NCBI RefSeq assembly: GCF_055900595.2 | Contig: NZ_CM148325.1 | DNA length: 64,000 bases | Direction: 5' to 3' (one strand) | Shown: piece after piece, positions 1 through 64,000 of the stretch | Layout of the letters: every line of letters begins with the position of its first letter | Position numbering within the stretch: the stretch's first letter is position 1 | Position numbers and translations under genes: made by a program | The notes under the pieces: generated by a model | The model's input: the letters and a program-made list of their open reading frames with translations, nothing else | Databases searched by the model: none | What the model was told of the DNA's origin: nothing

Positions 1-461
1 ACGCATTTGCCTATACGTTAGCAATTCTTTACTACGAAAACTTTAAAAATGCTTATCGTTCGGAGCAGGGATATATTAAAAAAGATGTTCTGATAAAAGA
101 TATTCTTTTCTATCTGAATAATAATTATCGCGAAAAAATCACTTTAGAGCAGTTATCGAAAAAATTTCGTGCCAGCGTCAGTTATATTTGCCATGAATTT
201 ACCAAAGAGTATCGTATTTCCCCTATTAACTATGTTATTCAACGGCGTATGACGGAAGCGAAATGGTCACTCACCAATACTGAATTATCACAGGCAGAGA
301 TCTCCTGGCGTGTGGGTTATGAAAATGTCGATCACTTTGCCAAACTGTTTTTGCGCCATGTCGGCTGTTCGCCCAGCGATTACCGCAGGCAATTTAAAAA
401 CTGTTTTGCGGAACAAGAAATCTTATCTGAATTTCCTCAACCGGTAAGTCTTGCCGGATAA
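1..461 (+). CDS. ydiP: AraC-family transcriptional regulator, C-terminal HTH portion; 5' end lies outside the window
   Basis: Open frame runs from the window edge to TAA at 459-461; C-terminal AraC-type HTH sequence (ISWRVGYENVDHFAKLFLRHVGCSPSDYRR); convergent with ydiO as in E. coli. Confidence 0.7.
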   Translation, partial: AFAYTLAILYYENFKNAYRSEQGYIKKDVLIKDILFYLNNNYREKITLEQLSKKFRASVSYICHEFTKEYRISPINYVIQRRMTEAKWSLTNTELSQAEISWRVGYENVDHFAKLFLRHVGCSPSDYRRQFKNCFAEQEILSEFPQPVSLAG

Positions 462-503
462 ATCTGGCGGCGCAGTTTGTTAAGAAGCTGCGCCGCCTGC
501 AGA

Positions 504-1655
504 TTATTTGTTCTGATAATCTTTCAGGATCTGCCGACCCGCTACGTAAATCATAATTTCGTCTGTACCGCCGCCGATACGTTCACAACGGACATCACGC
601 CAGAAGCGAGAGACGCGCGCCTCATCGGTATAGCCCAGACCGCCCATGATTTGAATCGCATCATCAATAACTTCCATTGCGGTACGTGCGCAGTACAGTT
701 TTGCCAGCGCCGCGCTGGTGCGCAGTGACTGATGCTGATCGGCTTGCCATGCCACTTTCAACACCATGTTGCGCATGTTGTCGATCTTAATCGCCATCAG
801 CGCCAGTTTTTCCTGGATCATCTGGTTATGACCAATGGGTTTACCAAAAGCGATACGTTGGTTGGCATAGCGGGCGGCATCTTCGAATGCGCATTCGGCA
901 AAGCCGGTGCTGCGCGCGGCGTTGATCAGGCGCTCCATCTCAAAGTTGTACATCACATTGAGGAAACCCATTCCTTCTTCGCCCACCATGTCGCTCTCTT
1001 CAACCTCTACGTTGTCGAGATAGACTTCGCAGGTGCTGAGCATATGCCAGCCGATTTTATGCAGCGGGTTAATCTTAATGCCGGGCTTACTGGAGTCGAC
1101 CCACCACAGGGTGAAGGCTTTTTTGGGATCTTTCGGTTCTGGATCGCGCGCCAGCACCAGCATATATGGGTACTCTTTCGCGCCGGTAATAAAGGTTTTC
1201 TGGCCGTTGATGTAAACCTTGCCATTTTTACGCGTGTAAGTGGTAGTGGCACTGTTATTGTCTGAGCCTGCGCCTGGTTCCGTCAACGCCAGGGCATAGG
1301 CGGGATCACCCGTTTCCAGGGTGCTCTCTGCCGTTTTACGTAGCTGCTCAGCAGAACCGAAACGGCGCATGCTGTGAATACATTGACCGTTGGTAATCAA
1401 AAATGCCGGAGCACCGCATTTTGACACTTCCATCAGCGCCAACATCTGGGTGACGTAATCCGCAGGGATGCCACCAAATTCTTCCGGCACGCCAAGCATA
1501 GAAATGCCGTTATCCGCCAGTGCCTGCATAAACTCACGCGGGTATGTCCCGTTTTGATCGCAGGTGCGGAAATACTCTTCCGGGAAGTTGGTCGTAATCA
1601 ATTCGCGAATACTGGCCAGCAGCAGTTCTTGTTCTTCAGTTAAAGAAAAATCCAT
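504..1655 (-). CDS. ydiO: acyl-CoA dehydrogenase (383 aa from internal ATG, MDFSLTEEQ...)
   Basis: ORF 504..1709; acyl-CoA dehydrogenase fold motifs; ATG at 1653-1655 preceded by AGGAGTA RBS gives the 383-aa product; synteny with ydiF. Confidence 0.85.
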   Translation of the reverse strand: MDFSLTEEQELLLASIRELITTNFPEEYFRTCDQNGTYPREFMQALADNGISMLGVPEEFGGIPADYVTQMLALMEVSKCGAPAFLITNGQCIHSMRRFGSAEQLRKTAESTLETGDPAYALALTEPGAGSDNNSATTTYTRKNGKVYINGQKTFITGAKEYPYMLVLARDPEPKDPKKAFTLWWVDSSKPGIKINPLHKIGWHMLSTCEVYLDNVEVEESDMVGEEGMGFLNVMYNFEMERLINAARSTGFAECAFEDAARYANQRIAFGKPIGHNQMIQEKLALMAIKIDNMRNMVLKVAWQADQHQSLRTSAALAKLYCARTAMEVIDDAIQIMGGLGYTDEARVSRFWRDVRCERIGGGTDEIMIYVAGRQILKDYQNK

Positions 1656-1668
1656 CATTATACTCCTG

Positions 1669-3264
1669 TTAATGAGCCGCTTCAGGCAGGACAAAACCCA
1701 TCGCCGCATCGATAAATAATCTTTCGTCCATCAGTTTGAGTTCTGGCGAAATCACTGGGGTGAAATCCATTTTGTCGAGAATATCTTTTTGTAAATCGAC
1801 GCCAGGAGCGATTTCGATTAAATGCAGGCCGTCTTCTTTTAGCGTGAATACGGCGCGCTCAGTGATATAACGAACATCCAGTCCTCGCTCGAGAGCGATT
1901 TTTCCGCTGAAAGTAATTTCCGGTAGTTCCCGAATAAATTTCTTCACCCGTCCTTCCTGGACGATATTTAATTTTCCGTCGGTAATTTCTGTTTTTAAAC
2001 TGCCCGCAGTTAATGTGCTGCAGAAAACGATTTTCTTCGAAGTGGCACTGATATCAATAAATCCACCGGTGCCCATGATTTTACCATTGAATTTATGCAC
2101 GCCGACGTTACCGTGCTGGTCGACTTCAGCAAAACTCAAATAACAAACATCCAGACCACCACCGTGATAAAAATCAAACTGGGACGTCATATCCAGAATG
2201 GCACGGGTATTCACGTTCGCGCCAAAGGCGATCCCCTGTGAAGTAATACCGCCAATTGGGCCTGTTTCTACCGTCAGAATAAAGTCATCAGCACAACCTT
2301 CTTCCCGGGCGACCAGGCCAATGCCGTCGGCAATACCGACGCCGACATTCCCCACCGCGCCTTTGCGCATTTCGAATAATGCGCGCCGCGCAACTAATTT
2401 ACGTTGGTTTAGGGGTAGGCTAAGTTTGGTGCTGTCATCAAGGGTGAAGTCACCAGAAATAAAGCGGTTAACCGGCGCACCGCCATACAGTTGGGTTTGA
2501 TCCGGATCGACTACCACAATATCCACCAGATAACCCGGAATACGGACAGATTTAGGATGCAGCGTGGCTTTCTTAACCATCTTCTGCACCTGCATCATCA
2601 CAATACCGCCGTTATTGTGCACCGCCTGAGCAATAACCAATGCGTCGAGATACATCACCTCATCTTCAAAAGTGGCGTAGCCTTCACTGTCGCAGGTGGT
2701 AGCGCGAATGAAGGCGATATCTGGCGCTATCGCTTTGTAATAGAGATATTCTTTGTTATCAAACTCGACCAGTTTAATCAGGTCTTCTTTAGTGACTTCA
2801 TTCAGTTTGCCGCCTTGCTGGCGTGGATCGACAAATGTTCCGATGCCAATATCACTAATAATACCAGGCTGGTGGGCTGCGGCGGCGCGTAAGGTTTGTG
2901 TAAGTACACCTTGTGGATAGTTATAAGCAATAATTTTATTTTGTTCTGCGAGATCAGAAATACGCGGCGATTGTCCCCAGTGACCGCATAATGCCCATTT
3001 CACCAGACCTTCTTGCGCCAGCGGACTAATACCACGGTCGGCGCGATCGCCAAGCCCTGTTGGACTAATAATCGATAAATTACGTGGTGTTTGAGTCTGT
3101 TTATATTTATCAGCAAGAGCAGTAATTAACGTGGTGGCTTCCAGAATACCGCCGCCAGCGCCTAACACACAAAGTGTTGCTTCGTCGGGAATATAATTCA
3201 CCGCTTCCTGTGCCGACAGGACCGGCACTCGTCCATTAATACGAGGTGGTTTTACAGGTTTCAT
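1669..3264 (-). CDS. ydiF: fused alpha/beta short-chain acyl-CoA:acetate CoA-transferase (531 aa)
   Basis: 531-aa ORF with family I CoA-transferase character; position between aroD and ydiO. Confidence 0.85.
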   Translation of the reverse strand: MKPVKPPRINGRVPVLSAQEAVNYIPDEATLCVLGAGGGILEATTLITALADKYKQTQTPRNLSIISPTGLGDRADRGISPLAQEGLVKWALCGHWGQSPRISDLAEQNKIIAYNYPQGVLTQTLRAAAAHQPGIISDIGIGTFVDPRQQGGKLNEVTKEDLIKLVEFDNKEYLYYKAIAPDIAFIRATTCDSEGYATFEDEVMYLDALVIAQAVHNNGGIVMMQVQKMVKKATLHPKSVRIPGYLVDIVVVDPDQTQLYGGAPVNRFISGDFTLDDSTKLSLPLNQRKLVARRALFEMRKGAVGNVGVGIADGIGLVAREEGCADDFILTVETGPIGGITSQGIAFGANVNTRAILDMTSQFDFYHGGGLDVCYLSFAEVDQHGNVGVHKFNGKIMGTGGFIDISATSKKIVFCSTLTAGSLKTEITDGKLNIVQEGRVKKFIRELPEITFSGKIALERGLDVRYITERAVFTLKEDGLHLIEIAPGVDLQKDILDKMDFTPVISPELKLMDERLFIDAAMGFVLPEAAH

Positions 3265-3408
3265 TGTTAATTCCTGATTCAGGTGTGATTTTCCCTACGC
3301 CAGATGGAGAATTAGAGCGCAGAGACTCACGAAATATTTTTATTAAATACGGTTGAATATATTTTTTTAGTTCGGCGGGGGAGGGTATTCCCGCCGAAAT
3401 ATTATTGC

Positions 3409-4167
3409 TTATGCCTGATGTAAAATAGTTAATACCGTGCGCAAATCATTTACCGAGATTTGCCCTGGCGCAGAGGCTTTTTTTACCGCACCAAAAGTTG
3501 CCGCCGAGCCAAATACTTCACCAGCCAGACGAGAAATTACGCCAGTTTTTGCCATTGACATCGTGATGATTGGACGATCGGCATACTGCTCCTGCATCTC
3601 CAGGGTCGCAGCAAGCAACGTCAGCACATCGCTGGTACTTTGCGGCATCAGCGCAATCTTAGGAATATCGGCATCGAAGGACTGCATTTTGCGCAGACGG
3701 GCAATGATTTCTTCGGCTTCCGGCGTTTTATGGAAGTCGTGGTTGGACATGACAACTTTCACATCATGCGCGTGGGCGTAGGCGACGGTTTCTTTAACCT
3801 GATCATCGCCGGTAAATAACTCCAGATCGATCATATCAACCAGGCCACTATCGATGGCTGCACGATTGAGTGCAATATAAGCCTCGGTGGAAATCGCCTG
3901 CTCGCCGCCTTCTTTGGCACTGCGGAAGGTAAACAGCAGTGGTTTTTCTGGCATGGTTTCACGGAGAATTTTTGCTGCCGCCATGACAGACTCCACATTG
4001 GAGAGGTCGGCATAGTGGTCCACACGCCATTCCAGAATATCAAAGTCCGCTTCACGATAGGCGAGAGCTTCGGATTTCACGCTGGCGATATCTTTCGCCA
4101 TCAGCGAGACGATGATTTTAGGTGCGCCCGTACCAATGACGAGATCTTTTACAGTTACGGTTTTCAT
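3409..4167 (-). CDS. aroD: 3-dehydroquinate dehydratase, type I (252 aa)
   Basis: 252-aa ORF recognised as AroD ([30 protein letters not shown]...). Confidence 0.95.
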
Positions 4168-4197
4168 TTTTTACCCTTTCTGCACGCGGTCAGCCTG

Positions 4198-5064
4198 TCA
4201 GGCACCGAACCCCATGACCTGTTTAACATATTCCAGAGGGAAATCTTTGCCAGTCCATAACGTGAACTGTTCAGCCCCTTGCCACAACAACATGCCGTAT
4301 CCATCAATCGTTTTGCAACCAGCTTGTTGCGCCTGCTGCAATAACTTCGTCATATGCGGGTTATACACGCATTCAGTGACCAGAAGTCCCGGATGTAACA
4401 GACTGATATCATTAACCAATGATTCATTCTCAAGGGGTTTCATACCCACTTTTGTGCCATTGGTTAAAATGTCGGCGGAAGCCAGGGCTTCAGCAAAGGC
4501 TTGCTGATCGGCGAGATCGGTAACCGTGACGACACAATCGGTGTTTTCGTTAACCCGCTGCGCGAAGGCGAGGGCTTTATCGAAGAACTCATCCCGACGG
4601 TTAAAGAGTTTAATTTCTTTTAAACCTTCAATTGCCCCCTGCGCGCCAATCGCCGTTGAGGCACCTCCGGCCCCTAACAGCACCATTGTTTTGCCTTTGA
4701 TATCAAAACCGCTCTCTTTAATGGCGCGAATATGGCCCGTGCCGTCGGTGTTATAGCCACGCAGATAGCCATCATCATTAACGATGGTGTTGATGGCACC
4801 CACAAGTTTGGCCGCTGGTGTTAATTCATCAACATATTCACACGCCAGTTGTTTGTTCGGCATTGATACACCAGTTCCGCGCATTTTGAGGGCTTTTAAT
4901 CCTTCAATTGCTCCGGGAAAACTATCGTTATCCACTTCAAAGGCCATATAGGTAAATGGCAATCCCGCTTTTTCTAAGGCTTTATTCTGCATTTCAGGCG
5001 ATAAACTGTGGCGGATAGGATAGGCCATCAACCCAATCAATTCGTATTTTGCGGTAACATCCAT
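4198..5064 (-). CDS. ydiB: quinate/shikimate dehydrogenase (288 aa)
   Basis: 288-aa ORF, shikimate dehydrogenase family with GAGGA Rossmann motif; immediately upstream of aroD. Confidence 0.9.
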
Positions 5065-5075
5065 AATTAACTCCT

Positions 5076-6341
5076 TTAACCTCTATGCTTAATTGTGTTT
5101 AACCGGGTGCTAAATTTACGCTCGCCAAACCGCACATCATTCTCAGGAATAATAAAAACGCGGTAATAGCGGATAAAAACAATAATTGCGGTAATCAGGG
5201 CCAGCAGCGCGAAAGTAAAATCGAGAACGATGATATATTGCAGGCCGATGTTCGACAGATAACCGGTAATCAGCGGAATAACAAAATTAGCCAATCCACC
5301 CATCATCATATAAATACTGGTGACTTTGGCTTTGCTTTTGGGGAAAAACTCTGACATGACCGAAACGCCGAGCTGTAAAATGCCGCCAGCTGCTGAGAAA
5401 CCGATAACAAAGGCTCCGGCATTACACACCAGTGGAGAAGGGTACAGGTAGATAATGGCTGATGTTATTGTTGCCAGTGCAGAGTTAAATACATTAGCCC
5501 ATATGGGCCGGACCATTTTTTTCAGTAGTGCGGCAAAAATAAAGACACAGACCAACGAGCCCATACTGTAATAAGAGATGGTTTTTAATGCCTCAGCTTC
5601 TGACATACCAGCAAAAGCCATCGCATATTTGGGCATCCACACCACAATCACATAAAAGGTCGAGAATGCAGCTACACCGAACAGTACCGATGAAACACCT
5701 TCCAGCCAGACTAACGGTTTGCTGTTCATTTGCGGTAATTCATTAGCTACGCTGGCGTCCACCAACTGGTTGGGGAATTTGCTTTTCAATAGCATCAGCG
5801 TGATCAGTACAAACAGAATACCCGGAATAATCAGCCCATAGCCGTACCAGATGTTATTGAGCAACATATAGCTCACCAGCATTGGGTAGAACATTTGTCC
5901 GAATGACACCATCGCTTTAACCAGTATGACCGCCGAACCAGAGGCTTTCGGAAAGCATTCCATGAGCGCAGGGTAGCCACCCGTATCCAGCGCTGAGTTA
6001 GCGATACCTACGCACACTGCCAGACAGTAGGCGAGAGTTAAATTCGGGCAAGCGGGAATACCAAAGAAGAATAGCAGATACATTATTACTGCCATTAATA
6101 TCACCGCCCGACGACCAAACTTATCGGAGATCACACCGAAGAATAAAATACTGATCAATCGCCCCAAACCGATACCGGAAATTAAATAGGCAATGCCCGC
6201 GTTGTCAGTGGAAAACTTTTCTGCCAGAGATGACATATTTTGGGCAAGCGTTATAACACTAATGCCGTGCAGGAAATAGCTAAAGTAAATACAAAGAACA
6301 GCCAGGATAAATGGCGTGCTGAAAGCCTTATTTTGAGACAT
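5076..6341 (-). CDS. ydiN: MFS transporter (421 aa from ATG; ORF track adds a GTG-Lys extension)
   Basis: 12-TM-like hydrophobic ORF; ATG at 6339-6341 gives MSQNKAF...; synteny ydiN-ydiB-aroD. Confidence 0.85.
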
Positions 6342-6567
6342 TTTCACAGCTCCTTGCTGAAAGATAATTTCGTTACCGTACGTATTGTTCTCCGACGGTT
6401 TACATAATTACTATACTGAAGATGATTTTCCCTGGGTACATGGCATAAAGTTTATGTTTCCAGGAATATTGCATGTCATAGTTTGTTTTTTATCGCGATT
6501 TTCCTTAGTTGGCGCAGAAAGAGTTATTTATCCGTAAGATCTTGCATGACCTGAAAAGAATATTGCA

Positions 6568-7782
6568 TTACCCACCCGGAGCGACATTTTCCTTTAGCGA
6601 GTGATGCCACGTTTCTTTGCGGCTGCGTAAGCTGATAAACAGTGCCAGTAAAAAGCCGATGGCAGCGATGGCGGTATCGAACCACATAATATCGGCAATA
6701 CTTCTTTGGGATAGATGAGCCGTAATCAACGGAATAGTAAAGGTCGCAATACTGCCCGCACTGTAATAGATCCCTGTAGCTTTACCTTTAGCGTAGGGGA
6801 AACGTTCAGCCATTAATGTCAGGCCAATTTGCACAACACCTCCAGCAGAGGTAAAACCAATGACAAAAGCAAATATTATCACCACATAAAATGTGGGATG
6901 CAGACAGACGGTAAACAGAGCAATAAATGAGATAAAGGTGTACAGCATGAGTAATGTTGTTGGGCGAACGGTATTACGAATGAGTGGAGCGGTAATAAAT
7001 ACACAAAGCAGCGAACCCACGGTGTAGATACTGAGTAGTTTGATCGACATAGTGTATGACATGCCTGCAACAAATTGTCCGTACTGTGCCAGCCACTGGC
7101 TAACCAGATAAAAGGTTGCCATTGAGATATAGCCATATAAGGTATAACTGGCTAAATCGATAATTGAACAGCGATGTTCCGTAGAGTTGGTGGCTTTCTC
7201 TATGACAGGTAAGCGACGACCCGGATGGGGTGGGAACGTACAACGGTATAAAAACAGAGCATTAATAAACATAATGCCTGCGGCAATCATAAAGGACCAG
7301 CCGAACCACAGTTCAGCCCACACTAACAGGCTGATGATTAGCGGTAATAAAAATTGCCCGCTGGAAACAAATGCTTTAATTAAAATATTAGCTGTACCCG
7401 GTGAACGTGGAAAAGCTTCCATCAAACTGGGATAGGTGCCTGCATCGAGAAAACTGTTTGCCATTCCCGCCAGAAAGCCCAAACCATAAGCGATAATGAT
7501 GTTATTGGTGTGCAGGATGCCAAAAAAGAAGGCCATATAGCAGCACATCCCGAGCATGATAAAAGGGCGGCGACCAAAGCGATCGGATAATAATCCTGCA
7601 AAAAGCAAGACACTTAATCGACCAATACCCAGCGATGAGATAACTATTGAGACGCCTGCGGCATTAGTCTGCCAAAGCGTCTCCAGCGAGGCCATATTCA
7701 GGCTCATCAAAATGACGCCCATACCATGCACCAGGTAATTAAAATACAACCCAAGTGCGGTAGGGAAATAGGGATTTTTCAT
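6568..7782 (-). CDS. ydiM: MFS transporter (404 aa), paralogous to ydiN
   Basis: 404-aa hydrophobic ORF with MFS D-R-x-G-R-R motif (SDRFGRRP); synteny. Confidence 0.85.
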   Translation of the reverse strand: MKNPYFPTALGLYFNYLVHGMGVILMSLNMASLETLWQTNAAGVSIVISSLGIGRLSVLLFAGLLSDRFGRRPFIMLGMCCYMAFFFGILHTNNIIIAYGLGFLAGMANSFLDAGTYPSLMEAFPRSPGTANILIKAFVSSGQFLLPLIISLLVWAELWFGWSFMIAAGIMFINALFLYRCTFPPHPGRRLPVIEKATNSTEHRCSIIDLASYTLYGYISMATFYLVSQWLAQYGQFVAGMSYTMSIKLLSIYTVGSLLCVFITAPLIRNTVRPTTLLMLYTFISFIALFTVCLHPTFYVVIIFAFVIGFTSAGGVVQIGLTLMAERFPYAKGKATGIYYSAGSIATFTIPLITAHLSQRSIADIMWFDTAIAAIGFLLALFISLRSRKETWHHSLKENVAPGG

Positions 7783-7880
7783 AGGTTCTACTTAGCAAAG
7801 GTGCTTTAAAAAGTGAAGCGATGTTGTGTCAGCATCCGTTCATTATTGTTATAACAACGACAATTCCTTTCTTTGGAAAA

Positions 7881-8237
7881 TTAACAAAGGCGCTCCAGAT
7901 CGTGTGCATATAATTCAGCGGCTACCGATTGATAGATCTTCCAGTCAATAAAATTGCCATCAGGGTAGACACGTTGAAACGCGGTTAAGTCAGGGAAAAA
8001 ACGCATGGTGTTGTTGCCGATGCGGTTATTTATTTTCTCTATGATGGCATGAAGATGTTTTTTTCGTTGCTGTCGCATAGCCAACAGTTGCTCGACCACA
8101 CGATCAGGAATGGCGCATTTGCCATTTTCCCACTGACGCCAGCTTTCACTGTCACCGGTCTGGGCAATCCAGGTCGCGCATTCATCAATAGTCATGGCAA
8201 AAATATGGCGAAGTGCCTGGAGTTCATAAGCGTTCAT
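7881..8237 (-). CDS. ydiL: small DUF1870-family protein (118 aa from MNAYELQALR)
   Basis: ORF 7881..8264; internal ATG gives the 118-aa form; synteny next to rprA. Confidence 0.75.
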   Translation of the reverse strand: MNAYELQALRHIFAMTIDECATWIAQTGDSESWRQWENGKCAIPDRVVEQLLAMRQQRKKHLHAIIEKINNRIGNNTMRFFPDLTAFQRVYPDGNFIDWKIYQSVAAELYAHDLERLC

Positions 8238-8375
8238 CGTGTAATGGCTGCATGAAATAAACAATAAAATATAAATAACATTATCAGCCTGCCGACGGCT
8301 TGAAGAGAGTCACAGTATCTTGTGCAACATTATTGGAAAGAGTGAGGGGGCGAGGTAGCGAAGCGGAAAAATGTT

Positions 8376-8481
8376 AAAAAAAAGCCCATCGTGGGAGATG
8401 GGCAAAGACTACACACAGCAATTCGTTGTTTCACTCAGGGGATTTCCATGCTTATAAATCAATATGTTGATTTATAACCGT
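8376..8481 (-). ncRNA. rprA: RprA small regulatory RNA (rpoS translational activator)
   Basis: Minus-strand sequence ACGGUUAUAAAUCAACAUAUUGAUUUAUAAGCAUGGAAAUCCCCUGAGUGAAACAACGAAUUGCUGUGUGUAGUCUUUGCCCAUCUCCCACGAUGGGCUUUUUUUU recognised as RprA; ends in a GC hairpin plus U8 terminator; located between ydiK and ydiL. Confidence 0.9.
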
Positions 8482-8666
8482 GAGCTAATAGTAGGCATAC
8501 GGACTTTTTGCGTCGATCAGATTCGTCTCATTAGTTTAAAAACTGTAAAGAATTTGCGACAGGTACTACCAGCTGAATGGCGGTAAGCAGGAAAATATAG
8601 TGAAGAGCAAGCAAATATCAATTAGCGGTGGTTAACAATCAGGCGGCAGAACCGCCTGATGAGAAA

Positions 8667-9779
8667 TTACTTATTCGGTTTCTCGATTTCGCCAAGTTCT
8701 TCGAGAATTTCTTCCGGTTGATCCGTCGGCGGTGGGACCTCTTCCACCCACGCGGCAAACAGACGCCAGGAAACGGCTAACAGAACCGGACCAATAAACA
8801 GACCGATCATCCCGAAAGCAATCAAACCACCAATAACGCCAGAGAGGATCAGGATCAGCGGTAAATCGGCACCCATGCGAATTAACATTGGGCGGATGAC
8901 GTTATCCAGCGTGCCAACCACACCGCTCCACACTAACAATACCGTTCCCCAGGTGGTATCGCCGGTCCAGTAGAGCCAGATAATCGCCGGAATCAGTACC
9001 GGCAATGGGCCAAGCTGGACAAGGCAGGAGAGGATCATTAACACCGTGAGCAACGTTGCATAAGGTACGCCGGATACCGCGAGGCCGATACCACCAAGCA
9101 CTGCCTGTACTAACGCAGTCACCACAACACCCAGCGCCACTGCGCGGATAGCTTGTGCCGCTAGCAGCACGGCGGCATCTCCACGAACGCCTGCCAGACG
9201 GGTAGCAAAATGGCGAATGCCTTGCGCCACTTGTTCACCGCGCCAGTACAGCAGGGCGCTGAAGAGAAGCATCAGCGCACAATGCACCATAAAGCGCCCG
9301 ATATGCGCCGCCTGCCCAACGAACCAGGTGGTGGTGGTGCCAATATAAGGACGGACTTTCGCCATGATCGCCGTACCCCCCATATCCAGCAAGTTGTGCC
9401 AGCCTGCATATAGCTTCGCGCCAATCACCGGAATGGTATTAAGCCACGCCAGATCGGGTAACGTCATGTCACCGCTGGAAATAGCTTTAATAAGCGGGCC
9501 GCTGCCATCGACAATACTGTTAACCAACAAGGCAATAGGGATGATAAACACCATCACTAATAACAGCGTCATCACCAGAACGGCGAGAGAGCGGCGGCCA
9601 AACATTATCTTTTGCAAACGTAACAATACCGGCCAGGTGGCGATAACCACCGTACCGGCCCATGCAAAGCCGAGAATAAAGGGTTGAACAATCCACAGAC
9701 ATGCCACAATCATGATGGCTAAAAACAGCACCGAAAGCAGAATTTGTGCGACATCCCTGGGCTGACGAACATTTACCAT
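8667..9779 (-). CDS. ydiK: AI-2E/UPF0118 family inner-membrane transporter (370 aa)
   Basis: 370-aa multi-TM ORF; synteny. Confidence 0.85.
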   Translation of the reverse strand: MVNVRQPRDVAQILLSVLFLAIMIVACLWIVQPFILGFAWAGTVVIATWPVLLRLQKIMFGRRSLAVLVMTLLLVMVFIIPIALLVNSIVDGSGPLIKAISSGDMTLPDLAWLNTIPVIGAKLYAGWHNLLDMGGTAIMAKVRPYIGTTTTWFVGQAAHIGRFMVHCALMLLFSALLYWRGEQVAQGIRHFATRLAGVRGDAAVLLAAQAIRAVALGVVVTALVQAVLGGIGLAVSGVPYATLLTVLMILSCLVQLGPLPVLIPAIIWLYWTGDTTWGTVLLVWSGVVGTLDNVIRPMLIRMGADLPLILILSGVIGGLIAFGMIGLFIGPVLLAVSWRLFAAWVEEVPPPTDQPEEILEELGEIEKPNK

Positions 9780-9989
9780 AACTACTTTTCACCTTTTTTG
9801 TGCGTCAAATCGTCGACGCGACGTGAACACGCGAAACTCACCTGCATAATGATGAGCAATTTCAGCGGTTTTTAACAGGCCGATTCTGCCCTTAATTCTG
9901 ATGGGCGTGTTAGAAAAAAATGTGGTACAACAACTCAGGCAACACGCAAACGATTTACTCGTCGTATTTCAAATTGCATGTGCTGCGGC

Positions 9990-10075
9990 TACGTTCGTTC
10001 ACCCCAGTCACTTACTTTGTAAGCTCCTGGAGTTCACTCGCTTGCCGCCTTCCTGCAACTCGAAATCCATAGAGT
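9990..10075. repeat. Structured intergenic repeat-like element, possibly a box C-type repeat
   Basis: GC-rich segment cgttcaccccagtcacttactttgtaagctcctggagttcactcgcttgccgccttcctgcaactcgaaatcc with internal inverted repeat (cttac/gtaag); resembles an E. coli intergenic repeat family from memory; not verified. Confidence 0.3.
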
Positions 10076-10164
10076 AAACAAACATCACCTTTCAGTGCGC
10101 TATTAGCAGCCTGAAAGAACAGTGTATCGTTCTACATCACAGACCGCAGGAAAGGGTCAATATA

Positions 10165-13100
10165 ATGATTCCACAGATTTCCCAGGCACCCGGCGTCGTT
10201 CAATTGGTGCTTAATTTTTTGCAAGAGCTGGAGCAACAGGGTTTTACCGGCGATACGGCGACAAGTTATGCCGATCGTCTGACAATGTCGACCGACAACA
10301 GTATTTACCAACTTCTCCCCGATGCGGTGGTATTTCCGCGTTCAACCGCAGATGTGGCGCTGATCGCCCGTCTTGCCGCGCAGGAACGCTATTCATCGCT
10401 GATCTTTACCCCCCGCGGCGGCGGCACCGGCACTAACGGTCAGGCGCTCAACCAGGGGATTATTGTTGATATGTCCCGCCATATGAACCGCATCATCGAA
10501 ATTAACCCTGAAGAGGGCTGGGTGCGCGTTGAGGCCGGGGTGATAAAAGATCAACTCAATCAGTACCTGAAACCATTCGGCTACTTTTTTGCGCCGGAAC
10601 TTTCGACCAGCAACCGGGCAACGCTCGGTGGGATGATCAATACCGATGCATCCGGTCAGGGATCGCTGGTCTATGGCAAAACGTCAGATCACGTACTTGG
10701 CGTACGCGCGGTGTTGTTGGGGGGCGATATTCTCGATACGCAACCTTTACCCGTCGAACTGGCGGAAACGCTGGGTAAATCCAATACTACAATCGGGCGA
10801 ATTTATAACACGGTTTATCAACGTTGCCGTCAGCAACGCCAGTTAATTATCGACAAATTCCCCAAACTTAACCGTTTTCTGACGGGTTACGATCTGCGTC
10901 ATGTCTTTAACGATGAGATGACTGAGTTCGACCTGACGCGCATTCTGACGGGTTCAGAAGGGACGCTGGCCTTTATTACCGAAGCGCGGCTGGATATTAC
11001 GCCCTTGCCTAAAGTGCGCCGTCTGGTGAACGTCAAATATGACTCTTTTGACTCCGCGCTGCGTAACGCGCCGTTTATGGTTGAGGCGCGGGCGCTTTCG
11101 GTAGAGACGGTAGACTCAAAAGTGCTGAATCTGGCGCGGGAAGATATTGTCTGGCATTCCGTCAGCGAGTTGATTACCGATGTGCCTGACAAAGAAATGC
11201 TCGGGCTGAACATTGTGGAATTTGCTGGTGATGATGAGACGCTGATTGATGAGCGGGTAAATGCACTCTGTGCGCGGTTGGATGAACTGATTGCCAGCCA
11301 ACAGGCAGGTGTGATTGGCTGGCAGGTGTGCCGCGAACTGGCAGGTGTTGAGCGTATTTATGCCATGCGCAAAAAAGCCGTCGGCCTGCTCGGTAATGCC
11401 AAAGGAGCAGCCAAACCGATTCCGTTTGCTGAGGATACCTGCGTACCGCCGGAACATCTGGCGGATTATATTGCTGAATTTCGCGCGCTGCTCGACAGCC
11501 ACGGCTTAAGCTACGGTATGTTCGGTCACGTCGACGCAGGTGTCTTGCACGTCCGTCCGGCACTGGATATGTGCGATCCGCAACAAGAGATTTTGATGAA
11601 GCAAATCTCTGATGATGTAGTGGCGTTGACTGCGAAATACGGTGGTTTGTTGTGGGGCGAACATGGTAAAGGTTTTCGTGCCGAATACAGCCCGGCGTTT
11701 TTCGGTGAGGAACTTTTTGCAGAACTGCGCAAAGTGAAAGCGGCATTTGACCCGCATAACCGACTCAACCCAGGGAAGATTTGCCCGCCAGAAGGTCTCG
11801 ATGCGCCGATGATGAAAGTGGACGCGGTGAAGCGTGGCACATATGATCGACAGATCCCCATCGCGGTACGCCAGCAGTGGCGCGGGGCAATGGAGTGTAA
11901 TGGCAACGGTTTATGCTTCAACTTTGATGCCCGCAGTCCGATGTGCCCGTCGATGAAGATTACTCAGAACCGGATTCATTCACCGAAAGGACGCGCAACG
12001 CTGGTGCGTGAGTGGCTGCGTTTGTTGGCAGATCGCGGCGTTGACCCACTCAAACTGGAACAAGAACTGCCTGAATCCGGAGTCAGTTTGCGGACGTTAA
12101 TTGCCCGCACGCGCAATAGCTGGCATGCGAATAAAGGCGAATATGACTTCTCACACGAAGTCAAAGAGGCGATGTCGGGTTGCCTGGCCTGTAAAGCGTG
12201 TTCGACTCAGTGCCCCATCAAAATTGACGTGCCTGAGTTTCGTTCTCGCTTTCTGCAACTCTATCACACCCGTTATTTGCGCCCCCTGCGCGACCACCTC
12301 GTCGCCACGGTCGAGAGCTACGCACCGCTGATGGCTCGTGCACCGAAGACTTTTAACTTCTTCATTAACCAGCCGCTGGTGCGCAAACTCTCCGAAAAAC
12401 ATATCGGCATGGTTGATTTGCCGCTGCTGTCGGTTCCCTCGCTGCAACAACAAATGGTGGGGCATCGCTCGGCAAACATGACGCTGGAACAGCTTGAAGT
12501 TCTCAATGCAGAGCAGAAAGCGCGCACGGTGTTGGTGGTGCAGGACCCCTTTACCAGCTATTACGATGCGCAAGTGGTGGCGGATTTTGTCCGTCTGGTC
12601 GAAAAATTAGGTTTCCAGCCCGTGTTACTGCCATTTTCGCCGAATGGCAAAGCCCAGCATATCAAAGGCTTTCTTAATCGTTTTGCGAAGACGGCGAAAA
12701 AGACGGCGGATTTCCTCAACCGTGTGGCGAAGCTGGGGATGCCAATGGTGGGCGTCGATCCGGCGCTGGTACTTTGTTATCGCGATGAATATAAACTGGC
12801 GCTGGGCGAGGAACGTGGCGAGTTTAACGTCTTACTGGCGAATGAATGGCTGGCAAGCGCACTTGACTCACAGCCAGTGGCTACAGTCAGCGGTGAATCA
12901 TGGTATTTCTTTGGTCACTGTACCGAGGTTACCGCTTTGCCGGGCGCGCCAGCACAATGGGCTGCGATATTTGCCCGTTTTGGCGCGAAACTGGAAAATG
13001 TCAGCGTGGGTTGCTGCGGCATGGCAGGGACTTACGGACATGAAGCGAAAAATCATAAAAACTCGCTCGGGATCTATGAGTTATCCTGGCATCAGGCGAT

Positions 13101-13221
13101 GCAGCGACTGCCGCGTAACCGCTGTCTGGCGACCGGATATTCCTGTCGCGGCCAGGTAAAACGGGTTGAAGGCACGGGGGTACGCCATCCTGTGCAGGCT
13201 TTACTGGAGATTATTAAATGA
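10165..13221 (+). CDS. ydiJ: large FAD-linked oxidase fused to Fe-S/CCG domains (1018 aa)
   Basis: 1018-aa ORF; N-terminal FAD-binding oxidase region, C-terminal ferredoxin-like CLACKACSTQCP and GCCGMAG motifs; ATGA overlap with menI. Confidence 0.9.
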   Translation: MIPQISQAPGVVQLVLNFLQELEQQGFTGDTATSYADRLTMSTDNSIYQLLPDAVVFPRSTADVALIARLAAQERYSSLIFTPRGGGTGTNGQALNQGIIVDMSRHMNRIIEINPEEGWVRVEAGVIKDQLNQYLKPFGYFFAPELSTSNRATLGGMINTDASGQGSLVYGKTSDHVLGVRAVLLGGDILDTQPLPVELAETLGKSNTTIGRIYNTVYQRCRQQRQLIIDKFPKLNRFLTGYDLRHVFNDEMTEFDLTRILTGSEGTLAFITEARLDITPLPKVRRLVNVKYDSFDSALRNAPFMVEARALSVETVDSKVLNLAREDIVWHSVSELITDVPDKEMLGLNIVEFAGDDETLIDERVNALCARLDELIASQQAGVIGWQVCRELAGVERIYAMRKKAVGLLGNAKGAAKPIPFAEDTCVPPEHLADYIAEFRALLDSHGLSYGMFGHVDAGVLHVRPALDMCDPQQEILMKQISDDVVALTAKYGGLLWGEHGKGFRAEYSPAFFGEELFAELRKVKAAFDPHNRLNPGKICPPEGLDAPMMKVDAVKRGTYDRQIPIAVRQQWRGAMECNGNGLCFNFDARSPMCPSMKITQNRIHSPKGRATLVREWLRLLADRGVDPLKLEQELPESGVSLRTLIARTRNSWHANKGEYDFSHEVKEAMSGCLACKACSTQCPIKIDVPEFRSRFLQLYHTRYLRPLRDHLVATVESYAPLMARAPKTFNFFINQPLVRKLSEKHIGMVDLPLLSVPSLQQQMVGHRSANMTLEQLEVLNAEQKARTVLVVQDPFTSYYDAQVVADFVRLVEKLGFQPVLLPFSPNGKAQHIKGFLNRFAKTAKKTADFLNRVAKLGMPMVGVDPALVLCYRDEYKLALGEERGEFNVLLANEWLASALDSQPVATVSGESWYFFGHCTEVTALPGAPAQWAAIFARFGAKLENVSVGCCGMAGTYGHEAKNHKNSLGIYELSWHQAMQRLPRNRCLATGYSCRGQVKRVEGTGVRHPVQALLEIIK

Positions 13222-13628
13222 TATGGAAACGAAAAATCACCCTGGAAGCACTGAATGCAATGGGTGAAGGAAACATGGTGGGGTTGCTGGATATTCGCTT
13301 TGAACATATTGGTGATGACACCCTTGAAGCGACAATGCCAGTAGACTCGCGGACAAAGCAGCCTTTCGGGTTGCTGCATGGAGGGGCATCCGTGGTATTG
13401 GCCGAAAGTATCGGTTCCGTTGCCGGTTATTTATGTACCGAAGGTGAGCAAAAGGTGGTTGGTCTGGAAATCAATGCTAATCATGTTCGCTCGGCACGAG
13501 AAGGGCGGGTACGCGGCGTATGTAAACCGTTGCATCTCGGTTCACGTCATCAGGTTTGGCAGATAGAAATCCTCGATGAGAAAGGGCGTTTGTGCTGTTC
13601 GTCACGATTGACGACAGCCATTTTGTGA
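13218..13628 (+). CDS. menI: 1,4-dihydroxy-2-naphthoyl-CoA thioesterase, hotdog fold (136 aa)
   Basis: 136-aa ORF MIWKRKITLEALNAMGEGNMVGLLDIRFEH...; start overlaps the ydiJ stop. Confidence 0.9.
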   Translation: MIWKRKITLEALNAMGEGNMVGLLDIRFEHIGDDTLEATMPVDSRTKQPFGLLHGGASVVLAESIGSVAGYLCTEGEQKVVGLEINANHVRSAREGRVRGVCKPLHLGSRHQVWQIEILDEKGRLCCSSRLTTAIL

Positions 13629-13727
13629 CGTTGTCACCAGAAAAATGTGACGCATATTGCTTTTGGTCATTATCTGCACAGTAAACGGTGGTATACTGTG
13701 CAGGTCTTGTCTAAAAGCGAGGATGCT

Positions 13728-13916
13728 ATGTCTACTCAACTTGATCCCACCCAGCTGGCCATTGAATTTTTACGCCGTGACCAAAGCAATCTTTCACCTG
13801 CCCAATATCTCAAACGTCTGAAACAATTAGAACTTGAATTCGCTGACTTGCTTACTCTCTCTTCTGCTGAATTAAAAGAAGAAATCTACTTTGCCTGGCG
13901 TTTGGGCGTGCATTGA
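13728..13916 (+). CDS. ydiH: small protein of unknown function (62 aa from MSTQLDPTQ)
   Basis: ATG at 13728 within ORF 13647..13916; synteny between menI and sufA. Confidence 0.7.
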   Translation: MSTQLDPTQLAIEFLRRDQSNLSPAQYLKRLKQLELEFADLLTLSSAELKEEIYFAWRLGVH

Positions 13917-14054
13917 TCCTGACGTAATGCCGCGAGTTCGCCAAATCGGCCTGGATTAATCTTCGTCCAGGTTCGAGGGCCTTCTTAATACTGCTTATCT
14001 ACCCGCCTGATAACGTTCAAAAATAATACAAATCGCAGTTTGTGCTAAAACGGC

Positions 14055-14177
14055 GGCTTAGCTTTATGAGACTATTCTTATCGCCCCTTCGAGCTAAGCC
14101 ACTGTGAGTGCCGGAGATAAGCGCCGGATGGGGTAGAAACCCTTAAGCCTGTGATGCACAGACTTAAGGGTTTTCTT
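14055..14177 (+). ncRNA. Candidate small RNA locus ending in a strong intrinsic terminator (position matches rydB; sequence not verified)
   Basis: Nested inverted repeats (gcttagc/gctaagc, cttatc/gataag) followed by an 11-bp perfect stem aaacccttaag/cttaagggttt and a T-tract; about 220 nt downstream of ydiH and 290 nt upstream of sufA. Confidence 0.35.
14137..14177 (+). terminator. Rho-independent terminator (11-bp perfect stem plus T-tract)
   Basis: aaacccttaag-N15-cttaagggtttt followed by cttatttc; U-tract only on the + strand. Confidence 0.7.
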
Positions 14178-14267
14178 ATTTCTGAACGCTGCACTTTTTT
14201 ACCTATCTCTTAAATAGTCATTTTCAATACAACTTTTTCTTTTTCATCACAGCCTTAATGCTCCTTA

Positions 14268-14283
14268 GATAATAATCATTATC
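14268..14283. promoter_or_regulatory. Distal Fur-box-like motif (GATAATAATCATTATC)
   Basis: Shares the 12-mer ATAATCATTATC with the promoter-proximal site 133 bp downstream; matches Fur consensus GATAATGATAATCATTATC. Confidence 0.45.
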
Positions 14284-14403
14284 TAACAATGAGATACCTA
14301 ATTCTTAGCGTGCCTGTTAACCCACACATCAGGGTCTATGCTTATTAAAAGCAGGCAAAAAGCATGTTTTACGGTAAAGCCCCTGCGTTTGCTGGGTTGA
14401 ACT

Positions 14404-14416
14404 GATAATCATTATC
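14404..14416. promoter_or_regulatory. Promoter-proximal Fur box of the suf operon, overlapping the core promoter (TTGAAC -35-like just upstream)
   Basis: GATAATCATTATC about 47 bp upstream of the sufA ATG; suf operon is a known Fur target. Confidence 0.7.
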
Positions 14417-14462
14417 ACTAACATGCTGTTATACGCTGAAAGCGATGAAGTGAGGTAAATCG

Positions 14463-14831
14463 ATGGACATGCATTCAGGAACCTTTAATCCACAGGATTT
14501 CGCCTGGCAGGGTTTAACGCTGACACCCGCAGCCGCTGTCCACATCCGTGAGCTGGTGGCAAAGCAACCAGGTATGGTCGGCGTGCGCTTAGGCGTGAAG
14601 CAAACGGGCTGCGCGGGATTTGGCTATGTGCTCGACAGTGTTAGCGAGCCAGACAAAGACGATCTGCTGTTTGAACATGACGGCGCGAAGCTGTTTGTCC
14701 CGCTGCAAGCGATGCCGTTTATTGATGGCACGGAAGTCGATTTCGTTCGTGAAGGACTTAATCAGATATTCAAATTTCACAACCCGAAAGCCCAGAATGA
14801 ATGTGGCTGTGGCGAAAGCTTTGGGGTATAG
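14463..14831 (+). CDS. sufA: Fe-S cluster A-type carrier (122 aa)
   Basis: 122-aa [21 protein letters not shown]..., C-terminal CGCGESF motif. Confidence 0.95.
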
Positions 14832-14839
14832 GCGGTACT

Positions 14840-16327
14840 ATGTCTCGTAATACTGAAGCAACTGACGATGTCAAAACCTGGACCGGCGGCCCGCTGAATT
14901 ATAAAGAAGGATTCTTCACCCAGTTAGCCACTGATGAGCTGGCAAAGGGGATAAACGAAGAGGTGGTGCGCGCAATATCGGCGAAGCGTAATGAGCCGGA
15001 GTGGATGCTGGAGTTTCGTCTCAATGCCTATCGCGCATGGCTGGAGATGGAAGAGCCGCACTGGCTGAAAGCGCACTACGACAAGCTGAATTATCAGGAT
15101 TACAGCTACTACTCAGCACCATCGTGCGGTAATTGTGACGACAACTGCGCGTCTGAACCCGGCGCGGTGCAGCAAACTGGCGCGAACGCCTTTTTAAGTA
15201 AAGAGGTGGAGGCGGCGTTTGAGCAGTTGGGCGTTCCCGTGCGGGAAGGCAAAGAGGTGGCGGTGGATGCCATTTTCGACTCTGTTTCGGTTGCCACCAC
15301 TTATCGCGAAAAACTGGCGGAGCAGGGAATTATTTTTTGCTCCTTTGGCGAGGCGATCCACGATCACCCGGAACTGGTGCGTAAATATCTCGGCACCGTG
15401 GTGCCGGGGAATGACAACTTCTTTGCCGCGCTTAATGCGGCGGTAGCCTCTGACGGTACGTTTATTTATGTGCCTAAAGGCGTGCGCTGCCCGATGGAAC
15501 TTTCCACCTATTTTCGCATTAACGCGGAAAAAACCGGGCAGTTTGAGCGCACCATTCTGGTGGCCGACGAAGACAGCTACGTCAGCTACATTGAAGGCTG
15601 TTCCGCTCCGGTGCGTGACAGCTATCAGTTACACGCGGCGGTGGTGGAAGTCATCATCCATAAAAACGCCGAGGTGAAATATTCCACGGTACAAAACTGG
15701 TTCCCTGGCGATAACAACACCGGCGGTATTCTCAATTTCGTCACCAAGCGTGCTTTGTGCGAAGGCGAAAACAGCAAAATGTCATGGACGCAATCAGAAA
15801 CCGGGTCAGCGATTACGTGGAAATATCCCAGCTGCATTTTGCGCGGCGATAACTCCATTGGTGAGTTTTACTCGGTGGCACTGACCAGCGGTCATCAGCA
15901 AGCGGATACCGGCACCAAGATGATCCACATCGGTAAAAACACCAAATCGACCATTATCTCGAAAGGGATCTCTGCCGGACATAGTCAGAACAGTTATCGC
16001 GGCTTAGTGAAAATCATGCCGACGGCAACCAATGCGCGCAATTTCACTCAGTGCGACTCAATGCTGATTGGCGCTAATTGTGGGGCGCATACCTTCCCGT
16101 ATGTCGAATGTCGCAATAACAGCGCACAACTGGAGCACGAGGCAACGACATCACGTATTGGTGAAGATCAACTGTTTTACTGCCTGCAACGCGGGATCAG
16201 CGAAGAAGACGCCATCTCGATGATTGTTAACGGTTTCTGCAAAGACGTGTTCTCAGAACTGCCGCTGGAATTTGCCGTTGAAGCACAAAAACTCCTCGCC
16301 ATCAGTCTTGAACACAGCGTCGGATAA
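14840..16327 (+). CDS. sufB: Fe-S cluster assembly scaffold SufB (495 aa from [10 protein letters not shown])
   Basis: ATG at 14840 within ORF 14801..16327; SufB sequence. Confidence 0.95.
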
Positions 16328-16336
16328 GGAATAAAC

Positions 16337-17083
16337 ATGTTAAGTATTAAAGATTTACACGTCAGCGTGGAAGATAAAACTATCCTGCGCGGATTAAGCC
16401 TCGACGTTCGTCCCGGCGAAGTTCACGCCATTATGGGACCCAATGGTTCGGGGAAAAGTACCTTATCGGCAACGCTTGCCGGACGCGAAGATTATGAAGT
16501 GACGGCTGGCACGGTTGAGTTTAAAGGCAAAGATTTGCTTGCGCTGTCGCCGGAAGAACGTGCAGGCGAAGGCATCTTTATGGCCTTCCAGTATCCGGTG
16601 GAAATACCCGGCGTCAGTAACCAGTTTTTCCTGCAAACGGCACTTAATGCGGTACGCAGCTATCGCGGCCAGGAAACGCTCGACCGCTTTGATTTTCAGG
16701 ATTTGATGGAAGAGAAAATCGCTCTTCTGAAAATGCCGGAAGATTTATTAACGCGTTCGGTAAACGTTGGTTTTTCCGGCGGCGAGAAAAAGCGCAACGA
16801 TATTTTGCAAATGGCGGTGCTGGAACCGGAGTTATGCATTCTTGATGAGTCGGACTCCGGGCTGGATATTGACGCATTAAAAGTGGTTGCCGATGGCGTG
16901 AACTCGCTGCGTGACGGCAAGCGTTCATTCATCATTGTTACGCACTACCAACGCATTCTCGACTACATCAAGCCTGATTACGTCCATGTGCTGTATCAGG
17001 GACGAATTGTGAAATCCGGCGATTTCACATTGGTCAAACAACTGGAGGAGCAGGGTTATGGCTGGCTTACCGAACAGCAGTAA
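16337..17083 (+). CDS. sufC: Fe-S cluster assembly ATPase SufC (248 aa)
   Basis: Walker A GPNGSGKST; ABC signature FSGGEKKR. Confidence 0.95.
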   Translation: MLSIKDLHVSVEDKTILRGLSLDVRPGEVHAIMGPNGSGKSTLSATLAGREDYEVTAGTVEFKGKDLLALSPEERAGEGIFMAFQYPVEIPGVSNQFFLQTALNAVRSYRGQETLDRFDFQDLMEEKIALLKMPEDLLTRSVNVGFSGGEKKRNDILQMAVLEPELCILDESDSGLDIDALKVVADGVNSLRDGKRSFIIVTHYQRILDYIKPDYVHVLYQGRIVKSGDFTLVKQLEEQGYGWLTEQQ

Positions 17084-18329
17084 CGTGCTGCAACAGTGGC
17101 ATCATTTGTTTGAAGCCGAGGGTGCAAAACGCTCCCCGCAAGCACAGCAGCATTTACAACAATTGCTGCGTACCGGACTGCCGACACGTAAACATGAAAA
17201 CTGGAAATATACGCCGCTGGAAGGGCTGACCAATAGCCAGTTTGTCAGCATTGCGGGAGAGATATCCCCACAGCAGCGTGATGCCTTAGCGTTAACATTA
17301 GACGCTGTGCGGCTGGTTTATGTTGATGGACGCTACGTGCCAGAACTTAGCGATACAACTGAAGGCAGCGGGTATGAAGTGAGCATTAACGACGACCGTC
17401 AGGGATTGCCCGATGCTATTCAGGCGGAAGTATTTCTCCATCTGACGGAAAGCCTGGCGCAAAGCGTGACGCATATCGCCGTGAAGCGCGGTCAACGGCC
17501 GGCAAAGCCATTACTGTTAATGCATATCACCCAGGGCGTGGCAGGTGAAGTGGTGAACACAGCTCATTACCGGCATCATCTGGATCTGGCTGAAGGTGCC
17601 GAAGCGACGGTGATTGAGCATTTCGTTAGCCTGAATGACGCTCGTCATTTCACCGGAGCGCGCTTTACCATCAATGTCGCAGCGAACGCCCACTTGCAGC
17701 ATATCAAGCTGGCGTTTGAAAACCCGGTCAGTCACCACTTTGCCCATAACGATTTGTTGCTGGCTGACGATGCCACTGCAATTAGCCACAGTTTCCTGCT
17801 GGGTGGCGCAGTATTACGACACAACACCAGTACGCAACTCAATGGCGAAAACAGCACGCTGCGGATCAATAGTCTGGCGATGCCGGTGAAAAACGAGGTG
17901 TGTGATACCCGTACCTGGCTGGAACACAATAAAGGTTTTTGTAACAGCCGACAGTTGCACAAAACTATCGTCAGCGACAAAGGCCGCGCGGTATTTAACG
18001 GTTTGATCAACGTCGCGCAGCACGCCATCAAAACGGATGGTCAGATGACCAACAATAATCTGCTGATGGGCAAACTGGCAGAAGTGGATACGAAACCGCA
18101 GCTGGAAATCTATGCAGATGATGTGAAATGCAGCCACGGCGCGACGGTGGGGCGTATTGATGATGAACAGATGTTCTATCTGCGCTCGCGTGGGATCAAT
18201 CAGCAGGATGCCCAGCAGATGATCATTTACGCCTTTGCTGCCGAACTGACGGAAGCACTGCGTGATGAGGGGCTTAAACAGCAGGTGCTGGCCCGAATCG
18301 GTCAACGACTGCCAGGAGGTGCAAGATGA
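17058..18329 (+). CDS. sufD: Fe-S cluster assembly protein SufD (423 aa)
   Basis: 423-aa ORF overlapping the sufC 3' end by 26 nt. Confidence 0.95.
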
Positions 18330-19546
18330 CTTTTTCCGTCGACAAAGTGCGGGCCGACTTTCCGGTGCTTTCTCGTGAGGTAAACGGTTTGCCGCTGGCT
18401 TATCTCGACAGCGCTGCCAGTGCGCAAAAACCGAGCCAGGTGATTGATGCCGAGGCGGTGTTCTATCGTCACGGCTACGCGGCGGTACATCGCGGTATTC
18501 ATACCTTAAGCGCCCAGGCGACCGAGAAAATGGAAAACGTGCGCAAGCGTGCTTCGCTGTTTATCAATGCCCGTTCCGCGGAAGAATTGGTGTTTGTCCG
18601 CGGCACCACGGAAGGCATTAACCTGGTCGCCAATAGCTGGGGCAACAGCAACGTGCGAGCGGGCGATAACATCATCATCAGCCAGATGGAGCACCACGCT
18701 AACATTGTTCCCTGGCAAATGCTTTGCGCGCGAGTGGGTGCAGAGCTGCGTGTGATTCCTCTCAACCCCGACGGTACGTTGCAGCTGGAGATACTGCCTA
18801 ATCTGTTCGATGAGAAAACTCGCCTGCTGGCAATTACCCATGTCTCCAACGTGCTTGGGACAGAAAATCCGCTGGCCGAGATGATCACCCTTGCACACCA
18901 ACATGGCGCAAAAGTACTGGTGGATGGCGCTCAGGCGGTGATGCATCATCCGGTGGACGTTCAGGCGCTGGATTGCGATTTTTACGTGTTCTCCGGGCAT
19001 AAACTGTATGGCCCCACTGGAATTGGCATTCTTTATGTCAAAGAAGCCTTGTTGCAGGAGATGCCGCCGTGGGAAGGGGGCGGTTCGATGATTGCCACCG
19101 TCAGCCTGAGTGAAGGCACTACCTGGACTAAAGCACCATGGCGGTTTGAAGCCGGCACACCCAATACCGGAGGCATCATTGGTCTTGGCGCGGCACTCGA
19201 GTATGTTTCGGGGCTGGGGCTTAATAACATAGCCGAGTATGAACAGAATCTGATGCATTACGCGCTGTCACAGCTGGAGTCTGTACCGGATCTCACTCTC
19301 TATGGTCCCCAGAACAGACTTGGCGTTATTGCTTTTAATCTTGGTAAACACCACGCCTATGATGTTGGCAGTTTTCTCGATAATTACGGCATTGCTGTGC
19401 GTACCGGACATCACTGCGCTATGCCATTAATGGCCTATTACAACGTTCCTGCCATGTGTCGGGCGTCGCTGGCTATGTATAACACCCATGAAGAAGTGGA
19501 TCGTCTGGTGACCGGCCTGCAACGTATTCACCGTCTGCTGGGATAA
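18326..19546 (+). CDS. sufS: cysteine desulfurase SufS, PLP-dependent (406 aa)
   Basis: 406-aa ORF; class V aminotransferase features; ATGA overlap with sufD. Confidence 0.95.
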
Positions 19547-19558
19547 CAGGGAGGCACT

Positions 19559-19975
19559 ATGGCTGTATTGCCGGATAAAGAAAAATTGCTGCGTAATTTT
19601 TTACGCTGCGCCAACTGGGAAGAGAAATATCTCTACATTATTGAGCTGGGCCAGCGTCTGCCAGAATTACGCGACGAAGACCGAAGCCCACAAAATAGCA
19701 TCCAGGGCTGCCAGAGTCAGGTATGGATTGTGATGCGTCAAAATGCGCAGGGAATTATTGAATTACAGGGCGACAGCGATGCGGCGATTGTGAAAGGGCT
19801 TATTGCGGTCGTCTTTATTCTTTACGATCAAATGACACCGCAGGATATTGTCAATTTCGATGTGCGCCCGTGGTTTGAAAAAATGGCGCTCACCCAACAT
19901 CTCACCCCATCACGCTCACAAGGTCTGGAAGCGATGATTCGCGCAATTCGCGCCAAAGCCGCTGCACTTAGCTAA
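19559..19975 (+). CDS. sufE: sulfur acceptor SufE (138 aa)
   Basis: 138-aa ORF last in the suf cluster. Confidence 0.95.
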
Positions 19976-20123
19976 ACTAAAGGGACAGCTTTCATCCGGT
20001 TGACTCACATTGCCGGGTGGTCAATGTTTACACTGGCCTGCACAGGAGTGTTTTGGTTTCAGGTGAACATAAGCGCCATCCGACGTTTCAGCGTGAGTCT
20101 CCGGCAAATACAGGAGGTTTACA

Positions 20124-21128
20124 ATGAAACGCGCGTCTTTGCTTACACTCACGCTTATCGGCGCTTTTAGCGCCATTCAGGCTGCCTGGGCGGTTGATTA
20201 TCCGCTACCACCAACCGGAAGCCGACTGGTTGGGCAAAATCAAACGTATACGGTGCAAGAAGGGGATAAAAACCTTCAGGCCATCGCCCGACGTTTTGAT
20301 ACTGCGGCAATGTTGATACTTGAAGCCAATAACACTATCGCTCCGGTGCCAAAACCCGGTACGACGATAACGATTCCTTCGCAACTGTTATTGCCTGATG
20401 CGCCGCGTCAGGGGATTATCGTTAACCTTGCAGAGCTGCGCCTTTATTATTATCCGCCGGGAGAAAATATCGTGCAGGTCTATCCGATAGGTATTGGATT
20501 GCAGGGGCTGGAAACGCCGGTGATGGAAACGCGTGTGGGGCAGAAAATCCCTAATCCAACCTGGACGCCAACGGCGGGCATTCGTCAGCGTTCGCTGGAG
20601 CGTGGCATTAAATTACCGCCCGTCGTTCCTGCCGGGCCAAATAACCCGCTAGGACGTTACGCACTGCGCCTCGCGCATGGTAATGGCGAATACCTCATTC
20701 ATGGCACCAGTGCGCCGGACAGCGTCGGTTTGCGCGTCAGTTCAGGGTGTATTCGCATGAATGCACCGGATATTAAAGCCTTGTTCTCCAGCGTGCGGAC
20801 GGGAACGCCGGTGAAAGTGATCAACGAACCGGTGAAATATTCTGTGGAGCCTAACGGGATGCGTTATGTGGAAGTGCATCGACCACTATCAGCAGAAGAA
20901 CAGCAGAACGTTCAGACAATGCCTTACACACTGCCAGCAGGCTTCACGCAATTTAAAGATAATAAGGTTGTAGATCAGAAGTTAGTCGATAAAGCGTTGT
21001 ATCGTCGGGCAGGGTATCCAGTTGCCGTGAGCAGTGGAGCAACTCCCGCAGCCAGCAATGCGCCTTCAGTAGAGTCAGCGCAGAATGGTGAACCAGAACA
21101 AGGGAATATGTTACGCGCGACGCAGTAG
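20124..21128 (+). CDS. ldtE: L,D-transpeptidase with LysM and YkuD domains (334 aa)
   Basis: 334-aa ORF with signal peptide and catalytic HGTS...SSGCIRM motif; synteny next to lpp. Confidence 0.9.
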
Positions 21129-21146
21129 CGGTAAATGGCAGGCAAA

Positions 21147-35620: not shown

Positions 35621-36262
35621 ATGTTTACGGGGATTGTACAGGGCACCGCAAAACTGGTGTCGATTGACGAGAAACCAAATTTTCGCACACATGTGGTTGA
35701 GTTACCTGACTACATGCTGGACGGTCTGGAAACCGGTGCGTCCGTGGCGCATAACGGTTGCTGCCTGACCGTGACGGAGATTAACGGCAACCATGTCAGT
35801 TTTGACCTGATGAAAGAAACGTTACGTATTACCAATCTTGGCGATTTAAAAGCGGGGGATTGGGTAAATGTTGAGCGGGCGGCGAAATTTAGCGATGAAA
35901 TTGGCGGACACTTAATGTCAGGTCATATTATGACCACCGCTGAAGTGGCTAAAATATTAACCTCGGAAAATAATCGCCAGATCTGGTTTAAAGTCCAGGA
36001 TAGTCAGCTGATGAAATATATCCTGTACAAAGGATTTATTGGAATCGATGGTATTAGCCTGACAGTCGGCGAAGTAACGCCAACGCGTTTTTGCGTCCAT
36101 TTAATTCCGGAAACACTGGAACGCACTACCCTTGGGAAGAAAAAACTCGGCGCACGCGTCAATATTGAGATCGATCCACAAACTCAGGCAGTGGTAGATA
36201 CGGTAGAACGTGTGCTGGCGGCACGAGAAAATGCCATGAATCAACCAGGTACAGAAGCCTGA
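35621..36262 (+). CDS. ribC: riboflavin synthase alpha subunit (213 aa from MFTGIVQG)
   Basis: [15 protein letters not shown]... and the internal repeat typical of riboflavin synthase. Confidence 0.9.
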
Positions 36263-36301
36263 TCTGAAATCGCCCCCGGAGCGGGGGCGATAGAATAGCC
36301 T

Positions 36302-37450
36302 CTAGCGAGCGACTCGAAGGCCGTTTTCGACTCCGCGAGAGAACACCACCTGCCAGAGCTGAATATCACGGGCGCGGAAAGCACCTGCACAGGCATTTAG
36401 ATAATAGGTAAACATCCGTTTAAAGCGTTCACTGTAATTATCCGCAATTTCTGGCCATGCGGCGAGGAATCGTTCATACCACGCCATCAACGTAGTATCG
36501 TAATCAGCACCGAAGTTATGCCAGTCTTCCATCACAAAGTGGGGTTCGCTGGACTGAGCAATCTGGCGTACAGAGGGCAGGCAACCGTTCGGGAAAATAT
36601 ATTTATTAATCCAGGGATCAACATTCAGATCGGTTTTTTTCGAACCGATAGTATGGAGCAGGAATATACCTTCCGGTTTCAAATTACGATCCACCACCGC
36701 AAAATAGGTATCGTAATTTTTCGGTCCGACGTGCTCGAACATCCCCACAGAAACAATACGATCAAACTGGTCGTTCAGGTCACGATAATCTTGCAGCAAA
36801 ATGGTGACATCCAGGCCTTCACAGCGTTCCTGAGCCATTTTTTGCTGTTCAGCAGAAATGGTGACGCCCACCACGCTTACGTCATAGTTAGACGCCATGT
36901 AATGCGCCAGTCCGCCCCAACCACAGCCAATATCCAGTACGCGCATCCCTGGTTTTAACTGCAATTTTTCACAAATCATTTTGAGCTTCGCCTGCTGGGC
37001 AGATTCCAGATTATCAGCATCTTTCCAGTAAGCGCAGGAATATTGCATGAAGGGATCAAGCATGCGGCTGAACAAGTCATTACCTAAATCGTAATGCTCT
37101 TTGCCGACTATCCAGGCACGTTTTTTACTCTGCAGATTGAAGAGACGAGCGCCGGCAATACGCAGCGTGTCTTTGAAATGATGGGGGAGTTGGTTCTCGA
37201 GACCTGCGCGTAAGACTTTGCTAAAAAACATATCCAGTCGGTCACATTCCCACCAGCCATCCATATAACTTTCGCCTAACCCCAACGATCCTTCCTGCAG
37301 AACGCGTTTAAAAAAATCGGGGTTTTTGACACGAATATCCGCCGGGGCAGAACCGTTAATGGCTATACCGGCACGGCTAAGTAATTCGTTGGCGATACGG
37401 TACCAGTTGTCATCCGGTACACTGACTTCTTCTATACACGATGAACTCAT
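36302..37450 (-). CDS. cfa: cyclopropane-fatty-acyl-phospholipid synthase (382 aa)
   Basis: SAM-methyltransferase motif VLDIGCGWGG; 382 aa. Confidence 0.95.
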   Translation of the reverse strand: MSSSCIEEVSVPDDNWYRIANELLSRAGIAINGSAPADIRVKNPDFFKRVLQEGSLGLGESYMDGWWECDRLDMFFSKVLRAGLENQLPHHFKDTLRIAGARLFNLQSKKRAWIVGKEHYDLGNDLFSRMLDPFMQYSCAYWKDADNLESAQQAKLKMICEKLQLKPGMRVLDIGCGWGGLAHYMASNYDVSVVGVTISAEQQKMAQERCEGLDVTILLQDYRDLNDQFDRIVSVGMFEHVGPKNYDTYFAVVDRNLKPEGIFLLHTIGSKKTDLNVDPWINKYIFPNGCLPSVRQIAQSSEPHFVMEDWHNFGADYDTTLMAWYERFLAAWPEIADNYSERFKRMFTYYLNACAGAFRARDIQLWQVVFSRGVENGLRVAR

Positions 37451-37740
37451 AGTTTCTCCATCACTGGTCGGTGATCAGAACCTTAAAACAGCGTAGACGC
37501 TTTTTGGGCTTTGTGAGAAATCTCGCAGAAAAAACCGCGAGTCTATAATCCGACGTAGAACAGAGGGAAAGGAGGAACCCTTGCCGAAATGACCATCCAT
37601 AGTGAGTCGGGAACGATCCTGTCCCCGTAAAAACATAATATTTATCGTAGCTTTAACAACTCGAAATTAGTATAGGCCGCTAATTTCAATCATACAACAA
37701 AATTTTGTTAGCAGCCTAAGTATAAGCATATCGATATAGA

Positions 37741-38952
37741 TCAGTGTGATTCGCTATGAGCGACTTCGGCATTGCCATGATTCTGGCAGTCTACTTCTTC
37801 ACAACGTTGCATCATGTAACCCAGAGCGACCAGCACTACTGTTGATAACATCACGCTGGTGGTGGTGAGCAATGGCGTGCTGATACTGATAAGCCAGGAA
37901 ACTACCAGACTTGCGAGGAAGCACAGACCCAGTTGTAGAGTGTTCTGCAACGCTGCGGCGCGACCAGTTGCATGTGGGAAAGGACGCAGTGCCTGGGCGA
38001 CAACAATCGGGTAGATCGCGCCGTTGGCAATCGCCATCACACAGAATGGGATCAGGATTTCGGCCAGCGACACATGGCTAATGAAGCCCGCAGCCCAGGT
38101 CGCAATGACGCTGACAGCAAACAGCACCAGCAACCACGGTAATAACTGCTTGCCTTGCCATTTTTGTAGTGCGGCGCGACAGCCATAGCCACCAATCAGA
38201 AACGCGATAGTTTGCGGGACATAGCTTAAACCAATCACTGCCGGGCTGTAACCCATTTCGCTAAGGATGAACGGTGAACCGGTCAGCCATGCAAAAAAAC
38301 TGGCTGAACAGGCCGCGTATACCAGCACGTTGCCGCGATAGGTTTTAGAACGTAGCAGATCGGTAAAGGTCAGACCATCCTGACTATTGTTACGGGCCTT
38401 CGTCGTGGGTTTGAGCCAGAAAATAGGCAGAATCAGCACCACGGTAATGGCAAACAGGGTGGCGAATATCGCCTGCCAGGAAAAATGGACCAGCAGCCAG
38501 CTTCCTAAAAGAGGAGCCAGTGCCGGAGATAGACCCACCAGCGGCATGATGGTCGCAAAAATACGGTTAACTTTCTGTGAAGGATAATAATCCGTCACTA
38601 ACGCTTGCCAGATAACCGCCGCGGCGCAGACACCTACAGCCTGTACAAAACGCAATACCAGCAGCGTGGCGGCGTTTTCAACCCACAGCATCCCCAGACT
38701 ACCTAACGCAAAAATTGTCAGGCCGATGAATAACACCGGTTTACGACCATAACGGTCGGAGAGCGGCCCCCACAGAAGCTGGGCTGCGGCAAATCCGGCA
38801 AGGAACAGACTAAGGCTGGCACTGACAGCAGACGCAGGCGTTTGCAGGTCGGCCTGTATGGCGGCGAAAGCAGGCAGATACATATCGGTTGCCAGAAAAC
38901 CGAGTACGCTCAAACCTGCCAGCCAGACTAAAAATCTTTTCCCAGGTTGCAT
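37741..38952 (-). CDS. punC: MFS transporter (403 aa), purine nucleoside exporter, formerly ydhC
   Basis: 403-aa MFS ORF divergent from a LysR regulator; synteny cfa-punC-punR-purR. Confidence 0.8.
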
Positions 38953-39064
38953 GTATATTCTCTAAATCTCTCAATTAAACACCGCCGCAAAGTGTAGGGA
39001 GTGAAATTAGTGTTGTGAAACGGTAATATTTGATGACTGGTTTCAAAAATTTTGCAGGCAGACT

Positions 39065-39997
39065 ATGTGGTCAGAATATTCACTCGAAGTTGTTGATGCG
39101 GTAGCGCGTAATGGTAGTTTTAGCGCTGCAGCCCAGGAGTTGCATCGCGTTCCTTCTGCGGTCAGCTATACCGTGCGTCAGCTGGAAGAGTGGCTGGCGG
39201 TGCCTCTGTTTGAACGACGTCACCGTGATGTGGAACTGACCGCTGCCGGGGCGTGGTTTCTCAAAGAAGGGCGCTCTGTTGTCAAAAAAATGCAGATCAC
39301 TCGGCAGCAATGTCAGCAGATAGCGAACGGCTGGCGCGGTCAGTTAGCTATCGCAGTGGATAATATTGTCAGGCCAGAACGTACACGGCAGATGATCGTT
39401 GATTTTTATCGCCATTTTGATGATGTCGAACTTCTTGTCTTTCAGGAAGTGTTCAACGGTGTCTGGGATGCGCTTTCCGACGGGCGCGTGGAACTGGCGA
39501 TTGGCGCAACACGCGCGATTCCGGTAGGCGGTCGTTATGCCTTCCGGGATATGGGGATGCTAAGCTGGAGTTGCGTTGTTGCCAGCCACCACCCGCTGGC
39601 GTTGATGGATGGCCCGTTCAGCGATGATACGTTGCGCAACTGGCCGTCATTGGTGCGCGAAGACACCTCGCGAACGCTACCTAAACGTATTACCTGGTTG
39701 CTGGATAACCAAAAAAGACTTGTCGTGCCTGACTGGGAATCATCGGCAACCTGTATCTCGGCAGGATTATGCATAGGGATGGTGCCAACACATTTCGCCA
39801 AACCGTGGCTTAATGAGGGGAAGTGGGTAGCATTAGAACTGGAAAACCCCTTTCCGGATTCGGCATGTTGTCTGACATGGCAGCAAAATGATATGTCGCC
39901 TGCGTTAACCTGGTTGCTTGAGTATCTCGGCGATAGTGAGACGCTGAATAAGGAGTGGCTGCGGGAGCCGGAAGAGACTCCCGCAACGGGTGATTAA
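39065..39997 (+). CDS. punR: LysR-family transcriptional regulator (310 aa), formerly ydhB
   Basis: N-terminal LysR HTH; divergent from punC; 3' end overlaps convergent purR by 4 nt. Confidence 0.8.
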
Positions 39998-41019
39998 CGA
40001 CGATAGTCGCGGAACGGGCCGTCAGCCACGGAGCGGCGTTCAATCAACCGCGGATGCACTTCAATGGACTGCGGTTCTTCACGTTTGTTGACGATACGAT
40101 CCAACAGCATGTTGAACGCTGTTTCACCCAGCGAATCTTTTGGCTGATGGATCGTGGTCAGCGCCGGCGTAAAATAGCGGGCGTTGCGCACGTTATCATA
40201 ACCGATCAGCGAAACATCCTGTGGGACGCGCAGACCCATTTCATCAGCAGCACAAAGTGCGCCCATTGCCATGATATCGCCACCACAGAAGACGGCAGTA
40301 GGGCGATGCGGCTGCGACAGTATTTGCTGCATGGCGCGATAACCGGATTCAGGTTCAAAGTCACCCTGTACAATCCAGCTTTCTGGCACCTTGATCATCG
40401 CTTCTTCCATCGCCTTCATAAAACCGGCAAGGCGGCCTGCGCCAGTGTTACGTTCCAGCGGGCCGGGGATAACGCCGATTTCGCGGTGACCGCGTTCAAT
40501 CAGATAACGCCCGGCCATGTAGCCGCCTTCGAACGCGTTATCAATGACCGCATCGGTGAAGTCAGCTTTTGCTTCACCCCAGTCCATTACCACCATTGGG
40601 ATATGGCGATACTCTTCCAGCATCGCCAGCAACGGCTCTGGGTACTCAGAACACATCACCAGCAGACCATCGACGCGTTTTTGCGCCATCATCGACAGAT
40701 AAGCCCGCTGTTTCTCAAGATTGTTCCACGCATTACCCAGAATCAGGGTGTAACCTTTCTGGAAGCAATTTTTTTCAACCGCTTCAATGATCTCGGCAAA
40801 ATAGGCCGCTTCGCTGCTGGTCGCCAGCAAACCGATAGACTTGGTGTGGTTAACCTTCAGGCTACGCGCCACCGCGCTAGGGGAGTAGTGTAATTCTTTA
40901 ATCGCTGCCCACACGGCGTTGCGCGTTTCTTCAGCGACGAAACGTGTTTTGTTGATGACGTGTGACACAGTTGTAGTGGAAACGTTTGCTCGTTTCGCTA
41001 CATCTTTTATTGTTGCCAT
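39994..41019 (-). CDS. purR: purine repressor, LacI family (341 aa)
   Basis: [36 protein letters not shown]... recognised as PurR. Confidence 0.95.
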
Positions 41020-41063
41020 TCCATTTCACTCCAGACCCTAACTTCAGCTCCTGCAAAATCGCA

Positions 41064-41079
41064 AGGTAAACGTTTGCCT
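41064..41079. promoter_or_regulatory. PurR operator-like site (aGGTAAACGTTTGCCt) in the purR leader
   Basis: Matches the pur-box core GCAAACGTTTGC at 11/12 positions; about 45 bp upstream of the purR start; purR is autoregulated. Confidence 0.55.
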
Positions 41080-41317
41080 TTACACACCTTACGCACAACA
41101 AAAGTGTTGCGGTACGCCGGAAAAACGACACGGAGCGTCAGGAAGGGGTCAATGGCCAGTACGCAAATAGTGTAAGCGTGGAATTTTGGCCGATCTTGAC
41201 GAAAAGGGGAAGTGGTAAAAACACTTATCATTATAAATGACGGGAGATTTTTTCATCACAGTGTGTAAAAATGCGTAATATCACTTTTTGTGTGGTAATA
41301 AAAAAGGAGAAAACTTG

Positions 41318-41407
41318 ATGAGCACCGACCTTAAATTTTCACTGGTAACAACGATTATCGTCCTCGGTTTGATCGTAGCCGTGGGTTTGACTGCCGCGCT
41401 GCACTGA
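41318..41407 (+). CDS. ynhF: 29-aa hydrophobic small membrane protein (MSTDLKFSLVTTIIVLGLIVAVGLTAALH)
   Basis: ATG at 41318 preceded by AAAAAGGAGAAAA RBS; single TM helix; followed by hairpin cgagggag/ctccctcg; absent from the ORF track because it is under 60 aa. Confidence 0.75.
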   Translation: MSTDLKFSLVTTIIVLGLIVAVGLTAALH

Positions 41408-41572
41408 TTTCCTCTCGAGGGAGCGCGTTCTCCCTCGCATCTCCTTCCTGTTTGTTAGCAAAATGGCAAAAGTGTTTTCTCTTTTTGTTATTTTCATTTT
41501 TTTGTGATTGCTGTCATGCTTTCGCCACTTTAATGAATATCGCGTAATGACGCGAAGAGGTGGAGATAAGGC

Positions 41573-42742
41573 ATGAAAATTAACTATCCGTTGCTGGCGC
41601 TGGCGATTGGCGCGTTTGGTATCGGGACAACGGAGTTCTCGCCAATGGGCTTGTTGCCCGTCATTGCGCGCGGTGTGGATGTCTCGATTCCCGCTGCCGG
41701 AATGTTAATCAGTGCCTATGCAGTTGGCGTAATGGTGGGCGCGCCGCTGATGACGCTTCTACTTTCTCATCGTGCCCGCCGCAGTGCGTTGATTGTCCTG
41801 ATGGCGATTTTCACGCTTGGCAACGTACTTTCCGCCATCGCGCCGGATTATATGACCCTGATGCTTTCACGCATTTTGACCAGCCTGAATCACGGAGCAT
41901 TTTTTGGTTTGGGTTCAGTTGTGGCCGCAAGCGTGGTGCCAAAACATAAACAGGCCAGCGCAGTTGCCACTATGTTTATGGGGTTAACCCTGGCAAATAT
42001 CGGTGGTGTTCCGGCGGCGACCTGGTTGGGTGAAACCATCGGCTGGCGGATGTCATTTCTGGCAACGGCGGGGCTGGGCGTGATTTCAATAGTAAGTCTG
42101 TTCTTCTCATTACCTAAAGGTGGCGCAGGGGCGCGACCTGAAGTGAAAAAAGAGCTGGCGGTATTAATGCGTCCGCAGGTGCTGTCTGCATTGCTGACGA
42201 CGGTGCTGGGAGCTGGCGCCATGTTTACCCTCTACACCTATATCTCTCCGGTACTGCAAAGTATTACCCACGCAACACCGGTGTTCGTCACGGCAATGCT
42301 GGTGCTGATTGGTGTCGGGTTCTCTATTGGGAACTATCTCGGCGGCAAACTGGCAGATCGTTCAGTTAACGGCACGTTGAAAGGCTTTTTGTTGCTGCTG
42401 ATGGTGATTATGCTGGCAATCCCGTTCCTGGCCCGCAATGAGTTCGGCGCAGCTATTAGCATGGTGGTGTGGGGAGCTGCAACCTTTGCGGTCGTACCGC
42501 CGTTACAGATGCGCGTGATGCGTGTCGCCAGTGAAGCGCCTGGTCTGTCTTCATCAGTCAATATTGGTGCCTTTAATCTTGGAAATGCGCTGGGAGCAGC
42601 TGCTGGTGGTGCGGTAATTTCCGCTGGGCTGGGATACAGTTTTGTGCCGGTGATGGGGGCGATTGTCGCGGGACTGGCATTATTGCTGGTGTTTATGTCA
42701 GCCAGAAAACAACCTGAGGCAGTTTGCGTTGCCAACAGCTAA
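41573..42742 (+). CDS. ydhP: MFS transporter (389 aa)
   Basis: 389-aa 12-TM ORF; synteny between purR and sodB. Confidence 0.85.
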   Translation: MKINYPLLALAIGAFGIGTTEFSPMGLLPVIARGVDVSIPAAGMLISAYAVGVMVGAPLMTLLLSHRARRSALIVLMAIFTLGNVLSAIAPDYMTLMLSRILTSLNHGAFFGLGSVVAASVVPKHKQASAVATMFMGLTLANIGGVPAATWLGETIGWRMSFLATAGLGVISIVSLFFSLPKGGAGARPEVKKELAVLMRPQVLSALLTTVLGAGAMFTLYTYISPVLQSITHATPVFVTAMLVLIGVGFSIGNYLGGKLADRSVNGTLKGFLLLLMVIMLAIPFLARNEFGAAISMVVWGAATFAVVPPLQMRVMRVASEAPGLSSSVNIGAFNLGNALGAAAGGAVISAGLGYSFVPVMGAIVAGLALLLVFMSARKQPEAVCVANS

Positions 42743-42804
42743 TTAAACAAAAACGCAGAAGGATAACCTTCTGCGTTACAGTTGCTGGCAACGTGCGATT
42801 TATC

Positions 42805-42875
42805 TTGCCGGATGCGGTGTTAACGACTCATCCGAGTTGGCATGGTAAGCGAAGCGCATCAGGCAATGTTGCATT
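42805..42875. repeat. REP/BIME-like element: two degenerate REP units in inverted orientation
   Basis: gccggatgcggtgttaacgactcatccgag and ggtaagcgaagcgcatcaggcaat resemble the REP consensus in opposite orientations; lies between convergent ydhP and sodB. Confidence 0.5.
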
Positions 42876-42887
42876 TGCCATCAGTTA

Positions 42888-43469
42888 TTATGCAGCGAGA
42901 TTTTTTGCTACGAATTCCCAGTTCACCAGCGCCCAGAAGTGCTCCAGATAGCCAGGACGTGCATTGCGATAGTCGATGTAATAAGCGTGTTCCCAGACAT
43001 CAACGGTCAGCAGTGGAGTCGCATCGGTGGTCAGCGGAGTACCCGCGTTAGAGGTTGAAACGATAGCCAGTTTGCCATCGCTGTTTTTCACCAGCCAGGT
43101 CCAGCCAGAACCAAAGTTTTTGATTGCTGCATCAGTAAACTGTGCTTTGAAATCGGCAAAGCTGCCAAAAGATGCGGCGATAGCTTCAGCGACTTTTCCA
43201 GTTGGTTCGCCACCCGCGTTCGGTGCCAGGCAGTTCCAGTAGAAAGTATGGTTCCAGACCTGAGCTGCGTTGTTGAATACGCCACCTTCAGAGCTGCGAA
43301 TAATCTCTTCCAGTGATTTACCTTCAAACGCGGTACCTTTAATCAGGTTGTTCAGGTTAGTGACATAAGTCTGATGATGCTTGCCGTAGTGATACTCGAT
43401 GGTTTCCGCAGAAATGTGCGGTGCCAGAGCATCTTTAGCATATGGTAGTGCAGGTAATTCGAATGACAT
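42888..43469 (-). CDS. sodB: iron superoxide dismutase (193 aa)
   Basis: [36 protein letters not shown]... recognised. Confidence 0.97.
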
Positions 43470-43596
43470 TGCTACTCTCCTTTATTATTAATTTGCATAC
43501 GTACAATAGCCTTATTGTGCGTATGGATAGGGTAGCAAATTAAAAGGTGAGACAAAAGATGAACTTACCCTGTTGCCGTAACAACAGGGTAGAGTT

Positions 43597-44424
43597 TTAG
43601 CGAAGTGTTTTTGGGGTCATTACCCGGCGAGCGCCAACATAGTGGCGCTGCCAGTAGTCTTCACTGAGAGAAGTGATTTGAATTTCCTGACCCGTACGCG
43701 GTGACTGAATAAATTTGCCGTTGCCGACATACACGCCGACATGATCGGCTGTACCGCGTCCCTGAGTACGGAAGAAGACCAGGTCGCCGTTTTTCAGTTC
43801 ACTACGTTCGATAGGTGCTGCATCACGCAGGTGATACATTTCATTCGCCGTACGCGGAATACGAATTTTCACCAAATCTTTATAAGCGTAATAAACCAGG
43901 CCGCTGCAATCAAAACCGGTACGCGGTGAGCTGCCACCCCAACGATATGGCTTACCAATTTGCTGCATCAGTTTATTCATTGCCACTTTTGTGGCTTTTT
44001 GCACCTTCGCTTTGTGTGCGTCGGCAAGGGTTCCTGACGCGGCATTTTTGACTTTCACACAATGCGATTTATAGCCCTTACGTTTGGTACACTTTTCGGT
44101 AAAGCTGGCTGAGGCCGTTTTATTGACGACGTGTTTGCTGCGAGTTTTGGCGTTTTTAGAAGCGGTAATGGAAGATTTTTTAGCGGAAGAAGCGGTTTTG
44201 CTTTTGGTCGTACTTTTACTGGCGGCTTTTTTCGCTGTTTTCTGGCTGGCTTTCTGGGTCTTTTTGGTGGTTGCCGTGCTTTTCTTTTTATCTGCTTTTT
44301 TGGTGATATGAGTGGTAGCAGAACTCTCCCTGGCTTGCTTTGAAGCATGGGCCATAGGCGTTAAAGGCAGGGTGGTAAAAAGTAAAGCACAGAGCGTGAT
44401 CGAAATACGGTTTATCCGCGCCAC
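43597..44424 (-). CDS. mepH: NlpC/P60-family peptidoglycan DD-endopeptidase with a Lys/Thr/Ser/Ala-rich linker (about 271-275 aa)
   Basis: C-terminal NlpC/P60 domain (catalytic Cys in GFDCSGLVYYAY; His in DHVGVYVG); signal peptide; low-complexity KKADKKKSTATTKKTQK... tract. Confidence 0.85.
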   Translation of the reverse strand: MARINRISITLCALLFTTLPLTPMAHASKQARESSATTHITKKADKKKSTATTKKTQKASQKTAKKAASKSTTKSKTASSAKKSSITASKNAKTRSKHVVNKTASASFTEKCTKRKGYKSHCVKVKNAASGTLADAHKAKVQKATKVAMNKLMQQIGKPYRWGGSSPRTGFDCSGLVYYAYKDLVKIRIPRTANEMYHLRDAAPIERSELKNGDLVFFRTQGRGTADHVGVYVGNGKFIQSPRTGQEIQITSLSEDYWQRHYVGARRVMTPKTLR

Positions 44425-44758
44425 TGAGCGTCCCTCTGTTAAGGCAGGTCTATCATGCCTGCGTCTGATTTACAAAACTTGATGATTCTAATGCATAGAA
44501 GAAGAGAAAGTTAATAGCTTTTATTGTTAAAAAATACGTTTCGTCGGCGAGCGCAAAAAAATGCAGCAGTGGAAGCTAAAAATGGTTATAAATGCGCCAG
44601 TTTGCCGTGCGTAAGGGAAGAAACGAATATTTGAAATGCAACAAATAGAACAAAGGGATAAAATAGCAAAAGCGTGATGAAAATGTTATTTTCCGATGCC
44701 GCACTGACCCGCTACAATGTCAGATTACTGCCGTAAAGAAGTTTGAGGAAGCAAGACA

Positions 44759-45106
44759 ATGAGCACCACTATCGAAAAAATCCAACGCCAGATTGCTGAA
44801 AACCCGATCCTGCTGTACATGAAAGGTTCACCGAAACTGCCGAGCTGCGGTTTCTCTGCCCAGGCAGTCCAGGCGCTTGCCGCATGTGGCGAACGTTTTG
44901 CCTATGTTGATATCCTGCAGAATCCGGACATTCGTGCGGAACTGCCGAAATATGCTAACTGGCCGACCTTCCCGCAACTGTGGGTTGACGGCGAGCTGGT
45001 CGGCGGTTGTGATATCGTGATCGAAATGTATCAGCGTGGCGAACTGCAGCAGCTGATCAAAGAAACTGCCGCTAAATACAAGTCTGAAGAGCCGGACGCT
45101 GAATAA
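44759..45106 (+). CDS. grxD: monothiol glutaredoxin Grx4 (115 aa)
   Basis: CGFS active-site motif (KLPSCGFSAQ); 115 aa. Confidence 0.95.
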   Translation: MSTTIEKIQRQIAENPILLYMKGSPKLPSCGFSAQAVQALAACGERFAYVDILQNPDIRAELPKYANWPTFPQLWVDGELVGGCDIVIEMYQRGELQQLIKETAAKYKSEEPDAE

Positions 45107-45120
45107 TCCGTCCTGCAATA

Positions 45121-45150
45121 CTGACGGATGCGAACGGGCATCCGTCAGTC
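45121..45150. terminator. hairpin terminator between convergent grxD and lhr
   Basis: actgacggatgc-gaacg-gcatccgtcagt, a 12-bp perfect stem, followed by a CT-rich tract. Confidence 0.6.
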
Positions 45151-45156
45151 CTTTCT

Positions 45157-48100
45157 CTATCCCCAATCCAGTCCTTGTGGCGAACTTGAAAATCCCGCCT
45201 CACGCAGCAGCGTAAACATCGGCGTTTGCCGGACCGGTAGGTCATTCACTTCTGTTAGCGTAAAGCGCAGCCGTGGTTCGCGACGCAGTGCGGTAGTCAG
45301 CGCGTGGAAAATCTCTGGGGCGAGTAATTCCTCTTTTTCCTGCCAGACCAGCATTTTTTTGCCACCTTGCGCCAGATAGAGTAACAATTTGCCGCCAGAA
45401 ACGACCACCAGCGCACCCGCCCGACGCGTTGGTATCAGCGTTGCCGGATGTGCAGGCCAGGGCAGAAGATTTCCCCATGCATTAGCCGGATCGTTGGCAG
45501 AGAGCGCCACTGGTGTATAGTGGCGCGTTTGCGTGGCTTGTGTCGCCAGATCGCGCAATCGGTCAATAGTCAGACGTTCAGCGAATTGCGCGCCACCCAG
45601 ACCTTCTACAAAACGACCTCGCATAATTCGCCCGGAGTCTTCCATACTTCGACAAAGCGTTTGCATCGATGGAAACCCGCCAGGGATATTTTCGGCTATC
45701 ACCGCCTGACGACTGATGATGCCGTAGCGGTCGAGCATATTTTCCGCCAGCGCCAGCATCCTTTCGGTATCGTTTAGTGGCTCCACCTGCAATAACGACC
45801 AGCGTCCAGCCAGATTTGGTGTGTTGTAAGATAGCAGCGGCGAGACGGGTTGCGCATAGACAGGACGTCCACGACGAGCCCGGTGGCTGCGACGAGTTGA
45901 GGTGCGTGTGTTGGTACTGCTGCGGGTGAGGGCGCGTAACGGTGCCCAAATGTCGCTGGTGATGACGCCTTGCCAGACCAGCGCCCATAACGCCTCTTGC
46001 AGGGCTGAGGGATCAACCGATTCGTCGATTTTATCGCGTATCCGTTGGCTGATTTGTTGTGCAAACCAGGCTCCTCCGTCAGCCAGAACCGTGACTATCG
46101 CTTGCTGCAGCGCCGAACGATTCGCCTGATTCGCTTCGGCGGGAGTGAACGATTCTGCGGCATATTCCTGTAGATGCAGTGCCACCAGACCGTCATCTTC
46201 ACCCAGTTTTTTTTGCCCCGACCAGATAACCGCACCGGTTGCCAGTAATTCATCGAGCATTTCTGGCGAATAGTCGCGTACGCGGGCAGGCAGGATCTGG
46301 CTTTCCCAGAGTGAGGCGGGTAAACCGACTCCGGCAAGCTGTTCGATCACCCGCATGACGCCATCCACGCCCTCATAAACGCCTGGCGATGTTGAGGCAA
46401 AGAGTGCCGGGCTACCATCGGTGGCGGGTAATACGCCCTGACGTTCCAGCAGCAATCGCGCATAGGTCGTGGCCGCAACGGGACGTGTCGCTTCTCTGGC
46501 GGCTTGCAGCGAGCGCAAACGCAGACGACGAAATACTTCATCGCTCACCCAGATGTCTTGTTGCAGATTCATCACCAGCCCCTGTTCGCGCAGTTGCTGA
46601 AGTTGCTCTTCGACAATGGCAATACCGAGACTAAACTCATGAGCCAGTTGTTCAGACGTGACCAGAGCATGAGCCCGGAGATAGCGCAGAAAGAGGTCGC
46701 GAAGCGGGTAACTGACTCGGTGCAAATAAATCTCTGGCAGTGACTCTGGTAGTCGTACGCCGAGGGCATCGCGCAGCCTGGCGGCATCATCCATACAGGC
46801 AAGACGCTCCTGCCCGCTAATCATCGTCGGGAAGATTCGTTTTACTGCAAGAAGATTTTCCAGATACGACGCAATCTCTTCACTGCTGCCTGTATGCCGT
46901 TGCGCCAGGTCTTCAACGGTCATTGGCCCCAGTTCGCGCAGCAGGTCGAACAATCCTTCTTCACCTTTCGCTCTTCTACCAGAAGCCAGTCGTTGCAACT
47001 CTTCTTCCACCTGGCGAATGACCTGCGGGTCGAGTAATTCCCCCGGATCGACCTGTCCGAGTAGATTGCGCAGTAACTCGCTGTCCAGCGACAGTACGGA
47101 TGCCCGGCGCTCTGCCAGCGGGGCGTCGCTCTGGTACATAAATTCCGCGACATAGCCGAACAATAAACTGGCGGCGAAAGGCGAAGGCGTAGTGGTCGTT
47201 ACATCGGAAATTTGAATTTCGCCACCGTTCAGACGACGCATCAAACGCTCCAGAGCGGGAAGATCATAAACATCTTGCAGACATTCGCGTAGGGTTTCGA
47301 GAATGACAGGAAAATCCGGATATCCCTGTGCGATTTCCAGCAACTGACTGGCGCGTAGCCGTTGTTGCCAAAGCGGGGTACGATGTTCCGGCGTGCGGCC
47401 CGGCATTAATAATGCCCGAGCGGCGCATTCACGAAAACGGGCGGCGAAAAGTGCCGAGCTGCCTACCTCCTCGCGGACAATTTGCAGCAACTTTTCTGGT
47501 TCAAACAAAAAAATCGCGGCATCGGGCAATTTACCATCGGTGTCAGGAATGCGCGCAACAATGCCGTCATCACTGGCAACCACAGACGCGTCAGCGCCCC
47601 ATAGTGCATGTATTCGCCCGGCAATCGCCAGCGCCCAGGGTTCATGCACCCGTCTTCCATAGGGAGAGTGCAAAATAATACGCCAGTCGCCAATTTCATC
47701 ACGGCACCGTTCGAGGACCAGATGACGACTACCCGGAACGATGCCCGTCGCGTTGCGCTGCTCGTCAATCAACCCCTGAATATTGGCGATCGTATTTTCT
47801 TCTGCCAACCACGGGGGAATAGTCCCGGAAAAGAACGCGCCATCCGCCAGTAAATGGAGAAAATCGCCGATCATCTCGCCTAATTCTGCCGGACGTCCGT
47901 TACCTTCACCACGCCAGAAGGGAAGGCGGGCAGAACGACCTGGAGCAGGAGTCACAATCACCTGATCGCGGGTGATTTGCTGGATCCGCCATGAGGTAGC
48001 GCCGAGAGTGATAATGTCGTTCACCCGCGACTCATATACCATCTCCTCATCCAGTTCACCCACCCGCCGCGAACCGGCCTGTTCTTCACCTTCGGGTAAT

Positions 48101-49773
48101 AACACGCTATACATGCCACGATCCGGAATGGTGCCACCGCTGGTAACCGCCAACAGCTGAGCGCCAGGTCGGGCGGTCAATATCCCGGTCTCCCTGTTCC
48201 AGACCAGTTTTGGTCGAAAAGGAGAAAAATCGCCAGAGGGATAGCGCCCGGAAAGCATATCCAGCGTGGCGTCAAAAACACGTCTTGGCAGATCTTTCCA
48301 CGGTGCGGCACGGCGTACGCGGGAGTACCATTCGTCTGCCTGTAATGCATCCATCGCCGCGGCGGCAACGGTCTGCTGTGCAAGGACGTCGAGTGGATTA
48401 TGCGGTGGTGTCAGGTTTTCCAGCCTGCCTGCGAACATACACTCAACAATGACTGCGGAATCGACTAAGTCACGCCGGGTTCGGGGGAAAAAAAGCCCTT
48501 TGGAGATACCACCTACCTGGTGTCCGGCACGTCCAATGCGTTGTAACCCACTGGCAACAGAAAGCGGCGTTGCCACCTGAATTACCAGATCCACCGCGCC
48601 CATATCAATCCCCAGTTCGAGACTGGAGGTTGCGACCACGCAGCGTAATTCACCCGATTTCAGCGCCTGTTCGGTGATTGCTCGTTGTTCTTTAGACACG
48701 GAGCCGTGGTGTGAGCGGGCAATAAAAATGTCGCTACTTTGTACACGGTTAGAGGTTGCGCCGGAGGTCGACTCGAAATGGGCCGCATCAACGGCGATAG
48801 ACGGGGAACGCTGTAAGCGTGCGGCGTAAAGCTCATTCAATCGTGCCGTCAGTTTTTCCGCCAGCCCGCGTGAATTAGTAAAGACAATGGTCGAGCGATG
48901 GCGCAAAACTTCATCAAGGATACCCGTTTCAATATATGGCCAGATGGAGCCTTCTCGGCCGGCATGGCTGTCTTCGCCGGTGCCGCTGGCGACCGATGAG
49001 ACATCATCCATATTGGCGACCGGTACGACAATCCGTATCTGCGGATGGCGCATTGCAGGCGGGTTGACTACCGTAACCGGGCGATCGCCACCAAGAAATG
49101 CTGCCACATCGCTGGCTGAGCGTACAGTGGCAGAAAGGCCAATTCGCTGTGCTGAGGTGTGGAGCAGCGCATCGAGCCGCTCCAGACTTAACGCCAGATG
49201 CGCACCACGTTTACTGCCCGCTACCGCGTGGACTTCATCAATAATTACCGTTTCGACGCCGCGTAGCGTTTCGCGCGCGCGGGAGGTCAGCATCAGATAG
49301 AGTGATTCGGGTGTGGTGATCAGAATATCCGGCGGATTACGGGTGAGTTTGCTGCGTTCCTGTGCAGGCGTATCGCCAGTACGGATCCCCACGCGAAGAT
49401 TGACTTCCGTTTCGCCGCGCCGCCGCCGTTCATCGGCAATACCCTGTAACGGGATCTGCAAGTTGCGCTGAACGTCGGTGCCCAGAGCTTTGATCGGTGA
49501 AATATAGAGAATGCGTGAGGTTTTACGCTTATGCGCCTCGCGGGTATCTTCGCCGCCTTCGCGGAAGAGCTGATCGAGGGCGTAGAGAAATGCTGCCAGC
49601 GTTTTCCCGGAGCCAGTCGGTGCAATCACCAGCGCATGTTCGCCTCGCGCCGCCACATGCCAGGTTTGCGACTGGACAGCGGTCGGCTGTTTAAAGGCGC
49701 GAAGAAACCAGTCGCGGGTCGCCGGTGAAAACACGTCCGGCAGGGGCGATGAAGGGTTTAGATTATCTGCCAT
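45157..49773 (-). CDS. lhr: large ATP-dependent helicase Lhr, superfamily 2 (1538 aa)
   Basis: 1538-aa ORF with Walker A (APTGSGKT), DEVH box and SAT motifs. Confidence 0.95.
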   Translation of the reverse strand: MADNLNPSSPLPDVFSPATRDWFLRAFKQPTAVQSQTWHVAARGEHALVIAPTGSGKTLAAFLYALDQLFREGGEDTREAHKRKTSRILYISPIKALGTDVQRNLQIPLQGIADERRRRGETEVNLRVGIRTGDTPAQERSKLTRNPPDILITTPESLYLMLTSRARETLRGVETVIIDEVHAVAGSKRGAHLALSLERLDALLHTSAQRIGLSATVRSASDVAAFLGGDRPVTVVNPPAMRHPQIRIVVPVANMDDVSSVASGTGEDSHAGREGSIWPYIETGILDEVLRHRSTIVFTNSRGLAEKLTARLNELYAARLQRSPSIAVDAAHFESTSGATSNRVQSSDIFIARSHHGSVSKEQRAITEQALKSGELRCVVATSSLELGIDMGAVDLVIQVATPLSVASGLQRIGRAGHQVGGISKGLFFPRTRRDLVDSAVIVECMFAGRLENLTPPHNPLDVLAQQTVAAAAMDALQADEWYSRVRRAAPWKDLPRRVFDATLDMLSGRYPSGDFSPFRPKLVWNRETGILTARPGAQLLAVTSGGTIPDRGMYSVLLPEGEEQAGSRRVGELDEEMVYESRVNDIITLGATSWRIQQITRDQVIVTPAPGRSARLPFWRGEGNGRPAELGEMIGDFLHLLADGAFFSGTIPPWLAEENTIANIQGLIDEQRNATGIVPGSRHLVLERCRDEIGDWRIILHSPYGRRVHEPWALAIAGRIHALWGADASVVASDDGIVARIPDTDGKLPDAAIFLFEPEKLLQIVREEVGSSALFAARFRECAARALLMPGRTPEHRTPLWQQRLRASQLLEIAQGYPDFPVILETLRECLQDVYDLPALERLMRRLNGGEIQISDVTTTTPSPFAASLLFGYVAEFMYQSDAPLAERRASVLSLDSELLRNLLGQVDPGELLDPQVIRQVEEELQRLASGRRAKGEEGLFDLLRELGPMTVEDLAQRHTGSSEEIASYLENLLAVKRIFPTMISGQERLACMDDAARLRDALGVRLPESLPEIYLHRVSYPLRDLFLRYLRAHALVTSEQLAHEFSLGIAIVEEQLQQLREQGLVMNLQQDIWVSDEVFRRLRLRSLQAAREATRPVAATTYARLLLERQGVLPATDGSPALFASTSPGVYEGVDGVMRVIEQLAGVGLPASLWESQILPARVRDYSPEMLDELLATGAVIWSGQKKLGEDDGLVALHLQEYAAESFTPAEANQANRSALQQAIVTVLADGGAWFAQQISQRIRDKIDESVDPSALQEALWALVWQGVITSDIWAPLRALTRSSTNTRTSTRRSHRARRGRPVYAQPVSPLLSYNTPNLAGRWSLLQVEPLNDTERMLALAENMLDRYGIISRQAVIAENIPGGFPSMQTLCRSMEDSGRIMRGRFVEGLGGAQFAERLTIDRLRDLATQATQTRHYTPVALSANDPANAWGNLLPWPAHPATLIPTRRAGALVVVSGGKLLLYLAQGGKKMLVWQEKEELLAPEIFHALTTALRREPRLRFTLTEVNDLPVRQTPMFTLLREAGFSSSPQGLDWG

Positions 49774-49865
49774 TAACGCTATTCCCCGTGAATATCATGC
49801 ATGATGCGTGGAATAGCCTCACTATAGATGCCTGAATCATTGCATGTCATCAGGCATCGACTCGA

Positions 49866-50513
49866 TTACACCTCTTCGGCGGCAGGTAGCGGCCAGCCTC
49901 CCAGACGTTTCCAGCGGTTGACGATTTCACAAAACAGCACAGCAGTGCGTTCGGTGTCGTACAGCGCGGAGTGCGCCTGGGTGCTGTCGAAGTCCATGCC
50001 AGCGGTCTGGCAAGCCTTTGACAATACGGTTTGTCCGAGTGCCAGCCCGGCCAGTGCAGCAGTGTCAAAAGTGGCGAAAGGGTGGAACGGGTTACGTTTC
50101 AGTGAGGCGCGTTCTGCGGCGGCCATCATAAAGCTGTGATCGAAATTGGCGTTGTGCGCCACCATAATGGCGCGGTTACAGCCGCTCGCTTTAATGCCTT
50201 TACGTACAACTTTAAAAATTTCGTGCAGCGCCTCGTATTCGCTGACCGCGCCGCGATCGGGATCGTTCGGGTCAATGCCGTTGAAGGCGAGGGCCTCTGG
50301 CTGCAAATTTGCGCCGACAAATGGTTCGACGTGGAAATGTAATGTGGTGTCCGGCATCAGCCAGCCTTGTTCATCCATTTTCAGGGTGATGGCGGCAATC
50401 TCAAGCAGCGCATCGGTTTTGGCGTTAAATCCAGCTGTTTCAACATCGATCACAACAGGATAAAAACCACGAAAACGGTCGCACAGACCGGTAAGTTGAG
50501 CGTTATCGGACAT
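49866..50513 (-). CDS. rnt: ribonuclease T, DEDD exonuclease (215 aa)
   Basis: [29 protein letters not shown]...; DEDDh motifs. Confidence 0.95.
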
Positions 50514-50615
50514 CTGATTCTCTTAATACGGATAAATTGCAGCGCGCATTATGACAAATATTACTTGTCGATGCAGTAAAGATGCGGGCGCGATGAGTTC
50601 ACGCCCGGCAGGAGA

Positions 50616-51023
50616 TTAGTTGCCCAGACCGCGACCGGCGTCTTTCTCTTCGATTAATTCAATTTTGTAACCGTCCGGATCTTCCACAAATGCGATAACC
50701 GTAGTGCCGCCTTTTACCGGACCCGCTTCACGGGTGACGTTACCGCCGTTCTGACGGATTTTTTCGCACGCTTCAGCGGCGTTATCTACGCTAAGCGCGA
50801 TGTGACCATAAGCAGTGCCGAGTTCGTATTTATCCACGCCCCAGTTGTAGGTCAGTTCAATCACCGCTTCTTCGGTTTCCGGGCCATAGCCAACAAACGC
50901 CAGTGAGTATTTGTATTCCGGGTTTTCGCTGGTACGCAGCAGTTTCATGCCCAGTACTTTGGTATAAAAATCGATGGAGCGTTGCAGATCGCCAACGCGC
51001 AGCATGGTATGAAGAAGACGCAT
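50616..51023 (-). CDS. gloA: glyoxalase I / lactoylglutathione lyase (135 aa)
   Basis: [30 protein letters not shown]... recognised. Confidence 0.95.
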
Positions 51024-51103
51024 CTTTATATCCTCAAAATGGCTAACAGATTCAAAATGTTGTTTTAGTATAGCGGCGGCTTTGCGCCGCTCGCAATGTT
51101 GGA

Positions 51104-52201
51104 TTACAGCGTCGGGTAATCGGTATAGCCTTCCGCGCCGCCACCGTAGAAACTTTCGGCACGCTGTGGGTTAAGCTCAGCTTTGCGCTGCAAGCGGGCA
51201 ACCAAATCCGGGTTCGCAATCCAGTCACGACCAAATGCCACCGCATCAATCAATCCTTTGCCGATCAACGTTTCGGCTTTTTCTACCGTGTATGCCCCTG
51301 CGCCGATAATCGGACCGTGGAAACGGGCACGTACTTTTTCGCGGAACGCATCAGTATACGGTTCACCTCCCGCCCAATCTGGTTCTGACATATGCAGATA
51401 AGCAATGCCGCGTTTGCCCAGTTGTTCAATCAGATACAGTGCATCGGCTTCTTCATTTGGGCCATTATCCGTGTTCTGGAAAGTACCGATTGGCGAAACA
51501 CGAATGCCAATGCGATCGGCACCCCATTCTTCAATCCCGGCATCGACCACTTCCAGCACCAGACGTGCGCGATTTTCCACGCTGCCGCCGTACTGATCGG
51601 TACGATGGTTTGAAGAAGGAGAAAGGAACTGATGCAGTAAATAACCGTGAGCAGAGTGTAGCTCCACCAGATCAAACCCAGCTTCACGGGCATTAGCGAT
51701 GGCCTGGCGGAAATCATTGACGATGCCCGGAATCTCTTCCCGTTCAAGTGCACGTGGCATGGATGTTTCAACGCGGATCGCCTGACCTTTTTCATCGCGC
51801 AGAGAAGTACGCGTTCCCGCGCTAAGTGCAGAAGGCGCTACCGGTGCCTGACCGCCAGGCTGCAGGCTGGCGTGAGAAATTCGCCCCGTGTGCCACAGCT
51901 GCACGGCCATATGACCATTTTCAGCATGAACGCCAGCGGTGATTTTTTTCCATGCGGCAATTTGCTCCGGACTATGGATGCCAGGCGCGCCTGCATATCC
52001 TTTTGCCTGGGCGGAAATTTGCGTGGCTTCGCTAATAATCAAACCGGCACTGGCTCGTTGGCGATAGTATTCCGCCATCAACGGGGTAGGGATGTCACCC
52101 GGTTCAATACTGCGCAGACGCGTCAGCGGTGCCATAAAAATACGGTTTGCCGCCGTGATCGCGCCCACTTTCAGTGGGGAATACAGTTTTTCAGATGACA
52201 T
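51104..52201 (-). CDS. nemA: N-ethylmaleimide reductase, old-yellow-enzyme family (365 aa)
   Basis: 365-aa OYE-family ORF; nemR-nemA-gloA arrangement. Confidence 0.95.
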
Positions 52202-52237
52202 AAAGGCTCCCGGTGGTCTGGTGATAAAAAATGCCTG

Positions 52238-52837
52238 CTAAACGGCAGGCGTCGCAATAATGGTTTTTACATGGGCCAGCGCGTTTTCCAGTGGCTCGAA
52301 ACTGCGCGAAATTTTGGCCTGCAAATTCGCGCCAAGCCACAGTGCGTAAAGCACTTGTGCCTGTTGCAGCGGTTCGCCACAAAAGGTTAAACAATGGTTC
52401 TCACGGCCATTTTCCAGCGCCTGAGAGAGCAGGGCGATTACGCCGCGAGCCCCTTTATCCATCGCGCTGCGCATATCTTCTGACAGATCGCACACTTCGG
52501 CAGAGAGTTTTACTGTCAGGCAACCACTGATGGTTCCATGTTGGCAAAATTGGTTCAGTGTTTGCTGGTAATAAGCCAGTATGCGGTCGCGGTAGTTACC
52601 TTCGCCGGATTGCAGCAACTCCGTCAGTCGCTGGTGATATGCGGCGTAATGGCGCTCAAGCATGGCAACGCCAAACGCTTCTTTAGAGCGAAAGTAGTGA
52701 TAGAAGGACCCTTTCGGTACTTCAGCAGTTTTTAGTAATTCGCTTAGCCCCATCCCGGTGAATCCACGTTGCAGGCAAAGTTGCTCGCCCGTCGCCAGGA
52801 GATGTTCGCGAGTATCATGTTCGGTGTGTTTGTTCAT
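52238..52837 (-). CDS. nemR: TetR-family electrophile-sensing repressor (199 aa)
   Basis: TetR-type N-terminal HTH; upstream palindromic operator. Confidence 0.9.
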   Translation of the reverse strand: MNKHTEHDTREHLLATGEQLCLQRGFTGMGLSELLKTAEVPKGSFYHYFRSKEAFGVAMLERHYAAYHQRLTELLQSGEGNYRDRILAYYQQTLNQFCQHGTISGCLTVKLSAEVCDLSEDMRSAMDKGARGVIALLSQALENGRENHCLTFCGEPLQQAQVLYALWLGANLQAKISRSFEPLENALAHVKTIIATPAV

Positions 52838-52852
52838 GTGTTGGAGTGTAGT

Positions 52853-52868
52853 AGACCAGTCGGTCTAG
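52853..52868. promoter_or_regulatory. NemR operator, perfect 16-bp palindrome (TAGACCGACTGGTCTA on the minus strand)
   Basis: tagaccagtcggtcta lies 16 bp upstream of the nemR start codon. Confidence 0.8.
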
Positions 52869-52939
52869 TGCAAGTAAAGTTGCTACTTTGGGCATTAACA
52901 GCTTCAATAATGGTAATAATCTTATCTGAGGAGGGCGAG

Positions 52940-53179
52940 GTGGCGGAGCAATTAGAGTTCTTTCCCGTCCAGAGCCCGTGCCGGGGAATTTGCCAGTCTG
53001 ACGAACGCGGATTTTGTCGCGGCTGTTTTCGTAGTCGGGATGAGCGTTTTAACTGGAATAAAATGAGCGATGGCGAAAAACAAGAGGTGCTGCGCCTTTG
53101 TCGGCAGCGATTAATGCGCAAATTACGTGCAAATAAGCCAGCGTCATCAGACGAACCGGAGCAACCATCACTCTTTTGA
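52940..53179 (+). CDS. ydhL: DUF1289-family Cys-rich small protein (79 aa, GTG start)
   Basis: GTG at 52940 preceded by GAGGAGGGCGAG RBS; CRGICQSD...CRGC motif; the longer ORF-track extension overlaps nemR. Confidence 0.7.
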   Translation: MAEQLEFFPVQSPCRGICQSDERGFCRGCFRSRDERFNWNKMSDGEKQEVLRLCRQRLMRKLRANKPASSDEPEQPSLF

Positions 53180-53227
53180 GCATAATCTTGCGTATACTCC
53201 TCTCATATCTGATAAGAGGAAGCGATT

Positions 53228-54124
53228 ATGGTTCAGCGTATTACTATTGCGCCGCAAGGCCCGGAGTTTTCCCGTTTTGTGATGGGCTACTGGCGATTGA
53301 TGGACTGGAATATGTCCGCCCGCCAGCTGGTCAGCTTTATTGAAGAGCATCTGGATCTCGGCGTAACTACCGTGGACCACGCTGATATTTATGGCGGCTA
53401 TCAGTGCGAAGCAGCGTTTGGCGAGGCGCTGAAACTGGCACCTCATCTGCGTGAACGGATGGAAATTGTCAGCAAATGCGGTATCGCGACGACCGCGCGT
53501 GAAGAAAACGTCATTGGTCATTACATTACTGACCGCGATCACATCATTAAGAGCGCCGAACAGTCGCTAATTAATCTTTCGACCGATTATCTGGATCTAC
53601 TGTTAATCCACCGACCAGACCCGTTAATGGATGCCGATGAAGTGGCGGACGCCTTTAAACATCTGCATCAGAGCGGCAAAGTTCGCCATTTTGGCGTATC
53701 GAACTTTACGCCTGCGCAATTTGCGCTGTTGCAATCACGCCTGCCGTTTACCCTTGCCACTAATCAGGTGGAAATATCCCCGGTGCATCAGCCGTTACTG
53801 CTGGATGGCACGCTCGACCAACTGCAACAACTGCGTGTTCGTCCGATGGCGTGGTCTTGCCTTGGTGGTGGTCGTCTGTTTAATGATGATTATTTCCAGC
53901 CTCTGCGTGATGAACTGGCTGTGGTGGCGGAGGAGTTAAACGCGGGCTCTATTGAACAGGTGGTTTACGCCTGGGTTTTACGTTTACCGTCGCAGCCGCT
54001 GCCGATAATCGGCTCCGGTAAAATTGAGCGCGTGCGAGCAGCTGTTGAAGCAGAAACCCTGAAAATGACTCGCCAACAATGGTTCCGTATCCGTAAAGCG
54101 GCACTGGGTTACGACGTACCGTAA
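53228..54124 (+). CDS. ydhF: aldo-keto reductase family oxidoreductase (298 aa)
   Basis: 298-aa AKR-like ORF; synteny. Confidence 0.85.
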   Translation: MVQRITIAPQGPEFSRFVMGYWRLMDWNMSARQLVSFIEEHLDLGVTTVDHADIYGGYQCEAAFGEALKLAPHLRERMEIVSKCGIATTAREENVIGHYITDRDHIIKSAEQSLINLSTDYLDLLLIHRPDPLMDADEVADAFKHLHQSGKVRHFGVSNFTPAQFALLQSRLPFTLATNQVEISPVHQPLLLDGTLDQLQQLRVRPMAWSCLGGGRLFNDDYFQPLRDELAVVAEELNAGSIEQVVYAWVLRLPSQPLPIIGSGKIERVRAAVEAETLKMTRQQWFRIRKAALGYDVP

Positions 54125-54203
54125 GCACTTTAGGAATAGCCGCCGTTCAAAAATGTGTCACTGGTTTACACTTATTCAGGAATGCACAATGAACGGAGGT
54201 CCT

Positions 54204-54725
54204 ATGAAACGTTTTAGTCTGGCTATTCTGGCGCTGGTTGTTGCTACCGGCGCGCAAGCTGCCAGTGAAAAAGTCGAGATGAACCTCGTCACGTCGCAAG
54301 GGGTTGGGCAGTCAATTGGTAGCGTCACCATTACTGAAACCGATAAAGGTCTGGAGTTTTCGCCCGATCTGAAAGCATTACCCCCCGGTGAACATGGCTT
54401 CCATATTCATGCCAAAGGAAGCTGCCAGCCAGCTACCAAAGATGGCAAAGCCACAGCGGCGGAATCCGCAGGCGGGCATCTTGATCCACAAAATACCGGT
54501 AAACATGAAGGGCCAGAAGGTGCTGGGCACTTAGGCGATCTGCCTGCGCTGGTTGTCAATAATGACGGCAAAGCTACCGATGCCGTCATCGCGCCTCGTC
54601 TGAAATCACTGGATCAAGTCAAAGATAAAGCGCTGATGATCCACGTTGGTGGCGATAATATGTCCGATCAACCTAAACCGCTGGGCGGTGGCGGTGAACG
54701 CTATGCCTGCGGTGTAATTAAGTAA
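54204..54725 (+). CDS. sodC: periplasmic Cu,Zn superoxide dismutase (173 aa from MKRFSLAIL)
   Basis: Signal peptide; Cu/Zn-binding His-rich motifs (HGFHIHAKGSC, GGHLDPQ); ATG at 54204. Confidence 0.95.
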   Translation: MKRFSLAILALVVATGAQAASEKVEMNLVTSQGVGQSIGSVTITETDKGLEFSPDLKALPPGEHGFHIHAKGSCQPATKDGKATAAESAGGHLDPQNTGKHEGPEGAGHLGDLPALVVNNDGKATDAVIAPRLKSLDQVKDKALMIHVGGDNMSDQPKPLGGGGERYACGVIK

Positions 54726-56738
54726 CTAAGAGGCCAGCGTACCTTGCGGCGGTGCTTGCTCAAGTTGCGAAAGCGAGCAGTACAGCCGCCAGACAATTGC
54801 CGCCAGCTCCTGGGCGGCAGGTTGATGATGACGGGCAAGGCTGTCGCAAATCCGCTGTAATTCTGCAAGTGTGGCCGCCAGTGATTTTTGCTGAACGCCA
54901 CGCTCACTCATCACTCCACGTAACAATGAAATACAGTTATCCCGTACTCGCGATAACGGATCGGAACGCGATTCCCATTCGCGCAATTGCCAGACAACAT
55001 GAGAACAGTTCAACAACACCACCCCCCAGCGTAATAACCAACGGCGAGCCAGCGCATCCTGGCTGTTACTTAACTGACTGACGTGATGATAAGTGAGTGA
55101 TTCAAAATCGCTTTCACTCAGTGTTGGATGGCGGCTTAGTTGGTCGACAAAATCCCGGCGCAGTGCGCGAATATGACGACGGCTTTTACGAGCGTCAGAC
55201 CCAGGTCGCAGAATGGCGAACGCTAGCCACGCCAGCGCTACGCCAACAATTTTTGCCAGATTGTCATTAAGAAAATCAGCGAAATCATACACCGGTGGAT
55301 TAGTGACAGCGATAAACGACCCCATAAATACAATCAGTTGCCCCCACAGTGCGGCAAATTTGGGCATCTGCAATTTAAGAAGCTGCATCGTCGCCAGCAG
55401 TGGAAAGAGAAACAGTAAAAATTGCCACAGATCGCTAATCTGGACCATCAGGCCAAATTTGACCACAAAGCTGAATAGCGAAAGTAACACTAGCGTGCGC
55501 ATTAGCAGTGACAAGGACTTAAACGGTGCCGCGACGGCGGAGTAGAGTACGCAGCTAATTGCGGCCAGCGTTAATGCATTGGCACCGGCATCCCATTGTG
55601 AAGCGATACTCCATGCGCCAATTATCATCAATGTACAAAATGTTCGTAGTCCGCTCCACATAGCTTCGGCGTTATCGGTATGACGTGCCAGGCCGGATGT
55701 CCGTGGGAGTTTGGCATGATCATCTACGCCGCTTTGCAGACGATGTAATTCCTGACTGCTTTGCAGATAAAGATGGCAAAAATAGCGTAGTCGCTGCCAG
55801 AAGGCGACGTGCCGGTAGTCGGCGACGTTGGTCGGGCGTAGCGGGGCAATAATACGTGCGACGGTGTAAAAATCTGTTTGCGAACTGGCGAGCGCGGTCA
55901 GCAACTGGTCGAGAATTTCTCGTGTGGCACCTGGCGGTGAGGGCCAGTTGAGCAACATACGTCGCAGGCTGGAAATGACGCTGGTCATACGTAATTGCTG
56001 GTGGAGCAGCGCATTAAGGCGCGCGTTTTGCTGGCGAAAACGATAGTGGCTCCAGAAAGCCTGGATACGCAGCAAATTCATGGTCAGTATCTGTCCAATC
56101 ACCCCCTCATGTGCTGCACGAATGGCATCGGTTGTTTCAGGCTGCCAGAGTAAACTGGCATGTTCAAGTAGTCGGGCGTGCATGTTTTTCAATGCGGTTA
56201 AAAGGGCTGTAGCATCGGAACTGCTAGGCAGGATCATCATCATCATGCCGCCGCACAAAATACCGACAATCACCTCGCAAACGCGCGCCTGAGCGATATC
56301 CCACAGCTGGCTGGCCTCAGTAATATTAACCATCGGAAAGGCGATGATGGCAGCCGTGTAGCCCGCCAGTTGAAATGCATACGCGACGTTATTCGTGAAG
56401 TGCGCACAGGCCCAGGTACAAAAGCCAAGCCACGCCGACATACTCAATAGAAAAAACCAAGGTTCGTTGAGCGTATGTCCGGCAAGAATCAGTGCTGCAA
56501 TGGCTCCCAGTAAACTGCCAGCGATGCGTCCGAGGCTTTTGCTGATGACACCGCCAACGGTGGGAAAGCTAACCACGGCAGCCGAGGTCATCGCCCAATA
56601 GGGCTCATCAAGATTCAAATAATAGGCAATCGTCAGCGCCAGACACATGGCAAGGGTATTGCGTAACGCATAACGCCATTGCGCCAGCGTGGCCCTGAAC
56701 CAGGGCAAATTGCGCAAGGACCATGACGATGCACTCAT
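54726..56738 (-). CDS. ydhK: FUSC/AaeB-family membrane protein, putative efflux pump (670 aa)
   Basis: 670-aa ORF with two hydrophobic halves; paralogous architecture to AaeB. Confidence 0.85.
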
Positions 56739-57595
56739 TATTGACCTACGGCAATGCTACAGGTGGTGCCCGACACCAGCGTGACATCGCCTGGGACTTT
56801 ATCCAGCGCAAAGCGGACCGGAACACGTTGGGCGAGGCGAACCCAGGGGACGTTAGGTTTCACATCCGGAATAAGGCTTGAGTCACTTTCAACGCTCTGA
56901 TCATAAATCGCCCGACCGATACTGGAAACGTGACCCTGTAACGTTTTGTTATCACTATAGAGGGTAATTTGTGCTGGTGCACCTTCGCGGATATGGCGCA
57001 ACTTGGTTTCTTCAAAATAACCAATGACGTAAAACGAGTGGCTATCGACAAGAGCAAACAGCGGTTTCCCGGTGTCAGCGTAATCGCCGATGCGGGTAGT
57101 AAGATTAGTCACCCATCCGCTCACCGGGGCGCTAATTTCCGTTTGCGCCAGTTGCCATTGTGCCTGTTTCAACGTCGCCTGTGCGGCATCAACACTGGCC
57201 TGCATCGCTTTAACATTGAGGTTAGCGGTATCGAGTTCTTCGGCAGAAATAAAATTTTGTGAGAGATGACGACGACGATTCGCTTCGTTATTGGCTTTTG
57301 CGAGGTCAGATTGCGCTTTCGCCAGCTGAGCCTGTGCGTTGAGCTCGGCGATCTGAAAGGGCGTTTTATCGATCGTGAGCAGAAGATCCCCCGCGTTAAC
57401 CAGCTGGTTGTCTTTTATATTCAGCTCAACAATACGTCCCGACACCTGTGGGGTGATAGAAACCTGTTCTGCGCGTATTTTCCCGTCGCGTGTCCACGGA
57501 GATTGCATGTAATAATTCCACAGCCACCATCCGGCAAGAACCGCAACTACCGCTACAATGATTGTTGAGAAATACTTAATTGTTTTAATTGACAT
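56738..57595 (-). CDS. ydhJ: HlyD-family membrane fusion protein (285 aa from MSIKTIKYF)
   Basis: N-terminal TM, coiled-coil region and beta-barrel segment typical of membrane fusion proteins; 1-nt overlap with ydhK. Confidence 0.85.
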
Positions 57596-57597
57596 AG

Positions 57598-57834
57598 TTA
57601 CCACGCATTCAGTATTGCCAGGGAAAGGCAAACGCAAATCGCAAACAGCGATAAATCCATTAACAAGGGATGCCAGATGTCACCGGCGTAGATCCAGCCA
57701 CGAAGCAGGCGGTGTACGACAAGCCAGATGACGAATCCAAACGCGAAGGCTTTGAAAAACGGAGGAAAGTAGACGGACGCACCGAACACCAGATCTTGTA
57801 AGGGCAATCCTGTTGCATTGAGCATAAACTTCAC
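57598..57834 (-). CDS. ydhI: DUF1656 small membrane protein, AaeX-like (78 aa)
   Basis: Two-TM 78-aa ORF directly upstream of ydhJ. Confidence 0.8.
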
Positions 57835-58006
57835 AAAGTAGATTCCTTTACGACCGAATATATTGCGTTAGATTAATAAATATTCTTTAAGTGCGAAAAA
57901 TTTACGCGCAATTTCTGAAAAATATGTCTGACGGTAACCAAATGCAGCAATACATTTGTTTTAGCAATACAATTGCTGCACACTATTCTAAAAGCCGCAT
58001 AATATC

Positions 58007-58018
58007 TTAGCAAGCTAA
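58007..58018. promoter_or_regulatory. SlyA binding site, perfect palindrome TTAGCAAGCTAA
   Basis: Exact 12-bp palindrome matching the SlyA consensus, 11 bp upstream of the slyA ATG; a second inverted repeat agcaat-acaa-ttgct lies at 57962-57976. Confidence 0.8.
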
Positions 58019-58028
58019 TTATAAGGAG

Positions 58029-58469
58029 ATGAAATTGGAATCGCCACTAGGTTCTGATCTGGCACGGTTGGTGCGCATATGGCGTGCTCTGATAGACCAT
58101 CGCCTGAAACCGCTGGAGTTAACACAAACCCATTGGGTTACGTTACACAATATCCATCAGTTACCTCCAGACCAGTCGCAAATTCAACTGGCAAAAGCGA
58201 TTGGCATCGAGCAGCCATCACTGGTCCGTACTCTGGACCAACTGGAAGAAAAAGGGTTAATTTCGCGTCAAACTTGTGCCAGCGATCGTCGGGCTAAACG
58301 TATTAAACTGACGGAAAAGGCAGAGCCGCTGATCAGCGAAATGGAAGCTGTTATTAACAAAACCCGCGCGGAAATTTTACATGGCATCTCCGCAGAGGAA
58401 CTGGAACAACTGATTAAGCTCATCGCAAAACTTGAGCATAATATCATTGAGTTACAGGCCAAAGGGTGA
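58029..58469 (+). CDS. slyA: MarR-family transcriptional regulator SlyA (about 144-146 aa; start codon ambiguous between ATG 58029 and a nearby TTG)
   Basis: [39 protein letters not shown]... recognised. Confidence 0.95.
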
Positions 58470-58515
58470 AATGAAGGGGGCGTGTGGTCAGTAACCTGAC
58501 CACACGCAAACTTAT

Positions 58516-58983
58516 TTAGCGCGGGGAAACGGTCACCTGACTGCCATTGCTGGCCAGTACGACACGTTGGCCCGGAGAGAAACGAGTGTTGCCTTGTTTC
58601 TGTACCACCATGATGGTATTACCATCGTCTTTACGAATTTCCAGCTCGACACCCTGCGTTTTGTTCATTGCACTCTGTACGCCCTGACCGGCTACGCCAC
58701 CTGCAACAGCGCCTGCTGCAGTAGCCAGAGAACGCCCGGTTCCGCCACCAACAGTATTCCCCAGGAAACCACCAAGAACAGCACCGCCAATTGCGCCGAT
58801 AACGTTGGAATCATCACCGCCCTGAATCTGTACCGGACGTACGTTAACGATGGTGCCATAGCTGACATTCTGTACTTGTTTCGCTTCAGAAGCGGTATAA
58901 ACATCCCCTGACAGGGTGTCGTTATTAACACAACCGACAAGAGACAGACCTACCATTGAAACAACCAATACGCGTTTAATCAT
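58516..58983 (-). CDS. slyB: outer membrane lipoprotein SlyB, glycine-zipper (155 aa)
   Basis: Lipobox LVGC; Gly-rich repeats (GAIGGAVLGGFLGNTVGGGTG). Confidence 0.95.
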   Translation of the reverse strand: MIKRVLVVSMVGLSLVGCVNNDTLSGDVYTASEAKQVQNVSYGTIVNVRPVQIQGGDDSNVIGAIGGAVLGGFLGNTVGGGTGRSLATAAGAVAGGVAGQGVQSAMNKTQGVELEIRKDDGNTIMVVQKQGNTRFSPGQRVVLASNGSQVTVSPR

Positions 58984-59256
58984 TGAAAAATCTCCTGTTC
59001 ACCATGAAACGCCACGCAAGCATCCCTCATGGTCAAAGTATATGGCATATGTGAATCCATGGTTACATGTTCTACCAAATATGAGCAAATCATAATGAAA
59101 GTAGGATCAACCAATTATAAACAAAACATTCATGATGATTATTGATTTGAAGATAATGTTTTACTACCAACGGTAAAAATCGGTCATTCCGCATGGTATT
59201 CACGAAAAGTTTATGTTTGAGTGGTGCGCAAACGTCAGATTGAAAAAGGATGAACT

Positions 59257-60366
59257 ATGAAATCGGGCCGCTTTATTGGCGTTATGTCAGGCACCAGCCT
59301 TGATGGTGTTGATGTTGTGTTGGCGACAATTGATGAACACCGGGTCGCACAGCTGGCAAGTTTGAGCTGGCCGATCCCGGTGTCTCTGAAACAGGCTGTA
59401 CTGGATATTTGCCAGGGCCAGCAGCTTACACTTTCGCAGTTTGGACAGCTTGATACTCAACTCGGGCGACTTTTTGCTGATGCGGTCAATGCCTTGCTTA
59501 AGGAACAAAACCTGCAGGCGAGAGATATCGTTGCGATCGGCTGTCACGGTCAAACCGTCTGGCATGAACCGACGGGCGTGGCACCACACACTTTACAGAT
59601 TGGCGATAACAATCAAATTGTGGCACGCACCGGAATTACGGTTGTCGGTGATTTTCGCCGTCGCGATATTGCCTTGGGAGGACAAGGCGCACCGCTGGTA
59701 CCTGCGTTCCATCATGCGCTGCTGGCCCACCCAACCGAGCGACGAATGGTGCTCAATATTGGTGGCATCGCCAATCTGTCACTGCTCATTCCTGGGCAGC
59801 CGGTAGGGGGCTACGATACCGGCCCTGGTAACATGCTGATGGATGCCTGGATCTGGCGTCAGGCAGGTAAACCTTACGATAAAGATGCCGAGTGGGCACG
59901 GGCGGGTAAAGTTATTCTCCCACTGCTGCAAAATATGCTCAGCGACCCATATTTCTCGCAACCCGCACCGAAAAGCACCGGACGCGAATACTTTAACTAC
60001 GGCTGGCTGGAGCGCCATTTGTGCCATTTTCCGGGTGTTGATCCCCGAGATGTACAGGCGACACTGGCAGAACTCACCGCCGTGACCATTTCTGAACAAG
60101 TTTTGTTGAGCGGTGGCTGCGAACGATTGATGGTATGTGGTGGAGGAAGTCGTAATCCGCTACTCATGGCGCGTCTGGCGGCATTACTGCCAGGCACAGA
60201 AGTCACCACCACCGATGCCGTTGGCATTAGTGGCGATGACATGGAAGCATTGGCTTTCGCCTGGCTTGCCTGGCGGACGCTGGCGGGATTACCAGGAAAT
60301 CTGCCTTCCGTCACTGGCGCAAGCCAGGAGACGGTACTGGGGGCTATTTTCCCCGCTAACCCGTGA
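59257..60366 (+). CDS. anmK: anhydro-N-acetylmuramic acid kinase (369 aa)
   Basis: [28 protein letters not shown]... recognised. Confidence 0.95.
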
Positions 60367-60463
60367 TATCAGAGTTAACTGAATTTTTCTTACCGCGTCT
60401 GCCGTTACACTTGGAACGTTAGGGAGGGCGTATTGCCCTCCAGACCAGGAAAGTCTTCGGGAT

Positions 60464-60793
60464 ATGTCTATGAAAAAACTGTTACTGATCTGTTTGCCGG
60501 TCCTTCTCACCGGCTGTAGCGCGTTCAATCAACTGGTTGAGCGCATGCAAACCGATACGCTGGAATACCAGTGTGATGAAAAACCGTTGACGGTCAAACT
60601 GAATAATCCGCGCCAGGAAGTCAGTTTTGTTTACGATAATCAACTACTGCATCTCAAACAGGGCATTTCTGCGTCTGGTGCACGTTACACCGACGGGATC
60701 TATGTTTTCTGGTCGAAAGGCGAGGAAGCGACTGTCTATAAACGCGACCGCATCGTCTTGAATAACTGTCAGTTACAAAATCCACAGCGTTGA
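60464..60793 (+). CDS. mliC: membrane-bound lysozyme inhibitor of C-type lysozyme, lipoprotein (109 aa)
   Basis: Lipobox LTGC; 109 aa; synteny anmK-mliC-pdxH. Confidence 0.9.
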
Positions 60794-60851
60794 GATTTTT
60801 CCAGGGGCGGCGCACAATAGCGTCACCCACTGACAATCCGTAAAGAAAACC

Positions 60852-61508
60852 ATGTCTGATAACGACGAATTGCAGCAAATCGCGCATCTGCGCCGTGAAT
60901 ACACCAAAGGCGGATTACGCCGCCGCGATCTTCCCGCCGATCCATTAACCCTTTTTGAACGCTGGCTCTCTCAGGCGTGTGAAGCCAAACTGGCGGACCC
61001 TACCGCGATGGTGGTCGCTACCGTGGATGAACATGGTCAGCCTTATCAGCGCATCGTTTTACTCAAACATTACGACGAAAAAGGCATGGTGTTTTACACC
61101 AACCTCGGCAGCCGTAAAGCACATCAAATCGAAAATAATCCGCGCGTTAGCCTGCTGTTCCCGTGGCATACCCTTGAGCGCCAGGTGATGGTGATCGGTA
61201 AAGCGGAACGACTTTCGACTCTCGAAGTGATGAAATATTTTCATAGTCGCCCACGTGATAGCCAGATTGGTGCATGGGTTTCGAAGCAGTCCAGTCGCAT
61301 TTCTGCCCGCGGTATCCTTGAAAGTAAATTCCTGGAGCTGAAGCAGAAGTTTCAACAGGGCGAAGTGCCATTGCCGAGTTTTTGGGGCGGTTTTCGCGTC
61401 AGCCTTGAACAGATTGAGTTCTGGCAGGGCGGTGAGCATCGCCTGCATGACCGCTTTTTGTACCAGCGTGAAAATGATGCGTGGAAGATTGATCGTCTTG
61501 CCCCCTGA
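60852..61508 (+). CDS. pdxH: pyridoxine/pyridoxamine 5'-phosphate oxidase (218 aa)
   Basis: [38 protein letters not shown]... recognised. Confidence 0.95.
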
Positions 61509-61636
61509 AAAGATGCAAAAATCTTGCTTTAATCGCTGGTACTCCTGATTCTGGCACTTTATTCTATGTCTCTTTCGCATCTGGCGAAAAGTCGTGTACC
61601 GGCAAAGGTGCAGTCGTTATATACATGGAGATTTTG

Positions 61637-62911
61637 ATGGCAAGCAGTAACTTGATTAAACAATTGCAAGAGCGGGGGCTGGTAGCCCAGGTGACGGACG
61701 AGGAAGCGTTAGCAGAGCGACTGGCGCAAGGCCCGATCGCGCTCTATTGCGGCTTCGATCCTACCGCTGACAGCTTGCATTTGGGGCATCTTGTTCCATT
61801 GTTATGCCTGAAACGCTTCCAGCAGGCGGGCCACAAGCCGGTTGCGCTGGTAGGCGGCGCGACGGGTCTGATTGGCGACCCGAGCTTCAAAGCTGCCGAG
61901 CGTAAGCTGAACACCGAAGAAACTGTTCAGGAGTGGGTGGACAAAATCCGCAAGCAGGTTGCCCCGTTCCTCGATTTCGACTGTGGAGAAAACTCTGCTA
62001 TCGCGGCGAACAACTATGACTGGTTCGGCAATATGAATGTGTTGACCTTCCTGCGCGATATTGGCAAACACTTCTCCGTCAACCAGATGATCAACAAAGA
62101 AGCGGTTAAGCAGCGTCTCAACCGTGAAGATCAGGGGATTTCGTTCACCGAGTTTTCCTACAACCTGTTGCAGGGTTATGACTTCGCCTGTCTGAACAAA
62201 CAGTACGGTGTCGTGCTGCAAATCGGGGGTTCTGACCAGTGGGGTAACATCACTTCTGGTATCGACCTGACCCGTCGTCTGCATCAGAATCAGGTGTTTG
62301 GCCTGACCGTTCCGCTGATCACCAAAGCAGACGGCACCAAATTTGGTAAAACTGAAGGCGGCGCAGTCTGGTTGGATCCGAAGAAAACCAGTCCGTACAA
62401 ATTCTACCAGTTCTGGATCAACACTGCGGATGCGGACGTTTACCGCTTCCTGAAGTTCTTCACCTTCATGAGCATTGAAGAGATCAATGCCCTCGAAGAA
62501 GAAGATAAAAACAGCGGTAAAGCTCCGCGCGCTCAGTATGTTCTGGCGGAGCAGGTGACACGTTTGGTGCACGGTGAAGAAGGTTTGCAGGCAGCAAAAC
62601 GTATTACCGAATGTCTGTTCAGTGGTTCCTTGAGTGCGCTGAGTGAAGCGGACTTCGAACAGCTGGCGCAGGACGGCGTACCGATGGTTGAGATGGAAAA
62701 AGGTGCAGACCTGATGCAGGCGCTGGTCGATTCCGAACTGCAACCTTCCCGTGGTCAGGCGCGTAAAACTATCGCCTCCAATGCCATCACCATTAACGGT
62801 GAAAAACAGTCCGATCCTGAATACTTCTTTAAAGAAGAAGATCGTCTGTTTGGTCGTTTTACCTTACTGCGTCGCGGCAAAAAGAATTACTGTCTGATTT
62901 GCTGGAAATAA
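61637..62911 (+). CDS. tyrS: tyrosyl-tRNA synthetase (424 aa from [15 protein letters not shown])
   Basis: HIGH motif (HLGHL) and KMSKS-type motif (KFGKT); ATG at 61637 inside ORF 61625..62911. Confidence 0.95.
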
Positions 62912-62969
62912 TGCATTAAGTGGAAAGGGGGAGTGAGAAATCACTCCCCCTGGTTTTTATACAGGGAAC

Positions 62970-63833
62970 ATGATGAAAAATATTCTCGCTATCCAGTCTC
63001 ACGTTGTTTATGGTCATGCGGGTAACAGTGCGGCAGAGTTTCCGATGCGCCGCCTGGGCGCGAACGTCTGGCCGTTGAACACCGTTCAATTTTCTAATCA
63101 CACTCAATACGGCAAATGGACTGGCTGCGTGATGCCGCCCAGCCATTTAACCGAAATTGTGCAAGGCATTGCCGCCATTGATAAATTACACACCTGTGAT
63201 GCCGTATTAAGTGGCTATCTGGGTTCGGCGGAGCAGGGTGAACATATCCTCGGTATCGTTCGTCAGGTGAAAGCAGCGAATCCGCAGGCGAAATATTTTT
63301 GCGATCCGGTAATGGGTCATCCGGAAAAAGGCTGTATCGTTGCACCGGGTGTCGCAGAGTTTCATGTGCGTCACGGTTTGCCTGCCAGCGATATCATTGC
63401 GCCGAATCTGGTTGAGCTGGAGATACTCTGTGAGCATCCGGTAAATAACGTCGAAGAAGCGGTTCTGGCAGCGCGTGAACTCATTGCGCAAGGGCCACAA
63501 ATTGTGTTGGTTAAACACCTGGCGCGGGCTGGCTACAGCCGTGACCGTTTTGAAATGCTGCTGGTTACCGCTGATGAAGCCTGGCATATCAGCCGTCCGC
63601 TGGTGGATTTTGGTATGCGCCAACCGGTAGGTGTCGGTGATGTGACGAGCGGTTTACTGCTGGTGAAACTGCTTCAGGGGGCAACGCTGCAGGAGGCCCT
63701 GGAACATGTGACCGCTGCAGTATACGAAATCATGGTGACCACCAAAGCAATGCAGGAATATGAGCTGCAAGTGGTTGCTGCTCAGGATCGTATTGCCAAA
63801 CCAGAACATTATTTCAGCGCAACAAAGCTCTGA
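62970..63833 (+). CDS. pdxY: pyridoxal kinase 2 (287 aa)
   Basis: [34 protein letters not shown]... recognised. Confidence 0.95.
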
Positions 63834-63845
63834 AATATCTCATTT

Positions 63846-63869
63846 CGGCCCACAACAACCTGTGGGCCG
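63846..63869. terminator. intergenic hairpin between convergent pdxY and gstA
   Basis: cggcccaca-acaacc-tgtgggccg, a 9-bp perfect stem; flanking U-tracts are weak. Confidence 0.45.
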
Positions 63870-63876
63870 ATAGCTA

Positions 63877-64000
63877 TTACTTTAAGCCTTCCGCTGACAG
63901 CGCGTCTTGTACTTCCGGACGTTCAGCCATACGTTGCATAAATGCCGCGATGTGCTCTAACCCTTCCAGATTCAGTTTCACCGCGTATGCCCAGCGCAGA
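63877..64000 (-). CDS. gstA: glutathione S-transferase, C-terminal fragment; 5' part lies beyond the window
   Basis: Minus-strand frame ends ...[10 protein letters not shown] at 63877; convergent with pdxY. Confidence 0.8.

Follow-up and report, generated by a model that had tools for sequence, protein, structure and literature searches.

Identity and Extent of the rprA Gene

The window, by which we mean the whole 64,000-nt stretch of DNA that was analyzed, carries on its minus strand, between ydiK and ydiL, a gene for the small RNA RprA (table 1). A scan with cmscan against Rfam 15 places the RprA family (RF00034) at 8481..8374 with 118.5 bits, well above the gathering score of 70 (E 1.6e-16). 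The match covers model positions 1-108 of 108, with no truncation and zero non-canonical pairs flagged, and Rfam assigns the locus to RprA only; a chance match is excluded by these scores. The reverse complement of window 8374-8481 (108 nt) is ACGGUUAUAAAUCAACAUAUUGAUUUAUAAGCAUGGAAAUCCCCUGAGUGAAACAACGAAUUGCUGUGUGUAGUCUUUGCCCAUCUCCCACGAUGGGCUUUUUUUUAA. Over 8481..8376 it aligns with the b4431 gene of K-12 MG1655 (1770372..1770477, 106 nt), to which it is identical at 106/106 nucleotides, and the 100% identity spans the interval from -117 to about +131, that is, the gene itself, 117 nt upstream and ~25 nt downstream of it.

A previous sequence-only reading of this DNA had put RprA at 8376-8481 of the minus strand, between ydiK and ydiL, and these ends are exactly those of K-12 rprA, with both neighbors lying where that reading had set them. 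As a check it had suggested running Infernal with the RprA model, and that scan yielded the full-length match above the gathering score. The sequence had also been described as complete through its terminator hairpin and U8 tail, which proves to be literally so, the stem being followed by eight T. Finally, the locus had been treated as a well-described anchor of low interest; its identity to the characterized K-12 gene, promoter included, bears this out. The presence of rprA here is already known and there is nothing new in the gene itself.

We conclude that the feature is almost certainly the intact and functional rprA of an E. coli chromosome, the regulator through which the Rcs system would act on RpoS and CsgD. 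In comparison with the K-12 version (b4431; RF00034), the sequences of the gene, promoter, and terminator are the same, as is the neighborhood (ydiJ / ydiK-rprA-ydiL-ydiM). No difference falls inside the gene, whereas five substitutions or indels are found elsewhere in the 429-nt ydiK-ydiL intergenic region; in the 429-nt alignment all five lie beyond the 117 nt that precede the gene and the 25 nt that follow it. The functional steps that we ascribe to the locus below are drawn from this identity with the K-12 gene and from the literature.

Table 1. Coordinates of the rprA locus, its functional parts, its neighbors, and the mobile copies of its 3' domain (window positions, except for the mobile-copy loci, which are numbered within their own sequences)
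Feature	Position	Strand	Basis
rprA gene, primary transcript of 105-106 nt	8376..8481	-	RF00034 full-length match; identity with K-12 b4431
rprA transcription start	8481	-	K-12 b4431 has the same ends
rprA 3' end	within T-run 8376-8383	-	K-12 b4431 has the same ends
RcsB box TGAGACGAATCTGA, -49..-36 from start	8517..8530	-	read from sequence; consensus fit
-10 hexamer TACTAT, -12..-7	8488..8493	-	read from sequence; identical to K-12
5' stem-loop of RprA, nt 3-32	8450..8479	-	minimum-free-energy and centroid folds
Linker region, rpoS-leader pairing, nt 33-62	8420..8449	-	exact complements at nt 40-45 and nt 55-62
Conserved 3' domain, nt 60-105 (RprA60-105 / RprAproc)	8377..8422	-	csgD complement; literature
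csgD-pairing seed, nt 62-74	8408-8420	-	13-nt perfect complement
Intrinsic terminator, stem GCCCAUC/GAUGGGC, loop UCCCAC (6 nt) at 8384-8403, U8 at 8376-8383	8376..8403	-	terminator scan, fold, Rfam structure line
ydiK (AI-2E family transporter), upstream of rprA	8667..9779	-	370-aa ORF; RefSeq annotation of 99.5% identical DNA
9-bp hairpin just past the ydiK stop codon	~8637-8662		read from sequence
ydiL, downstream of rprA	7881..8237	-	ORF; RefSeq annotation transferred from RMDEC465 and K-12
ydiM	7782..6568	-	annotation transferred from RMDEC465 and K-12
ydiJ, on the other side of ydiK	10165..13221	+	
Mobile-copy locus L003	4001-4048		
Mobile-copy locus L005	1501-1546		
Mobile-copy locus L006	1501-1544		
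Mobile-copy locus L007	1501-1526		
Mobile-copy locus L008	1501-1541		
Mobile-copy locus L009	1501-1556		
Mobile-copy loci L011-L130			

Promoter and Predicted Control by RcsB

The box upstream of rprA fits the RcsB consensus TN(G/A)GAN4TC(T/C)NA in a pattern search, and it is the 14-bp box of the Salmonella PrprA 23-mer that was co-crystallized with RcsB (PMC7913699). The consensus is a loose one, occurring 3 times in the window where 2.1 occurrences are expected and so not enriched, and it is the position of the box and its identity with the crystallized one that carry weight. A weak TCGACG occupies the -35 position and abuts the box. Judged by its sequence, the region therefore has the makeup expected of an RcsB-dependent promoter: a box abutting a weak -35, plus a -10. 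Transcription of rprA has been reported to be strictly RcsB-dependent, the RNA being undetectable without RcsB, and a PrprA-lacZ fusion has been used as an RcsB-dependent promoter (PMC6298664). The combination of a weak -35 and a good -10 suits a promoter with such a reputation. A simple, generic sigma-70 scan made no call at the rprA promoter and called an unrelated site ~110 nt upstream instead; the missed call fits the poor -35 and the dependence on an activator, and we do not count it against the gene. On this model, envelope stress would be relayed by the Rcs phosphorelay to RcsB, whose phosphorylated form would bind the -49..-36 box and so switch on a promoter having a good -10 but a poor -35.

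Two further observations concern promoter-like sequences. At ~110 nt upstream of the rprA start, window 8594-8621 (-) reads TTGATA-16 nt-TATATT (10/12 matches), and two of the five differences from K-12 lie in or next to its -10, where K-12 has CCCCATATT and the window CACTATATT, with the hexamer improved; this promoter-like site could be there by chance. Elsewhere, the RcsB-consensus match TGAGACTATTCTTA at 14067-14080 (+) ends 3 nt before the 5' end of the rydB small RNA, which is itself located at 14083-14141 (+) (RF00118, 71.7 bits vs. a threshold of 50). As chance alone would give ~2 such matches in the window, this one may be meaningless.

Fold and Terminator

The minimum-free-energy fold of RprA consists of a long 5' stem-loop, a mostly open linker, and the terminator; in the Rfam consensus the 5' helix is shorter. 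For the whole molecule the z score of the fold is only -2.0, which is unsurprising given how much of RprA stays unpaired. In the terminator scan the stem (8403..8384) has 7 bp, five of them G-C pairs, and is followed by TTTTTTTT (8383..8376). This rho-independent terminator with its poly-U tail is the Hfq-binding 3' end expected of RprA. The product would thus be an RNA of 105-106 nt, bound by Hfq and terminated at its own hairpin.

Conservation and Neighborhood of the Locus

A 3-kb query around rprA matches 5424 of the 5426 complete E. coli genomes, and every E. coli record among the matches listed bears the annotation "rprA: antisense sRNA RprA" together with ydiK, ydiL, and ydiM. Annotation carried over from the best match (RMDEC465) and from K-12 puts rprA at 8481..8374/8376. 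The 162-nt segment comprising promoter and gene is present in 5423/5426 genomes and is at least 99% identical in 5270 of the 5424 matching E. coli records. Such near-invariance across ~5400 genomes indicates purifying selection. In Klebsiella the order ydiK-rprA is kept, but rprA is followed by ppsA instead of ydiL.

These data bear on two other ways of reading the locus. The first, that rprA is a silent relic, present in this strain but unexpressed or non-functional, could call on the five positions at which the intergenic region departs from K-12. All five, however, are outside the gene and the core promoter; at the RcsB box, -10, seed regions, and terminator the sequence does not differ from that of the characterized gene; and the 162-nt promoter and gene segment is nearly invariant across the ~5400 E. 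coli genomes. We consider a silent relic highly improbable. The second, in which the RNA would be no independent gene and simply the last part of the ydiK message (its 3'UTR, or a product of read-through), has a practically negligible probability: rprA does follow ydiK in the same orientation at a distance of 185 nt, and the hairpin past the ydiK stop has no clear T-run, which makes some read-through conceivable, but the RcsB box and the -10 are correctly spaced from the annotated 5' end, the PrprA-lacZ fusion is RcsB-dependent with rprA RNA undetectable without RcsB (PMC6298664), and the Klebsiella rprA, which follows ydiK but precedes ppsA, travels as a unit with its own terminator. An intact rprA, expressed from its own promoter, remains our reading of the locus.

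Several side observations were made on the relatives of this region. Over window 7000-10000 identity reaches 99% or more in just 3 of 5425 E. coli records, the best of them at 99.5% (RMDEC465, from human stool, Thailand); with so few close relatives, the window seems to represent an E. coli lineage that has been little sampled. Over the 402 nt queried of the ydiK-ydiL intergenic segment (window 8265-8666), strain 2020CK-00188 is 100% identical. Klebsiella is without the ydiL..fadK block that E. coli has after rprA. Several Klebsiella records labeled as plasmids carry a chromosomal ydiJ-ydiK-rprA-ppsA segment, for example, K. pneumoniae pCMC432M_P3 (NZ_CP079158.1), and the RprA of these records is 98% identical to that of E. 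coli. A plasmid-borne rprA was considered and rejected: the ~10 full-length "plasmid" matches appear to be chromosome-sized or chromosome-derived, and the Klebsiella record inspected carries ydiJ-ydiK-rprA-ppsA.

Other RNA Features in the Window

The strongest Rfam match in the window is to STnc550 (396.5 bits, 41020-41410, +). The 3' part of this match holds a 29-codon ORF (41318-41407, MSTDLKFSLVTTIIVLGLIVAVGLTAALH), which we take to be the small membrane protein YnhF. Were this so, most of the STnc550 "sRNA" family would amount to an mRNA leader with a short coding sequence attached. On the minus strand, two tRNA-Val(GAC) genes stand in tandem at 32270-32346 and 32351-32427, and one of them is overlapped in antisense by an Rfam match to HPnc0260 (32146-32308, +, 110 bits). 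The best-aligned 3' part of that match is the complement of the tRNA, and it therefore probably reflects tRNA sequence rather than a separate antisense RNA gene.

Predicted Pairing with the rpoS Leader

Because rpoS and csgD are situated outside the window, their K-12 sequences were used as stand-ins. Within the linker, the 8-mer AACGAAUU (RprA nt 55-62, window 8420-8427) is complementary to K-12 rpoS leader positions -117..-110, and the 6-mer UCCCCU (nt 40-45, 8437-8442) is complementary to positions -106..-101. When the K-12 rpoS leader is folded alone, -114..-94 pairs with -18..+4, a segment that covers the Shine-Dalgarno sequence and the AUG. The RprA complements thus overlap the strand that sequesters the Shine-Dalgarno sequence and AUG, so that the published anti-antisense mechanism for the activation of rpoS by RprA (PMC3465796) is readable from the sequences. 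The energy of the linker-rpoS duplex is statistically weak (z = -1.8, with 90 of 2000 shuffles equally good). The duplex restricted to the linker, combined with a search for exact complements, had replaced an unrestricted RNAduplex run between the entire RprA and 200 nt of rpoS leader, whose result, an end-to-end duplex (-53.5 kcal/mol, z = -1.1, equaled by 149 of 1000 shuffles), was meaningless.

According to this mechanism, the single-stranded nt 33-62 would pair with the rpoS leader on the upstream strand of its inhibitory hairpin; this would free the ribosome-binding site and lead to more sigma-S synthesis. The same anti-antisense logic, applied to the same stretch of the rpoS leader, is established for DsrA and ArcZ, Hfq-dependent activators of rpoS translation (restated in PMC7547250). 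These two differ from RprA in having unrelated sequences, loci, and regulators.

The 3' Domain and Its Targets

RprA nt 62-74 form a 13-nt perfect complement to positions -98..-86 of the K-12 csgD 5'UTR, which none of 5000 shuffles reaches, and this agrees with the published pairing of RprA nt 60-97 at csgD site I (PMC3465796). RprA60-105 was described as a highly conserved region sufficient to repress csgD, and mutational analysis established the direct repression of both csgD and ydaM by RprA (PMC3465796). The last 47 nt also constitute a processed RprA, which coexists with the full-length RNA, is active, and represses narP (PMC9262595), and hdeD is a further target (PMC5861431). For K-12 and Salmonella the literature describes an RprA transcript that Rcs induces, that Hfq binds, and that is processed to a form of ~47 nt. 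In the present strain, nt 60-105 would likewise exist on their own as the processed 47-nt species, and this 3' domain would repress csgD by pairing with its leader, and would pair with and repress other mRNAs as well (ydaM/dgcM; the narP effect being indirect). Repression of csgD would link envelope stress to a reduced production of curli and biofilm matrix.

Copies of the 3' Domain on Phages and Plasmids

Short matches to the 3' half of RprA turn up in E. coli CH468, on its P1-like phage-plasmid, as well as in 22 GenBank phage records and ~100 plasmids. What these mobile elements have is a module, made up of the invariant UGCUGUGUGUAGUCUUUGCCC (matching window sequence 8400-8420, -) and then a covarying terminator and U-run, without the 5' half of RprA. 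Its carriers include temperate E. coli phages, lytic N4-like Erwinia phages, P1-like phage-plasmids, and conjugative Klebsiella and Raoultella plasmids.

Six unrelated elements were aligned: the CH468 phage-plasmid, the Enterobacter plasmid pJBIWA008_2 (module and flank identical to the CH468 copy), the temperate E. coli phages vB_EcoM-606R2 and LLS, the lytic N4-like Erwinia phage Ea9-2, and a conjugative Klebsiella plasmid in which the module adjoins hok. The 21-mer TGCTGTGTGTAGTCTTTGCCC (RprA nt 62-82) is unchanged in five of the six and the 20-nt GCTGTGTGTAGTCTTTGCCC in all of them, since the Klebsiella plasmid has A for T at the first base of the 21-mer; the upstream sequence and the terminator loop vary. 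With the Rfam RprA model five of the six copies score 43-63 bits, below the threshold, and the copy of phage LLS gives no match to that model at E up to 0.1; no other Rfam family matches the mobile site.

The exact 21-mer occurs in at least 120 IMG/VR viral contigs, a set in which its invariance is imposed by the exact search, so that only the BLAST-derived set shows the invariance independently. The RprA 5' half is absent from all of the IMG/VR contigs listed (at least 120). Among the matches listed there are 82 distinct flank variants and 41 distinct terminator hairpins, and a U-run follows the hairpin in 119/120 copies; at the fifth stem pair of the mobile terminators A-U, G-C, C-G, and U-A all occur. 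The mobile modules look like real terminators on real, working transcription units. In six of the representative contigs examined, a CI/LexA-type or HTH repressor gene precedes the module on its own strand, at a distance of a few tens to ~580 nt, and early genes come after it.

Copies are also present in E. coli genomes. The 51-nt module was found at 6093 places in 5423 genomes, which leaves up to ~670 copies beyond rprA, 27 of them on plasmids; the search accepted E up to 10, and this count is thus an upper bound. The 606R2-type copy is present in 156 of 5426 E. coli genomes, and no annotated feature overlaps it among the E. coli matches listed.

One explanation that we tried and rejected was that the shared sequence is an attachment-site core, left by phages that integrate into rprA. 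No viral contig listed has the RprA 5' half, the 21-mer matches are internal to the contigs, and the downstream flanks are unlike the chromosomal flank. In the representatives examined, the modules lie beside repressor genes, and there was no integrase-like gene among the neighboring proteins scanned. Furthermore, the module is also carried by lytic N4-like phages, P1-like phage-plasmids, and conjugative plasmids.

A different view, to which we give somewhat less than an even chance, is that the RprA 3' domain (nt 60-105, the seed UGCUGUGUGUAGUCUUU plus terminator) is a module that Enterobacterales phages and plasmids carry as small RNAs of their own, mimicking processed RprA. Temperate phages would express the module from their immunity region, beside the gene for the repressor. 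By mimicking processed RprA it could tap into the regulon of that RNA (csgD and curli, dgcM, narP, and others) without an Rcs signal. The nearest precedent for a phage RNA doing part of the job of RprA is StxS, an sRNA of Shiga-toxin phages, which is described as arising when the late PR' transcript terminates early and which pairs with the site in the rpoS leader that RprA, DsrA, and ArcZ use (PMC7547250). The StxS paper is silent on any likeness to the RprA sequence (PMC7547250). Unlike StxS, the mobile modules copy the csgD-pairing 3' domain of RprA nearly verbatim, and the temperate-phage ones examined adjoin a repressor gene. We found no description of mobile RprA-like copies in the searchable literature, and RprA goes unmentioned in the Pas sRNA preprint. 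The mobile copies may act as RprA mimics, and they may also be undescribed.

Biological Implications

As a landmark, rprA places the window in the ydiN-ydiJ / suf region of an E. coli chromosome, and the strain appears, from the conservation of the gene and its promoter, to keep an intact Rcs-to-RprA-to-RpoS/CsgD branch of the envelope-stress response. If it is true that phages and plasmids spread the target-recognition domain of RprA, then a central circuit for stress and biofilm would be undergoing post-transcriptional rewiring by mobile elements.

What the first reader, a model, noticed from the sequence alone, without database searches (positions are those of the whole stretch)
9990..10120. 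Repeat-like structured element and leader hairpin in the ydiK-ydiJ divergent intergenic region
The 385-bp region contains a GC-rich block (ccccagtcacttactttgtaagctcctggagttcactcgcttgccgccttcctgcaactcgaa) that I associate with a dispersed E. coli intergenic repeat family (possibly box C), followed by a 7-bp inverted repeat ctttcag-N13-ctgaaag in the presumptive ydiJ leader. Neither fits a promoter, so they may be a dispersed repeat or a cis-regulatory RNA structure.
Basis: inference. Interest (0 to 1): 0.3.

Follow-up and report, generated by a model that had tools for sequence, protein, structure and literature searches.

The report
ERIC repeat in ydiJ leader
The flagged block is part of an ordinary copy of ERIC, a long-known 127-bp mobile palindromic repeat of enterobacteria, sitting with a small strain-variable hairpin just upstream of the ydiJ gene; it is not box C, and nothing shows it is a dedicated regulatory RNA.

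Summary
The quoted sequence is real (window 10002-10064). It is only the right-hand part of a complete ERIC/IRU element at 9954-10078. That element aligns end to end with the published 127-nt E. coli ERIC (RU-1) consensus (81% identity; 86% to the Salmonella reference copy). It carries the ERIC2 and ERIC1R primer sites, has terminal inverted repeats and folds into a long hairpin. It recurs at a median of 12 places per genome in 5,426 complete E. coli genomes. "Dispersed repeat" is therefore right and "box C" is wrong.

The 7-bp inverted repeat also exists (10089-10095 / 10111-10117), but its spacer is 15 nt, not 13. It lies in a single-copy 59-bp segment (10079-10137). That segment is found in exactly the 4,255 genomes (78%) that carry the ERIC here. 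The other genomes have a 213-bp intergenic region lacking both, matching in length that of most of the Citrobacter species sampled. E. albertii has both. The stem varies without compensation.

Most likely this is a selfish MITE plus adjacent lineage-specific DNA, inserted into the ydiJ 5' leader next to a conserved operator-like motif. That spot has taken palindromic insertions in at least nine other lineages. Any effect on ydiJ mRNA stability or translation is inferred, not shown. The element belongs to an already known family, so interest is low.

The parts
9954..10078 (+). Complete ERIC / IRU (RU-1) element, 125 bp, in the orientation of the published consensus on the + strand. Boundaries are good to about 2 nt.
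   Evidence: Global alignment with the published 127-nt E. coli RU-1 consensus gives 103/127 identical; with SeRU-1, 109/127 (consensus sequences from PMC2759123 Table 1a). There is a median of 12 places per E. coli genome.
9954..9978 (.). Left terminal inverted repeat of the ERIC (TTTACTCGTCGTATTTCAAATTGCA).
   Evidence: the repeat finder pair I1: 25-nt arms, 76% complementary, 75 nt apart.
10054..10078 (.). Right terminal inverted repeat of the ERIC (TGCAACTCGAAATCCATAGAGTAAA).
   Evidence: the repeat finder pair I1.
9996..10017 (-). ERIC2 PCR-primer site (21 of 22 bases).
   Evidence: The primer sequence and name were confirmed in bioRxiv 10.1101/2020.06.30.180257.
10018..10037 (+). ERIC1R PCR-primer site (19 of the 21 aligned primer bases match, with one mismatch and a one-base gap).
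   Evidence: Local alignment.
10002..10064 (+).
   Evidence: Exact string match.
10079..10137 (+). Single-copy, Escherichia-specific segment that always accompanies the ERIC at this locus. Together the two form one 173-bp indel relative to the short allele.
   Evidence: Found in 4,255 of 5,426 genomes, one place each, the same number of genomes as carry the full-length 385-bp region. Absent from the short allele. No allele with only the ERIC or only this segment was found in metagenome scans.
10089..10117 (+).
   Evidence: (pair I3). Folding the 37-nt stretch 10085-10121 that contains it gives -13.1 kcal/mol, z = -4.5. Natural variants A>G (G-U wobble, E. albertii) and A>T (mismatch, strain Tig207) occur without compensation.
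9944..9955 (+). Conserved motif ACGCAAACGATT that abuts the insertion point. It is operator-like (this reading is an inference).
   Evidence: Kept with at most 2 mismatches in most of 80 Enterobacterales ydiJ leaders and invariant in all Escherichia alleles sampled.
10138..10164 (+). Conserved ydiJ ribosome-binding region (CACAGACCGCAGGAAAGGGTCAATATA) immediately before the ATG at 10165.
   Evidence: Identical in long and short alleles and in Salmonella; Citrobacter differs only in the last few bases before the ATG (CACTATA, or a shortened CAATA).

Best explanation
Window 9954-10078 is a full-length copy of ERIC (enterobacterial repetitive intergenic consensus; also called IRU or RU-1), a non-autonomous miniature inverted-repeat transposable element. 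It sits in the divergent ydiK-ydiJ intergenic region, 87 nt upstream of the ydiJ start codon. Directly 3' of it is a 59-bp single-copy segment containing the small hairpin. In every genome examined, the ERIC and this segment are present together or absent together. The short allele (213-bp intergenic region) matches in length and layout what most Citrobacter species have, so it represents the ancestral layout. The long allele arose by insertion in the Escherichia lineage. It is now carried by about 78% of sequenced E. coli (including K-12 and O157:H7) and by E. albertii.

In the ancestral layout only 37 nt separate the insertion point from the ATG. The ydiJ promoter must therefore lie upstream of the insertion, so the ERIC and the hairpin are most likely transcribed as part of a lengthened ydiJ 5' UTR. 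In that orientation the ERIC forms the weaker of its two possible RNA hairpins. The element is best seen as a selfish or neutral passenger. By analogy with ERIC copies studied in Yersinia, it may alter mRNA stability. Its CCUUCCUGC stretch could also pair with the ydiJ Shine-Dalgarno region. Neither effect has been shown here.

Shown: identity, boundaries, copy number, polymorphism and taxonomic distribution. Inferred: position in the 5' UTR and any effect on expression.
For: Identity:
- End-to-end alignment with the published consensus gives 81% identity, and 86% to SeRU-1.
- The ERIC2 site matches 21/22 bases, and ERIC1R matches 19 of its 21 aligned bases with one gap.
- There are 25-nt terminal inverted repeats.
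- The long hairpin folds at -55.2 kcal/mol (z = -9.3) on the minus strand and -33.5 kcal/mol (z = -3.9) on the plus strand.
- 8 of 29 consensus pairs show compensatory changes across family members from Escherichia, Salmonella, Yersinia and Buttiauxella.
- It is dispersed: 58,367 places in 5,425 genomes, median 12 per genome, and 15 in the genome identical to the window.

Polymorphism:
- 4,255 of 5,426 genomes carry the full region, while the short allele lacks both parts.
- The hairpin segment is present in 4,255 genomes, the same count, as a single copy.
- K-12 MG1655 carries the long allele.

Ancestral state:
- The ydiK-ydiJ arrangement and a 40-54 nt distance from the conserved motif to the ATG hold across most Enterobacterales sampled. 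Only E. coli and E. albertii have ERIC plus hairpin here.

General properties of ERIC (MITE, TA target, co-transcription, an effect on mRNA decay through RNase E) come from PMC3184786 and PMC2759123.
Against: - No transcription start site or expression data for ydiJ were found, so placement in the 5' UTR rests on geometry and conservation only.
- The simple promoter scan found no sigma-70-like site anywhere in the region.
- The terminal TA dinucleotides of the consensus read TT and AA in this copy. Because the hairpin segment co-varies with the ERIC, a clean TA target-site duplication cannot be reconstructed.
- The origin of the 59-bp hairpin segment is unresolved. Its ends weakly resemble the Salmonella arizonae leader, but the overall alignment score is not significant (407 of 2,000 shuffles reached it).
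- The predicted pairing between the ERIC and the Shine-Dalgarno region is only 7 bp, about what chance allows, and the whole-leader fold has z = -2.5.
Confidence: 0.88

Rival explanations
1. The ERIC plus hairpin is a selected cis-regulatory leader for ydiJ (D-2-hydroxyglutarate dehydrogenase). In this view the ERIC right arm (UUCCUGC, 10050-10056) sequesters the Shine-Dalgarno sequence (GCAGGAA, 10145-10151), and the hairpin helps set the fold, so translation or mRNA decay is tuned.
For: The minimum-free-energy fold of 9940-10185 pairs 10050-10056 with 10145-10151 and encloses the hairpin; the repeat finder pair I2 reports the same complementarity. The long allele is the majority allele and is shared with E. 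albertii. ERIC copies affect mRNA decay in Yersinia, as summarised in PMC3184786.
Against: 22% of E. coli and all other genera sampled lack it. The hairpin segment varies at 10 of 61 columns, while its flanks vary at 0 of 44, although the alleles were chosen for their diversity in this segment. One natural allele breaks a stem pair and no compensatory change was seen. The complementarity is only 7 bp, and the CCTTCCTGC stretch also occurs in the Salmonella reference copy SeRU-1 (the E. coli consensus reads CCTTGCTGC), so it is not special to this locus. The leader fold has z = -2.5 only. No Rfam family matched.
Confidence: 0.07
2. The block is a box C (or RSA, or REP/BIME) element.
For: The block is mildly GC-rich (54%) and intergenic.
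Against: The whole 125 bp, including the quoted block, is accounted for base by base by the published ERIC consensus and the ERIC primers. I found no box C consensus in the paper library, so no direct comparison was made.
Confidence: 0.01
3. The region encodes a small RNA or antisense RNA of its own, by analogy with the Rfam families Vibrio AS5 and Yersinia Ysr49, which matched it.
For: Matches on the minus strand to RF02818 (38.2 bits, E = 5e-6) and RF02766 (32.4 bits, E = 9e-4). The minus-strand RNA folds very stably.
Against: Both scores are far below the gathering thresholds (96 and 95 bits). The matches simply cover the ERIC palindrome, so they indicate that those families are ERIC-like, not that this copy is an sRNA gene. 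No promoter-like or terminator-like site flanks it. Nothing was reported here in the 3'-end mapping supplement that was searched.
Confidence: 0.03
4. The short allele is derived, not ancestral. In this view the ancestor of E. coli had ERIC plus hairpin, and B2-type lineages lost both in one deletion or by recombination with a donor lacking them.
For: E. albertii, an outgroup to E. coli, carries the long allele. Direct repeats ACATCAC flank most of the hairpin segment (family D3).
Against: The short allele's intergenic region is 213 bp, the same length as in most of the Citrobacter species sampled. It retains a 10-nt stretch (AATCTCTCAT) that aligns with Citrobacter AAATTCACAA rather than looking like a deletion scar. 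Either history leaves the identification of the element unchanged.
Confidence: 0.25

Closest known systems
ERIC / IRU (RU-1) elements of Enterobacteriaceae (Sharples & Lloyd 1990; Hulton et al. 1991; Wilson & Sharp 2006; as cited in PMC3184786 and PMC2759123)
   Same: Length (125 vs 127 bp), sequence over the whole unit (81-86% identity), terminal inverted repeats, a long imperfect palindrome with compensatory variation, intergenic position, multiple dispersed copies per genome, ERIC-PCR primer sites, and presence/absence polymorphism between strains.
   Different: Nothing of substance. The outermost TA of each end reads TT / AA in this copy. A 59-bp single-copy segment with its own hairpin is always attached at its right side at this locus.
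ERIC copies in Yersinia mRNAs (De Gregorio et al. 2005, as summarised in PMC3184786)
   Same: An ERIC co-transcribed with a neighbouring gene and able to fold into a long RNA hairpin. This is the proposed basis for any effect here.
   Different: The reported effect concerns ERICs downstream of genes, which create an RNase E site and destabilise the upstream mRNA. Here the element lies upstream of ydiJ, in its presumed 5' UTR, and no effect has been measured.
Other bacterial MITEs in leaders and UTRs (Correia/NEMIS of Neisseria, RUP of Streptococcus pneumoniae; Table 1 of PMC3184786)
   Same: Small non-autonomous palindromic insertions with terminal inverted repeats, often co-transcribed, and sometimes affecting expression.
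   Different: These are unrelated sequence families in unrelated hosts.
Box C, RSA and REP/BIME repeats of E. coli
   Same: They are dispersed intergenic repeats of E. coli.
   Different: They are different sequence families. The block here is fully explained by ERIC. REP units are about 35 bp and box C about 56 bp (sizes partly from memory), not a 127-bp palindrome.

Membership tests
ERIC / IRU (RU-1) | Sequence similarity to the ~127-bp consensus over its whole length | tested here: met
   103/127 identical to the E. coli consensus and 109/127 to SeRU-1, with no terminal overhang (consensus sequences from PMC2759123).
ERIC / IRU (RU-1) | Imperfect palindrome with terminal inverted repeats, folding into one long hairpin | tested here: met
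   25-nt terminal inverted repeats. Folds at -55.2 kcal/mol (z = -9.3) and -33.5 kcal/mol (z = -3.9) on the two strands. 8 of 29 pairs are compensated across 8 family members.
ERIC / IRU (RU-1) | Multiple dispersed copies in the same genome | tested here: met
   Median 12 and maximum 19 places per genome at E <= 1e-3 in 5,425 E. coli genomes; 15 in the genome identical to the window. The 64-kb window holds only this copy.
ERIC / IRU (RU-1) | ERIC-PCR primer sites ERIC1R and ERIC2 back to back in the central region | tested here: met
   ERIC2 matches 21/22 bases at 9996-10017 on the minus strand. ERIC1R matches 19 of its 21 aligned bases, with one mismatch and a one-base gap, on the plus strand. 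Primer sequences confirmed.
ERIC / IRU (RU-1) | Extragenic location | tested here: met
   It lies wholly within the 385-bp ydiK-ydiJ intergenic region.
ERIC / IRU (RU-1) | TA at both termini and TA target-site duplication | tested here: inconclusive
   The inner TA...TA is present (9956-9957, 10075-10076), but the outermost consensus TA reads TT / AA. The empty allele has GATTAATC at the site. The co-varying hairpin segment prevents an exact reconstruction.
ERIC / IRU (RU-1) | Lies in a transcribed region (co-transcribed with a flanking gene) | not testable with these tools
   No transcription start site or RNA data for the ydiJ leader were found. The inference rests only on the 37-nt distance from the insertion point to the ATG in the empty allele.
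Box C repeat | Similarity to the box C consensus (~56 bp, GC-rich) | not tested
   No box C consensus could be retrieved from the library. The block is fully accounted for by ERIC, which makes box C membership untenable.
Rfam RF02818 (V_AS5) and RF02766 (Ysr49) | Covariance-model score at or above the family's gathering threshold | tested here: not met
   38.2 bits against 96, and 32.4 bits against 95.
Conserved cis-regulatory leader RNA (for the 10089-10117 hairpin) | Conservation across orthologous leaders, with covariation supporting the stem | tested here: not met
   Absent from the short E. coli allele and from all non-Escherichia leaders. Variants are a G-U wobble (E. albertii) and a U-U mismatch (Tig207), with no double change. 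No Rfam match at E <= 1.

The most novel reading that the evidence does not exclude
The ydiJ leader, just 3' of a deeply conserved operator-like motif (ACGCAAACGAT), may be a recurrent landing site for palindromic mobile DNA across Enterobacterales. In Escherichia the resulting ERIC-plus-hairpin leader may have been co-opted to tune D-2-hydroxyglutarate dehydrogenase expression. If so, the natural long/short polymorphism (78% vs 22% of E. coli) would cause a heritable expression difference between phylogroups.
Probability: 0.08. Interest if true: 0.35.

Novelty: already known. Interest (0 to 1): 0.1.

Why it matters
It matters little. ERIC elements have been known since 1990-91 and are the basis of ERIC-PCR typing. 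This copy is also present in K-12, although the RefSeq records examined do not annotate it.

The practical value is in correct labelling. The element is ERIC, not box C, and the adjacent hairpin is not a repeat.

The locus is also a clean natural presence/absence polymorphism in the leader of a gene with a recently assigned function (ydiJ, D-2-hydroxyglutarate dehydrogenase, per the RefSeq product name). It could serve as a convenient test case for whether a MITE in a 5' UTR changes expression.

Tried and rejected
- Box C identity was rejected, because the ERIC consensus explains every base of the block. A literature search for a box C consensus returned nothing.
- Rfam gave no family at threshold. 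The sub-threshold V_AS5 and Ysr49 hits merely reflect the ERIC palindrome.
- The idea that the hairpin segment is itself a repeat, or came from the flank of another ERIC copy, was rejected because it is single-copy in E. coli.
- I searched for intermediate alleles to order the two insertion events. There were none among the 5,426 genomes (identical counts). Two metagenome scans for a hairpin-only or an ERIC-only leader also found none.
- Homology between the hairpin segment and the Salmonella arizonae or Citrobacter R56 leader inserts was tested. The global alignment scores are not above shuffles (407 of 2,000 and 1,617 of 2,000), so only the short end similarities remain, as a hint.
- The promoter/terminator scan found no sigma-70-like site in 9700-10250 and one chance-level terminator-like site inside ydiJ.
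- Searches for ydiJ transcription start site or 3'-end data, and for a PurR-ydiJ link, found nothing usable.
- Wilson & Sharp 2006 and De Gregorio et al. 2005 are not held in the library. I could not confirm that this locus is in their tables, and I cite their findings only through reviews.

Full report
**Setting.** The window is E. coli. ydiK lies on the minus strand (8667-9779) and ydiJ on the plus strand (10165-13221), leaving a 385-bp divergent intergenic region at 9780-10164. The region is 100% identical to strain 2017-02-2CC, whose RefSeq record names the flanking genes ydiK (AI-2E family transporter) and ydiJ (D-2-hydroxyglutarate dehydrogenase) and annotates nothing between them. The K-12 MG1655 record is likewise empty there. 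rprA lies downstream of ydiK (8374-8481, minus strand).

**Checking the observation.** The quoted 63-nt block is present verbatim at 10002-10064, with 54% G+C against 50% for the window. The inverted repeat CTTTCAG/CTGAAAG is at 10089-10095 and 10111-10117, with 15 nt between the arms rather than 13. A bare 7-bp inverted repeat of this kind turns up in 29% of shuffled versions of the intergenic region. The fuller stem gives -13.1 kcal/mol with z = -4.5, but for a segment chosen after the fact.

**What the block is.** The block is the loop and right arm of a larger palindrome.
- The repeat finder reports 25-nt terminal inverted arms at 9954-9978 and 10054-10078.
- The 125-bp unit folds into one long hairpin: -55.2 kcal/mol (z = -9.3) as minus-strand RNA and -33.5 kcal/mol (z = -3.9) as plus-strand RNA.
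- I recognised the ERIC-PCR primer sequences and then checked them. The two primers occur together in 246 papers, and one paper names them ERIC1R and ERIC2.
- ERIC2 matches 9996-10017 on the minus strand at 21 of 22 bases, with 0.00 matches expected in shuffles. ERIC1R aligns on the plus strand with 19 of its 21 aligned bases identical, one mismatch and a one-base gap.
- Delihas 2007 (PMC2759123, Table 1a) prints the 127-nt E. coli ERIC (RU-1) consensus of Wilson & Sharp and a Salmonella reference copy. Window 9954-10078 aligns with them end to end at 103/127 and 109/127 identical positions.
- In an alignment with copies from K-12, E. albertii, two Yersinia species and Buttiauxella, 8 of 29 consensus pairs show compensatory double changes.
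- The element is dispersed: 58,367 places in 5,425 of 5,426 complete E. coli genomes, median 12 and maximum 19 per genome, with 15 in the genome identical to the window. The 64-kb window holds only this copy.

This is an ERIC/IRU element, not box C. The Rfam matches to Vibrio AS5 and Yersinia Ysr49 are far below threshold and simply cover the ERIC palindrome.

**The hairpin segment.** The 59-bp segment after the ERIC (10079-10137), which contains the flagged hairpin, is single-copy. It is present in 4,255 of 5,426 genomes, one place each. That is the same number of genomes as hold the full 385-bp region.

The remaining genomes have a 213-bp intergenic region in which ...ACGCAAACGATT is followed by AATCTCTCAT and then CACAGACCGCAGGAAAGGG. 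They lack both the ERIC and the hairpin segment. These genomes include O25:H4 strains and the type strain JCM 5491. No ERIC-only or hairpin-only allele appeared among these genomes or in two metagenome scans designed to find them. At this locus the two features therefore behave as one 173-bp indel.

Among seven long alleles, the hairpin segment varies at 10 of 61 columns and the ERIC at 11 of 126. The 44 flanking columns do not vary at all. This sample was chosen for diversity in the hairpin segment, so the contrast is overstated. Stem changes are A>G in E. albertii (a G-U wobble) and A>T in strain Tig207 (a mismatch), and neither is compensated. Nothing supports a conserved RNA structure.

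**Evolutionary context.** A scan of species-representative genomes returned 80 loci with the same divergent ydiK-ydiJ arrangement.
- A motif ACGCAAACGAT(T/A)A, at window 9944-9956, is kept in most of these loci. It normally lies 40-54 nt before the ydiJ ATG.
- Most Citrobacter species have a 213-bp intergenic region, the same length as the short E. coli allele, with a similar junction. The short allele therefore looks like the ancestral layout.
- Only E. coli and E. albertii carry ERIC plus hairpin (motif to ATG = 224 nt).
- The same spot has expanded independently in at least nine other lineages: Citrobacter R56/Awk4, Salmonella arizonae, Pseudocitrobacter, Kluyvera, Lelliottia, Siccibacter, Pluralibacter, C. 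freundii M-21 and Buttiauxella noackiae.
- Most of these inserts fold into hairpins. The Buttiauxella noackiae insert is an internally deleted ERIC in the opposite orientation, with 33 of 39 bases identical to the end of the reverse-complemented consensus.

The ydiJ leader thus appears to be a recurrent target for palindromic insertions. This is consistent with the TA-rich target (GATTAA or GATAAC) and with the reported TA preference of ERIC (PMC2759123, PMC3184786).

**How it most likely works.**
- Shown: identity, boundaries, copy number, polymorphism and distribution.
- Inferred (position in the mRNA): in the ancestral layout only 37 nt separate the insertion point from the ATG, too little for a promoter plus a leader with a ribosome-binding site. 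The ydiJ promoter must therefore lie upstream. A conserved AAATGTGAT(A/C)AAAC block at 9918-9931 resembles an extended -10 element, which would place the start near 9938-9940. On that reading the ERIC and the hairpin are transcribed as part of a 5' UTR lengthened from about 50 nt to about 225 nt.
- Inferred (effect): the plus-strand transcript contains the weaker-folding orientation of the ERIC. In the predicted fold of 9940-10185, the ERIC stretch UUCCUGC (10050-10056) pairs with GCAGGAA of the Shine-Dalgarno region (10145-10151). That is only 7 bp, and the fold has z = -2.5.
- Background: reviews report that ERIC copies co-transcribed with genes in Yersinia alter mRNA decay through RNase E (PMC3184786).

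I conclude that this is a selfish or neutral MITE insertion that may modestly affect ydiJ mRNA. No evidence points to a dedicated function, and its absence from 22% of E. coli argues against an essential one. No transcription start site or expression data could be found, and the simple promoter scan was negative.

**Unresolved.** The origin of the 59-bp hairpin segment is open. It could be an older lineage-specific leader, a second small palindromic insertion, or DNA that arrived with the ERIC. Its ends weakly resemble the Salmonella arizonae leader, but the alignment is not significant. Whether B2-type strains retained the ancestral state or lost the insert also remains open, because E. albertii carries the long allele.

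**Verdict.** This is a known repeat family at a locus also present in K-12. Novelty: already known. Interest: low.

Noticed in passing
window 9944-9956 (and 9918-9931): The motif ACGCAAACGAT(T/A)A directly abuts the ERIC insertion point and is kept, with at most 2 mismatches, in most of 80 Enterobacterales ydiJ leaders. In Pantoea, Erwinia and Mixta it reads ACGCAAACGTTTAC. From memory it resembles the left half of a PurR / LacI-family operator. The insertion replaces the bases that would form the distal part of its right half. A second conserved block, AAATGTGAT(A/C)AAAC, just upstream looks like an extended -10 element. No paper linking PurR to ydiJ was found.
   Followed up: partly
loci L006, L008, L029, L035, L038, L041, L042, L044, L046, L049, L051, L070 (about 40-180 nt before the ydiJ ATG at 2501): The same spot in the ydiJ leader has taken independent insertions of 30-180 nt in at least nine other lineages. 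Most of them fold as hairpins (for example about 90 nt in Citrobacter R56/Awk4, and about 55 nt in Lelliottia and Kluyvera). The site appears to be an insertion hot spot for palindromic DNA.
   Followed up: partly
L046 about 2415-2480 (Buttiauxella noackiae): An internally deleted ERIC (about 65 bp) sits in the ydiJ leader in the opposite orientation to the E. coli copy, so it is a separate insertion event. It is absent from the sister species Buttiauxella sp. B2 (L047). The insert begins and ends with TA, and a further TA follows its right end.
   Followed up: partly
window 9958-10079 and 9915-10079, minus strand: Rfam families RF02818 (Vibrio AS5) and RF02766 (Yersinia Ysr49) match the ERIC at 38 and 32 bits, well below their thresholds. 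This suggests those 'sRNA' families are themselves ERIC-derived transcripts.
   Followed up: no
window 8374-8481, minus strand: The RprA small RNA gene (Rfam RF00034, 118.5 bits, full length) lies downstream of ydiK, as in K-12.
   Followed up: yes
window 10104-10105 and 10130-10131: The window's version of the hairpin segment lacks the GC dinucleotide in the loop and has TT instead of AC. This version is rare: only 22 of 4,255 genomes are at least 95% identical to it over 10077-10145, and most are 90-95% identical.
   Followed up: partly
window 9901-10077 and 9920-10072, plus strand: Two mechanical ORFs (58 and 50 aa) run through the ERIC. Delihas 2007 noted that ERIC units carry open reading frames. 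Nothing suggests these are genes, and both would be disrupted in the short allele.
   Followed up: no
window 10192-10211, plus strand: A terminator-like hairpin with a T-run lies about 30 nt inside the ydiJ coding sequence. Its count is at chance level in the scan (1 found against 0.6 expected).
   Followed up: no

Follow-up and report, generated by a model that had tools for sequence, protein, structure and literature searches.

Which 2-hydroxyacid is oxidised by the 1018-residue protein encoded at this locus, by what route do the electrons leave its flavin, and does the overlap of its gene with menI say anything about its function? The locus lies within a 64,000-nucleotide stretch of contig NZ_CM148325.1 (assembly GCF_055900595.2), here called the window. 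The original prediction had read the single open reading frame as ydiJ, a fusion of an FAD-linked oxidase with iron-sulfur modules, and had put forward, with some uncertainty, a 2-hydroxyglutarate dehydrogenase activity. We suggest, with a probability of roughly 0.93, that the frame is indeed ydiJ, an FAD- and iron-sulfur-dependent D-2-hydroxyglutarate (D-2-HG) dehydrogenase of the Enterobacteriaceae that recycles a by-product of SerA, together with the proposed electron path and the proposed coupling to menI discussed below.

Identity and physiological role of YdiJ

The window protein scores 1726.7 bits against the NCBIfam equivalog NF049975, "D-2-hydroxyglutarate dehydrogenase YdiJ" (cutoff 1350), the match spanning residues 1-1016 of 1018. 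The gene order, with ydiK divergent from a series ydiJ-menI-ydiH-rydB-sufA, is common to the window and Escherichia coli K-12 (b1684-b1689), where the syntenic b1687 is annotated as "D-2-hydroxyglutarate dehydrogenase". Both the gene name and the extent of the ATG-started frame had therefore been read correctly (Table 1). With respect to K-12 YdiJ (b1687, P77748), locus, length and equivalog family are the same and the differences allelic only: the genes share 96.3% of their nucleotides, the 3.7% that differ being mostly synonymous, and 1007 of the 1018 residues are identical, with none of the 11 substitutions hitting a conserved Cys, His or Glu. The third-position bias of the nucleotide differences (100 of 112), as well as the presence of ydiJ in 5424 of 5426 complete E. 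coli genomes, annotated there as "D-2-hydroxyglutarate dehydrogenase YdiJ", argues for a conserved gene and not a chance reading frame. A further close known system is YdiJ of Pantoea ananatis, from the same family of D-2-HG dehydrogenases (Samsonov et al., 2022).

Table 1. Positions of the genes, domains and junction discussed in the text, in window coordinates.
Feature	Position	Strand	Evidence
ydiK, AI-2E family transporter, divergent from ydiJ	8667..9779	-	Pfam PF01594, 4e-64; K-12 b1688
ydiJ CDS, D-2-hydroxyglutarate dehydrogenase, 1018 aa	10165..13221 (stop codon included)	+	ORF, ATG start; NF049975 equivalog
FAD-binding domain, VAO/PCMH type, aa 52-192	10318..10740	+	Pfam PF01565 FAD_binding_4, 2e-38
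Substrate-binding/cap domain, aa 281-539	11005..11781	+	Pfam PF02913 FAD-oxidase_C, 3e-68
Ferredoxin-like two-motif Fe-S domain, aa 577-687	11893..12225	+	Pfam Fer4_8, 2e-6, 28.6 bits vs cutoff 27
First CCG-type repeat, ~aa 789-880, no family-conserved Cys	12529..12804	+	GlpC/GlcF alignment, hhalign
Second CCG-type repeat, ~aa 912-1015	12898..13209	+	GlpC/GlcF alignment, hhalign, column statistics, fold matches (HdrB 5odc_B, LutA, EtfD)
ydiJ/menI junction	13206..13221	+	GGAG 13206-13209, 8-nt spacer, menI ATG 13218-13220, ydiJ TGA 13219-13221
menI (ydiI), 136 aa, 1,4-dihydroxy-2-naphthoyl-CoA hydrolase, hotdog fold	13218..13628	+	NF007631, 309.7 bits vs cutoff 226; K-12 b1686
ydiH, 62-aa small protein, next gene on the same strand after menI	13728..13916	+	Pfam PF15930, 2.5e-43; K-12 b1685

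By orthology with the characterised K-12 protein, the window YdiJ is predicted to be a D-2-HG dehydrogenase. Purified K-12 YdiJ is strictly specific for D-2-HG, with a Km of 83 µM, and ydiJ knock-outs build up 4.2-25 g/L of the compound (Samsonov et al., 2022; PMC9504171), so that the tentatively named activity turns out to be firmly published; as the activity assigned in the literature is the one proposed, no unrelated function competes for the gene. Oxidation of D-2-HG to 2-oxoglutarate has been demonstrated with the K-12 and P. ananatis proteins only (PMC9504171). Deletion of serA abolishes the build-up in a ydiJ knock-out, which identifies SerA as the D-2-HG source (PMC12297413); the role of YdiJ, as demonstrated in K-12, is to oxidise D-2-HG, a by-product that SerA forms during serine synthesis, back to 2-oxoglutarate. 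Genomic context lends independent support to the D-2-HG function: at two of the ten more distant loci compared (49 and 44% identity), serA (NF008759, 662 and 606 bits) lies directly upstream of the ydiJ homologue on the same strand. Pseudomonas putida PP_4493, a GlcD+GlpC fusion like YdiJ with 51.1% identity to the E. coli protein (PMC12297413), also builds up D-2-HG when knocked out, but it differs in serving D-lysine/2-aminoadipate catabolism, in having no menI neighbour and in standing outside operons (10.1101/450254).

Catalytic site of the flavin half

An N-terminal FAD-binding oxidase region had been predicted, and both FAD_binding_4 and FAD-oxidase_C are matched there; a PDB sequence search with this half returned LctD, glycolate oxidase, D-LDH and human D2HGDH (7qh2_C, 9qgz_A, 8jdc_A, 6lpn_A). 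In a HMMER alignment to 6lpn, residues H455, H462, E499 and H500 of the cap domain fall opposite H434, H441, E475 and H476 of human D2HGDH, in the stretches "GHvdaGvlH" and "GEHG", and the roles of these human residues have been described (PMC7801405). YdiJ thus possesses a His-x6-His plus Glu metal site followed by a catalytic His. R402 and R464 are also assigned to the site by this alignment, and all six residues are invariant across at least 95% of 126 aligned sequences. This set comprises 125 representatives of 50% identity clusters and the window protein, and is more diverse than the list of relatives at least 89% identical. From the conservation of residues with demonstrated roles in the human enzyme, we infer that D-2-HG would bind in the GlcD-like half opposite the flavin, with a divalent metal held by H455, H462 and E499 polarising the C2-hydroxyl, H500 taking the proton and the hydride passing to FAD.

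Despite catalysing the same reaction, YdiJ falls outside the human/P. stutzeri-type D2HGDH subfamily. The residues that hold the C5-carboxylate in that subfamily are replaced in YdiJ: in the HMMER alignment to 6lpn, human Lys401 is matched by Ala422 and Asn443 by the invariant Arg464, and the C5-carboxylate is therefore probably recognised differently. The two types have the VAO/PCMH fold, the His-His-Glu metal site and the catalytic His in common, whereas the human/P. stutzeri-type enzymes consist of the GlcD domain only, are about half as long as YdiJ without an Fe-S half, deliver their electrons to ETF/ETF-QO (PMC12297413) and show only ~23-25% identity to YdiJ (PMC9504171).

The iron-sulfur half and the proposed electron path

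The predicted ferredoxin-like CxxCxxCxxxCP motif occurs once in YdiJ, within the Fer4_8 domain, as C673-xx-C676-xx-C679-xxx-C683-P (CLACKACSTQCP, residues 673-684). It is preceded, across an insert of ~78 residues, by a partial three-Cys variant, C578-x5-C584-x9-C594-P, so that of the two complete motifs that are a hallmark of GlpC/GlcF/HdrD-like proteins only the one at residues 673-684 is found. All seven Cys of the domain are kept in 125-126 of the 126 aligned sequences, which makes the three-Cys first motif an invariant trait of the family, and the C-terminal half as a whole carries 11 invariant Cys in three groups, down to 32% identity. A chemoproteomics preprint likewise reports a complete motif alongside an incomplete one and assigns C673 and C683 as ligands, while the reactivity of C594 was unchanged in that experiment, which fits poorly with C594 as a ligand of the complete-motif cluster (10.1101/2021.04.01.438105). 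The isolated protein is described as containing FAD and a [4Fe-4S] cluster (Estellon, 2014, as cited in PMC9504171), and only one cluster is given for it in the preprint (10.1101/2021.04.01.438105), whereas the conservation of Cys residues suggests up to three cluster sites.

A more complicated picture emerges for the tail. The Pfam CCG model PF02754 gives no match to the C-terminal 458 or 273 residues even at E≤10, yet it matches GlpC, GlcF and YkgE of E. coli twice each, and the CCG module of YdiJ is consequently invisible to routine domain annotation. Profile comparison recovers it: the NCBIfam GlpC model aligns to residues 664-1016 (8.8e-31), and hhalign of the family profile against YkgE/GlpC/GlcF yields a probability of 98.2% (E 2.9e-14, 217 columns). 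Searched against PDB sequences, the C-terminal half gave two chance-level matches only (E 0.28 and 0.9). The fold of its AlphaFold model (pLDDT 96) was matched best by EtfD, LutA and HdrB in Foldseek (probability 1.00), with E 1.8e-5 and a TM score of 0.52 over 495 columns for EtfD and a TM score of 0.56, normalised to the target, for HdrB. By profile and fold comparison, the tail consists of two CCG repeats, of which one is Cys-bearing, and the module is real despite the silence of Pfam.

The pattern C-Xn-CCG-Xm-CxxC is not present in both repeats. The first has no conserved Cys; its D794, G828, K829 and G835 each recur in at least 95% of the 126 sequences. The second retains H918-C919, C950-C951-G952, C994 and H1008 and contains the single GCCGMAG of the protein (residues 949-955); of CxxC, the first Cys is missing here just as in E. 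coli GlcF. Of the earlier wording "CCG-type cysteine motifs", the tandem CCG module therefore stands, and the plural slightly overstates the case, given that only the second repeat carries a Cys motif. The remaining architecture was borne out by the domain and structural comparisons that had been proposed as checks: FAD_binding_4, FAD-oxidase_C, the ferredoxin-like domain and a GlpC-like tail lie in one chain, as in a GlcD+GlcF fusion, the FAD half aligning to human D2HGDH and the C-terminal half adopting the EtfD/LutA/HdrB fold.

Over its full length the C-terminal half can be aligned with GlcF and GlpC, the Fe-S subunits of GlcDEF and GlpABC, which likewise have the ferredoxin-like domain ahead of two CCG repeats. 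Unlike in GlpC and GlcF, the module of YdiJ is fused to a flavoprotein, its first motif has three Cys with altered spacing, the insert separates the motifs, and CCG repeat 1 is free of Cys. The best fold matches, mycobacterial EtfD (PDB 9ojn) and HdrB/HdrC (5odc), also combine ferredoxin-like and CCG domains into an Fe-S wire, which in EtfD leads to menaquinone and reduces it (PMC13083937). EtfD additionally spans the membrane with five helices, binds a b heme and carries Cys in two CCG domains, whose clusters are a linear [3Fe-4S] and a noncubane [4Fe-4S] (PMC13083937); in YdiJ the membrane part is absent, and the four-Cys C...CC...C pattern of its one Cys-bearing repeat is unlike either EtfD site.

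We propose that electrons would leave the flavin via the fused GlpC/GlcF-like half, by way of a cubane [4Fe-4S] cluster on C673/C676/C679 and C594, possibly a second cluster on C578/C584/C683, and a further cluster on the intact CCG repeat (C919/C950/C951/C994). While the path and the kinds of cluster are inferred, the need for the half has been shown, neither the GlcD half nor the GlpC half being dispensable in vivo (2025 Nat Commun, PMC12297413). By likeness to GlpABC, GlcDEF, the GlpC-domain D-lactate dehydrogenases and EtfD, the final acceptor would most likely be the membrane quinone pool; YdiJ assays have all used PES/DCIP as acceptor (PMC9504171).

The menI junction and competing readings

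The gene downstream of ydiJ had been named menI, and the scores bear this out (Table 1; Pfam 4HBT PF03061, 8.4e-18; two residues different from K-12). The stop of ydiJ and the start of menI share a 4-nt ATGA, as predicted, and this arrangement recurs in K-12 and Enterobacter, where the CTGGAGAT and ATGAT blocks of the junction are identical. A scan of positions 9700-14600 for promoter and terminator consensus sequences gave no excess over shuffled sequence (4 vs 4.6 and 5 vs 6.1) and yielded neither a usable promoter for ydiJ nor, at the junction, any internal promoter or terminator. Since the overlap leaves no room for a terminator, ydiJ and menI would form one transcription unit in which ribosomes ending ydiJ can restart on menI. 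Translational coupling is plausible from this geometry; equally, its own upstream GGAG could allow menI to start translation independently.

It could be argued that the overlap marks a real link, in which YdiJ is tied specifically to menaquinone or demethylmenaquinone, whether as its acceptor or through biosynthesis, and is hence made in fixed proportion to MenI. E. coli and Enterobacter share both the ATGA and the GGAG, and menaquinone is what EtfD, the best match among solved structures, reduces (PMC13083937). Two distant relatives, moreover, have a gene for a long-chain polyprenyl-diphosphate synthase, which acts in making quinone side chains, next to the ydiJ homologue and divergent from it. 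The polyprenyl synthases of loci L013 and L014, however, score below every equivalog cutoff, and the two loci share one context and so count as a single event. In addition, all ten loci compared from beyond E. coli and Enterobacter lack a downstream thioesterase; ydiK is the divergent neighbour in Enterobacter too, and also in a 58%-identical relative that has no thioesterase downstream. The menI overlap as a family-wide trait of YdiJ is thereby rejected: it is a feature of the Enterobacteriaceae, and a pairing seen in E. coli and Enterobacter only is weak evidence for a menaquinone link. Neighbouring genes that overlap without any functional tie are, besides, common in enterobacterial operons. 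We regard this reading as very unlikely.

The notion that YdiJ is a GlcD+GlcF fusion of the glycolate/D-lactate oxidase type, made for another 2-hydroxyacid and oxidising D-2-HG as a side activity, draws on partial matches to glcD models (TIGR00387, 1.9e-56) and to the D-LDH and LctD structures. These scores stay far under the equivalog cutoffs (191.7 vs 567.9 for TIGR00387, 118.3 vs 897 for NF008408), purified YdiJ is inactive on 11 other acids including D- and L-lactate, malate, tartrate, glycerate and L-2-HG (PMC9504171), and the effect of the knock-out is confined to D-2-HG; the notion is largely refuted and extremely improbable. More weight, though still on the unlikely side, attaches to the possibility that the Fe-S half feeds a soluble partner (ferredoxin, flavodoxin or an ETF-like protein) or oxygen, or is mainly structural or regulatory. 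YdiJ has no recognisable membrane anchor, transmembrane or heme domain, unlike its best structural match EtfD, and the D2HGDHs made of a GlcD domain only use ETF; deletion of the GlpC half, on the other hand, equals a full knock-out in D-2-HG accumulation (PMC12297413). The 11 invariant Cys argue for a working redox chain. In GlpC, GlcF and LutA, as in EtfD, the same module ties dehydrogenases to the respiratory chain.

The preferred quinone-pool reading could be extended, as a speculation that we hold to be quite unlikely, to an unusual noncubane or linear cluster in the Cys-bearing repeat (C-x30-CC-x42-C, with invariant H918 and H1008) that reduces quinone at the membrane surface without heme or anchor. 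The Cys-free repeat 1, with its conserved D794, G828, K829 and G835, may then have been re-used as a quinone or membrane dock, and the menI overlap might reflect a preference for (demethyl)menaquinone in the Enterobacteriaceae.

Gene, activity and physiological role are already known, having been published in 2022 and 2025 and being present in RefSeq and NCBIfam annotation, and the value as a discovery is small for that reason. On the acceptor, the number and type of Fe-S clusters and the failure of routine Pfam annotation to pick up the CCG repeats, the window contributes conservation patterns and nothing else new. The same points matter for employing YdiJ-type enzymes as self-contained scavengers of D-2-HG, a use put forward elsewhere (PMC12297413).

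Identity and published function of YdiJ

The original prediction had described a fused FAD-linked oxidase and Fe-S protein, YdiJ, encoded directly ahead of menI, and all of the sequence features that it listed were found in place: the open reading frame, the FAD-oxidase region, a single CxxCxxCxxxCP motif (CLACKACSTQCP, aa 673-684), a single GCCGMAG (aa 949-955) and an ATGA stop/start overlap. The name is likewise upheld, as the NCBIfam equivalog NF049975 ("D-2-hydroxyglutarate dehydrogenase YdiJ") aligns end to end with the protein at 1726.7 bits (curated cutoff 1350), and the gene order in E. coli K-12, where b1687 is annotated as "D-2-hydroxyglutarate dehydrogenase", is identical to that of the window (ydiK, the divergent ydiJ-menI-ydiH, then rydB and sufA). 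The ydiJ-menI region, carrying both annotations, is found in 5424 of 5426 complete E. coli genomes. DNA identity of ydiJ to K-12 is 96.3%. Third codon positions account for 100 of the 112 differences, and just 11 residues of the protein are altered, which marks ydiJ as a gene under strong purifying selection.

Features of the ydiJ locus (nucleotide positions in the window, or residues of YdiJ)
Feature	Position	Strand	Description
RprA	8374-8481	-	Rfam, 118.5 bits
ydiK-ydiJ intergenic region	9780-10164		contains imperfect palindrome
Palindrome arms	9954-9978 / 10054-10078		76% complementary
ydiJ	10165..13221	+	ATG-initiated ORF, 1018 aa
FAD_binding_4	aa 52-192		Pfam, 2e-38
FAD-oxidase_C	aa 281-539		Pfam, 3e-68
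Fer4_8, dicluster domain	aa 577-687		Pfam, 28.6 bits (cutoff 27)
menI	13218..13628	+	ORF, 136 aa; NF007631, 309.7 bits (cutoff 226)
Promoter-like match	13631-13658		just 3' of menI
ydiH, mechanical ORF	13647-13916	+	GTG start, 89 aa
ydiH, shorter form	start 13728		62 aa
rydB	14083-14141	+	Rfam, 71.7 bits

The 2-hydroxyglutarate dehydrogenase activity, named with some uncertainty in the original prediction, is firmly assigned in print (PMC9504171, PMC12297413). A screen for growth on D-2-hydroxyglutarate (D-2-HG) yielded ydiJ (Samsonov et al. 2022, PMC9504171), and its deletion led to accumulation of D-2-HG to 4.2 g/L in E. coli MG1655 and 2.7 g/L in P. ananatis, raised to 25 and 12 g/L, respectively, by overproduction of SerA (PMC9504171). 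The purified 110-kDa protein, an apparent homotetramer, has a Km of 83 uM and is inactive on L-2-HG, D/L-malate, D/L-lactate, D/L-tartrate, D/L-glycerate, glutarate and pyruvate (PMC9504171); as isolated, the protein contains FAD and a [4Fe-4S] cluster (Estellon et al. 2014, as cited in later papers). In a biosensor study (2025 Nat Commun, PMC12297413), removal of the GlcD portion or of the GlpC portion gave the same D-2-HG accumulation as full deletion, and the accumulation was abolished by deletion of serA. The P. putida homologue PP_4493 was tied to D-2-HG oxidation in 2019 through fitness profiling and a knock-out (10.1101/450254). For the K-12 orthologue, then, the conversion of D-2-HG to 2-oxoglutarate, the presence of FAD and at least one [4Fe-4S] cluster, the need for both halves in vivo and SerA as substrate source have been demonstrated. 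The finding is an ordinary one: the gene encodes a housekeeping enzyme that had been characterised before and that the original prediction identified correctly.

Genomic context of ydiJ

The menI call and its overlap with ydiJ also held: the NF007631 cutoff is passed, and the ydiJ TGA (13219-13221) overlaps the menI ATG (13218-13220) within an ATGA, the two genes sharing four nucleotides here as they do in K-12. The menI ATG is preceded, at a distance of 8 nt, by a GGAG. The window, K-12 and one Enterobacter genome (90% protein identity) have the same ATGA and the same CTGGAGAT before it, and the Enterobacter genome also retains ydiK upstream and ydiH downstream of the pair. The junction holds no terminator- or promoter-like site, in a scan that overall found no more sites than chance. 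Co-transcription of ydiJ and menI with termination-reinitiation is plausible from this arrangement.

Outside E. coli and Enterobacter the pairing was not seen: in none of the ten more distant loci does a hotdog thioesterase lie downstream of the ydiJ homologue (identities below are to the window protein). Locus L006 (58%) has a ydiK-like gene upstream, with lpp and pykF directly following the ydiJ homologue; L011, L015, L016, L017 and L018 show unrelated neighbours such as LysR- or GntR-type regulators and TPP enzymes. The menI adjacency looks like local operon history, and not a property of the enzyme. A different neighbour, serA, occurs immediately upstream and on the same strand in L007 (49%; 2515-3744, NF008759 662 bits) and L008 (44%; 2693-3940, 606 bits; cutoff 404 for both). 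We read these arrangements as independent support, from genomic context, for the metabolic coupling of SerA and YdiJ known from the literature. No serA is adjacent at the E. coli ydiJ locus. In L013 (38%) and L014 (35%), a divergent long-chain polyprenyl-diphosphate synthase gene stands upstream (2855-3826 and 2823-3749) and a Ham1-like gene downstream; as the two share one context, they were counted as a single event. The synthase is hepta- or octaprenyl-like, and its position beside the ydiJ homologue could be a quinone-related association or coincidence.

RprA and rydB flank the locus as in K-12, and the shorter form of ydiH is the one that agrees with the Pfam YdiH model and with the annotation of K-12. 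The core between the palindrome arms upstream of ydiJ resembles an ERIC/IRU enterobacterial repetitive element. A 161-nt stretch (9940-10100) matches in only 4257 of the 5426 E. coli genomes, as against 5424 for ydiJ, so that its presence appears polymorphic, as expected of an inserted repeat. Across the 12 kb of positions 6853-18849, identity to K-12 is only 96.6%, and for 10000-13700 (ydiJ-menI) the best of the 5426 complete genomes, strain RMDEC465, reaches 98.0% and the next 97.3%; given these modest identities, the window seems to derive from an Escherichia lineage thinly represented among complete genomes.

Substrate recognition in the flavoprotein half

Sequence relatives of YdiJ in the PDB include LctD (7qh2_C, 1e-31), a glycolate oxidase (9qgz), mouse D-LDH (8jdc) and human D2HGDH (6lpn, 5.5e-21). 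Residue correspondence was taken from a HMMER alignment of YdiJ to 6lpn, read against the residue roles published for the human enzyme (PMC7801405), in which His434, His441 and Glu475 are zinc ligands, His476 is the catalytic base and Lys401 holds the C5-carboxylate. The first four correspond to H455, H462, E499 and H500 of YdiJ. When the window protein is aligned with 125 representatives of its family (32-58% identity; n=126 in all), conservation at each of these four positions is at least 95%. Hydride would be passed to FAD through these residues with metal assistance, as in human D2HGDH. The carboxylate-binding positions differ: Lys401 is replaced by Ala422 (11428-11430), the C5-carboxylate binder Asn443 by Arg464 (11554-11556), an invariant residue of the YdiJ family, and Tyr432 by Phe453. 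The first two replacements suggest a different recognition mode, in which the distal C5-carboxylate of D-2-HG is probably held by Arg464. In agreement with this, the literature treats YdiJ as a family of its own, whose identity to the P. stutzeri-type enzyme is only about 23-25% (PMC9504171).

The Fe-S half and a proposed electron path

At face value, the Pfam CCG model (PF02754) speaks against the predicted Fe-S/CCG module, since it has no match in YdiJ even at E<=10 and misses both repeats; none of the listed relatives carries CCG in its precomputed Pfam annotation either. The same model finds two matches in each of the E. coli proteins GlpC, GlcF and YkgE. This reading is, however, overturned by the GlpC model NF008369, which covers aa 664-1016 (8.8e-31), by BLASTP against K-12 GlpC (3e-12, 366 columns), by hhalign of the YdiJ-family profile (aa 760-1018) with a YkgE/GlpC/GlcF alignment (98.2% probability, E 2.9e-14, 217 columns) and by fold. 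The AlphaFold model of aa 546-1018 (pLDDT 96.0, pTM 0.93) finds M. smegmatis EtfD as its best solved-structure match (9ojn, E 1.8e-5, 495 aligned columns), with further matches to LutA and three HdrB chains (probability 1.00). The CCG repeats of YdiJ (12529-13209, aa 789-1015) are a blind spot of Pfam annotation for the family.

Judged by its cysteines, the module is a reduced version of the GlpC type. The first ferredoxin motif reads C578-x5-C584-x9-C594-P in place of CxxCxxCxxxCP, and an insert of about 78 residues precedes the complete motif. The first CCG repeat (12529-12804, about aa 789-880) has no conserved cysteine among the 126 aligned sequences; conserved instead are D794 and G835 (126/126), K829 (125/126) and G828 (122/126), which suggests that the repeat retains a cluster-independent function. 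The second keeps C919, C950-C951-G and C994, with the first cysteine of the customary CxxC missing, as in E. coli GlcF. At least 124 of the 126 sequences retain exactly these 11 cysteines (3+4+4); the remaining eight of the protein are not conserved. A chemoproteomics preprint assigned C673 and C683 as ligands and described one ferredoxin motif as complete and the other as incomplete (10.1101/2021.04.01.438105). Three sites, two of them [4Fe-4S] and one [2Fe-2S], are predicted in a survey that used AlphaFold models (10.1101/2021.10.08.463726). The CCG domains of EtfD hold noncubane [4Fe-4S] and linear [3Fe-4S] clusters in a wire to menaquinone (PMC13083937). The four-Cys pattern of YdiJ fits neither EtfD site.

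Electrons would leave the flavin via one or two ferredoxin-type clusters and then one CCG-site cluster, with a quinone as the likely final acceptor. The 2022 paper explicitly describes the acceptor as unknown (PMC9504171), and a quinone was suggested in 2025 (PMC12297413). The residual interest of YdiJ lies in this acceptor, in the chemistry of the clusters that the reduced GlpC-like module carries and in the CCG repeats that Pfam misses.

Follow-up and report, generated by a model that had tools for sequence, protein, structure and literature searches.

At the locus studied here, menI (13218-13628), ydiH and sufA (14463-14831) follow one another on the + strand of a 64,000-nt stretch of DNA, hereafter the window, and an intergenic gap of 546 nt separates ydiH from sufA. 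The ydiH gene is 189 nt long, equal to its K-12 counterpart. The layout is identical to that of K-12 MG1655, where the curated small RNA gene rydB (b4430, 68 nt) occupies the ydiH/sufA gap on the strand of both genes. Coordinates of the features discussed below are collected in Table 1.

Table 1. Features of the rydB unit and of the preceding gene ydiH (window coordinates)
Feature	Position	Strand	Basis or remark
ydiH coding sequence	13728..13916	+	62 aa + stop; open reading frame list and K-12/PGAP annotations; outside the rydB unit
Conserved upstream promoter block (candidate), TTTGTGCTAAAA	14039..14050	+	-44 to -33 from the inferred start
Extended -10 (inferred): TG 14067-68, A, hexamer GACTAT 14070-75	14067..14075	+	invariance and spacing from the TSS
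Inferred transcription start, G of GCCCC	14083	+	homologous to the Salmonella dRNA-seq TSS
Mature RydB RNA, 59 nt (61 nt in K-12)	14083..14141	+	RF00118, 71.7 bits; K-12 Term-seq 3' end by alignment
P1 closing helix, 5' strand GCCCC	14083..14087	+	pairs with 14130-14134
Invariant single-stranded segment TTC[AA]GAGCTAAGCC	14088..14100	+	unchanged in 15 orthologs
Invariant internal hairpin GCCGGAGATAAGCGCCGG	14110..14127	+	stem 14111-14/14124-27 plus G14116-C14122; Rfam consensus
P1 closing helix, 3' strand GGGGT	14130..14134	+	compensatory changes
Long terminator-type hairpin	14136..14174	+	18 pairs, one C.A mismatch, loop ATG 14154-56
U-tract TTTTCTTATTTCT	14171..14183	+	pairing of its first four T's with the basal GAAA of the hairpin is feasible

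The locus is rydB

At curated thresholds, scanning the whole window against Rfam gave a match to RF00118 (rydB) at 14083-14141 on the + strand, covering the model from end to end (1-61 of 61) with 71.7 bits against a gathering score of 50 (E-value 7e-15), and a permissive rescan of 13900-14470 returned no family besides rydB. A previous reading of this DNA, made from the sequence only (hereafter, the sequence-only reading), had proposed a probable rydB locus here and an Rfam scan as the check. That identification is borne out by the full-length match, which lies neither elsewhere nor on the opposite strand, by pairwise alignment of K-12 b4430 to window positions 14071-14136, and by the synteny ydiH - rydB - sufA, shared with K-12 together with the strand. 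Over the full model, sequence and consensus structure are those of known RydB (b4430, also called tpe7 or IS082), except that the window copy is without two A's of the CUUCAAGAGC segment. Of 5,426 complete E. coli genomes, 5,420 carry the segment, in single copy; matched places per genome for the 126-nt rydB segment have a median of 1 and a maximum of 2 among these 5,420 genomes. A repetitive extragenic palindrome (REP) was considered as an alternative identity and is ruled out by the single copy.

Since annotation of rydB dates from 2001 and an Rfam family is devoted to it, the window locus is a re-identification of a known gene. Its boundaries are refined here to a promoter at 14039-14075, a start at 14083, a mature 3' end at 14141, and a terminator at 14136-14183. 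We consider it highly probable that the interval holds the complete gene of this known small RNA, as an independent transcription unit with its own promoter and terminator hairpin.

Distribution of the unit among enterobacteria

We fetched 78 species-representative loci by a ydiH anchor, that is, independently of the RNA, and searched them for the unit with BLAST and with a purpose-built covariance model, R1, comprising the closing helix, the internal hairpin, and the terminator hairpin. The unit occurs in Escherichia coli, E. albertii, E. whittamii, and two further Escherichia species; in Salmonella arizonae, diarizonae, and enterica; in Citrobacter amalonaticus, two further Citrobacter, and one assembly labelled C. 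freundii; and in one Leclercia and Pseudenterobacter timonensis. It is missing at the other 64 ydiH loci. In Enterobacter and Kluyvera, whose ydiH and sufA genes lie apart, a search for rydB ahead of sufA was likewise negative. Twelve of the 13 species with sufA directly after ydiH have rydB, Intestinirhabdus alba (L019) being the exception, and the gene is absent where other genes have been inserted directly after ydiH. The distribution of rydB is genuinely patchy across the phylogeny.

The order of parts is constant in every carrier: a TTTGTGYTAAAA block, a variable spacer of 13-14 nt, ATGAGAnnAT(TCT), the RNA core, and a long hairpin, which in all 16 orthologs begins 1-2 nt past the RydB closing helix. 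The ATGAGAnnAT(TCT) block is invariant, and the core is nearly so, save for a linker of 3-5 nt.

Transcription start and promoter

The dRNA-seq table for Salmonella SL1344 lists a TSS for RydB, with a -50..+1 string that ends ...TATTCTTATG (quoted also as ...TTTATGAGATTATTCTTATG); the register of these strings, in which the last base is +1, was verified on the entries for RybB and RydC. By alignment, the Salmonella TSS, a G, corresponds to window position 14083, which equals position 1 of the Rfam model. Both ends are assigned in the window by homology, the start being taken from Salmonella and the 3' end from K-12. In K-12 the curated rydB (NC_000913.3, 1764713-1764780) starts 12 nt upstream of the TSS homolog and ends 5 nt before the Term-seq 3' end described below. 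Given the TSS homolog at 14083, the 5' end in the K-12 database (window 14071) is not a start site.

Two conserved blocks precede the start. In the upstream one (14039-14050), T14039, T14043, G14044, and A14047-49 are unchanged in 14 orthologs, a variable 13-nt spacer comes next, and ortholog L082 has the version TTTATGTTAAAT; the block is a candidate -35-region or UP-like element, or else a candidate regulator site. In the downstream block, ATGAGA and TAT are unchanged in 14 orthologs (the hexamer of L082 is GAACAT), and TG-A-GAnnAT is unchanged in 15 orthologs although the spacer varies. Counted from 14083, TG lies at -16/-15 in E. coli and at -15/-14 in Salmonella, followed by one base and by GAnnAT, which retains the critical A and T of a -10. 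From this spacing to the Salmonella dRNA-seq TSS we infer that the TG-n-GAnnAT block is an extended -10. The hexamer GACTAT is weak (3/6), and a two-hexamer promoter scanner called no promoter at rydB.

The core of the RNA

The mature RNA is closed by a helix, P1, whose pairing is maintained by compensatory changes: AUCCC/GGGAU in ortholog L030, GCUCC/GGAGC in L034, ACCCC/UGGGU in L004, and a change from G-U to G-C in Salmonella. Within it, all five pairs of the internal hairpin are constant in 15 sequences, so that covariation neither supports nor refutes this structure, and the fold of the 59-61-nt core is no better than that of shuffled sequences (z of -0.3 and 0.0). An invariant, non-covarying internal hairpin in a core with z near 0 fits sequence-specific recognition, by protein or by pairing.

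The two A's missing from the window copy of the invariant CUUCAAGAGC segment would lie between 14090 and 14091. Neither the 5,420 complete E. coli genomes (best match 126/128) nor the 15 orthologs carry the same deletion. Two explanations offer themselves: a mutation private to this copy, affecting a single-stranded block that is otherwise conserved, or a fault in the assembly.

The core also contains a direct repeat, GAGNTAAGC, at 14091-14099 and 14114-14122 (GAGCTAAGC / GAGATAAGC), both copies of which are invariant across genera. With about 0.14 such repeats expected by chance per 59-nt RNA, the repeat is weak evidence, and it could represent two sites for one binding partner.

Two potential small proteins overlapping the RNA were rejected. 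One would begin at the ATG at 14066, but the TSS lies downstream of this ATG, and the 2-nt indel and the 3-5-nt linker shift its frame between orthologs; the same indel and linker break the frame of the other, an antisense open reading frame (14078-14194, 38 aa).

A long terminator-type hairpin conserved in structure

The sequence-only reading had described an 11-bp perfect stem, about 220 nt past the ydiH stop, with a T-tract behind it. The description is accurate: aaacccttaag (14137-14147) and cttaagggttt (14163-14173) are fully complementary, the ydiH stop ends at 13916 with the stem beginning 221 nt on, and the T-rich tract follows (Table 1). The 11 bp are the basal part of a hairpin that extends further, with arms of 17 nt (14137-14153 / 14157-14173) and a 3-nt loop; C14148.A14162 is its single mismatch, and G14136.U14174 makes the 18th pair. 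The tail after the hairpin (14136-14174) reads UUUUCUUAUUUCU. Folded alone, the hairpin reaches -22.0 kcal/mol, as compared with -7.1 +/- 2.5 kcal/mol in shuffled sequences (z = -6.06), and none of 200 shuffles was as good.

The hairpin has the makings of an intrinsic terminator, namely a stable, G+C-containing stem-loop with a U-tract directly after it, and RepRanger labels it a Rho-independent terminator. Pairing of an A-rich 5' flank with the U-tract is typical of intrinsic terminators. A terminator scanner did not call the window hairpin because of the one internal mismatch; it did call the mismatch-free ortholog of E. albertii, as an 18-pair terminator.

Comparison of the orthologs reveals extensive turnover of the stem. 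Five lineage-specific stem sequences occur (AACCCUUAAG...; GAAGCCCUUAAGAUUAC...; AACGGUCAGAAC...; GAACGGUCAGCGCUG...; AAAAGACGAUCGG...), and the hairpin pairs in every ortholog, with energies from -17 to -36 kcal/mol and a stem of 17-20 bp in every lineage. Standard pairs make up 95.7% of the cells of a 15-sequence alignment, as against 82.4 +/- 1.0% in shuffles and 26-55% in slid registers; the alignment was fitted to the structure, which inflates pairing somewhat, and independent folds of each sequence give the same helices. Both sides have changed in 15 of the 28 pairs; the hairpin contributes 13 of its 18 pairs, the closing helix (where 96% of cells are paired) 2 of its 5, and the internal hairpin none. 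These data demonstrate, or come close to demonstrating, that the hairpin is conserved as a structure and not as a sequence. A U-rich tail follows it in 14 of the 16 orthologs; the other two, Citrobacter NCU1 and Awk4, combine a perfect 19-bp hairpin with a poor U-tract (GUUCGUUGGU). The poor U-tract of these two is a hint of selection on the hairpin for another task, in addition to termination or in its place; together, the stem length of 17-20 bp and the retention of the hairpin in the two Citrobacter suggest selection on the duplex beyond termination.

A separate observation concerns the 5' arm, in which 14143-14156 forms a 14-nt inverted repeat (93%) with 14245-14258 in the suf upstream region. 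Long-range pairing of the two as an alternative to the hairpin was rejected, the arm being altered in orthologs L004 and L003 with the distal copy left unmatched.

The 3' end of the mature RNA

In the K-12 Term-seq tables the 3' end assigned to RydB is 1764708 on the - strand (...GGATGGGGTAGAAAC[C]CTTAAGCCTG), with 2.17 and 4.14 million reads, counts that are comparable to those of tRNA rows and more than 10-fold over those of the lpp terminator. In these strings position 51 is the called end, as checked on tRNA rows. The end ...GGGGUAGAAACC, i.e., ...GGGGTAGAAAC[C] (...GAAAC[C]), aligns to C14141 of the window, which lies 7 nt past the closing helix and 5 nt inside the 5' arm of the hairpin; the 3' end of the Rfam model is the same as this Term-seq end.

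The curated K-12 Term-seq tables list no 3' end in 17646xx, where the U-tract lies. In Salmonella, rydB was given as 105 nt, that is, from the start to just beyond the U-tract (Sittka et al., 2008). Sequence features and this Salmonella length lead us to infer that transcription terminates at the hairpin, and the lack of listed 3' ends at the U-tract could reflect fast processing.

Alternative readings of the interval

The sequence-only reading had taken 14055 as the beginning of the interval and had seen in its 5' part nested inverted repeats, which would make a single structured RNA of about 120 nt (14055-14177), folded at its 5' side through these repeats. The repeats, gcttagc (14056-62) / gctaagc (14093-99) and cttatc (14077-82) / gataag (14116-21), are indeed present, but their arms interleave (i<k<j<l) and do not nest. 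The minimum-free-energy structure computed for 14055-14185 (z-score of -4.4) does contain a pairing between 14055-64 and 14091-14100, and the K-12 annotation begins 12 nt before GCCCC, but that z-score is due to the terminator alone, and the homolog of the Salmonella TSS lies well inside the interval, which moves the 5' end from 14055 to about 14083. With this start, gcttagc and cttatc are not transcribed within RydB, and the left arms of both repeats sit before the transcription start, in promoter DNA. Inverted pairs of 6-7 bp are at chance level here (15 per 401 nt). The stretch 14051-14063 is the most variable of the locus and its supposed partner is invariant, so that the pairing is not conserved; in cttatc, a T is replaced by G or C in Leclercia, Citrobacter NCU1, and Pseudenterobacter, with no compensating change. 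Lying before the TSS, unconserved, uncompensated, and mutually crossing, the upstream repeats are ruled out as RNA structure, and the ~120-nt RNA built on them is scarcely credible. A second reading makes the hairpin mainly the terminator of a long ydiH 3' UTR, from which RydB would be carved with no promoter of its own. The hairpin is on the same strand as ydiH, 221 nt past its stop; the only terminator-like site directly after ydiH (13960-13979, 6 pairs) is weak, and K-12 Term-seq lists no ydiH 3' end; moreover, mature RydB is clearly 3'-processed. Against these points, the Salmonella dRNA-seq table places a primary 5' end on the first base of GCCCC, and a promoter-like block with a variable spacer stands before the unit in all 16 orthologs. 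In L082, where ydiH is absent (tblastn negative), promoter block, core, hairpin, and a strong U-tract are found 100 nt after menI; in L013 and L016 the unit lies about 400 nt from ydiH, compared with the usual ~170, with all parts intact; and in Salmonella a convergent transporter gene has been inserted after the hairpin and not before it. A unit without ydiH, a doubled spacing, and the position of the Salmonella insertion mean that the hairpin travels with rydB. Its own TSS, its conserved promoter block, and its occurrence without ydiH set RydB apart from a small RNA derived from the ydiH 3' UTR, an origin that we regard as very improbable. The suggestion in the sequence-only reading that the terminator could equally serve ydiH is thereby lost as an equal option, the hairpin being tied to rydB in L082, L013, and L016; what survives of it is a possible secondary role as an extra stop for ydiH read-through.

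A further reading accepts RydB as the owner of the hairpin and differs over its task: the hairpin would be chiefly a processing or recognition element, a long substrate for a nuclease or other protein that sets the RydB 3' end, and transcription may stop elsewhere or read through. It draws on the stem of 17-20 bp kept in every lineage despite complete sequence turnover, on a dominant 3' end that falls within the stem with none listed at the U-tract, and on the perfect 19-bp stem and poor U-tract of Citrobacter NCU1 and Awk4. Canonical U-rich tails directly after the stem in 14 of 16 orthologs, the A-rich 5' flank that pairs with the U-tract, the scanner's call of the E. albertii ortholog, and a Salmonella annotation ending just beyond the U-tract all favor termination. 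The two roles are mutually compatible, and we think it unlikely that processing is the chief one.

Proposed biogenesis

In the preferred reading, that of an independent unit closed by its own terminator, the extended -10 (TG-A-GACTAT), together with the block at -44 to -33, directs transcription from G14083. The autonomy of the gene, its promoter region and start, the covariation of the closing helix and of the terminator-type hairpin, and an abundant RNA with its end inside this hairpin are established or nearly so; the later steps are proposed. RNA polymerase would stop at the U-tract, at about 14178-14183, to give a precursor of roughly 97-100 nt, which agrees with the 105-nt annotation in Salmonella, and rapid cleavage or trimming of this precursor would leave a stable, very abundant RNA of 59-61 nt that lacks the terminator and ends at C14141. 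The cutter may be a double-strand-specific endonuclease such as RNase III; alternatively, an endonucleolytic cut could be followed by a 3' exonuclease that stalls at the closing helix. An RNase III-type enzyme would be the simplest agent because the end lies within a long, near-perfect duplex, with about 12 stem positions from the cut to the loop. The supplements of Gordon et al. (2017) on RNase III cleavage have no rydB entry.

Hfq, targets, and kindred RNAs

The literature classes RydB as Hfq-independent, and in an Hfq co-IP it was marginally enriched (10 vs 4 reads). Papers on RydB describe an effect on rpoS expression in multicopy, assorted changes in expression, and persister phenotypes; in Salmonella, RydB is among the ppGpp-repressed RNAs, together with SsrA and SsrS.

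Pairing of RydB with the rpoS leader was tried and rejected: a whole-length duplexfold gave z = -3.2, but stricter tests were negative, since 54 of 300 shuffles attained the longest contiguous match (11) and 7 of 60 background segments equalled the best 16-nt window (-23.4 kcal/mol). Duplexfold likewise gave no signal for pairing with the sufA 5' UTR or the ydiH mRNA.

Hfq-dependent small RNAs use their terminator and U-tail. With a 3' end in the 5' arm, before the U-tract, and marginal co-IP, RydB falls outside this class. Trans-acting small RNAs of the class, such as RprA, which is encoded 5.6 kb away in the window, resemble RydB in being free-standing intergenic genes with their own promoter, hairpin, and U-tract, and in having a reported multicopy effect on rpoS expression. 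RydB differs from them in a mature form without terminator hairpin or U-tail, in its marginal Hfq co-IP, and in showing no significant complementarity to the rpoS leader. Mature RydB is most likely Hfq-independent and would act through its invariant blocks, by protein binding or by pairing.

M1 RNA of RNase P, tmRNA, and 6S RNA are stable RNAs that lose their terminator in 3' maturation. They encode an intrinsic-terminator hairpin past the mature 3' end, and their mature form is very abundant, terminator-less, and bounded by a helix between its 5' and 3' ends, all of which RydB shares. Unlike them, RydB is only about 60 nt long, occurs in a restricted set of enterobacterial genera, and is not known to have a protein partner or a function.

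Surroundings of rydB

Some 20 nt past the U-tract, the upstream regulatory region of suf begins. Within it, CTATCTCTTAAATAG at 14203-14217 is conserved across genera, and we take it to lie in the OxyR-binding area. The rydB terminator may also, as a secondary effect, shield this region from read-through of rydB and ydiH, and insulation of the suf promoter from a heavily transcribed neighbor is a plausible second role for the hairpin. The suf promoter region further contains a 9+9 palindrome at 14265-14286 (TTAGATAAT/ATTATCTAA) and a Fur-box-like GATAATCATTATC at 14404-14416, 47 nt upstream of the sufA ATG.

The menI-ydiH-rydB stretch (13441-14170) is a mosaic block of divergent sequence: in one strain, identity to the window is 100% at 20000-32000 and at 14171-14512 but only about 96% over 13441-14170. 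That identity resumes exactly past the rydB hairpin suggests a recombination boundary at the terminator.

Other RNA matches in the window include RprA at 8374-8481 on the - strand (RF00034, 118.5 bits, full length) and STnc550 at 41020-41410 on the + strand (RF02081, 396.5 bits, full length). The last third of STnc550 is unstructured in the model, and this part of the match could be coding sequence. Two tRNA genes lie at 32273-32427 on the - strand, and an 'HPnc0260 antisense RNA' match lies at 32146-32308 on the + strand; its high-scoring 3' part is the reverse complement of one tRNA, and the match is probably a family artefact and not a real antisense RNA.

A proposed route to a terminator-less RNA

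Drawing these strands together, we tentatively propose that RydB is a very abundant, terminator-less RNA of about 60 nt produced by an RNase III-like cut between C14141 and C14142; that the length of the stem may be conserved for this reason; that the invariant blocks CUUCAAGAGCUAAGCC and GCCGGAGAUAAGCGCCGG, which have the repeat GAGNUAAGC in common, may form a protein-binding or decoy surface and not an Hfq-dependent seed; and that the K-12 coordinates would be wrong at both ends. We hold this combined proposal to be possible, if somewhat short of probable. In practical terms, constructs for deletion or overexpression made from the curated K-12 coordinates would include promoter DNA and miss the native 3' end, and automated annotation (PGAP) leaves rydB out of the records examined, which under the match carry ydiH only, or nothing. 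The RydB 3' end ranks with the most abundant ones of the E. coli Term-seq tables that have been published; its abundance and its terminator-less form make its biogenesis, and the conserved long stem, a small and cleanly testable question.

What the first reader, a model, noticed from the sequence alone, without database searches (positions are those of the whole stretch)
14265..14420. Two Fur-box-like motifs sharing a 12-mer, 133 bp apart, upstream of sufA
The promoter-proximal GATAATCATTATC (14404-14416) is where the suf Fur operator is expected. A second, equally good or better Fur-like match (GATAATAATCATTATC, 14268-14283) lies upstream and shares the exact 12-mer ATAATCATTATC. A distal site could support cooperative or looped repression, overlap an IHF/OxyR architectural region, or regulate the adjacent sRNA locus on the other side.
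Basis: partly seen in the sequence, partly recalled or inferred. Interest (0 to 1): 0.4.

Follow-up and report, generated by a model that had tools for sequence, protein, structure and literature searches.

The report
Fur-box look-alike inside sufA IHF site
The promoter-proximal motif is the well-known, universally conserved Fur repressor site of the E. coli suf operon. The upstream copy is most likely only the AT-rich flank of the known IHF bending site, which happens to resemble a Fur box in Escherichia, so the finding is ordinary.

Summary
The window is an E. coli chromosome segment carrying ydiJ-menI-ydiH-rydB-sufABCDSE. The 12-mer ATAATCATTATC occurs only at these two places in 64 kb, against 0.01 expected.

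The proximal motif (14403-14417, perfect TGATAATCATTATCA) sits in the -35/-10 spacer of PsufA. It is the published Fur operator and scores at least 14.6 bits in 79 of 79 Enterobacteriaceae.

The distal motif is a weaker Fur match, not an equal or better one: 14.1 against 19.4 bits, and 12/14 against 14/14 to the 7-1-7 motif.
- Its right half, CATTAT, is conserved across the family because it is the AT-rich 5' arm of a conserved IHF core. That core is TATCAATGCATTG in most genera and TAACAATGAGATA at 14284-14296 here.
- Its left half, GATAAT, exists only in Escherichia.
- The exact 12-mer match depends on a common SNP at 14276. T is found in 2142 and C in 3267 of 5426 complete E. coli genomes; K-12 has C (11.8 bits).
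- In CFT073, which has the T allele, published Fur ChIP-seq shows one sufA summit. It lies 4-10 bp from the proximal cluster and 129 bp from the distal site.

The distal motif lies downstream of rydB, so it cannot be that sRNA's operator. An auxiliary Fur/IHF competition role is not excluded but is unlikely.

The parts
14083..14141 (+). rydB small RNA gene, co-directional with sufA
   Evidence: Rfam RF00118, 71.7 bits, E=1.1e-16. K-12 annotates rydB at the corresponding place.
14137..14180 (+). Terminator-like hairpin (17-nt arms) followed by a T-rich tail, downstream of rydB/ydiH
   Evidence: Inverted repeat I1, 94% complementary with a 3-nt loop. The sequence continues GGGTTTTCTTATTTC. Function is inferred.
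14201..14240 (+). Conserved upstream block at about -230 to -191, the position of the published far-upstream OxyR site
   Evidence: Highly conserved columns CTAT...AAATAG.CATT..CAATAC across 79 Enterobacteriaceae. Reviews place the OxyR site far upstream and state that it needs IHF. The exact footprint limits are recalled from Lee et al. 2004 and were not read here.
14268..14283 (.). Distal Fur-box-like motif GATAATAATCATTATC (-163 to -148). The best 19-mer is 14265-14283 and the best 7-1-7 match is 14270-14284. It coincides with the AT-rich 5' arm of the IHF site.
   Evidence: 14.1 bits. The left half is found only in Escherichia; the right half CATTAT is conserved across the family.
14276..14276 (.). 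Common SNP inside the distal motif: T here, C in K-12, G in one Escherichia representative
   Evidence: alignment to MG1655. (2142 T genomes against 3267 C genomes, of 5426). (14.1, 11.8 and 7.1 bits respectively).
14284..14296 (+). IHF core element (-147 to -135), TAACAATGAGATA, matching WATCAANNNNTTR at 11 of 13 positions
   Evidence: At the aligned position, 42 of 72 non-Escherichia genera match WATCAANNNNTTR perfectly and 24 have one mismatch. The family consensus is CATTATTTATCAATGcATTG. IHF involvement at PsufA comes from the literature.
14375..14396 (.). IscR type-2 activator site region (about -56 to -35)
   Evidence: The published IscR-site mutations, deletion of -56 to -51 and -50C to G, map to 14375-14381 when +1 is 14431, and 14381 is C. 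The block AAGCCCCTG is conserved.
14397..14402 (+). -35 element TTGAAC of PsufA
   Evidence: It sits 16 bp upstream of TAACAT and is conserved in the family. Inferred from its position relative to the TSS.
14403..14417 (.). Proximal Fur operator, TGATAATCATTATCA, a perfect 7-1-7 motif. The matrix cluster spans 14398-14422.
   Evidence: 19.4 and 16.4 bits. Chen 2007 sufA cluster at ATG-53. The Fur* mutation -26 ATA -24 maps to 14405-14407. At least 14.6 bits in 79 of 79 genera. The ChIP-seq summit in CFT073 lies 4-10 bp away.
14419..14424 (+). -10 element TAACAT of PsufA
   Evidence: It ends 7 bp upstream of the TSS and is conserved. Inferred.
14431..14431 (+). PsufA transcription start (+1)
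   Evidence: This is the only numbering in which the published -26 ATA -24 and -50 C both fit the sequence.
14463..14831 (+). sufA coding sequence
   Evidence: ORF of 122 aa, annotated as sufA in E. coli genomes.

Best explanation
This is the known, multi-input suf promoter of E. coli. The proximal motif is the Fur operator. Fe2+-Fur bound in the -35/-10 spacer blocks RNA polymerase and the adjacent activator IscR.

The distal motif is not an independent Fur operator. It is the AT-rich 5' arm of the IHF site, which lies between the far-upstream OxyR site and the core promoter. IHF bends the DNA there so that OxyR can reach RNA polymerase.

The distal motif resembles a Fur box for two reasons. 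The family-wide flank CATTAT(T/C) already forms a Fur half-site. In Escherichia, a few substitutions then created GATAAT on the other side. The exact 12-mer identity with the proximal box is simply two matches to the same consensus half, and it holds only with the T allele at 14276.

Shown here: the anatomy, the conservation pattern, the polymorphism and the position of the ChIP summit. Inferred: that Fur occupancy and any regulatory effect at the distal motif are negligible.
For: 1. The proximal box scores at least 14.6 bits in 79 of 79 Enterobacteriaceae. The distal position has a median of 3.6 and a maximum of 10.9 bits in 72 non-Escherichia genera, and 7.3-14.1 bits in 7 Escherichia sequences.
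2. The alignment shows the family consensus AAAtcCATTATTTATCAATGcATTG. The core is a perfect IHF match in 42 of 72 genera, directly abutting the motif.
3. The only common variant in the 41 bp around the motif hits the Fur-box position corresponding to T12 of the 19-mer. T is present in 2142 genomes and C in 3267, and C costs 2.4 bits. That pattern is not what a constrained operator would show.
4. CFT073 carries the T-allele motif. Its published Fur ChIP-seq lists one sufA summit, at 1920586. That is -10/-4 bp from the centres of the two proximal-cluster sites and 129 bp from the distal site. This is the usual offset seen at 9 control peaks. By contrast, the two-cluster entC/fepB region has its summit pulled 27 bp off the stronger site.
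5. Chen 2007 lists only the ATG-53 cluster among strong sites. The field uses a 3-bp change in the proximal box as its Fur-blind PsufA variant.
6. Standard models of PsufA have a single Fur site, plus IscR, OxyR and IHF.
Against: - At 14.1 bits (11.8 in K-12), the distal site scores as well as some genuine Fur sites in my training set: exbB 10.8-13.0, bfd 12.1-14.2 and fepA-fes 12.3-13.8.
- It has the +3/+6 satellite matches typical of Fur clusters.
- It is unlikely under a composition-only null, P = 0.005.
- ChIP-seq resolution cannot exclude a minor shoulder 130 bp away, and the data come from a single growth condition (anaerobic, iron-sufficient).
- In Escherichia the IHF core has lost two otherwise invariant positions while the flank became more Fur-like. 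That could reflect a functional shift.
- The primary footprinting papers (Lee 2003, 2004, 2008; Outten 2004) and the K-12 ChIP-exo data could not be read here.
Confidence: 0.76

Rival explanations
1. The distal motif is an auxiliary Fur operator, specific to Escherichia, that competes with IHF. When iron is plentiful, Fur occupies 14265-14284 and excludes IHF from its overlapping site, which uncouples the OxyR site from the promoter. H2O2 induction of suf would then be gated by iron status, and the T/C SNP would tune the strength of this gate between phylogroups.
For: - The matrix score is within the range of real sites, with P = 0.005 against shuffles.
- The motif physically overlaps the IHF flank.
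- The IHF core is degenerate in all 7 Escherichia sequences while the flank gained GATAAT.
- The rest of the 41-bp segment is nearly invariant in E. coli.
Against: - There is a single ChIP-seq summit on the proximal site in a T-allele strain, with no pull toward the distal site.
- The weakening C allele is the majority allele. E. albertii, E. whittamii and another Escherichia representative score only 7.3-8.7 bits.
- No paper read here mentions a second Fur site.
- Repression from the proximal site already silences the promoter in iron-replete cells, so the added benefit is unclear.
Confidence: 0.12
2. Cooperative or looped repression: Fur bound at both sites interacts across 133 bp to stabilise repression of PsufA.
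For: Two Fur-like sites share a 12-mer at a fixed 133-bp spacing.
Against: - 133 bp is 12.7 helical turns, so the sites face different sides of the helix.
- The only bending protein available, IHF, binds a site that overlaps the distal motif, so it could not assist such a loop.
- The distal site is absent from 72 of 79 genera, all of which keep the proximal box.
- E. coli Fur is not known to bridge distant operators (general knowledge).
- There is a single proximal ChIP summit.
Confidence: 0.03
3. The distal motif marks a second, Fur-controlled upstream promoter. Its elements would be -35 ATCACA (14246-14251) and -10 GATAAT (14268-14273), giving a start near 14280 and a longer suf leader.
For: The promoter scan finds this 9/12 match with a 16-bp spacer, and the Fur-like box would cover its -10 and start. 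Fur boxes usually overlap promoter-like sequences (Chen 2007).
Against: - The match is no better than chance: 1 found against 1.3 expected in shuffles.
- AT-rich Fur-like sequence automatically resembles a -10 element.
- The putative -35 region is not conserved.
- No upstream start site was mentioned in any paper read.
Confidence: 0.04
4. The distal motif regulates the neighbouring small RNA gene rydB.
For: Only proximity: rydB lies about 130 bp away.
Against: rydB is on the same strand and ends upstream of the motif, with a terminator-like hairpin in between. The motif is therefore downstream of the gene and not at its promoter.
Confidence: 0.01

Closest known systems
Fur operator of the E. 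coli sufABCDSE promoter (Patzer & Hantke 1999; Lee et al. 2003, 2008; Outten et al. 2004; Chen et al. 2007; Mettert & Kiley 2014)
   Same: The proximal motif is this site. It has the same sequence as in K-12. Its position is ATG-53, or -27 to -15 from the TSS. It overlaps the promoter spacer next to the IscR site.
   Different: Nothing differs for the proximal site. The distal motif is not part of the described operator.
IHF site (ORE-II) of the suf promoter, which lets the far-upstream OxyR site act (Lee, Yeo & Roe 2004)
   Same: The distal motif is the AT-rich tract immediately 5' of the WATCAANNNNTTR core at 14284-14296. That position lies between the OxyR block and the core promoter, as in the published architecture.
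   Different: In Escherichia the core matches the consensus at only 11 of 13 positions, while most other Enterobacteriaceae match perfectly. The flank has acquired a GATAAT that makes it look like a Fur box.
Promoters with two separated Fur clusters, such as the fepB-entC divergent region
   Same: Two Fur-matrix hits lie roughly 115-135 bp apart in one intergenic region.
   Different: At fepB-entC each cluster overlaps its own promoter, and the ChIP summit lies between the clusters. At sufA the distal hit overlaps no supported promoter, and the summit sits on the proximal cluster.

Membership tests
Fur operator (Fur box) | Match to the 19-bp consensus GATAATGATAATCATTATC, the 7-1-7 motif TGATAATnATTATCA, or a Fur weight matrix | tested here: met
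   Proximal: 14/14 to the 7-1-7 motif and 19.4 bits. Distal: 12/14, 14/19 and 14.1 bits with the T allele, and 11.8 bits with the C allele. The distal score falls in the lower part of the training range of 10.8-23.3 bits.
Fur operator (Fur box) | Overlaps promoter elements (-35, -10 or the start site) so that bound Fur blocks RNA polymerase | tested here: not met
   This is met for the proximal site, which fills the spacer between TTGAAC and TAACAT. The distal motif lies at -163 to -148. The only promoter-like match there is at chance level.
Fur operator (Fur box) | Conserved in orthologous promoters of related species | tested here: not met
   The proximal site scores at least 14.6 bits in 79 of 79 genera. 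The distal position has a median of 3.6 bits in 72 non-Escherichia genera and 7.3-14.1 bits in Escherichia, and it is polymorphic within E. coli.
Fur operator (Fur box) | Occupied by Fur in vivo or in vitro | tested here: inconclusive
   Published ChIP-seq in CFT073, a T-allele strain, gives one summit 4-10 bp from the proximal cluster and 129 bp from the distal site, with no shift toward it. The resolution cannot exclude weak distal binding. The footprint papers and the ChIP-exo data are not held.
Fur operator (Fur box) | Mutation of the site changes iron- or Fur-dependent expression | not testable with these tools
   For the proximal site, the -26 ATA -24 to TAT change is used in the literature as the Fur-blind promoter. 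No mutant of the distal motif was found.
IHF binding site | Core WATCAANNNNTTR | tested here: met
   At the aligned position the match is perfect in 42 of 72 non-Escherichia genera and has one mismatch in 24. In the window the core is TAACAATGAGATA, 11 of 13.
IHF binding site | AT-rich tract 5' of the core | tested here: met
   Positions 14268-14283 are 13/16 A/T. The family consensus is AAAtcCATTATT immediately 5' of TATCAA. This tract is the distal 'Fur-like' motif.
IHF binding site | Located between a distant activator site and the promoter, and shown to bind IHF | tested here: inconclusive
   The position fits: the conserved OxyR-region block lies upstream and the core promoter downstream. 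IHF binding and its requirement are stated in secondary sources. The primary paper, Lee et al. 2004, could not be read, and its -156 to -127 limits are from memory.

The most novel reading that the evidence does not exclude
In the genus Escherichia, the ancestral strong IHF site of the suf promoter has been partly converted into a secondary Fur operator. Fe2+-Fur and IHF then compete for overlapping DNA, which makes OxyR/IHF-dependent peroxide induction of suf conditional on iron status. A common T/C polymorphism at 14276 would set the strength of this gate differently in different E. coli phylogroups. For example, CFT073, O157:H7 and ATCC 11775 carry T, and K-12 carries C.
Probability: 0.08. 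Interest if true: 0.45.

Novelty: already known. Interest (0 to 1): 0.13.

Why it matters
The finding matters little. The suf promoter is one of the best-mapped stress promoters in E. coli, and the proximal Fur box is textbook material. The analysis mainly illustrates two cautions.
- AT-rich architectural sites such as IHF flanks can mimic Fur boxes well enough to reach about 14 bits.
- An exact shared 12-mer can be an accident of one allele.

If the minority reading were true, it would add a lineage-specific link between iron sensing and peroxide induction of Fe-S cluster assembly, together with a natural allele series for testing it.

Tried and rejected
- Literature not held. I tried to read the primary papers: Lee 2008 (PMC2593202), Mettert & Kiley 2014 (PMC4248859), Seo 2014 ChIP-exo (by DOI and as PMC4167408) and a PMC93794 reference. 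None is held.
- Supplements not held. No supplementary files are held for Beauchene 2015 (the paper cites a Table S2 of K-12 Fur ChIP-seq peaks) or for Chen 2007, whose 363-cluster list is on an external site. I therefore could not check K-12 occupancy or whether Chen's model flags the distal site.
- Gao 2023 supplements contain only expression tables.
- Duplication of the core promoter. I considered that the distal motif is a duplicated copy of it, because GATAAT..CATTATC..TAACA..TG recurs at both sites. I rejected this because the family alignment derives the distal sequence from the IHF site by point substitutions.
- Regulation of rydB. Rejected on gene order.
- Upstream promoter. The only match is at chance level.
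- A whole-window Rfam scan of the region found only rydB.

Full report
**Identity of the locus.** The window is E. coli chromosome. ORFs and BLAST place ydiJ, menI, ydiH, the small RNA gene rydB and sufABCDSE on the + strand. sufA starts at 14463. Rfam finds rydB at 14083-14141 on the + strand (71.7 bits). A 17-nt-arm hairpin with a T-rich tail follows at 14137-14180. The ydiH-sufA intergenic region is 98% identical to K-12 MG1655.

**The observation.**
- GATAATAATCATTATC is at 14268-14283 and GATAATCATTATC at 14404-14416.
- The 12-mer ATAATCATTATC occurs only at 14272 and 14405 in the 64 kb, against 0.01 expected. The spacing is 133 bp.

**Anchoring the promoter.**
- A 2025 paper from the Kiley laboratory describes the Fur-blind PsufA variant as -26 ATA -24 changed to TAT. 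It describes the IscR-site mutants as a deletion of -56 to -51 and a change of -50C to G.
- With +1 at window 14431, -26 to -24 is 14405-14407, which reads ATA, and -50 is 14381, which reads C. Both fit the sequence, so I take 14431 as the start site.
- This gives -35 TTGAAC at 14397-14402 and -10 TAACAT at 14419-14424. The proximal motif fills the spacer between them, at -27 to -15.
- Chen et al. 2007 list the sufA Fur cluster at ATG-53, which is window 14410. It has 21.3 bits and three overlapping sites within 31 bp.
- The proximal motif is therefore the known Fur operator.

**How good is each site?** I built a symmetric 19-bp Fur weight matrix from 19 K-12 Fur promoters. I used the coordinates in Chen's Table 4 and left sufA out to avoid circularity.
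- Leave-one-out scores of the training sites run from 10.8 to 23.3 bits, with a median of 18.6.
- In the window, the proximal cluster scores 19.4 and 16.4 bits.
- The distal site scores 14.1 bits, with weaker satellites at +3 (6.2 bits) and +6 (2.9 bits).
- Against the 7-1-7 motif TGATAATnATTATCA, the proximal site is perfect (14/14) and the distal site is 12/14. Against the 19-mer consensus they are 16/19 and 14/19.
- The distal site is thus a respectable Fur-like match. It ranks 6th in the window, and P = 0.005 in shuffles of the 219-bp upstream region. It is nevertheless clearly weaker than the proximal site, not 'equally good or better'.
- The matrix also recovers the known ydhY cluster at 24105-24129, which serves as a positive control. 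It gives 14.9 bits to an intragenic site at 28425, which shows that scores of this size also occur inside a coding sequence with no promoter context.

**Allele dependence.**
- K-12 has C at 14276, giving GATAATAACCATTATC, so the exact 12-mer is not shared there.
- I ran megablast with 41-mers in which every 28-base seed word covers the SNP. It found the T allele in 2142 and the C allele in 3267 of 5426 complete E. coli genomes. Almost all of these matches were identical over all 41 bases.
- The only common variant in this stretch therefore hits an information-rich Fur-box position, and the weaker allele (11.8 bits) is the majority.
- T-allele strains include O157:H7, ATCC 11775 and CFT073.

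**Comparative evidence.** A scan of one genome per species with SufA gave 80 loci across Enterobacteriaceae. I aligned the 300 bp upstream of sufA from 79 sequences.
- The proximal box is essentially invariant, at 14.6 bits or more in 79 of 79.
- At the distal position, only the right half, CATTAT(T/C), is conserved.
- That half is followed directly by a conserved core. The family consensus is AAAtcCATTATTTATCAATGcATTGAAcAA.
- TATCAATGCATTG is a perfect match to the IHF consensus WATCAANNNNTTR. The match is perfect in 42 of 72 non-Escherichia genera and has one mismatch in 24.
- The distal 'Fur-like' motif is therefore the AT-rich 5' arm of the IHF site.
- This fits the published architecture, in which IHF bends the DNA so that the far-upstream OxyR site can act on the promoter. 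It also fits my recollection of the ORE-II limits, -156 to -127, from Lee et al. 2004, which I could not read.
- The left half, GATAAT, exists only in the seven Escherichia sequences. Even there the Fur score varies: E. albertii 8.0, E. whittamii 8.7, another representative 7.3, K-12 11.8, and the window 14.1 bits.
- Outside Escherichia, the aligned position has a median of 3.6 and a maximum of 10.9 bits, and 10 of 72 reach 8 bits. The IHF flank by itself therefore often gives moderate Fur-like scores.

**Experimental evidence that could be reached.**
- Banerjee et al. 2020 mapped Fur by ChIP-seq in CFT073. Their Table S5A lists one peak for sufA, with its summit at 1920586 and a height of 103.6.
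- CFT073 carries the same T-allele distal motif at 1920706-1920721, and the proximal box at 1920571-1920585.
- I calibrated the summits on nine other peaks from the same table. The strongest matrix site lies -21 to +27 bp from the summit, most often about -6 to -12.
- At entC/fepB, two clusters lie 115 bp apart, and the summit there is displaced 27 bp from the stronger one.
- At sufA, the summit is -10 and -4 bp from the two proximal sites and 129 bp from the distal site. There is no pull toward the distal site.
- This argues that distal occupancy is minor at best under those conditions. It does not exclude weak binding.

**Mechanistic considerations.**
- A Fur dimer on 14265-14284 would overlap the IHF site, whose core is at 14284-14296, so the two proteins could not bind together.
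- A Fur-Fur loop assisted by IHF is therefore not plausible, and 133 bp is 12.7 helical turns, which is out of phase.
- The one interesting possibility is competition: Fur displacing IHF and thereby making OxyR activation dependent on iron.
- In favour of competition, the Escherichia IHF core has lost two otherwise invariant positions (T14286 and T14294) while the flank gained GATAAT.
- Against it stand the polymorphism, the weak scores in other Escherichia species, the single proximal ChIP summit, and the absence of any mention of a second Fur site in the papers read.
- The rydB idea fails on gene order.
- An upstream promoter (ATCACA-16-GATAAT at 14246-14273) is only a chance-level match.

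**Verdict.**
The proximal site is the known Fur operator.
- The distal site is best explained as the AT-rich arm of the known IHF site. Its resemblance to a Fur box is specific to the lineage and to one allele.
- I put about 0.76 on this reading, about 0.12 on an auxiliary Fur/IHF competition site, and a few per cent on the other alternatives.
- The finding is of low interest, and the locus is already known.

Noticed in passing
window 14284-14296 (and L002-L006): All seven Escherichia sequences carry a degenerate IHF core, TAACAATGAGATA. It has two mismatches at positions that are otherwise nearly invariant: T14286 in 72 of 72 and T14294 in 68 of 72 other Enterobacteriaceae. Most other genera match WATCAANNNNTTR perfectly. 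IHF dependence of suf induction was nevertheless established in E. coli.
   Followed up: partly
window 14143-14156 and 14245-14258: A 14-nt inverted repeat, 93% complementary (TTAAGCCTGTGATG / CATCACAGCCTTAA), with 88 nt between the arms. The first arm is the left arm of the rydB/ydiH terminator hairpin. The second arm lies just upstream of the distal motif, in a stretch that is not conserved outside Escherichia. It might be a remnant duplicate of the terminator arm or an alternative pairing; this is unexplained.
   Followed up: no
window 14091-14092 (rydB): The rydB copy in this window lacks two bases present in K-12 and in the Rfam consensus (CCCCTTC--GAGCT against CCCCTTCAAGAGCT). It also has several other substitutions in the ydiH-rydB spacer. 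Only 8 of 5421 E. coli records are at least 99% identical over 13900-14470.
   Followed up: no
window 24042-24129: A strong cluster of Fur-matrix hits: 18.0 bits at 24105, 14.9 at 24111 and 13.0 at 24042. It corresponds to the ydhY-upstream Fur cluster listed by Chen et al. 2007 (19.9 bits, 7 sites, 103 bp). ydhYVWXUT is Fur-activated in CFT073 according to Banerjee et al. 2020.
   Followed up: partly
window 28425-28443: A Fur-matrix hit of 14.9 bits (AATAAATATTATCAATATC) inside a coding sequence (ORF 27798-28517, + strand). It shows that scores as high as that of the distal sufA motif also occur inside a gene, with no promoter context.
   Followed up: no
window 14358-14368 and 14420-14430: An 11-nt inverted repeat, 91% complementary (AAAAGCATGTT / AACATGCTGTT), that brackets the IscR site, the Fur box and the -10 region of PsufA. 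Both arms lie in conserved sequence. Its significance is unknown.
   Followed up: no

Follow-up and report, generated by a model that had tools for sequence, protein, structure and literature searches.

Positions 14463 to 19975 of the window, by which we mean the whole 64,000-nucleotide stretch of contig NZ_CM148325.1 (assembly GCF_055900595.2) that was analyzed, hold six genes in one orientation and in the order A-B-C-D-S-E, which is the arrangement of the SUF system of the Escherichia coli type (Table 1). In this pathway, SufS (with PLP and Cys364) takes sulfur off cysteine as a persulfide and hands it to Cys51 of SufE, from which the persulfide is transferred to SufB; the cluster is assembled by the SufBC2D complex with the ATPase SufC (Lys40) and delivered to apo-proteins by SufA. 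The gene order across the flanks (ydiJ-menI-ydiH-rydB-sufABCDSE-ldtE-lpp) matches that of E. coli K-12 and of the best E. coli match. Of 5426 complete E. coli genomes, 5413 carry 80% or more of the region with 95-99% identity, which makes the suf operon a core feature of E. coli. Taken together, our comparisons almost certainly identify the locus as the canonical sufABCDSE operon of E. coli, with no gene missing and with purifying selection acting on it. An intact sufABCDSE in the K-12 layout is already known and ordinary, and its presence carries little weight beyond annotation quality.

The operon shares with sufABCDSE of K-12 MG1655 (b1684-b1679) the gene order, lengths, junctions, start and stop codons, and flanking genes. 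At the nucleotide level, the operon is 95.9% identical to K-12. Most of the changes are synonymous, and parts of sufS and sufD reach only about 91-93%; for the best complete E. coli genome, the figure over the region is 98.6%. On these identities, we place the suf allele in an E. coli lineage that is sparsely sampled, with a mosaic identity pattern.

Table 1. Genes, junctions, and putative control elements of the suf locus (positions in the window).
Feature	Position	Strand	Description
Distal activator region, sufA promoter	14195..14305	+	OxyR and IHF sites, approximate; T for C at 14276
Putative IscR type-2 site AAAGCCCCTGCGTTTGCTGGGTTGAA	14376..14401	+	Read in the sequence; identical to K-12
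Core sufA promoter	14397..14431	+	Predicted; sequence identical to K-12
-35 TTGAAC	14397-14402	+	Core sufA promoter
Predicted Fur box core GATAATCATTATC	14404-14416	+	Core sufA promoter
-10 TAACAT	14419-14424	+	Core sufA promoter
sufA	14463..14831	+	A-type Fe-S carrier, 122 aa; NF007050, 248.5 bits vs cut-off 161, 1-122/122
sufB	14840..16327	+	Scaffold subunit, 495 aa; NF008773, 891.9 bits vs cut-off 717
RyhB sRNA pairing site	14846..14869	+	sufB codons 3-10; core GTAATACTGAAGCAA at 14847-14861
sufC	16337..17083	+	ABC-type ATPase, 248 aa; NF007134, 539.5 bits vs cut-off 400, 1-248/248
sufC/sufD dual-coding junction	17044..17083	+	Overlap conserved in Enterobacterales and Vibrio
sufD Shine-Dalgarno GGAGGAG	17044-17050	+	7 nt upstream of sufD ATG 17058
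sufD	17058..18329	+	Scaffold subunit, SufB paralogue, 423 aa; NF008194, 796.5 bits vs cut-off 489
sufC stop	17081-17083	+	Ends the 26-nt overlap with sufD
sufD/sufS junction	18314..18329	+	AGGAGGT 18314-18320; ATGA start/stop overlap 18326-18329
sufS	18326..19546	+	PLP-dependent type II cysteine desulfurase, 406 aa; NF006791, 869.4 bits vs cut-off 661, 1-406/406
sufE	19559..19975	+	Persulfide acceptor/shuttle, 138 aa; NF006792, 268.7 bits vs cut-off 160, 1-138/138

Integrity of the six genes

We compared the six genes with those of K-12 MG1655 and found that all have the K-12 length, without indels or internal stops. Each product aligned end to end with its NCBIfam equivalog HMM at a score far over the curated cut-off, and the Pfam domains agree with the assignments. 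In addition, SufB aligned to the solved chain 5awf_A over residues 1-495, SufD to the 2zu0 and 5awf chains over residues 1-423, and SufS to E. coli SufS/CsdB chains over residues 1-406. The initial annotation had described all six genes as full length, which these lengths, HMM matches, and solved chains corroborate, and the alignment of the Suf proteins to references that it had proposed as a check, once run, turned up no internal stop or frameshift. A pseudogene or frameshift is excluded by the K-12-equal lengths, the lack of stops, and the end-to-end HMM matches. For sufB, a longer open reading frame from 14801 (inside sufA; 508 aa) was dropped in favor of ATG 14840. RefSeq at present uses this ATG, and 5awf_A begins there as well; it is conserved in other genera, and keeps the sufA-sufB spacing at 2-14 nt in most of them. 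Two antisense open reading frames, one of 250 aa opposite sufS (18506-19258) and one of 163 aa opposite sufD (17814-18305), are considered chance occurrences because relatives differ in stop-free length, with 91 aa in E. albertii and values between 78 and over 400 aa overall.

The proteins are 97-99.8% identical to those of K-12 and differ from them at 24 of 1832 residues: one each in SufA, SufB, and SufE, four in SufC, five in SufS, and 12 in SufD, where every changed position is variable among genera. The pN/pS of the suf operon is 0.035, indicating ongoing purifying selection. All residues that we looked for are in place, namely Cys50, Cys114, and Cys116 in SufA; Cys254, Cys405, and Glu434 in SufB; the Walker A motif GPNGSGKST (Lys40), the signature FSGGE, the Walker B motif ILDE (Glu171), and His203 in SufC; His360 in SufD; His123, Lys226, and Cys364 in SufS; and Cys51 in SufE. 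Among these, we take SufS Lys226 (PLP) and Cys364, SufE Cys51, SufC Glu171 (Walker B) and His203, SufB Cys405 and Glu434, SufD His360, and the three SufA cysteines to have catalytic or ligand roles. Lys40 in the Walker A motif of SufC is described as an ATPase residue (PMC8593673). As a separate observation, the lineage-specific changes SufS E45V, SufD E165V, and SufD F88Y fall on fairly conserved positions.

Such changes raise the question of cryptic loss of function, in which the operon looks intact and yet has been weakened by lineage-specific missense changes. SufS E45V and SufD E165V are found neither in K-12 nor in the closest genome and each replaces a mostly acidic residue, and the position of SufD F88Y is Phe in 24 out of 25 relatives. 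However, none of the missense changes hits a known catalytic or ligand residue, each of the SufS and SufD positions shows some variation among genera, and both the ongoing purifying selection (pN/pS 0.035) and HMM scores far over the cut-offs speak against a weakened operon. We therefore regard cryptic loss as highly improbable, and a functional operon under purifying selection as the preferred reading.

Predicted stress control and the RyhB site

The roughly 290 nt upstream of sufA (14170-14462) are identical to K-12 except for one base, a T for C at 14276. Within this region, AAAGCCCCTGCGTTTGCTGGGTTGAA at 14376-14401 presumably represents an IscR type-2 site, as it fits the type-2 motif. Counted from the start of transcription, the OxyR site reportedly spans roughly -236 to -196, and the IHF site roughly -156 to -126 (Lee et al., 2004). 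OxyR is known to act from far upstream together with IHF (PMC8593673). PsufA mutations described earlier (-56 to -51 and -50C; PMC12594620) map onto the 14376-14401 site if transcription starts at about 14431. We infer a start near this position, which would leave a 32-nt leader, because the IscR-site mutations (PMC12594620) and the numbering of the RyhB footprint (PMC12533949) both agree with it. A simple promoter scan did not list this weak sufA promoter.

The locus thus has the predicted Fur box, the putative IscR type-2 site, and the presumed upstream OxyR and IHF sites of a stress promoter, and control of suf by iron limitation and oxidative stress is documented (PMC8593673, PMC12594620). 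Holo-Fur would repress the single promoter upstream of sufA, and apo-IscR as well as OxyR with IHF would activate it, so that both iron limitation and oxidative stress would switch the operon on. Suf activity and its induction by iron limitation or oxidants are predicted from the sequence. The proposal in the initial annotation of an intact, stress-responsive Fe-S assembly pathway is supported by proteins, key residues, and a promoter that are all K-12-like, and this E. coli lineage has retained the complete pathway together with an intact regulatory region. At the other end of the operon, a consensus scan 3' of sufE found no canonical or convincing intrinsic terminator.

A further layer of control probably lies just within sufB. 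RyhB has been footprinted at +51 to +74 on a sufAB fragment (PMC12533949), and the core GTAATACTGAAGCAA is complementary to RyhB nucleotides 51-66 with one bulge; the segment 14820-14910, which spans the site, is identical to K-12. Our RyhB analysis uses the published site only, and an RNAduplex scan of the whole suf mRNA against RyhB returned long spurious duplexes with no discrimination. Pairing of RyhB at this site would dampen expression.

Gene junctions and the sufC/sufD overlap

From A-B to S-E, the five junctions measure +8, +9, -26, -4 (ATGA), and +12 nt, and all five equal those annotated in K-12 MG1655 (b1684-b1679) and in the best E. coli match. The junction distances given in the initial annotation are borne out: the 26-nt sufC/sufD overlap by the listing of open reading frames and the junction read-out, the 4-nt ATGA overlap of sufD and sufS at 18326-18329, and the 8-9 nt between sufA and sufB and between sufB and sufC as +8 and +9, where the former presupposes the sufB ATG at 14840. 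Other Enterobacterales and Vibrio carry these six genes in an identical order, but mostly with longer spacers, which range from 2 to 52 nt for sufA-sufB, 4 to 120 nt for sufB-sufC, and 6 to 202 nt for sufS-sufE. A 9-nt sufB-sufC spacer occurs in Escherichia loci only, and shorter ones (3-4 nt) only in the two Vibrio loci. Given this variability of three spacers across the order, the 8-9 nt spacers are, by comparison of sequences, a local Escherichia trait.

As a modest by-product of this comparison, only sufC/sufD (-26) and sufD/sufS (-4/-1), two of the five junctions, proved fixed across the order. In nearly all Enterobacterales, sufS begins at -4 or -1 relative to the end of sufD. Among 39 species of Enterobacterales and Vibrio, the 26-nt overlap of sufC and sufD hardly varies in length (23 nt in one Vibrio), and the GGAGGAG, the ATG, and the first four codons of sufD (MAGL) are near-invariant. 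Moreover, synonymous sites of sufC are frozen within the overlap, with 0-0.17 bits compared with an upstream mean of 1.06 bits, and the GGAGGAG cannot be abolished by any fully synonymous change in the LEEQ codons. Because about 37 independent species of Enterobacterales and Vibrio share the -26 and -4 junctions and these synonymous sites are frozen, the alignments indicate that the layout exceeds chance.

The two fixed junctions appear to work differently. Termination-reinitiation coupling is expected at spacings of -4 to +3 nt with an upstream Shine-Dalgarno, and a spacing of -4 is both the most frequent and the one that couples most efficiently (PMC12548453). The sufD/sufS junction, with its ATGA and an AGGAGGT 5 nt upstream, falls in this range and resembles a textbook case of the NTGA overlaps (PMC12548453); its ATGA would couple translation of sufS to that of sufD via termination-reinitiation. 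The sufC/sufD junction lies outside this range at -26 nt, beyond efficient reinitiation coupling, and in one synthetic study little or no coupling was seen at about -25 nt (reviewed in PMC12548453). Initiation of sufD is thus more likely to proceed from its own strong and conserved Shine-Dalgarno inside the end of sufC.

We weighed two other explanations of this junction. The overlap might be an annotation artefact if SufD truly started farther along, such as at GTG 17085, which is in frame and lies one base past the sufC stop, a classic +1 coupling distance; the solved SufD structures come from recombinant full-length constructs and do not in themselves prove the native start. However, GTG 17085 is lineage-specific, arising from SufD A10V where K-12 and E. 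albertii have GCG, and a start there was rejected. The near-invariant ATG 17058, GGAGGAG, and MAGL(P) codons in the 39 species, the frozen sufC positions that could otherwise destroy the sufD ATG or Shine-Dalgarno, and the alignment of NF008194 to SufD from residue 1 leave an artefact with hardly any credence. Alternatively, a hairpin might hide the sufD Shine-Dalgarno and AUG until ribosomes finish sufC, tying SufD synthesis to that of SufC. For long overlaps, RNA unfolding of this kind is regarded as the more probable model (PMC12548453), and the region 17000-17110 is predicted to fold at -38.1 kcal/mol (z = -3.3) with the sufD ribosome-binding site paired around the sufC stop; folding of the leader and of the other four junctions was no better than that of shuffles. 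Yet RNAalifold on 26 Enterobacterales and Vibrio junctions gave no consensus helix (-5.1 kcal/mol) and no compensatory pair change, the 3' arm of the hairpin is conserved in close relatives only, and the strong conserved Shine-Dalgarno suffices for independent initiation. We rejected the predicted hairpin for want of a consensus structure or covariation, and consider unfolding quite unlikely.

We thus favor independent initiation of sufD, and propose that the overlap persists because the SufC frame (...GYGWL), the SufD frame (MAGL...), and the Shine-Dalgarno would all be constrained. Possibly, it has also been kept because weaker coupling suits a 2:1 ratio of SufC to SufD. More tentatively, and on balance we doubt it, the overlap might not be a mere dual-coding relic but have been selected to hold SufD synthesis below that of SufC, with partly occluded independent initiation in place of efficient reinitiation, matching the 1:2:1 stoichiometry of SufBC2D; likewise, the RyhB site right after the 8-nt sufA-sufB junction would allow discoordinate control of sufA versus sufBCDSE. 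Our literature search found no paper on sufC/sufD translational coupling; the dual-frame constraint in the overlap offers a testable handle on how translation may set the SufB:SufC:SufD stoichiometry. Outside Enterobacterales and Vibrio, the sufBCDS(E/U) operons of Xanthomonadales, Thiotrichales, Bacteroidota, and others share the core order sufB-sufC-sufD-sufS, but lack sufA and often sufE. Their SufC is 61-70% identical and their SufD only about 30%, and sufC and sufD are joined at -4, -1, or by a short spacer rather than at -26.

Layout and integrity of the suf operon

The six genes of the sufABCDSE Fe-S assembly operon are co-oriented, with spacings from sufA to sufE of +8, +9, -26, -4 (ATGA), and +12 nt (minus, overlap; plus, spacer between stop and next start). 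All five are exactly those annotated in the reference strain E. coli K-12 MG1655 (b1684-b1679; K-12 below) and also match the closest complete E. coli genome; thus, the coordinates and overlap lengths of the initial annotation were correct. The longest sufB ORF starts at 14801, within sufA, and the 8-nt spacing depends on the sufB ATG at 14840, which is the RefSeq start, corresponds to residue 1 of PDB chain 5awf_A, and is conserved across other genera. As in K-12, the operon is flanked by ydiJ, menI, ydiH, and rydB upstream and by ldtE and lpp downstream.

Features of the window discussed in the text
Feature	Position	Strand	Remarks
sufA	14463-14831	+	122 aa (ORF table, junction read-out)
sufB	14840-16327	+	495 aa (same basis)
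sufC	16337-17083	+	248 aa (same basis)
sufD	17058-18329	+	423 aa (same basis)
sufS	18326-19546	+	406 aa (same basis)
sufE	19559-19975	+	138 aa (same basis)
Fur-box-like palindrome	14265-14283	+	TTAGATAATAATCATTATC
IscR type-2-like site	14376-14401	+	read from sequence
sufA -35	14397-14402	+	TTGAAC, read from sequence
Fur box core	14404-14416	+	GATAATCATTATC, read from sequence
sufA -10	14419-14424	+	TAACAT, read from sequence
RyhB site	14846-14869	+	first codons of sufB; footprint per PMC12533949
rydB sRNA	14083-14141	+	Rfam RF00118, 71.7 bits; between ydiH and sufA
sufE-ldtE spacer	19976-20123	+	148 nt
RprA	8374-8481	-	RNA gene match
Two adjacent tRNA genes	32273-32427	-	RNA gene matches
HPnc0260 antisense RNA	32146-32308	+	match; partly overlaps tRNA gene 32273-32346
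STnc550	41020-41410	+	RNA gene match, 396.5 bits

That all six genes are full length, as had been claimed, was borne out: each keeps its K-12 length, start, and stop codon, each protein is spanned from first to last residue by its NCBIfam equivalog match (scores far above the curated cut-off), and SufB, SufD, and SufS align 1-to-end to solved E. coli chains. Neither an indel or frameshift nor an internal stop was found in any of the six on alignment to K-12, and the expected Pfam domains are found. Amino acid differences from K-12 are few (SufA 1, SufB 1, SufC 4, SufD 12, SufS 5, SufE 1), and the divergence is overwhelmingly synonymous (pS 0.16, pN 0.0057, ratio 0.035). The lineage-specific substitutions, of which SufS E45V, SufD E165V, and SufD F88Y are the least conservative, sit at positions variable among genera. 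All residues that we take to be required are present: SufS Lys226/Cys364, SufE Cys51, SufC Lys40/Glu171/His203, SufB Cys405/Glu434, SufD His360, and SufA Cys50/114/116. The feature is real and intact as described, and is the already known textbook E. coli suf operon.

Conservation and translation of the overlapping junctions

We scanned species-representative genomes with SufC, which yielded 80 loci, and rebuilt the six genes at each by tblastn and start-codon projection. About 37 Enterobacterales loci and 2 from Vibrio have a 26-nt sufC/sufD overlap (23 nt in one Vibrio), and the few apparent exceptions, in Photorhabdus and Arsenophonus, retain the same ATGGCTGGCTT. At the sufD/sufS junction, nearly all Enterobacterales/Vibrio loci have -4 or -1. 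The other three spacers range over 2-52 nt (sufA-sufB), 4-120 nt (sufB-sufC), and 6-202 nt (sufS-sufE); a 9-nt sufB-sufC spacer is found in Escherichia only, with shorter ones only in the two Vibrio loci (3-4 nt). Outside these groups, suf loci usually lack sufA and sufE, and their sufC and sufD overlap by 4 or 1 nt or are separated by a short gap.

Within the junction alignment, GGAGGAG, the sufD start codon ATG, and the first four codons of sufD are near-invariant. The sufC codons Tyr(-8), Gly(-7), Leu(-5), and Glu(-12), the last inside the sufD Shine-Dalgarno, have entropies of 0-0.17 bits at their synonymous third positions, against a mean of 1.06 bits for conserved degenerate codons upstream. 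Such a pattern marks a second frame that is genuinely translated and argues against a SufD start downstream of 17058. The in-frame GTG at 17085, one candidate for such a start, occurs in this lineage only, through an A10V change.

Among junction spacings, NTGA at -4 occurs most often and ranks with the most efficient in coupling; in one systematic study, reinitiation coupling was absent for overlaps near -25 nt, and for long overlaps RNA unfolding is the favoured model (PMC12548453). We therefore asked whether a hairpin covers the ribosome-binding site of sufD. The window does have a predicted one (-38.1 kcal/mol, z = -3.3), but RNAalifold across 26 species found neither a consensus helix nor compensatory pairs, and we therefore did not adopt it. 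On the best reading, sufD initiation would be driven by its own strong Shine-Dalgarno within sufC, sufS translation would be coupled to sufD through the ATGA, and dual-frame and Shine-Dalgarno constraints would keep the sufC/sufD overlap in place. Speculatively, this arrangement might also help to set the 2:1 SufC:SufD ratio of SufBC2D (PMC8593673).

Promoter and neighbouring RNAs

The suf operon is repressed by holo-Fur, activated by apo-IscR, and activated from far upstream by OxyR with IHF (PMC8593673). Transcription of sufA probably starts near 14431, a position that reconciles two independent published coordinate sets, namely the IscR-site mutations in PsufA at -56 to -51 and -50C (PMC12594620) and the RyhB footprint numbering (PMC12533949). 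The core of the RyhB site, GTAATACTGAAGCAA, is complementary to RyhB nt 51-66 and lies in 91 nt identical to K-12. Over the ~290 nt preceding sufA, 1 base differs from K-12, compared with 2-6% in the coding regions. This only regulatory-region difference, T for C at 14276, falls in a second Fur-box-like palindrome ~155 nt upstream of the probable sufA start and raises its match to the 19-bp Fur consensus from 13/19 to 14/19 (own count on the sequence). The palindrome lies in what we take to be the IHF site region.

Relative to K-12 and the closest genome, rydB lacks 2 nt (AA) after ~14090 and carries two further substitutions. No canonical intrinsic terminator was found in the sufE-ldtE spacer, whose predicted fold is an extended, imperfect hairpin (-54.1 kcal/mol, z = -2.6).

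Population distribution and lineage

Of 5426 complete E. coli genomes, 5424 contain the suf region, 5413 of them over at least 80% of its length; 11 genomes carry less than 80% and 2 none, and 2 of the 5429 matches are on plasmids. Over this region, the closest complete genome reaches 98.6% identity, with 100% blocks alternating with 95-98% blocks, and K-12 reaches 95.9% with a mosaic profile. The best upstream match is 98.7%, and on the downstream side the segment at 22-42 kb of the window is 99.6% identical to nine genomes only. Given this 98.6% ceiling, the mosaic profile, and the differing flank identities, we assign the window to an E. coli lineage that has been sparsely sampled and has a recombinant history here; the pattern points to a rare lineage in which recombination has occurred around suf. 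This origin leaves the interpretation of the operon unchanged. Separately, suf in NZ_JAATUR010000015.1 (labelled Escherichia coli SCPM-O-B-8794) is only ~93% identical to both K-12 and the window, a distance like that of E. albertii, and this contig probably belongs to a cryptic Escherichia clade but carries an E. coli label.

Follow-up and report, generated by a model that had tools for sequence, protein, structure and literature searches.

The 29-codon open reading frame between purR and ydhP is almost certainly the cydH gene (ynhF, cydY) of Escherichia coli, a gene which is already known and the product of which has a solved structure. The window, as the whole analysed stretch of 64,000 nucleotides is called below, carries this gene together with its ribosome-binding site, a conserved stem-loop and a mapped RNA 3' end. 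An earlier note, made from the letters of the sequence, had named the frame ynhF and placed it between purR and ydhP. Both points are borne out by RefSeq annotation and by the identity of the peptide to chain H of the PDB entry 6RKO, and no evidence against the cydH identity was found in this analysis. In our opinion, the case of cydH is a positive control, in which a reading of sequence recovered a real 29-codon gene missed by size-filtered lists of open reading frames.

Identity of the peptide

The frame opens with ATG at 41318-41320 and closes with TGA at 41405-41407, and its translation, obtained by direct reading of the sequence, is MSTDLKFSLVTTIIVLGLIVAVGLTAALH. The corresponding features are as follows.

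41318..41407, plus strand: cydH (ynhF, cydY) coding sequence of 29 codons and TGA, for a single-transmembrane accessory subunit of cytochrome bd-I
41301..41313, plus strand: ribosome-binding site AAAAAGGAGAAAA, read directly, with GGAG at 41306-41309, 8 nt before the ATG

Chain H of 6RKO, which bears the name [quoted passage not shown], agrees with the peptide at each of its 29 residues (100% identity), and the same sequence was found in 8 PDB entries. The NCBIfam model NF033411 was matched with 50.2 bits (cutoff 30), and residues 1-29 fall on profile positions 1-29 of 29; no Pfam family was matched by the peptide. The RefSeq label "cydH: cytochrome bd-I accessory subunit CydH" was given in 10 out of 10 cases among the matches listed. 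The intergenic region was found in 5425 out of 5426 complete genomes of E. coli, and the cluster of CydH proteins at 90% comprises 163 members, named YnhF or CydH.

The protein of 6RKO and NF033411, known as CydH, CydY or YnhF, shares with the frame considered here its sequence, length, position between purR and ydhP and N-terminal motif MSTDLKFSL. No difference from this subunit of E. coli bd-I was found, so that the two are the same gene. The suggestion that such an ORF would be missed by annotation is correct for size-filtered ORF tracks and in the historical sense, but it does not describe the present state, when cydH is routinely annotated by RefSeq and a dedicated NCBIfam model exists.

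The reading frame and its surroundings

The gene is flanked by purR (39994-41019, minus strand) and ydhP (41573-42742, plus strand), in agreement with RefSeq; ydhP lies on the same strand as cydH, 165 nt downstream. Further neighbours in the ORF list are PunR (39065-39997, plus strand) and SodB (42888-43469, minus strand). The cydH frame itself was given in this program-made list as a TTG-started ORF of 39 amino acids (41288-41407). This upstream extension is not conserved, and 1-nt indels separate the genera in the region of the ribosome-binding site.

As many as 526 ATG-started ORFs of 20-50 amino acids were counted in the 64-kb window, and length alone does not set the cydH ORF apart from chance. 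A strong Shine-Dalgarno sequence (SD) combined with a Kyte-Doolittle mean of at least 2.0 in a 19-residue window was found in cydH only, among all these short ORFs; its value is 2.53, for residues 10-28. The peptide had been described beforehand as hydrophobic with a single transmembrane segment, in accordance with this value and with the transmembrane helix seen in the structure. The 90-nt ORF, its strong ribosome-binding site and the hairpin that trails it (cgagggag/ctccctcg) were likewise all seen where the earlier note had put them. That the ORF and the hairpin are real follows from conservation and from the mapped RNA 3' end, not from size or folding energy.

Conservation of the frame

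An exhaustive profile-free search with a 30-amino-acid query in 1.84 billion representative proteins (E <= 0.001) gave 27 relatives, all of them YnhF-like, with the consensus MSTDLKFSLxTTxIVLGLIVAGGLTAALH. At the DNA level, one genome per species was scanned, which provided 80 loci from Enterobacteriaceae, Erwiniaceae and Enterobacillus. The ATG, exactly 29 codons and the stop are kept without exception in the 80 loci, and the purine core of the SD (GGAG or GGGG) is found with equal spacing in nearly all of them.

Among 78 distinct cydH DNA sequences, the numbers of variable columns at the first, second and third codon positions are 23, 11 and 28, respectively. The pN/pS ratio is 0.21 in the cydH frame vs 1.07 and 1.79 for the two remaining ones. 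Judged by these comparisons of sequences, the cydH frame, and no other frame there, is under purifying selection. Conservation of the reading frame in related species had been named in advance as a test of the proposed gene, and the frame passed it, being kept in 80 of 80 species with the above pN/pS ratio.

Function in cytochrome bd-I

In their cryo-EM study of the E. coli bd oxidase, Thesseling et al. 2019 (PMC6853902) came upon an unexpected fourth subunit, which LC-MS/MS identified as YnhF. By the same paper, the gene has ydhP and purR as its neighbours and is not part of the cydABX operon. As stated in the literature, ynhF was reported in 2008 and was shown to encode a membrane protein with production at low oxygen. 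The 2019 article also notes, partly citing earlier work, that YnhF is produced at low oxygen and retains its N-formyl-Met, which is reported as detected by mass spectrometry. The heterotetramer CydA/CydB/CydX/CydH was seen again in later high-resolution structures, and intact formylated CydH was detected by top-down mass spectrometry (PMC12529367). Reviews (PMC8951039, PMC12648545, PMC8585947) locate CydH in the cleft between the transmembrane helices TM1 and TM9 of CydA, over heme b595, and state that bd-II and the mycobacterial enzymes are devoid of CydH. Cytochrome bd-I is an enzyme targeted by antibiotics.

Thus, the existence of CydH, its formyl-Met and its site in several cryo-EM structures are established facts, and its production at low oxygen has been reported. 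For the gene of this window, the association with CydAB is taken over from the cryo-EM and mass spectrometric papers on the E. coli protein of identical sequence. Translation of cydH from the ATG at 41318 gives 29 residues, almost wholly in the form of one transmembrane helix. By this identity, the protein would be the fourth subunit of cytochrome bd-I ubiquinol oxidase, bound in the CydA cleft between transmembrane helices 1 and 9. At this site, it would cover heme b595 and shut the membrane-side O2 route known from the Geobacillus enzyme, and O2 would reach heme d by a narrower channel originating in CydB.

The latter step follows the proposal of PMC6853902 that YnhF plugs the O2 entry cavity which is in use in the Geobacillus enzyme and that O2 comes to heme d via a narrower channel from CydB. 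Channel blocking as the role of CydH is what the authors of the structure papers infer. It stays at the level of structural inference, since no cydH deletion phenotype was found in the literature searched on cytochrome bd-I.

Several other small proteins resemble CydH in one respect or another. CydX, AppX and CydS are also small single-transmembrane proteins (CydX has 37 amino acids) sitting on CydA or AppC, and they were also missed by early annotation. However, CydX is encoded in the cydABX operon, whereas CydH is the product of an orphan gene elsewhere in the genome. CydX occupies the opposite side of CydA (TM1, 5 and 6) and is needed for assembly and stability, whereas CydH at TM1/TM9 is thought to gate the access to heme b595. 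No sequence similarity between CydH and CydX, AppX or CydS was detected, as there was no Pfam match and the library search gave relatives of the YnhF type only.

Regulators of the MgtS, AcrZ and MgrB type share with CydH the tiny size, the single transmembrane segment, the binding to a larger membrane protein and the accumulation under a specific condition, which is low oxygen in the case of CydH. Unlike them, CydH is resolved as a constitutive structural component of the enzyme as purified, and no evidence of its switching the activity or stability of a partner on a signal was found in the literature searched. Small membrane proteins of this kind had been said in the earlier note to be often regulatory. 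Such a role is not the one known for CydH (CydY), which is a stoichiometric accessory subunit of cytochrome bd-I.

The purR-cydH spacer, a candidate promoter and regulation

In all 80 loci, cydH is divergent from purR, typically at a distance of ~297 bp. In nearly all Enterobacteriaceae, the spacer measures ~295-300 bp; that of Erwiniaceae has 280-400 bp. Downstream, ydhP is absent in Salmonella, in a metagenome-assembled genome (MAG) of a Pluralibacter sp. and in all Erwiniaceae (loci L004, L029 and L071-L081). Since purR always adjoins divergently and ydhP is missing in these groups, gene order indicates that cydH is tied to the control region of purR and not to ydhP. In Salmonella and in that Pluralibacter MAG, sodB directly follows cydH.

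The spacer (41020-41317) is unusually conserved, the mean column identity being 78% across 16 genera, and contains invariant blocks. With this column identity, it is more conserved than the synonymous sites of cydH (pS 0.64). The following elements were located in it.

41066-41079, purR strand: PurR/GalR operator AGGCAAACGTTTAC, matching the operator listed in PMC5110547
41184-41189: invariant ATTTTG, tentatively a purR -10 element on the minus strand, opposite to cydH
41264..41272, plus strand: candidate extended -10 element TGTAAAAAT (TGn + AAAAAT) for cydH, placed by conservation and not mapped

The TG and AAAAAT parts of the last element are invariant in 16 genera, and the intervening "n" varies between T and C. 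Counted from the ATG, the motif TGnAAAAAT is at -53/-54 in 65 of the 81 sequences compared (80 loci and the window) and at -51 in four others; at the equivalent place, Erwiniaceae have TGTGGGAAAAT. A scan with the sigma-70 consensus revealed no plus-strand promoter upstream of cydH, and TGnAAAAAT lacks a -35 match. From its conservation, we infer that TGnAAAAAT may be the extended -10 promoter of cydH, with a predicted start near 41279.

A local scan of 41080-41330 upstream of cydH gave no convincing sites of FNR, CRP, ArcA, PurR or Fur. The best FNR-like matches in this interval had 2-3 mismatches, one of them overlapping the start codon. Neither ynhF nor purR is mentioned in the ArcA ChIP supplements. 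Elsewhere in the window, at 24159-24172 on the plus strand, the pattern scan found a perfect FNR consensus, TTGATAACGATCAA, with 0 mismatches.

Among the rows next to ynhF in the Term-seq table, "orphan" 3' ends are given in the purR 5' UTR, at window positions 41087 and 41030 on the minus strand (MG1655 1737776 and 1737833). One such end, situated ~8 nt upstream of operator O1 of PurR, would fit a repressor roadblock to elongation.

The hairpin and the 3' end of the cydH RNA

Two features mark the end of the cydH transcript.

41416..41437, plus strand: 8-bp stem-loop CGAGGGAG-CGCGTT-CTCCCTCG, conserved, marking the 3' end of cydH mRNA
41441, plus strand (MG1655 1737422, minus strand): dominant RNA 3' end of ynhF/cydH by Term-seq, 4 nt after the stem

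The arms of the stem occupy 41416-41423 and 41430-41437, enclose a 6-nt loop and form 6 G-C pairs of 8. The folding energy is -13.7 kcal/mol in a 56-nt context, with z = -1.24 vs shuffled sequences, and is by itself unremarkable. The core GGGAG/CTCCC is invariant in 68 distinct Enterobacteriaceae sequences, in a tabulation anchored on this core. It is missing in Atlantibacter, Enterobacillus, the Enterobacterales MAG L071 and most Erwiniaceae, which have other hairpins or none. A similar stem, GGGAGGAGC/GCTCCTCCC, is present in three Erwiniaceae loci (L075-L077), and two Erwinia loci carry canonical T-runs after cydH.

A covariance model of the stem was matched at an unchanged offset in 64 sources (63 loci and the window), and 90.7% of cells in the resulting alignment are paired vs 62-76% with the partner column slid. 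Double changes were found at three pairs, and one pair shows the series A-U (31), G-U (18) and G-C (11). The covariation score is 0.213 vs 0.170 for shuffles, and none of 500 shuffles reached 0.213. By these measures of aligned sequences, the hairpin is conserved and its covariation is modest. The same model also matches, with 26-28 bits, two places ~2.5 kb from cydH on the opposite strand (L075:5524-5569 and L076:3393-3438, both minus). These two extra Erwinia matches may be an unrelated combination of a stop codon and a stem.

With regard to the features of an intrinsic terminator, the GC-rich stem-loop is present and the 3' end is situated a few nucleotides after the stem. A U-rich tract after the stem is absent, the tail being CATCTCCTTCCT, and the terminator scan made no call. 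Across 68 sequences, the tail usually has 3-4 T in 10 nt, with 7.5 of 10 nt being pyrimidine. The cydH stem therefore fails one defining feature of intrinsic terminators, its tail being pyrimidine-rich and not U-rich.

In supplementary file 1 of Adams et al. 2021 (Term-seq, PMC7815308), a "primary" 3' end of ynhF is given with 655,382 and 662,064 reads in the two conditions considered. The position 41441 was assigned from the sequence column of this table (50 nt upstream, the end itself and 10 nt downstream), the flank corresponding to 41391-41451 of the window; the RNA ends in ...CUCCCUCGCAUC-3'. The count is very high for this table, in which SgrS has 6,222. Together, the conserved stem and the Term-seq end 4 nt further on show that the stem delimits a short and abundant cydH RNA on its 3' side. 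As the hairpin has no U-tract, the end at 41441 may arise either by RNA polymerase termination or by exonuclease trimming.

On this basis, cydH would be a short monocistronic unit of ~160 nt. Its transcription would proceed from the extended -10 promoter at 41264-41272, back to back with the purR promoter. The transcript would finish at the stem-loop 41416-41437 with the mapped end at 41441.

Could the hairpin instead attenuate read-through from cydH into the transporter gene ydhP, the two genes forming an operon? The same orientation of ydhP at 165 nt is in favour of this, as is the lack of a U-tract, which could make termination leaky. However, the stem is retained in Salmonella and the Pluralibacter sp. 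MAG, where ydhP is lacking, and this persistence makes an attenuator role for ydhP unlikely. In addition, Erwiniaceae, which lack ydhP too, possess unrelated GC-rich hairpins behind the stop codon of cydH, with T-runs in two cases. The 3' end mapped at the hairpin is very strong, a natural strain has IS1 between the hairpin and ydhP, and a separate conserved palindrome with a T-rich region also lies between them.

The strain in question is E. coli PCN061 (L082:828-1525), in which an IS1A element separates the cydH hairpin from ydhP and cydH is intact. The palindrome, GCAAAA-N3-TTTTGC (window 41466-41479), is found ~50-80 nt after the cydH stop in the loci L004-L070 and is exact in 51 of 82 sequences. 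It is degenerate in E. coli (GCAAAAGTGTTTTC) and may be an operator of ydhP.

Possible functions of the cydH RNA

Besides serving as the message of CydH, the abundant RNA of ~160 nt might be a dual-function riboregulator, or its 3' element might be a protein-binding or stability switch setting the CydH:CydABX stoichiometry. Such a wider reading is suggested by the abundance, by the conserved U-poor 3' stem-loop (GGGAG/CUCCC) and by the spacing from purR that is fixed across two families, but it is, in our estimation, quite improbable.

Its more specific form, in which the mRNA both encodes CydH and acts as a base-pairing or protein-titrating riboregulator, is very improbable. For an mRNA, ~655,000 3'-end reads is a very high number, compared with 6,222 for SgrS in the same table. 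The core of the 3' stem-loop is invariant, reads from Hfq co-immunoprecipitation (co-IP) are present, and a paper on RNase G ties the ynhF mRNA to 5'-end processing by this enzyme. Yet the Hfq enrichment is marginal (1.7x), there is no U-tail for Hfq, and no target or phenotype is known. A short mRNA that is stable and encodes a stoichiometric subunit accounts for the abundance just as well.

The STnc550 family of Rfam

The locus also falls within a match to a family of small RNAs.

41020..41410, plus strand: Rfam RF02081 "STnc550 sRNA" (cmscan 396.5 bits, GA 48, model positions 1-388 of 388)

This span extends from the base adjoining the purR ATG to 3 nt past the cydH stop, and the mapped 3' end at 41441 is outside the model. 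The model is without structure across the ORF part. In its 5' part, it covers DNA that belongs to purR on the other strand, namely the 5' UTR, operator and promoter. In the source study (Sittka et al. 2008), the coordinates given for STnc470-STnc640 represent entire intergenic regions. STnc550 (purR/sodB) had 6 control vs 10 Hfq co-IP reads (1.7x) there, and its Northern was negative. The Northern probe for STnc550 is antisense to codons 16-21 of the Salmonella cydH.

That the locus is an Hfq-associated non-coding sRNA, STnc550, with an incidental ORF, is extremely improbable, although the cmscan score of 396.5 bits over 41020-41410 belongs to a family typed "Gene; sRNA" and cDNA reads of the purR-cydH intergenic region occur in Salmonella Hfq co-IP libraries. 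Purifying selection acts in the cydH frame alone, and the CydH protein has been observed directly. The STnc550 coordinates are those of the whole intergenic region, with 1.7x enrichment (6 vs 10 reads) and a negative Northern, the probe of which lies inside the cydH ORF. Finally, the RF02081 model is unstructured over the ORF and lies with its 5' part over purR regulatory DNA.

The gathering threshold of the family is passed and the full model is matched, but what was found here is a translated ORF rather than a discrete non-coding transcript. The family represents an intergenic candidate and not a demonstrated sRNA, and its conserved content is the cydH ORF together with purR/cydH regulatory DNA. 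The RF02081 span consists of the DNA between purR and cydH together with the cydH ORF, with no separate non-coding RNA. The family looks mis-typed, and annotation based on Rfam will mislabel the protein-coding cydH locus as an sRNA.

A chance open frame with no gene in it, which the plentiful short ORFs of the window (526 of 20-50 amino acids) could bring to mind, is refuted by conservation and by structural and proteomic evidence, and its probability is practically nil.

Other Rfam matches in the window

The scan of the whole window with Rfam gave several further matches.

8374-8481, minus strand: RprA
14083-14141, plus strand: RydB
32273-32346 and 32354-32427, minus strand: two tRNA genes
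32146-32308, plus strand: match to "HPnc0260 antisense RNA", overlapping one tRNA gene on the opposite strand

The last of these matches is probably an artefact of the HPnc0260 family.
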